A stretch of 14,881 bases of DNA from Candidatus Heimdallarchaeota archaeon (GTDB taxonomy: Archaea; Asgardarchaeota; Heimdallarchaeia; Heimdallarchaeales; Heimdallarchaeaceae), in the NCBI GenBank assembly GCA_021399345.1, contig JAAFKI010000097.1, positions 1 to 14,881 on the forward strand, given 5' to 3'. How positions within the stretch are numbered: position 1 is the stretch's first letter; each line of letters starts with the position of its first letter. The position numbers were made by a program, and so were the translations under genes. Shown here piece by piece: positions 1 to 14,881 of this stretch. The notes beneath the pieces were generated by a model, which was not told the DNA's origin, did not search any database, and saw nothing but the letters and a program-made list of their open reading frames with translations.

Positions 1-123
1 GAAGAAGTAGATAAGCTCTTGAAGAAATATTCAGGTAGTTCTTTAGATAAAGAGAATATTTCTAGTCTGATAAACATAATGAGTTACAAGGATATAGATT
101 TTAGAAAGTTACTAGGGATTTAA
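1..123 (+). CDS. 3' end of a CDS truncated by the window edge (hypothetical protein)
   Basis: Frame 1 is open from base 1 to TAA at 121-123: EEVDKLLKKYSGSSLDKENISSLINIMSYKDIDFRKLLGI*. Composition is protein-like but too short to assign a family. Confidence 0.7.
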   Translation, partial: EEVDKLLKKYSGSSLDKENISSLINIMSYKDIDFRKLLGI

Positions 124-151
124 TGCCGACATTGAAATTGTAATGTTTCCA

Positions 152-167
152 GTAAATGTTTTATATG
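152..167 (+). promoter_or_regulatory. Putative archaeal BRE/TATA promoter of the beta-helix gene
   Basis: gtaaatgTTTTATATg, with TATAT ending at 166, 32 bp before ATG 198. Confidence 0.55.
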
Positions 168-197
168 ACAGTCTACCTAATACTTTCTTGTGATTAG

Positions 198-2075
198 ATG
201 AATAAAAGAATAAAAAGAAACAATATGCTAGGAATTTTTTCTCTTATTATACTACTAACAACTACTTTCTCAATGGTAAGTGTTAGTTCGACTCAACAGG
301 TTCCACAGGAGAATTTCAGGCGTTTAAACTATACAACAAGTGATCCCCTTTACATAACAAATGATTCAGATCTTGCAGGAAATGCTTCTGATGGAGACGG
401 GTCAGCAAGCACACCTTATGTTATTGAAGGACTGAGTATAATTACAGGAGATTCTAATGCCATATATATTACTGGGACAACAGTTAACTTCACTATAAGA
501 GATTGTTACCTCGTAGGATCAAATAAAGGTATCTGGATCGAGATGGCTCCATCAAACTCTGTCGAAATTAGTAATAACATAGTAAGTGGAAATAATATAG
601 GAATAAGAGTAGATTATGCTGATTATACTAATATTACCGATAACATTTGTCAAAACAGTGGAGAGGGTATATATCTGCAAGTTTCAGACTATGCTTACCT
701 TGAGAATAACACTTGTTTTGGTGGTGATTATGGCATTAGCACGTGGACAAGCTCACATTGTACCTTTGTTGACAACATATTATACTCAAATTCATATAAC
801 GGGTTATACGTGGCTGAGAACAGCAATTACAACAATATAACTTACAATAAGTGTTATAGCAATGGTAGAGAAGGTATTTACCTTTCTAATTCAATGCTTA
901 GTTCAGTTACACATAATGAATGTTATCTAAACAACTATAATGGAATTTACGTTTTGTCTGGAAGCCTGAACTCTTTTGAAAATAATTATTTACATAACAA
1001 TAACAGAGACGGAATTAAAATTACGAGTTCAGATTCTAACATAGTTGCAAACAATACTCTATATGATAATGACTGGTATGGTATAAATAACAACTATGCT
1101 ACATCTACATCTATATTAGATAATAATGCCACTAAAGATGGTTTTGGGATCTTCGCAGGTAGTCAAGGGGTTTATGATGGGTTATCTGTAGGTGGTAATA
1201 CAGTCAATGGTAAACCTTTAGGTTACATAAATGGATTAGGGGAAGCTACTTTGGCAGCAAATGTTTATGGACAGCTAATCCTTGTATTTTGTGATGGAAC
1301 AATAGTTAAGGATGAGACTATTGCAGATACTAGCATTGCTTTAATTATGGTTGGTTGTGAAAATGTTACAGTTGACAATTGTAACTTTGACAATAATAAC
1401 TTTGGTAGTATTCGTCTTGACAATTCTATGGAGACTACAATTCAAAACACCAAATGTAGTTACAATGAGGAATATGGAGGAGTTTACAGTCTTGGAGCAA
1501 CCAATACCTCAATCTATAATGTTACTGCTAACCATAATCAATTTGGTATTTTCTTAATGGGTGCTACAGTCTTTAACGTATCTCATTGTACAGTAATGTC
1601 CAATTCTTGGTATAATACTCGTTTTCAAGGAGCTGTTGCTGGAAACATTAGATACAATACAATTAGTAGTAGTTTAGACGAGGGGATACTTCTCTATGAT
1701 TGTGACTACACAAATATCTCTCATAATCTCTTCGAAAATAATTTTGGCTATGCTATATATTCAGATAGCGGTTCTATGTTTAATTGGATTCACCATAATG
1801 CTTTCATTAACAATAATCAAGGAGATACTCAAGCTTATGATGAATCATTACTCAACATGTGGGAAGATCCGTGGAATATGGAAGGAAATTATTGGGATGA
1901 CTGGGTAAGTGGAAACTATACTTTAGATGGTATAGGAAATGCAAATGATTCCTATCCATTAGGAGATATTCCTCCAGGTGTAATTATATCAGAATTTAAC
2001 CAATTCTCACTTTTGATTTTCTTACTTCCTTTAGCCTTTACGTCTGTGGTAATCATCAGAAAACGAAAGAGATAA
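198..2075 (+). CDS. Secreted right-handed parallel beta-helix (NosD/CASH, pectin-lyase-like fold) cell-surface protein with C-terminal sorting/anchor signal
   Basis: Basic-then-hydrophobic signal peptide. Many G-I-x-L/I...N-N-x-I-x-x-N PbH1 repeats. Archaeal NosD-type motifs GDGSASTPYVIEGL, NTVNGKPLGY and GNYWDDW...DSYPL. At least 15 N-x-S/T sequons. C-terminus is SEF + hydrophobic helix + RKRKR. Confidence 0.9.
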   Translation: MNKRIKRNNMLGIFSLIILLTTTFSMVSVSSTQQVPQENFRRLNYTTSDPLYITNDSDLAGNASDGDGSASTPYVIEGLSIITGDSNAIYITGTTVNFTIRDCYLVGSNKGIWIEMAPSNSVEISNNIVSGNNIGIRVDYADYTNITDNICQNSGEGIYLQVSDYAYLENNTCFGGDYGISTWTSSHCTFVDNILYSNSYNGLYVAENSNYNNITYNKCYSNGREGIYLSNSMLSSVTHNECYLNNYNGIYVLSGSLNSFENNYLHNNNRDGIKITSSDSNIVANNTLYDNDWYGINNNYATSTSILDNNATKDGFGIFAGSQGVYDGLSVGGNTVNGKPLGYINGLGEATLAANVYGQLILVFCDGTIVKDETIADTSIALIMVGCENVTVDNCNFDNNNFGSIRLDNSMETTIQNTKCSYNEEYGGVYSLGATNTSIYNVTANHNQFGIFLMGATVFNVSHCTVMSNSWYNTRFQGAVAGNIRYNTISSSLDEGILLYDCDYTNISHNLFENNFGYAIYSDSGSMFNWIHHNAFINNNQGDTQAYDESLLNMWEDPWNMEGNYWDDWVSGNYTLDGIGNANDSYPLGDIPPGVIISEFNQFSLLIFLLPLAFTSVVIIRKRKR

Positions 2076-2080
2076 TCCAC

Positions 2081-2108
2081 TTTCATTTCTTTTTTTACTT
2101 TTTTTATT
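2081..2108 (+). terminator. Archaeal oligo-T intrinsic terminator after the beta-helix gene
   Basis: tttcatttctttttttactttttttatt directly follows the stop at 2075 and contains two runs of 7 T. Confidence 0.65.
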
Positions 2109-2116
2109 GTATAATA

Positions 2117-2133
2117 GTAATTTACATATATAG
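2117..2133 (+). promoter_or_regulatory. Putative archaeal BRE/TATA promoter of the amidohydrolase gene
   Basis: gtaatttacaTATATAg, with TATAT ending at 2131, 33 bp before GTG 2164. Same GTAA-N6-TATAT layout as 152-166. Confidence 0.45.
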
Positions 2134-2163
2134 ATGTACTTTCATAATGCTTGAGGCCTTTCT

Positions 2164-3159
2164 GTGAACCAAGAATATGTTGCTAATAACATGCATCCCT
2201 TCTTTGCTACTATGACTAGAAAATATACTGGTCCAGTTTTTGATGCTCATACACATCTAGGCAAGGTTGAAGACGTAAGAACTATGGTCAAATATGAAGA
2301 GGAGTTCAATGTCAAGAAAATCTTTGGAATTGTTAGGGACACAAAAAGTAGGGATGAAATAGAAAAAGAATTTCCAGACATCTTTGTTTATTCAATCTTC
2401 CTTTCCATAAGAGAAGCTTTACAAGATAACCTCAAGGGCTCTCTTGACCATCTTGACAAAGCTTATGAAGATGGTTTCAATATTGGAAAACTCTGGTTTT
2501 CTCCAAGATGGGTTAACTATTTCAAATCAGAAGATTTGAAAATAGATTTTCGTACTCAAGATGTTCACTTGAATGACCCCAAATTAGAACCTCTTTTCAC
2601 CAAGTTAGAAGATCTTCGATTTACCTTACTTCTTCATGTTAGTGATCCAGATTTACTCTATGAGAAAAACTATCAGCCTGCAAGCAAATTTGGTGTTAAG
2701 AAAGATCATATTAATGCGTTAAAAAATATACTAGAGAAGTATCCTAAGCTAAGAATTGTCGGAGCACATTTAGCTTCGCAACCTGAAAATCTACCACTAC
2801 TAGACTCATGGCTAGATAAATTTCCAAATCTCTTTGTAGATACTGGATCAGCAAAATGGATGGTTAGAGAATTTGCACATAAACGAAATGAAGTTATAAA
2901 ATTCTTCAAAAAACATAAGGATAGAATCATGTTTGGAACAGATTTTGTTGCAGGAAGAACAGATAGAGAACCTATTCCAGGATATTATATTAACCGTTTA
3001 CTTAGTTTCCAAGCTTTGTTTGAAACCGATGTAGAAGGACTACCCTTTCCGATTCCTGATCCTGAGAATAACAATGAAACAAAGATTTTTGGTTTGGATT
3101 TTTCACAAGAAATACTCAAAAAAATCTACTGGGAAAATGCTAACAAAATATATCTCTAA
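2164..3159 (+). CDS. Amidohydrolase superfamily protein (Amidohydro_2, TIM-barrel metal-dependent hydrolase), substrate unknown
   Basis: FDAHTH (DxHxH metal motif), GKLW, LLHVSD, GAHL, FVDTGS, IMFGTDF and C-terminal KKIYWENA. GTG start, with alternative ATGs at 2191 and 2212. Confidence 0.9.
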   Translation: MNQEYVANNMHPFFATMTRKYTGPVFDAHTHLGKVEDVRTMVKYEEEFNVKKIFGIVRDTKSRDEIEKEFPDIFVYSIFLSIREALQDNLKGSLDHLDKAYEDGFNIGKLWFSPRWVNYFKSEDLKIDFRTQDVHLNDPKLEPLFTKLEDLRFTLLLHVSDPDLLYEKNYQPASKFGVKKDHINALKNILEKYPKLRIVGAHLASQPENLPLLDSWLDKFPNLFVDTGSAKWMVREFAHKRNEVIKFFKKHKDRIMFGTDFVAGRTDREPIPGYYINRLLSFQALFETDVEGLPFPIPDPENNNETKIFGLDFSQEILKKIYWENANKIYL

Positions 3160-3165
3160 GCAGAA

Positions 3166-4983
3166 TTAAACAAGTTCAGCTGCTTGTTCAACATATTCAA
3201 GAGATTGATGTCTGAAATACATATCATAAAGTTGCCAATATTTACCCTTCTTATCCATTAACTGCTGATGGCTACCTTCTTCAACGATTTGAGCGTCATC
3301 AATGACTATAATTCTATCAGCATTCTCTACAGTGGTTAAACGATGAGCAATAATAATTGCAGTTCTATTTTTGAGTAAAACTTTCAGGGCTTCTTGAATA
3401 AGAGATTCAGTATAAGCATCTATTGCAGCTGTAGCTTCATCTAAAATAAGAATTCTGGGGTCTGATAACAATGCTCGAGCAAAAGCAACAAGTTGTTTTT
3501 GTCCAGCGGATAATTTTGTCCCTTTTTCTCCTACTTCTGTATCTAATCCTTGAGGTAAACTCTGAATAAACTCCCAAGCATGAACACTCTTTGCTGCTTT
3601 TTCTATCTCTTCTCTTGTTGCATCTAGCTTTCCATAACGGATATTTTCTTCTATTGAACCGCTGAAAAGGATATTGTCTTGCAGAACTATTCCTATTTGA
3701 TTTCTGTAGTCTTGCATGACGTATTTTCGAATGTCTGTACCATCTACTATAATCGATCCTTCTACAACATCATAAAAACGAGCAATTAAGGAAACTAAAG
3801 TACTTTTTCCAGCACCTGTTCTTCCAGCAATGGCAACAGTCTCTGCTGATGGAATTGATAGAGTGAAATCTTTGTATAACGGTTCTGTTTCATTATAGTA
3901 GAAGGTTATATTTTTGAAATCAATTTTACCAGTAAGTTTTGGAACAGGTAAAGGATTAGGATCTTCGACAACTTTCGGTTTACTATCCATCAAGCTAAAA
4001 ATCCGTTCTACTGCAGCCAAACCTGCTTCAAATTGGTTGAAGAATCGAGTAATTTCCAGCAAAGGCATGAAGAATCTGTTTAACATTAAAATAAAGAAAT
4101 AGAGTGTAGCAACGGTTAAATCACCTATTTGGAAAGTTATTCTTCCTCCAAAGTAAAGTACCAAGAAAGTTCCAACTCCAAATAATGTTTCAATTATTGG
4201 GAAGAAAATACTCATGCCCCAAGCTCTTACATATGCTGCACGATAATTCCTCATATTAATTCCTTTGAATCTTTCAAAAGCGTCTTTTTCTTGGTTAAAG
4301 CTTTTTGTTACTTCAATACCAGATATTGATTCTGCAACATTTGCATTGAGAATAGCAATAGTTTTTCTCCAATTCTTTGATGTTTTTCTTGAGAAAAGTC
4401 TGATTCCAATTCCTAGACCAAAAAGGATTGGTACAACTGCTAATGTAATTCCTGCAAGTCTAACATCAGTGACAAACAATATGATAATAACAACTAACAT
4501 TACTAGTATGTTAATAAGGAAGGAAGTAGTTATTTGAACCATTTGGGAAATCGTATCAGAATCATTTGTTACCCGACTTACTAGTTTCCCACTTTTGTTT
4601 TCATCATAGAAATTCATATCATTACTAAGTAGTGTTTCAAAACTATCTTTTCTTACTCTTCTTAGCATTTCTCCAGTTAATATTGAACTTTTGTAAAGTG
4701 CTCTATATTGAGCATACCAAAACAGACCATATAGAACTATTACTGCAGCTGTTTCAACATAAAAAATAACGTTGAAATCGCCATCTTGTACTCCTTCAAT
4801 TATAAATTTTATGAAAAATGGAATTCCTATAGTTGCACCTGTTTGAAGAATCATCCATGCTAGAACTGTACTGAAAGTTTTCATGTCATGCTTAGCAATG
4901 TAACCAAATAATCGCTTGAACAGATAGATATCGCCATATTTTCTATCGTATTTGTCATCTGGTAATTCTTGTATAAATCCCAT
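3166..4983 (-). CDS. ABC exporter ATP-binding/permease subunit B (type IV, MdlB/TM288-like; supplies the catalytic Glu)
   Basis: 6-TM domain plus NBD: Walker A GRTGAGKST, Q-loop VLQD, signature LSAGQ, Walker B ILILDE, switch IAHRL. The ORF track starts at 5001, but ATG 4983 is preferred because GAGGGTGA (4999-4992) lies 8 nt upstream. Confidence 0.93.
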   Translation of the reverse strand: MGFIQELPDDKYDRKYGDIYLFKRLFGYIAKHDMKTFSTVLAWMILQTGATIGIPFFIKFIIEGVQDGDFNVIFYVETAAVIVLYGLFWYAQYRALYKSSILTGEMLRRVRKDSFETLLSNDMNFYDENKSGKLVSRVTNDSDTISQMVQITTSFLINILVMLVVIIILFVTDVRLAGITLAVVPILFGLGIGIRLFSRKTSKNWRKTIAILNANVAESISGIEVTKSFNQEKDAFERFKGINMRNYRAAYVRAWGMSIFFPIIETLFGVGTFLVLYFGGRITFQIGDLTVATLYFFILMLNRFFMPLLEITRFFNQFEAGLAAVERIFSLMDSKPKVVEDPNPLPVPKLTGKIDFKNITFYYNETEPLYKDFTLSIPSAETVAIAGRTGAGKSTLVSLIARFYDVVEGSIIVDGTDIRKYVMQDYRNQIGIVLQDNILFSGSIEENIRYGKLDATREEIEKAAKSVHAWEFIQSLPQGLDTEVGEKGTKLSAGQKQLVAFARALLSDPRILILDEATAAIDAYTESLIQEALKVLLKNRTAIIIAHRLTTVENADRIIVIDDAQIVEEGSHQQLMDKKGKYWQLYDMYFRHQSLEYVEQAAELV

Positions 4984-4987
4984 CGCT

Positions 4988-6910
4988 TCATTCACCCTCA
5001 TATAGTTCAGTTTTCATTTGCTCGGGCATCATTTTTCGTATTTCAGAGAATCTGGCAAAAACTCTCCAGTAATCTACAGATTCCTTCAACAATTGATCAT
5101 GAGAACCTATTGCTTTAACTTCTCCTTGCTTTAAAACAACGATAATGTCTGAATGTCTTATTGTTGATAATCTATGAGTGATAATGAAGCTAGTTCGATC
5201 TTTCAATACCCTATTAATAGCAGTATTGATCTTATCTTCAGTTTCGGAATCTACAGCTGAACTAGCATCGTCAAAAACAAGTATCTTTGGATTAGCAAGC
5301 AACATTCGAGCAATTGCTACTCGTTGTTTTTGCCCTCCACTAAGTGTCGTACCTCTTTCACCTACAATAGTATCGTAACCTTGATCGAATTTCTCAATAA
5401 ATTCTTCAGCTTGAGCCATTCTAGCAGCTTGAAATATTTCATCATCAGTTGCATCAGGTTTCCCATATGAAATATTTTCTTTAATTGTGGCTGAAAATAA
5501 CACAATATCTTGTTCAATAACGCCAATGTTTTGTCTTATAGTATCAAAAGACAACTGCTTAACATTTATGCCATCAATTTCTACACTGCCAGATTCTACA
5601 TCATATAATCTTGTTAGAAGCTTCATTAACGTAGTTTTACCACACCCCGCAGGTCCTACAACCGCAACTCTACTGCCTGAAGGAACGGAAAAAGATACGT
5701 TCTTCAAAACTTTTGTTTCGCCTTCATAAGCAAAAGTTAGATCTTTAAATTCTATATTTCCATTTAGTGATTCTAGCTCAATGGGTTGCTCAGGTGCAGG
5801 GATAATCGCCTCTTTAGTTAGAATGTCGACAATCCTATCAGCTCCAGCAAATCCCATTTGAACAAGAACCAACATCCACGACATCACCCAAATTGGAAAG
5901 AAGAGATTTCCTGCTAAAAGAGAATAAGTTATCAATTCTCCGATACCAAATCCTGATACAGATCCCCCTCCAGCTAATAAAATTTCTTGATTCCATAAAA
6001 CTGAAGTAACAGGATTTCCTATACCCCAATTTATTAGTAAACTCCCCCAAAGAATAGAGAGACCAACGCCCATACCAACAAACAATACAGGATAATATTT
6101 TGATCTTAATTTTCCTCTTGTAATAATTTCTTCTGATAGCTTATCATTTTTTTCTCTGAATGAAACTCTTTCGAATGGTTCTCTAGCAAATGTTTTGATA
6201 ACACTAATTCCTAGTAATTTCTCCTGTAAATAAGCAGAAAGACTAGAGTAGGATGCTTGTATCTGTATTGATATTGGACCTACTGATTTGTAAAATCTTC
6301 TAGCGAAAAAGAAAATTGGGAAGGCAATGATTATCGGTATAATAATGAGAACTGGAAGACCATTCCAATAAGGAGTTATGAAGAACATTGTTCCTATCGT
6401 AAATAAAACCCCAAAAATTGCAGCATATGCTAAATGAATTACTGGATTGACAAAGAAATTTACCATTCTAGTATCAAAGGTAGCCCTTGCCATAACATCA
6501 CCTGCTTTAACTTCATCATGGAAGGTCATTGATTTAGATAACATAGAGGCATAATATTCATCTCTAATATCTCTTTCAACCCTTTGAGATGTTACTTCAA
6601 TAATTAAACCAGAAGCAAAGCTAGCAATACCACTTATTATTGTTAATATTAGAATTATAAACGCGAAAAATGTGATTCGATCCCAAATTCCAAAAGGATC
6701 CAAAATTTCTGTAATTAATTTTCCAAGTATAACTGGAGAAATAGAGGCTATTGCTGCGCTTATTGTAGCAAATAGAAAGAATAAAGCAATCATACCTTTA
6801 TGGGCTAGAACATGACTGATTACCCACTTCAAATGGCTTTTTTTGCTATACTTAACCATAACTGGGTCAAAAAACTCGCCAGTAAGAAGGTCTGAGTTAT
6901 TTTCAATCAT
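4988..6910 (-). CDS. ABC exporter ATP-binding/permease subunit A (type IV, MdlA/TM287-like; degenerate Walker B)
   Basis: 6-TM domain plus NBD: Walker A GPAGCGKTT, signature LSGGQKQR, Walker B ILVFDD (Asp instead of Glu), ITHRL. Its stop lies next to the partner gene's start. Confidence 0.93.
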   Translation of the reverse strand: MIENNSDLLTGEFFDPVMVKYSKKSHLKWVISHVLAHKGMIALFFLFATISAAIASISPVILGKLITEILDPFGIWDRITFFAFIILILTIISGIASFASGLIIEVTSQRVERDIRDEYYASMLSKSMTFHDEVKAGDVMARATFDTRMVNFFVNPVIHLAYAAIFGVLFTIGTMFFITPYWNGLPVLIIIPIIIAFPIFFFARRFYKSVGPISIQIQASYSSLSAYLQEKLLGISVIKTFAREPFERVSFREKNDKLSEEIITRGKLRSKYYPVLFVGMGVGLSILWGSLLINWGIGNPVTSVLWNQEILLAGGGSVSGFGIGELITYSLLAGNLFFPIWVMSWMLVLVQMGFAGADRIVDILTKEAIIPAPEQPIELESLNGNIEFKDLTFAYEGETKVLKNVSFSVPSGSRVAVVGPAGCGKTTLMKLLTRLYDVESGSVEIDGINVKQLSFDTIRQNIGVIEQDIVLFSATIKENISYGKPDATDDEIFQAARMAQAEEFIEKFDQGYDTIVGERGTTLSGGQKQRVAIARMLLANPKILVFDDASSAVDSETEDKINTAINRVLKDRTSFIITHRLSTIRHSDIIVVLKQGEVKAIGSHDQLLKESVDYWRVFARFSEIRKMMPEQMKTELYEGE

Positions 6911-6943
6911 TCTGTCCCACTCTGTTTCAGATATTATTTTTGG

Positions 6944-6953
6944 TTATATAAAG
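6944..6953 (-). promoter_or_regulatory. Putative archaeal TATA box of the ABC exporter operon
   Basis: Minus-strand cTTTATATAa, about 34 bp upstream of ATG 6910. Confidence 0.6.
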
Positions 6954-7002
6954 CGCCATATTTAACAATAAGGATTAGAGATTTTATACCAAGCAAACTC
7001 AA

Positions 7003-8001
7003 TTATAAAACTAATCTGATTTCAATAATTCCCCCAATCATTTCTAGAGAAACTACACCAGGTCCAACTAATTTTAACGGGGCATCATTTCCTCCTAGAA
7101 AGACCGCATTTTTCTCAGCAGCTAATATAAAACTATCATTTCTTGCTATGTCTCCTGCATCCAAATTAACAGTTTCACCTAAAGAATTCTTGAGAATAAT
7201 ATTATAACCAGATGCTGCAAGCGTGTCATTAAAGGAATCAGTAGCACCTCCATCAATTATTGCAATTATTCTCCATAAAGCTAAGCCTTCGTATGTGTTA
7301 AATCTATCTCCTTCTTGTACTTGGTAAAACAATCTATTTTCTCCTTCATTGAAATGCATAAACGCTTCAAAGGTAGGCTTATCTATACTATCGTTAGTTA
7401 TTCCATACAAATAAACAATCCATGAACTCAGAGTTATAACATTAAGTTCTACTACATCTTTCACCCATGGTGAACCATCAGATAGATACATTTCTCCGTC
7501 CTCAGCTACAGCAGCGATTCTTAGTTTTCCATCTCCTGGAGCTAAGCTCCCCCCATCCATTTCATATGCTAATATAATACTGAAATTTCCTACGCCTAAG
7601 TAATCTCCAGTAGTACTATCATAAGCAGGAAAATGTCCTTGAAGCATATCATATGTAAAAATGACTTTATAATTATCACTAGATACAATCTCAAGCTCCT
7701 CTCCACCAGCTAACCCCCCTACATCATTTAGAAGAGTTGATATTTCCACACCTTTGTAGAGATTTGGTCCTACTAGTGTGCCAGTGGATTTTCTATAACC
7801 AGCATATCCTGTAATATTAGCAAAATCCCTGATTTCAGTTATTGTATAATTCTTTGTAGAACTTGATCCTTGGAGAGTCAAAACAACATTTGTATCAGGA
7901 GTCTGCTCATAAAACGCACCAAAATATATCCCTAAACCAGCTCCAGTAAGAATTAAAACTGAAATTATACCAATAAAAATTGTGCTGACTTTGCTACTCA
8001 T
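7003..8001 (-). CDS. Membrane-anchored extracytoplasmic protein with two tandem molybdopterin-oxidoreductase-like (Oxidored_molyb / sulfite oxidase fold) domains, no cysteine
   Basis: N-terminal TM helix. Domain 1 motifs YKGVEISTLL, SSDNY, IILAYEMDG, GKLRI, WVKDVVEL. Domain 2 equivalents YEGLALWRII, FILAAEKN, PLKLVG, MIGGIIEI. The ORF track starts at 8019; ATG 8001 is preferred from TATA spacing. Confidence 0.78.
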   Translation of the reverse strand: MSSKVSTIFIGIISVLILTGAGLGIYFGAFYEQTPDTNVVLTLQGSSSTKNYTITEIRDFANITGYAGYRKSTGTLVGPNLYKGVEISTLLNDVGGLAGGEELEIVSSDNYKVIFTYDMLQGHFPAYDSTTGDYLGVGNFSIILAYEMDGGSLAPGDGKLRIAAVAEDGEMYLSDGSPWVKDVVELNVITLSSWIVYLYGITNDSIDKPTFEAFMHFNEGENRLFYQVQEGDRFNTYEGLALWRIIAIIDGGATDSFNDTLAASGYNIILKNSLGETVNLDAGDIARNDSFILAAEKNAVFLGGNDAPLKLVGPGVVSLEMIGGIIEIRLVL

Positions 8002-8023
8002 GAGTAAATTTATCTGCATCCAT

Positions 8024-8040
8024 GATATAAATTTTATTAA
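8024..8040 (-). promoter_or_regulatory. Putative BRE/TATA promoter giving a leaderless transcript for the Oxidored_molyb-like gene
   Basis: Minus-strand ttaataaaaTTTATATc. The TATA box ends 24 bp upstream of ATG 8001. Confidence 0.55.
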
Positions 8041-8151
8041 CTGACAATACTTTGGTTAATAAATTAATAGACAAAGAAATTGAATAGAAATATCATTTTC
8101 TTACAATTAAACGCAAAACAATAAAAAGAGAATTTAGAAGGAATATACAAG

Positions 8152-9393
8152 ATGGTCTCCAAGTATGTAAAAATTATAGCAGTTTCTATTGCGGTACTTG
8201 GAGTTATAATCCCTGCGTTTTATTTTAGTTTTTATCAAGGACCACAAAAGGACATCGAGATAGATATATGGTACACATACGAAGGTATTCAAATTATAGC
8301 AGACGCCATAGAACAATATGAGCTAGAGCATCCAGACATCAATATTAATCTTATTGAGCAACCTTCTTCTGGGTGGTTAGATAAGTTCATCAGTATAGCG
8401 CAGACAGGTGATGCTCCTGACATCTTCCTTGGTAAGGGAGCTTGGTTTGGAGAACTTGTAGAGCTAGAATATATCCGTTCTCTAACTAATTTTCTTTCTC
8501 CTACAGATGAAGCAAAATATCTCCCTTCAGCGATTAATAGTTTAAGTTACATGAACGAACTTTGGGGATTGCCTTTATGGTATGATTCAATTTTATTATT
8601 TTATAACAAGGACGTCTTTGACCAAAATAGTCAACCTTACCCTCAAGAAAACTGGACGGACATAGAATTCGTTGAAGCAGCTGTTAATATGACTGATCGC
8701 TCTGTGAATCAGGAGTATGGACTTGTATGGGGAACATTGTCGCCTTATATGTGGCCAGCTTTTCAGTCAGGTTTTGGTCATGGACCATTATATCAGAACA
8801 ACTCTATCATAGTAAATGACACAGCTTCTAGAAATGCAATGGAATTCATTTACAACTTAAAATATGTGGAGAGGTGTGTAAGTTATGATGACACCAGCCA
8901 TTCAGCTACTCAAGCATTCATCACAAACAAAGGAGCAATGCTGATTTATGGGGGGTGGTATATCCCATCTTTAAATGAAATAGGAACAAATTATGGAGTT
9001 CAGATTCTTCCAATTATATCTTCTACTGATAAAAGAATTTCTCCAATGGTTGAAATTAAAGGATGGGGAATGTCAAAGGATACGCTCCATCCGGATATTT
9101 GTTATGATATTCTTTTATTCTTAACATCAGATGAAGTTCAAAAAGAGCTGGTTTCAATTGAATATAAGGTTCCTACTTTAATTGAAACAATATATTCTCC
9201 AACTGTTCAAAATGAGCCATTAATTTTAACCCAAATAAAACAAATTGAAAATAGTCAATATTATCCTATGGATCCCATCTACAATTTTTATTCTGATTAT
9301 ATAAGAGCAGCATTACAGTTCATATTGTTAAATCACGAAAACATTCAAAGTTCTCTTGATGATGCTCAAGCAGGTATAGACGCTAATAGGTGA
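8152..9393 (+). CDS. Carbohydrate ABC transporter (CUT1) extracellular solute-binding protein, MalE-like, N-terminal membrane anchor
   Basis: N-terminal TM without lipobox Cys. Motifs IDIWYT, YELEHPDININL, GDAPDIF, LWGLP...LLFYNKDVF, FITNKGAMLIYGGW and GWGMSKDT. Confidence 0.92.
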   Translation: MVSKYVKIIAVSIAVLGVIIPAFYFSFYQGPQKDIEIDIWYTYEGIQIIADAIEQYELEHPDININLIEQPSSGWLDKFISIAQTGDAPDIFLGKGAWFGELVELEYIRSLTNFLSPTDEAKYLPSAINSLSYMNELWGLPLWYDSILLFYNKDVFDQNSQPYPQENWTDIEFVEAAVNMTDRSVNQEYGLVWGTLSPYMWPAFQSGFGHGPLYQNNSIIVNDTASRNAMEFIYNLKYVERCVSYDDTSHSATQAFITNKGAMLIYGGWYIPSLNEIGTNYGVQILPIISSTDKRISPMVEIKGWGMSKDTLHPDICYDILLFLTSDEVQKELVSIEYKVPTLIETIYSPTVQNEPLILTQIKQIENSQYYPMDPIYNFYSDYIRAALQFILLNHENIQSSLDDAQAGIDANR

Positions 9394-9398
9394 GCTTA

Positions 9399-12300
9399 AT
9401 GAGGAAAATTAAACTAACAAAGAATTTCAAAATCAGCTTACTTACTGTTATAATCTTAATTGGAATTCTTCTTTTCGCTCAATCTCCCTCATCAAACAAA
9501 ATTAGAGCTCAAAGTGATAATGTGTCAATTTCGGATATCCAAGATAGGTATGTTCTACTCAATTGGTCAGTTCCAGATAATTCCCTTTTTAATGGATTTA
9601 GAATTGATTATAGAAATGAAACAGGATTTAATCATACATGGTCTTTTATTTTTCTGAATCAAAGTGTAGAAGGAGAAGAGAACTATTTCTCTCCAGTGAA
9701 TTATACTATATCTGACTCAAATCTTCTTGCACAAAAGAAGATTACATTTAATTTTACAGTCTACATTGTTAGTAATGAATCAGATACGATTCATGCAAGA
9801 ATTACAGGACTTTTACCATCGCAATTATACCAATTCTCAATATATCTCGTTAATGCAACTTTCGTAGACTATACGGATATGCAAATTATCCAACAGGTGA
9901 GTGAAGAACTTTATTGGGAATCAGTACAAATTGAGACTCTCCAAAGTCAAGAGGATTTATTACATTATTCGAAGCTGGCTACTTCTCTATCACTACTAGT
10001 TATTGTCATTTTATTTGTTGCAATCTTCATCTTTTTTGCAAGGAGGGATGTTCCATTCAATAAAACCGCATATATATTCATCTTCCCAGCTTTATTGGCT
10101 CTGGTTTTATTGGAAGTTTATCCAATTTTATATGGAATATTCCTATCTTTTACCTCTTACAACCTTGTAAGAGGAGAACAACCTGTTTTTACCGGATTCA
10201 ATAATTATGCACATATTGCTGAAAATCCTCAACTTCCAATAGCTTTCACAACTACTTTAGTTTGGAGTACATTGATCATTTTAGTAAAAATAGTTCTAGG
10301 TTTTATCTTAGCATATATTATTCAATACAAGGTAAGAAGGAAGAAATTATGGTATCTGTTCTTGTATATACCCTGGGCAATTCCATCTTACATCAAAATC
10401 TTATCTTGGAGAACATTCTTTCACGGTACAGGGAGTATATCCTTCTTTAATGCACTATTTGGAACGAATGTAAATCTCTTGACACAACCTTATGTAGCTT
10501 TATTCATCGCATGCTTTGTAGAAGTTTGGGATTCAATTCCCCTAATAACAACATTGTTTCTGGCTGGTTTGAGCAGTATTCCCAAAGAATTAAATGATAT
10601 GGCGGATATTGATCAGATTCGGGAAAGAACTAAGATAAGAAAAATCGTAATTCCTTTAATCAAACCTATTATTCTTCCAGCAATAATATTGGAAATTATC
10701 AAAACTTTTGGTAGCTTTAATGTAGCATTTTTACTAACGAACGGATATCCACTTTTGTCATACGGGTCAAACGAAGCCGGAATCATAGGTGCTACGGATC
10801 TCTTTAGTACGTTTACGTTTTACATGTTCTATCAACAAAGAGAGATAGGAATAGCAGCTGCATACTCAACAATCATGAGTCTTCTGACATTGTTTTTTGT
10901 TTTGATATGGGTGAAGATGTCAAAGGGTACAAAAAGTTCTTACATACCATCTAGTCAGAAAAAAACTTCTACCAATAAATATGTTTTACCCATTCTTTTT
11001 CTATTCCAATCAGTAGGTTATTTAGCTTCAACTTTAACGGGATTCAGATATTTTGGTATTTATTGGAATGATGCACTAAGTTATGTCCTTGCAGGCGTCT
11101 ATCTAATGTCAGCTATTCTGATATTTTCAAAAAAGAACATTTCAATCAAATGGTTCAAAGTGATTCTTATTGTAGATATAATCCTTTCACTATCACAATT
11201 CTTTTTCTATCAGATGTGGTATGCTTTGAATTGGAATATCTTTATTATTGTTCTAGAATTTTTTATGATTTCAAATATAAGAAAAAATAGTTCTGAAGAA
11301 GTAGAATTCAAACCAAGAGAAAAAATAATAATCTGGTTCAAACAAACAAGAAGAAATGTTAGGATTTTTCTTCAAAAGCTTGATTCTAGAATAGTTAATT
11401 TGAATTCAATTCACGGCATACTGTTAATTCAATTTACTACTATCTTAACGGCCAATATCCTGCTGAAATTGACAAATTGGCTTCCTTGGACTATTCTATC
11501 ACTATTAGGTATTTATTTACTTGCTAGTTTTGTCTCAGAATTCTTTGTGAAACTATCTATACTATTGCAGCCAATACTTTGGACGGGGATAATTATAAAT
11601 TGGAATCTAGTAGGTTGGGTTACAACTATCAGTTTACTATCATTCATGTTTATTCTAAATTATCTTAGGATCCACACCCAGTTTAATTTCAAACAGAACA
11701 AGTTCTTATCGAAAATGTATGAAATTGCATCCAAACCAAAAAATAGTATTTTCTTCTTATTCTTAGTTACAGCTGTGGCACTTATTCCATTTTGGAACAT
11801 TATATGGATAGCTTTCTCGGGAGGCAATAGTTCAGTACCAACCTCGTTTTTCCCAGAAAATCCTACTTTAGATAATTTTAGAAGGTTATTTACTCAAGAA
11901 AGTATTCACTTGAACTTCGCTAATTCGCTACTTATTGCTCTGGGATCAGCAAGCATTTGTGTCATCTTAACAGCCTTAGCAGCTTATGGATTTTCAAGAT
12001 ATACATTTAAAGCTAAGAAGGAGATGATGGTTGGAGTTTTTACTTTAAAAATGTTTACAGGCATTCTTACACTAATACCATTTTATCTTATCATGTTTAA
12101 TTTAGGATTAATAGACACATACATTGGTGCAATTTTAGCCTTTAGCACACACACCATACCACTAGCGCTATGGATAATAAAGGGGTATATTGATTCAATT
12201 CCAAAGGAATTAGATGAATCTGCTATAGTTATGGGGAATTCGCGATTTAGAGTTCTTCGAAAAATTGTTTTACCATTATCAGGACCAGCGATAGCTATTA

Positions 12301-12554
12301 CATTCTTGTTAAATTTCTTGAGTACATGGAATGGTTTTCTGATGGCATTTGTATTATTACAGTCACCAGGAAAATACACTCTCCCCATCAAACTATACAC
12401 TTTTTTGGGGTCTATAGAATCTAGTTCTCCCGAATGGGGATTATTTGCAGCTGCATCAATATTAGTAACAATTCCTTTGCTTTTGGTTTTCGTATTTCTA
12501 AGAAATTATCTGCTTAAAGGAATTGATAATTCAGTAAACATAAGAGATGTATGA
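9399..12554 (+). CDS. Fused carbohydrate ABC transporter permease: FN3-like ectodomain + MalF-like + ~8-TM insert + MalG-like
   Basis: MalF-like block (AYIFIFPA...YPILYGIFLSFT...GFNNY...IPWAIP) at ~10062-10925. MalG-like block (IPFWNIIWIAFS...PTLDNF...NSLLIA...AAYGFSRY...IPKELDESA...WNGF) at ~11739-12554. Continuous frame. ATG 9399 is preceded by AGGTGA (9388-9393); the alternative GTG 9390 overlaps the upstream stop. Confidence 0.9.
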   Translation: MRKIKLTKNFKISLLTVIILIGILLFAQSPSSNKIRAQSDNVSISDIQDRYVLLNWSVPDNSLFNGFRIDYRNETGFNHTWSFIFLNQSVEGEENYFSPVNYTISDSNLLAQKKITFNFTVYIVSNESDTIHARITGLLPSQLYQFSIYLVNATFVDYTDMQIIQQVSEELYWESVQIETLQSQEDLLHYSKLATSLSLLVIVILFVAIFIFFARRDVPFNKTAYIFIFPALLALVLLEVYPILYGIFLSFTSYNLVRGEQPVFTGFNNYAHIAENPQLPIAFTTTLVWSTLIILVKIVLGFILAYIIQYKVRRKKLWYLFLYIPWAIPSYIKILSWRTFFHGTGSISFFNALFGTNVNLLTQPYVALFIACFVEVWDSIPLITTLFLAGLSSIPKELNDMADIDQIRERTKIRKIVIPLIKPIILPAIILEIIKTFGSFNVAFLLTNGYPLLSYGSNEAGIIGATDLFSTFTFYMFYQQREIGIAAAYSTIMSLLTLFFVLIWVKMSKGTKSSYIPSSQKKTSTNKYVLPILFLFQSVGYLASTLTGFRYFGIYWNDALSYVLAGVYLMSAILIFSKKNISIKWFKVILIVDIILSLSQFFFYQMWYALNWNIFIIVLEFFMISNIRKNSSEEVEFKPREKIIIWFKQTRRNVRIFLQKLDSRIVNLNSIHGILLIQFTTILTANILLKLTNWLPWTILSLLGIYLLASFVSEFFVKLSILLQPILWTGIIINWNLVGWVTTISLLSFMFILNYLRIHTQFNFKQNKFLSKMYEIASKPKNSIFFLFLVTAVALIPFWNIIWIAFSGGNSSVPTSFFPENPTLDNFRRLFTQESIHLNFANSLLIALGSASICVILTALAAYGFSRYTFKAKKEMMVGVFTLKMFTGILTLIPFYLIMFNLGLIDTYIGAILAFSTHTIPLALWIIKGYIDSIPKELDESAIVMGNSRFRVLRKIVLPLSGPAIAITFLLNFLSTWNGFLMAFVLLQSPGKYTLPIKLYTFLGSIESSSPEWGLFAAASILVTIPLLLVFVFLRNYLLKGIDNSVNIRDV

Positions 12555-13674
12555 AATGAAAGTTGAAATAAAAAACCTAACAAAAAAATATGGCAAAAAA
12601 ACAGCCCTCAATGACATTAATATCACAATTCCTGAAGGAAGTTTCACTGTTATCCTCGGACCTTCAGGAAGTGGAAAAACCACTTTATTGAGAATTCTAG
12701 CAGGATTATTATATCCTTCAGAAGGTCAGATATTTTTTAATGAAAAAAACATAACAGACATACCTGCAAATAAAAGAAACATAGCAATGGTTTTTCAAAA
12801 CTATCCTCTTTTTCCACATATGACTGTAGAAGAAAATTTGCGTTTTCCATTGGAGAGCCAAAAAGAAGGAAATTTGTTTAAAAGAAGAACTTTCTCATCA
12901 TCAGACGTACAAAATAAAGTGGATGAAACACTAAAATTGTTTAAATTAGAGGAACATAGAAACAAATATCCTTCTCAACTAAGTGGGGGAGAACAACAAA
13001 GGGTAGCTATAGGTAGAGAAGTAATTAGACAGCCAGTGATTTTTCTCTTTGATGAACCACTAAGCAATATTGATGCTAGATTAAGGTATGAGATGAGAAC
13101 ATGGATACGAAAACTTCATGGAATTCTGAAGACAACAATGGTTTATGTGACACATGATCAAGCTGAAGCTCTCAGTCTCGGAGACAATATCATTTTATTG
13201 CAAGATGGAGAAATTGCTCAAATGGGGCCTCCTGAAGAACTTTATGACGAACCTAATCAGAAGTTTGTTGCACAATTTATTGGTAACTTTCCTATGAATT
13301 TTCTCAAATTCAAGTCATCAAAAAATTCAGTCTCATTAGTTATTGATGATCAGATTTTGCTTCCCAAAAATCTTCAAAAGAAAATACTAAAAGACAATAT
13401 CACAGAAGGTGAAATAGGATTTAGAGCAGAATCTATCAGAGAACTAGATCCAAACAAAACAATTGATGAAAATCAAATAGTACTGGAATGTTTCATTACT
13501 GATTCAGAAAAAATACTTGATCAACTGGTTTTAACTCTTGATTTTAAAGGAGAAAACCTATTCTTTGTCACCAAAACCAGGAAGAAATTCACAACAAGTC
13601 AGAAACTTTCGGTTCTTCTACACTCTGAATCCCTCTACACTTTTGCTAAAAACAACAAGAGAGCATTTCAGTAA
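12547..13674 (+). CDS. Carbohydrate ABC transporter ATP-binding subunit, MalK/MsmK family
   Basis: GPSGSGKTT, VFQNYPLFPHMTV, LSGGEQQRVAIGR, FLFDEPLSNID, YVTHDQAEAL, FVAQFIG and a C-terminal regulatory/OB extension. Overlaps the permease stop by 8 bp; alternative ATG at 12556. Confidence 0.95.
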   Translation: MYEMKVEIKNLTKKYGKKTALNDINITIPEGSFTVILGPSGSGKTTLLRILAGLLYPSEGQIFFNEKNITDIPANKRNIAMVFQNYPLFPHMTVEENLRFPLESQKEGNLFKRRTFSSSDVQNKVDETLKLFKLEEHRNKYPSQLSGGEQQRVAIGREVIRQPVIFLFDEPLSNIDARLRYEMRTWIRKLHGILKTTMVYVTHDQAEALSLGDNIILLQDGEIAQMGPPEELYDEPNQKFVAQFIGNFPMNFLKFKSSKNSVSLVIDDQILLPKNLQKKILKDNITEGEIGFRAESIRELDPNKTIDENQIVLECFITDSEKILDQLVLTLDFKGENLFFVTKTRKKFTTSQKLSVLLHSESLYTFAKNNKRAFQ

Positions 13675-13742
13675 AAATTTTCCGTTAAAATTTTGACTAG
13701 AACCATCACAATCTTATTAAAATTATTTTCGTAAATATATTA

Positions 13743-13774
13743 GAGAGCAAAACCATAATATTGGTTTGGTTCTC
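13743..13774. repeat. Imperfect inverted repeat (13-bp arms, 6-nt loop) upstream of the PAS gene
   Basis: gagagcaaaacca-taatat-tggtttggttctc: 11 Watson-Crick pairs, one G-U and one mismatch. Confidence 0.6.
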
Positions 13775-13808
13775 AATCTGGGGTAAAAAATCTATTCGAG
13801 TGAATCAG

Positions 13809-14881
13809 ATGGCAGAAGAAGACATAGGGGAGATATTCGATAAAATCGATGTAGGAGTAACCATAGTTAAAAATAGAAAAATTGAATTTGCAAACGATCA
13901 TTTGTTGCAAATAACAGGATATTCATTGAAAGAAATACAAGGAAAAAGTTTTGTTTTTCTTGCTGCAACAGAAGAGAAAAACAGATTGAAAACAATTAGA
14001 TCTGAAAATGATAAAACGAATACCTACCCAAAAGAAATCGAATTTTGGATTGCAACAAAGGATGGAAAAAGAAAATTCATACGCAATCGCTTTTATCCTA
14101 TTATAGAGGGAGAAAAATCAAATAAACTTTTTATTATTACTAATGACATAACAGGGGATAAACAAAAAGAAACTAAAGTTATGGCTTCTGAGTTCAAAAA
14201 ATCAAAATTCTTAGATTTTCTGACTGAACATATAATTTTCTATGATACGGACATGAAAATAATCTGGTCTAATAAAATTACAAGTGATCTATTGGGACAA
14301 TCTCCGGAGGATATTGTTGGAGAAATATGTTATGAACTATGGTATCAAAGAGATCAACCATGTGACAATTGCCCTGTCATTAAGGCAAGAGATTCAGGAC
14401 AAGAGCATATGGCAGAAGTAATAACTCCAGATCATAAAACCTGGTTCGTTAGAGGATACCCTGTTTATGGAGATGATGGGAGTTTAATTGGTGTAGCAGA
14501 ATTGGCTAGTGATGTTACAGAGAATAAACAAACATCCAAAGAACTTCAAGAAAGTGAAGAAAGATTTAAACAGATTTTTCATAATACAAATGATGGTATC
14601 TTTGTTAGTAGAAGAGGAGATGATGGAGTATTTGAAGAAATCGTTGAAACTAACAGTGTAGCTGCTGCCATGTATGGTTACACTCGAGAAGAATTCATGA
14701 AGATGAAACCATCTGACTTCATTGTTACAGGAGAAAAGGAAAGTTTAGAATTTGTACAGGAGTTAATGGAGAAAAAAGAACTTACTTTTGAGAGAATACA
14801 TAAAACTAAAGATGGAAGGGTGATAATTGTGGAAATTAGTTCTCACTTATTCACTCTTGGTGATGACTTAGTTAGTTTAGC
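13809..14881 (+). CDS. Multi-PAS-domain sensor protein (at least 3 PAS/PAC), truncated at the window end; probably the N-terminus of a histidine kinase or other signalling protein
   Basis: Not in the ORF track because there is no stop in the window. My translation from ATG 13809 is open to the end: MAEEDIGEIFDKIDVGVTIVKNRKIEFANDHLLQITGYSLKEIQG...TKDGKRKFI...NDITGDKQKE | IIFYDTDMKIIWSN...CYELWYQRDQPCDNCP...DVTENKQ | ESEERFKQIFHNTNDGIF...MYGYTREEFMKM...HKTKDGRVIIVEISS. No TM segment. Confidence 0.9.
   Translation, partial: MAEEDIGEIFDKIDVGVTIVKNRKIEFANDHLLQITGYSLKEIQGKSFVFLAATEEKNRLKTIRSENDKTNTYPKEIEFWIATKDGKRKFIRNRFYPIIEGEKSNKLFIITNDITGDKQKETKVMASEFKKSKFLDFLTEHIIFYDTDMKIIWSNKITSDLLGQSPEDIVGEICYELWYQRDQPCDNCPVIKARDSGQEHMAEVITPDHKTWFVRGYPVYGDDGSLIGVAELASDVTENKQTSKELQESEERFKQIFHNTNDGIFVSRRGDDGVFEEIVETNSVAAAMYGYTREEFMKMKPSDFIVTGEKESLEFVQELMEKKELTFERIHKTKDGRVIIVEISSHLFTLGDDLVSL

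What the first reader, a model, noticed from the sequence alone, without database searches (positions are those of the whole stretch)
9399..12554. Single-chain giant CUT1 permease: FN3-like ectodomain + MalF + 8-TM insert + MalG in a three-gene importer
Seen in sequence: one uninterrupted ~1050-aa frame carries both permease halves plus two extra modules, and the operon has only SBP, this protein and a MalK-type ATPase. Established: CUT1 importers such as MalFGK2 normally encode the two permeases as separate genes, typically ~280-300 aa each for the core. Inference: this is a distinct importer architecture with roughly 21-22 hydrophobic segments, possibly lineage-specific, in which the extra modules add capture, scaffolding or regulatory functions. 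It is the best candidate here for an undescribed system.
Basis: partly seen in the sequence, partly recalled or inferred. Interest (0 to 1): 0.82.

Follow-up and report, generated by a model that had tools for sequence, protein, structure and literature searches.

The report
Giant single-chain archaeal sugar ABC permease
An Asgard (Heimdallarchaeaceae) archaeon encodes both membrane halves of a maltose-type ABC sugar importer in one 1051-residue protein. That protein also carries a glycosylatable FN3-like outer domain and an eight-helix membrane module with no relatives outside this family. The layout is real, conserved and uncharacterised, but it is a variant of a well-known machine, not a new kind of system.

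Summary
One open frame (9399-12554, 1051 aa) holds a signal/anchor helix, an FN3-like ectodomain, an anchor helix, a MalF/SugA-like core, a 267-aa eight-helix insert and a MalG/SugB-like core. It lies between a MalE-like binding protein and a MalK/UgpC-like ATPase.

It is not a mis-assembly. The same full-length gene and three-gene operon occur in 20 or more independent assemblies. It is present in 25-26 of 30 genomes of one Asgard family and in none of about 370 other Asgard genomes.

"Lineage-specific" is only partly right. About 47 protein clusters of 890-1130 aa from Thermoplasmata have the same module order. One of them sits beside a GH57 alpha-glucanase. Plain MalF-MalG fusions of 618-681 aa exist in Micromonospora and relatives.

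The insert has no homologue outside its own family among 1.84 billion representatives. It has no match in Pfam, PDB sequences or the ESM Atlas. It folds as two generic four-helix bundles and is under purifying selection (dN/dS about 0.1-0.27).

Best reading: a single-chain CUT1 oligosaccharide importer, probably for alpha-glucan or maltodextrin, with an accessory membrane domain of unknown role. The scan had already noted the same protein in another genome (e1-4809472).

Verdict: new variant of a known kind, moderate interest.

The parts
8152..9393 (+). Substrate-binding protein (413 aa), MalE/GanS-like, with an N-terminal hydrophobic anchor or signal and no lipobox Cys
   Evidence: Pfam SBP_bac_1 and SBP_bac_8 at about 1e-25. 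The best natural PDB match is 6ffl, the MalE domain of the Bdellovibrio MalE-MalF fusion (6e-26), followed by many MalE entries. NCBIfam GanS and MalE match weakly. N-terminus read. Conserved upstream of the permease in 19 of 20 loci; the twentieth is cut by a contig end.
9399..9503 (+). Permease residues 1-35: basic N-terminus plus a hydrophobic helix (signal peptide or first membrane anchor)
   Evidence: Hydropathy peak at residues 9-27. AF2 helix 7-25. Lowest conservation of all regions, 0.29.
9504..9968 (+). Permease residues 36-190: FN3-like beta-sandwich ectodomain with five conserved N-X-S/T sequons
   Evidence: Pfam fn3 27.2 bits against a cut-off of 25. AF2 gives an all-beta domain with pLDDT about 80. 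Foldseek matches FN3 domains with TM-target 0.6-0.67. Sequons at N55, N101 and N118 are present in 29/29 sequences, N87 in 27/29 and N152 in 26/29. dN/dS is 0.09-0.17.
9969..10058 (+). Permease residues 191-220: membrane helix that returns the chain to the cytoplasm ahead of the MalF-like core
   Evidence: Hydropathy 3.11, the strongest peak. AF2 helix 184-215. It aligns with the equivalent helix of the Thermoplasmata protein P0040.
10059..10928 (+). Permease residues 221-510: MalF/SugA-like six-helix core with a degenerate EAA loop (D-[ILM]-A-x-[IV]-D-Q) and no P2 loop
   Evidence: PDB SugA 7cad_A 2.5e-24 and MalF 2r6g_F 2.2e-20. Foldseek SugA 6.5e-07. Conservation 0.85. EAA columns, with Q406 invariant. 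The loop between core helices 1 and 2 is only 27 aa.
10929..11738 (+). Permease residues 511-780: family-specific eight-helix membrane insert. Two four-helix bundles are joined by a basic cytoplasmic loop of about 44 aa that contains a helix.
   Evidence: AF2 of the insert alone has pLDDT 80.1. An exhaustive profile search of 1.84e9 representatives returned only family members. There was no consistent Pfam hit, no PDB-sequence hit and no Atlas hit. Fold searches gave only generic four-helix bundles, Z <= 11.2. Invariant motifs include FRYFG and QMWxAxNWN. dN/dS is 0.10-0.27. Length is 263-269 aa in all 17 aligned members.
11739..12554 (+). Permease residues 781-1051 plus the stop codon: MalG/SugB-like six-helix core with a canonical EAA loop (E-S-A-x3-G)
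   Evidence: PDB SugB 8ja7_B 9.4e-31 and MalG 2r6g_G 4.8e-24. NCBIfam MalG 123 bits. Conservation 0.79. EAA columns.
12547..13674 (+). MalK/UgpC-type ABC ATPase (375 aa) with a C-terminal extension of about 135 aa; its start overlaps the permease stop by 8 nt
   Evidence: Pfam ABC_tran 8.4e-37. NCBIfam UgpC 331 bits, MalK 274 bits and GlcV 274 bits, all below the equivalog cut-offs. Conserved downstream in all 20 loci.
7003..8019 (-). Divergently transcribed 338-aa membrane-anchored surface protein (weak Oxidored_molyb-like). A conserved neighbour, with no shown functional link.
   Evidence: Pfam match is only 16.3 bits, below the cut-off. A homologue lies in the same divergent position in 5 of 5 longer loci from four genera, split or shortened in two of them.
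13761..14879 (+). Start of a large multi-PAS sensor protein, cut by the contig end. A conserved downstream neighbour.
   Evidence: Pfam PAS_9, PAS_4 and PAS. Homologues of 1123-1494 aa follow the ATPase in 3 of 5 longer loci.

Best explanation
This is the membrane subunit of a type I, CUT1-class ABC importer for an oligosaccharide, built as a single chain. One permease polypeptide supplies both transmembrane domains, a MalF/SugA-like half and a MalG/SugB-like half. Two copies of the neighbouring MalK/UgpC-type ATPase would dock on its two EAA loops. The neighbouring membrane-tethered MalE-like binding protein would deliver the sugar from outside.

The chain starts inside the cell. It crosses the membrane once, or uses a cleaved signal, and displays an N-glycosylated FN3-like domain outside. 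It then re-enters through a second helix and forms the six-helix MalF-like core. Next it makes an eight-helix detour of two four-helix bundles that begins and ends in the cytoplasm. It finishes with the six-helix MalG-like core.

Shown: the domain order, the topology logic, the conservation, the purifying selection on every module and the conserved operon.

Inferred:
- The substrate is most likely alpha-glucan or maltodextrin-type oligosaccharides. The SBP is MalE-like, and the Thermoplasmata counterpart sits next to a secreted GH57 enzyme.
- The FN3 domain stands in for the missing MalF P2 loop or for a fused binding domain. It would be an extracellular docking or spacing element for the binding protein or the glycan.
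- The eight-helix insert is an accessory membrane domain, comparable in logic to TMD0 of ABCC exporters. Its invariant aromatic/amide motifs lie at the outer membrane face, where they could pack against the FN3 domain, the binding protein or the sugar.
For: - Frame and domains.
- Conservation of the full-length gene: about 38 protein clusters of 1023-1153 aa at 48-98% identity, named Heimdallarchaeota or Heimdallarchaeaceae. Present in 26 of 30 genomes of the family, one copy each.
- Operon SBP-permease-ATPase in all 20 loci.
- No close split form: the nearest standalone MalF-like protein is 35% identical, and the closer short hits lie on contigs of 1-3.6 kb.
- Topology: helices with an even count in the insert, and a K/R-rich loop at 626-669 (11 K/R) on the predicted cytoplasmic side.
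- Selection: dN/dS is 0.02-0.12 for the cores, 0.10-0.27 for the insert and 0.09-0.17 for FN3, in pairs with dS > 0.1.
- Substrate clue: the SBP matches 6ffl and MalE. Thermoplasmata locus L033 reads GH57+Glucodextran_C, SBP, 1022-aa fused permease, then MalK with OB_MalK/TOBE_2. The own genome has three GH57 genes.
- The same subclade of MalF domains also holds SBP-MalF fusions and MalFs with an N-terminal Ig domain. An extracellular module at the MalF N-terminus is therefore a recurrent theme.
Against: - No experiment, expression data or complex model supports transport or the substrate.
- No glycoside hydrolase or sugar-catabolic gene lies next to the operon in Heimdallarchaeaceae.
- GH13 and GH15 were not found in this 88.6%-complete genome. 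The GH57 genes may serve internal glycogen metabolism.
- SBP matches to MalE and GanS are far below the equivalog cut-offs.
- The MalF-half EAA loop has lost the conserved Gly: Q406 is invariant. Coupling to the ATPase may therefore be atypical.
- The full-length AF2 model is poor (pLDDT 56), so nothing is known about how the insert or FN3 packs against the cores.
- The ATPase C-terminal domain is not recognised by Pfam TOBE/OB_MalK models.
Confidence: 0.8

Rival explanations
1. The eight-helix insert is only a passive tether or lipid-facing filler. It arose when a MalG with an N-terminal helical extension was fused to MalF, and it has no function of its own.
For: It is the least conserved membrane part (0.51 against 0.79-0.85). 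Simple fused MalF-MalG proteins of 618-681 aa do without it. The Thermoplasmata counterpart is shorter, about 200 aa with about four helices, and is not detectably homologous (hhalign probability 19.7%). A split Thermoplasmata variant has a MalG of 422 aa with three or four extra N-terminal helices. Fold searches give only generic four-helix bundles.
Against: Length is held at 263-269 aa across the 17 aligned members at 33-90% identity. Sixteen columns are invariant in 31 sequences, including polar residues inside helices (Q537, Q600, Q724) and the FRYFG and QMWxAxNWN motifs. dN/dS of 0.10-0.27 shows purifying selection. A linker needs no membrane helices at all, because both joined termini are cytoplasmic.
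Confidence: 0.3
2. The single long frame is an assembly or gene-calling artefact, or a recently fused or decaying gene.
For: The window is a short contig of a MAG at 88.6% completeness. One related contig seems to carry the gene in two pieces, P0062 (315 aa) and P0039 (711 aa), both on a 9036-bp contig.
Against: The uninterrupted frame of about 1050 aa recurs in 20 or more independent assemblies from four genera with no internal stops. It also recurs in about 38 protein clusters from five data sources. All modules are under purifying selection. Start and stop overlaps with the neighbouring genes are kept.
Confidence: 0.02
3. The system imports something other than an alpha-glucan-type oligosaccharide. 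Candidates are another glycan (for example galacto-oligosaccharides) or a non-sugar CUT1-like substrate. Alternatively, it serves mainly as a sensor feeding the neighbouring PAS protein.
For: The SBP scores slightly better on GanS (83 bits) than on MalE (79 bits), both far below cut-off. No glycoside hydrolase lies nearby, while a giant PAS sensor is a conserved downstream neighbour. JGI names for relatives read 'arabinogalactan oligomer/maltooligosaccharide'. The EAA loop is degenerate.
Against: The top PDB matches are all maltodextrin-binding proteins. The Thermoplasmata counterpart is linked to GH57. Synteny with the PAS gene may only reflect the close kinship of these genomes.
Confidence: 0.3

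Closest known systems
E. coli maltose importer MalFGK2-MalE (TC 3.A.1.1.1; PDB 2R6G and others)
   Same: Type I ABC importer logic. It has a MalF-like and a MalG-like BPD_transp_1 core with EAA loops, a MalK-type ATPase with a C-terminal extension and a MalE-like binding protein.
   Different: Here the two permeases form one chain. The MalF P2 loop is absent (27-aa loop). An FN3-like domain sits at the N-terminus. An orphan eight-helix module separates the halves. The MalF-half EAA loop lacks the conserved Gly.
Mycobacterial trehalose importer LpqY-SugABC (PDB 7CAD, 8JA7)
   Same: These are the best sequence and fold matches of both halves: SugB 9.4e-31 and SugA 2.5e-24, and Foldseek 6.5e-07. 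Both have compact six-helix cores without a P2 loop.
   Different: SugA and SugB are separate proteins of 305-307 and 274-278 aa. They have no ectodomain and no extra membrane module.
Bdellovibrio-type MalE-MalF fusion permeases (PDB 6FFL for the MalE domain) and their marine relatives of 830-876 aa
   Same: They fall in the same well-supported clade of MalF domains (SH-aLRT 95-97). An extracytoplasmic module is fused ahead of the MalF core through extra helices. The operon's SBP is most similar to the 6FFL domain.
   Different: The fused module there is the binding protein itself, and MalG is separate. Here the module is FN3-like, the SBP is a separate gene and MalG is fused. That the Bdellovibrio system transports maltodextrin is my own recollection of the literature; the paper is not in the library.
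Thermoplasmata giant fused permeases (P0040 and about 47 clusters, 890-1130 aa; uncharacterised)
   Same: Same module order: N-terminal helix, FN3-like ectodomain, helix, MalF core, multi-helix insert, MalG core. The cores are 32-38% identical. The ectodomains give an hhalign probability of 72%. The operon has an SBP and MalK. Grouping the two families as one clade is not rejected (AU p = 0.19).
   Different: The insert is about 200 aa with about four helices and shows no significant similarity. The EAA loop is canonical. A GH57 gene lies next to the operon. The best tree does not place the two families as sisters.
Simple fused double-TMD type I permeases: FutB/FbpB/ThiP (12 TMS, TC 3.A.1.10) and 618-681 aa MalF-MalG fusions of Micromonospora, Plantactinospora and Actinoplanes
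   Same: Both BPD_transp_1 domains lie in one polypeptide (PMC3654945). The same genome also has such proteins on C19, C45 and C169.
   Different: They have no FN3 ectodomain and no eight-helix insert. The iron and thiamine families are not CUT1. The Actinobacterial MalF domains lie outside the clade that holds this protein.
TMD0 of ABCC exporters (MRP1, SUR1): a functional analogy only, from my own knowledge
   Same: An extra helical membrane bundle attached to a canonical ABC core, not needed for the core fold.
   Different: It belongs to a different ABC fold class (type IV exporters), has five helices at the N-terminus and shows no sequence or significant fold similarity. The Foldseek ABCC2 rows have E about 2.

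Membership tests
Type I ABC importer, carbohydrate uptake transporter 1 (CUT1, TC 3.A.1.1) | Two BPD_transp_1 transmembrane domains of MalF/MalG type | tested here: met
   Pfam finds two stretches, 92.9 bits against a cut-off of 26.4. The halves match SugA/MalF and SugB/MalG in PDB and by fold.
Type I ABC importer, carbohydrate uptake transporter 1 (CUT1, TC 3.A.1.1) | An EAA coupling loop (EAA-x3-G-x9-I-x-LP) in each transmembrane domain | tested here: inconclusive
   The MalG half is canonical (E-S-A-x3-G ... LPL). The MalF half reads D-[ILM]-A-x-[IV]-D-Q ... IPL, with Gly replaced by an invariant Gln. The loop is present and conserved but deviates from consensus.
Type I ABC importer, carbohydrate uptake transporter 1 (CUT1, TC 3.A.1.1) | MalK/UgpC-type ATPase with a C-terminal regulatory domain, encoded with the permease | tested here: met
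   ABC_tran 127 bits. The best NCBIfam model is the UgpC subfamily at 331 bits over residues 5-373 (cut-off 432 not reached), followed by MalK and GlcV at 274 bits. The gene overlaps the permease stop. The C-terminal ~135 aa are not recognised by the Pfam TOBE or OB_MalK models.
Type I ABC importer, carbohydrate uptake transporter 1 (CUT1, TC 3.A.1.1) | Cognate family-1 extracellular solute-binding protein | tested here: met
   SBP_bac_1 91 bits and SBP_bac_8 91 bits. MalE-family PDB matches. Adjacent in 19 of 20 loci.
Type I ABC importer, carbohydrate uptake transporter 1 (CUT1, TC 3.A.1.1) | ATP-driven, SBP-dependent uptake of a sugar | not testable with these tools
   This needs reconstitution or a genetic test. 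The only indirect clues are the MalE-like SBP and the GH57 neighbour in Thermoplasmata.
Fibronectin type III domain (PF00041) | Sequence match over Pfam's gathering score, and a seven-strand beta-sandwich fold | tested here: met
   27.2 bits against 25, only just over the cut-off. PF00041 is also precomputed on P0002, P0003 and P0065. AF2 gives a beta-sandwich with pLDDT about 80. Foldseek matches FN3 domains (5dft_B TM-target 0.67, 5j7k_A 0.66) at E of 3e-3 to 9e-3. The domain is about 140 aa, longer than a canonical FN3.
E. coli-type MalF (equivalog NF008232) | Eight helices with a large periplasmic P2 loop between helices 3 and 4, and a score over the equivalog cut-off | tested here: not met
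   104.9 bits against a cut-off of 392, matching only model positions 263-516. The loop at the equivalent position is 27 aa.
Any described family for the eight-helix insert | A significant sequence or fold match to a curated family or a solved structure | tested here: inconclusive
   No consistent Pfam hit in 17 members. No PDB-sequence hit at E <= 1. The profile search of 1.84e9 representatives returned only the insert's own family. Foldseek E >= 0.99. VIA-align Z <= 11.2 per four-helix bundle, below the level of about 13 that helical bundles reach by common arrangement.

The most novel reading that the evidence does not exclude
The eight-helix insert is an autonomous accessory membrane domain, of a kind not described for type I ABC importers. 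Its invariant aromatic/amide motifs at the outer membrane face (FRYFG, QMWxAxNWN, GW) would form a docking or glycan-handling platform together with the glycosylated FN3 domain and the membrane-tethered binding protein. Giant single-chain importers in Heimdallarchaeaceae and Thermoplasmata would then be a distinct structural class of CUT1 systems, adapted to archaeal cell envelopes that lack a periplasm.
Probability: 0.3. Interest if true: 0.65.

Novelty: new variant of a known kind. Interest (0 to 1): 0.45.

Why it matters
Type I ABC importers are among the best-understood transporters. Their described topologies run from about 5 to 20 helices (PMC3654945).

This protein has 21-22 helices in a single CUT1 chain. 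It combines a fused FN3-like ectodomain with an orphan eight-helix module that is conserved in one Asgard family. A parallel form exists in Thermoplasmata. Together these extend the known architectural range of the family.

The finding also gives a concrete test case. Archaea without a periplasm must organise the binding protein, any glycan-capture domain and the translocator at the cell surface, and this protein shows one way they may do it.

The protein is also a candidate for structure determination. A single chain fixes the stoichiometry of the two membrane halves.

It does not reveal a new transport principle.

Tried and rejected
The AF2 model does show two four-helix bundles. A 2x4 shape is therefore plausible, but a duplication is not shown.
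- Insert as a degenerate third permease core: hhalign against the MalF and MalG cores gave 0.1-0.3%.
- Insert homologues elsewhere. The profile search of 1.84e9 representatives returned one family member, one chimeric fragment (P0056) and one repetitive artefact (P0057). Pfam per member, the PDB profile search and the ESM Atlas returned nothing.
- Fold identity of the insert: Foldseek found nothing at E < 0.99. VIA-align found only generic bundles, with tetraspan membrane proteins (CD20, synaptophysin, pannexin, uroplakin) among soluble four-helix bundles at similar Z. No family can be named.
- Homology of the Heimdall and Thermoplasmata inserts: probability 19.7%, not significant. The N-terminal extension of the split MalG in L037 matches neither insert.
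- Monophyly of the two giant families: they are not sisters in the best trees, but holding them as one clade is not rejected (AU p = 0.19). The question stays unresolved.
- The full-length AF2 model was too poor (pLDDT 56, pTM 0.35) to read inter-domain packing.
- Literature: no paper describing this architecture was found. The Bdellovibrio MalE-MalF paper is not in the library.
Context was taken instead from the genome search, the fetch from genomes and the search for related loci.


Full report
**Observation.** The window is the whole of contig C25 of a 3.27-Mb, 88.6%-complete MAG. A single open frame runs from GTG 9390 or ATG 9399 to 12554. Pfam finds two BPD_transp_1 stretches and an fn3 match just over its cut-off (27.2 against 25 bits) at residues 41-153. 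In PDB sequence space, residues 220-506 match SugA/MalF and residues 788-1042 match SugB/MalG. NCBIfam gives the same picture, with every match far below the equivalog cut-offs. The gene lies between an SBP_bac_1 binding protein (8152-9393) and an ABC_tran ATPase (12547-13674), and overlaps or nearly abuts both. There is no second permease gene.

**Anatomy and topology.** Hydropathy, the full-length AF2 model and an insert-only AF2 model with pLDDT 80.1 agree on the following order:
- Helix 7-25.
- A beta-sandwich at about 41-180, with pLDDT about 80 and Foldseek matches to FN3 domains at TM-target 0.6-0.67.
- Helix 184-215.
- Six helices of the MalF-like core, 222-510.
- Eight helices at 526-762, arranged as two four-helix bundles. 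These are joined by a 44-residue loop that holds 11 Lys/Arg and a short helix.
- Six helices of the MalG-like core.

Lys/Arg counts in the loops fit the positive-inside rule for this path. Nine of the 13 N-X-S/T sequons fall in the ectodomain. Five of these are conserved in 26-29 of 29 relatives. The loop where E. coli MalF carries its P2 domain is only 27 residues long. The MalF-half EAA loop is degenerate (D-[ILM]-A-x-[IV]-D-Q, with Gln406 invariant). The MalG half keeps E-S-A-x3-G.

**Is it real?** About 38 protein clusters of 1023-1153 aa share 48-98% identity over the full length. They come from ENA, NCBI, JGI and Logan assemblies, and those that carry a name are mostly called Heimdallarchaeota or Heimdallarchaeaceae. 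Among species-representative genomes, the full-length gene is found in 26 of 30 genomes of the window's own family (four of five genera). Each has one copy without internal stops. Fragments occur only at contig ends. None of about 370 other genomes of the phylum has a match at E <= 1e-45.

All 20 fetched loci keep the ATPase downstream. Nineteen keep the SBP upstream, and the last is cut by its contig end. No close split form exists. Short hits at 74-93% identity sit on contigs of 1-3.6 kb, and the nearest standalone MalF-like protein is 35% identical. Nei-Gojobori estimates on pairs with dS > 0.1 give dN/dS of 0.02-0.12 for the cores, 0.10-0.27 for the insert and 0.09-0.17 for FN3. Mis-assembly and gene decay are therefore rejected.

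**The insert.** An alignment of 17 inserts (A2) shows lengths of 263-269 aa. It has invariant residues concentrated in F-R-Y-F-G (first outer loop), Q-F-F..Q-M-W-x-A-x-N-W-N (the turn between helices 3 and 4), D, H, two W, Q and G-W. Sixteen columns stay invariant in 31 sequences. The searches for relatives gave the following:
- A profile search that reads every one of 1.84 billion representatives returned only a family member, a chimeric fragment and a repeat artefact.
- Pfam on each member, a PDB profile search and the ESM Atlas gave nothing.
- Foldseek found nothing better than E 0.99.
- VIA-align matched each half separately to generic four-helix bundles, soluble and tetraspan alike, at Z <= 11.2. 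That is below what helical bundles reach by common arrangement.
- Profile-profile comparison finds no internal duplication and no relation to the permease cores, while the MalF-MalG control works.

The insert is thus an orphan, family-specific membrane module. Because it starts and ends in the cytoplasm, it is not needed for topology.

**Wider distribution.** The best hit outside the family, P0040 from a Thermoplasmata MAG (999 aa), has the same module order. Its cores are 32% and 38% identical to those of the window protein, and the alignment begins at the helix before the MalF core. P0040 heads about 47 clusters of 890-1130 aa with two BPD_transp_1 domains. Their ectodomain resembles the Heimdall FN3-like domain at hhalign probability 72%. 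Their insert is about 200 aa with about four helices and shows no significant similarity (19.7%). Their EAA loops are canonical.

One such locus reads GH57 with a Glucodextran_C surface module, SBP, 1022-aa permease and MalK with OB_MalK/TOBE_2. Another is a split variant, in which MalG carries three or four extra N-terminal helices. Plain MalF-MalG fusions of 618-681 aa occur in Micromonospora, Plantactinospora and Actinoplanes isolates, and proteins of 620-640 aa occur in metagenomes. An Atlas cluster of 642-aa permeases is mostly Thermotogota.

**Phylogeny of the MalF domain.** Trees place the Heimdall family on a long stem inside a supported clade (SH-like support 95-97). That clade also holds the Thermoplasmata giants, the SBP-MalF fusions of Bdellovibrio type and MalFs with N-terminal Ig-like domains. 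The Actinobacterial fusions lie outside it. The two giant families are not sisters in the best tree, but forcing them together is not rejected (AU p = 0.19). One origin with transfer, or two independent assemblies, both remain possible.

**Function.** The SBP's best natural PDB match is the MalE domain of the Bdellovibrio MalE-MalF fusion (6ffl, 6e-26), followed by many maltodextrin-binding proteins. NCBIfam gives weak GanS and MalE matches. Together with the GH57 neighbour in Thermoplasmata, and three GH57 genes in this genome (GH13 and GH15 not found), an alpha-glucan-type oligosaccharide is the most likely substrate. This is inference.

In five longer Heimdallarchaeaceae loci the neighbourhood is conserved. 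Two ABC exporter half-transporters and a divergent 338-aa surface protein lie upstream, and a giant multi-PAS protein follows the operon in three of the five. No sugar-catabolic gene lies next to it. These genomes are close kin, so this synteny shows no functional link.

The proposed roles remain hypotheses. FN3 would substitute for the P2 loop or for a fused binding domain. The insert would be an accessory domain whose conserved outer-face aromatic/amide motifs dock FN3, the SBP or the glycan. They rest on position, conservation and analogy. The full-length model (pLDDT 56) cannot test them.

**Comparison with what is known.** The system meets the sequence-testable criteria of a CUT1 type I ABC importer, apart from the degenerate first EAA loop. 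It is not an E. coli-type MalF, because it has no P2 loop and scores 105 against 392 bits. Double-TMD permeases are described for the iron family, and described topologies reach 20 helices (PMC3654945). No paper describing an FN3-MalF-insert-MalG chain was found in seven literature searches and two paper look-ups. Database names are only 'ABC transporter permease subunit'. The same protein in another genome of this family was already noted by this scan (e1-4809472). Its coordinates fit the match G025:C147:35690-38842, locus L015, which I checked.

**Verdict.** This is a real, conserved and uncharacterised domain-architecture variant of a well-known transporter class. It is shared in outline by two archaeal lineages and carries one truly orphan membrane module. 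It is a new variant of a known kind and of moderate interest.

Noticed in passing
G000:C169:107839-110814 (L009:5939-8818 +) and G000:C88 (L012:3655-6270 +): The same genome fuses other ectodomains to ABC permeases. A 959-aa protein joins LVIVD beta-propeller repeats to two BPD_transp_1 domains (FbpB-like, next to an SBP_bac_8/6 protein). An 871-aa protein joins LVIVD repeats to a DppB-like permease. Plain double-domain permeases of 581 aa (C19) and at least 505 aa (C45) also occur. Ectodomain-bearing and fused permeases seem to be a habit of this lineage.
   Followed up: partly
L033:26-9228 (Thermoplasmata MAG contig DATBLI010000114.1): A locus with a GH57 enzyme carrying a Glucodextran_C surface module, a 640-aa SBP with a CarboxypepD_reg domain, a 1022-aa fused giant permease and MalK with OB_MalK/TOBE_2. 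It looks like a complete surface alpha-glucan capture and uptake unit.
   Followed up: partly
L037:5224-9518 (uncultured archaeon contig CAZSUE010000030.1): A split relative of the giant permease. It has a 1008-aa MalF with an N-terminal region of about 780 aa, and a 422-aa MalG with three or four extra N-terminal helices. This may be a pre-fusion or post-fission state.
   Followed up: partly
window 10578-10667 (permease residues 394-423): The MalF-half EAA loop reads D-[ILM]-A-x-[IV]-D-Q, with Gln406 invariant in 29 relatives. The Thermoplasmata counterparts keep EAADVDG. Coupling to one ATPase protomer may therefore be altered.
   Followed up: yes
window 7003-8019 (-): A 338-aa Cys-free, membrane-anchored protein with only a sub-threshold Oxidored_molyb match. 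It keeps its divergent position next to the operon in five loci from four genera, and is split or shortened in two of them.
   Followed up: partly
window 13761-14879 (+), cut by the contig end: A multi-PAS protein. Homologues of 1123-1494 aa follow the ATPase gene in three of five longer loci. It may be a sensor linked to the importer, or the position may simply be inherited synteny.
   Followed up: no
window 198-2075 (+): A 625-aa NosD/right-handed beta-helix (CASH-type) protein, possibly a surface glycan-binding or glycan-cleaving protein. It has no homologue in the five related loci compared.
   Followed up: no
G016:C25:28422-31838 (protein P0006, 1153 aa): One family member is about 100 aa longer. 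The query region around residues 770-868 (start of the MalG core) matches twice within one 1164-aa open frame, which suggests a local tandem duplication.
   Followed up: no
L036 (contig PBNP01000035.1, labelled Flavobacteriaceae MAG): A relative of the Thermoplasmata permease at 47% identity sits on a contig binned as Flavobacteriaceae. This may be a mis-binned archaeal contig or a transfer.
   Followed up: no
protein P0056 (324 aa): A database protein joins the middle of the insert to an unrelated soluble C-terminal part. It is most likely a chimeric contig or a frame artefact, not a standalone insert gene.
   Followed up: partly
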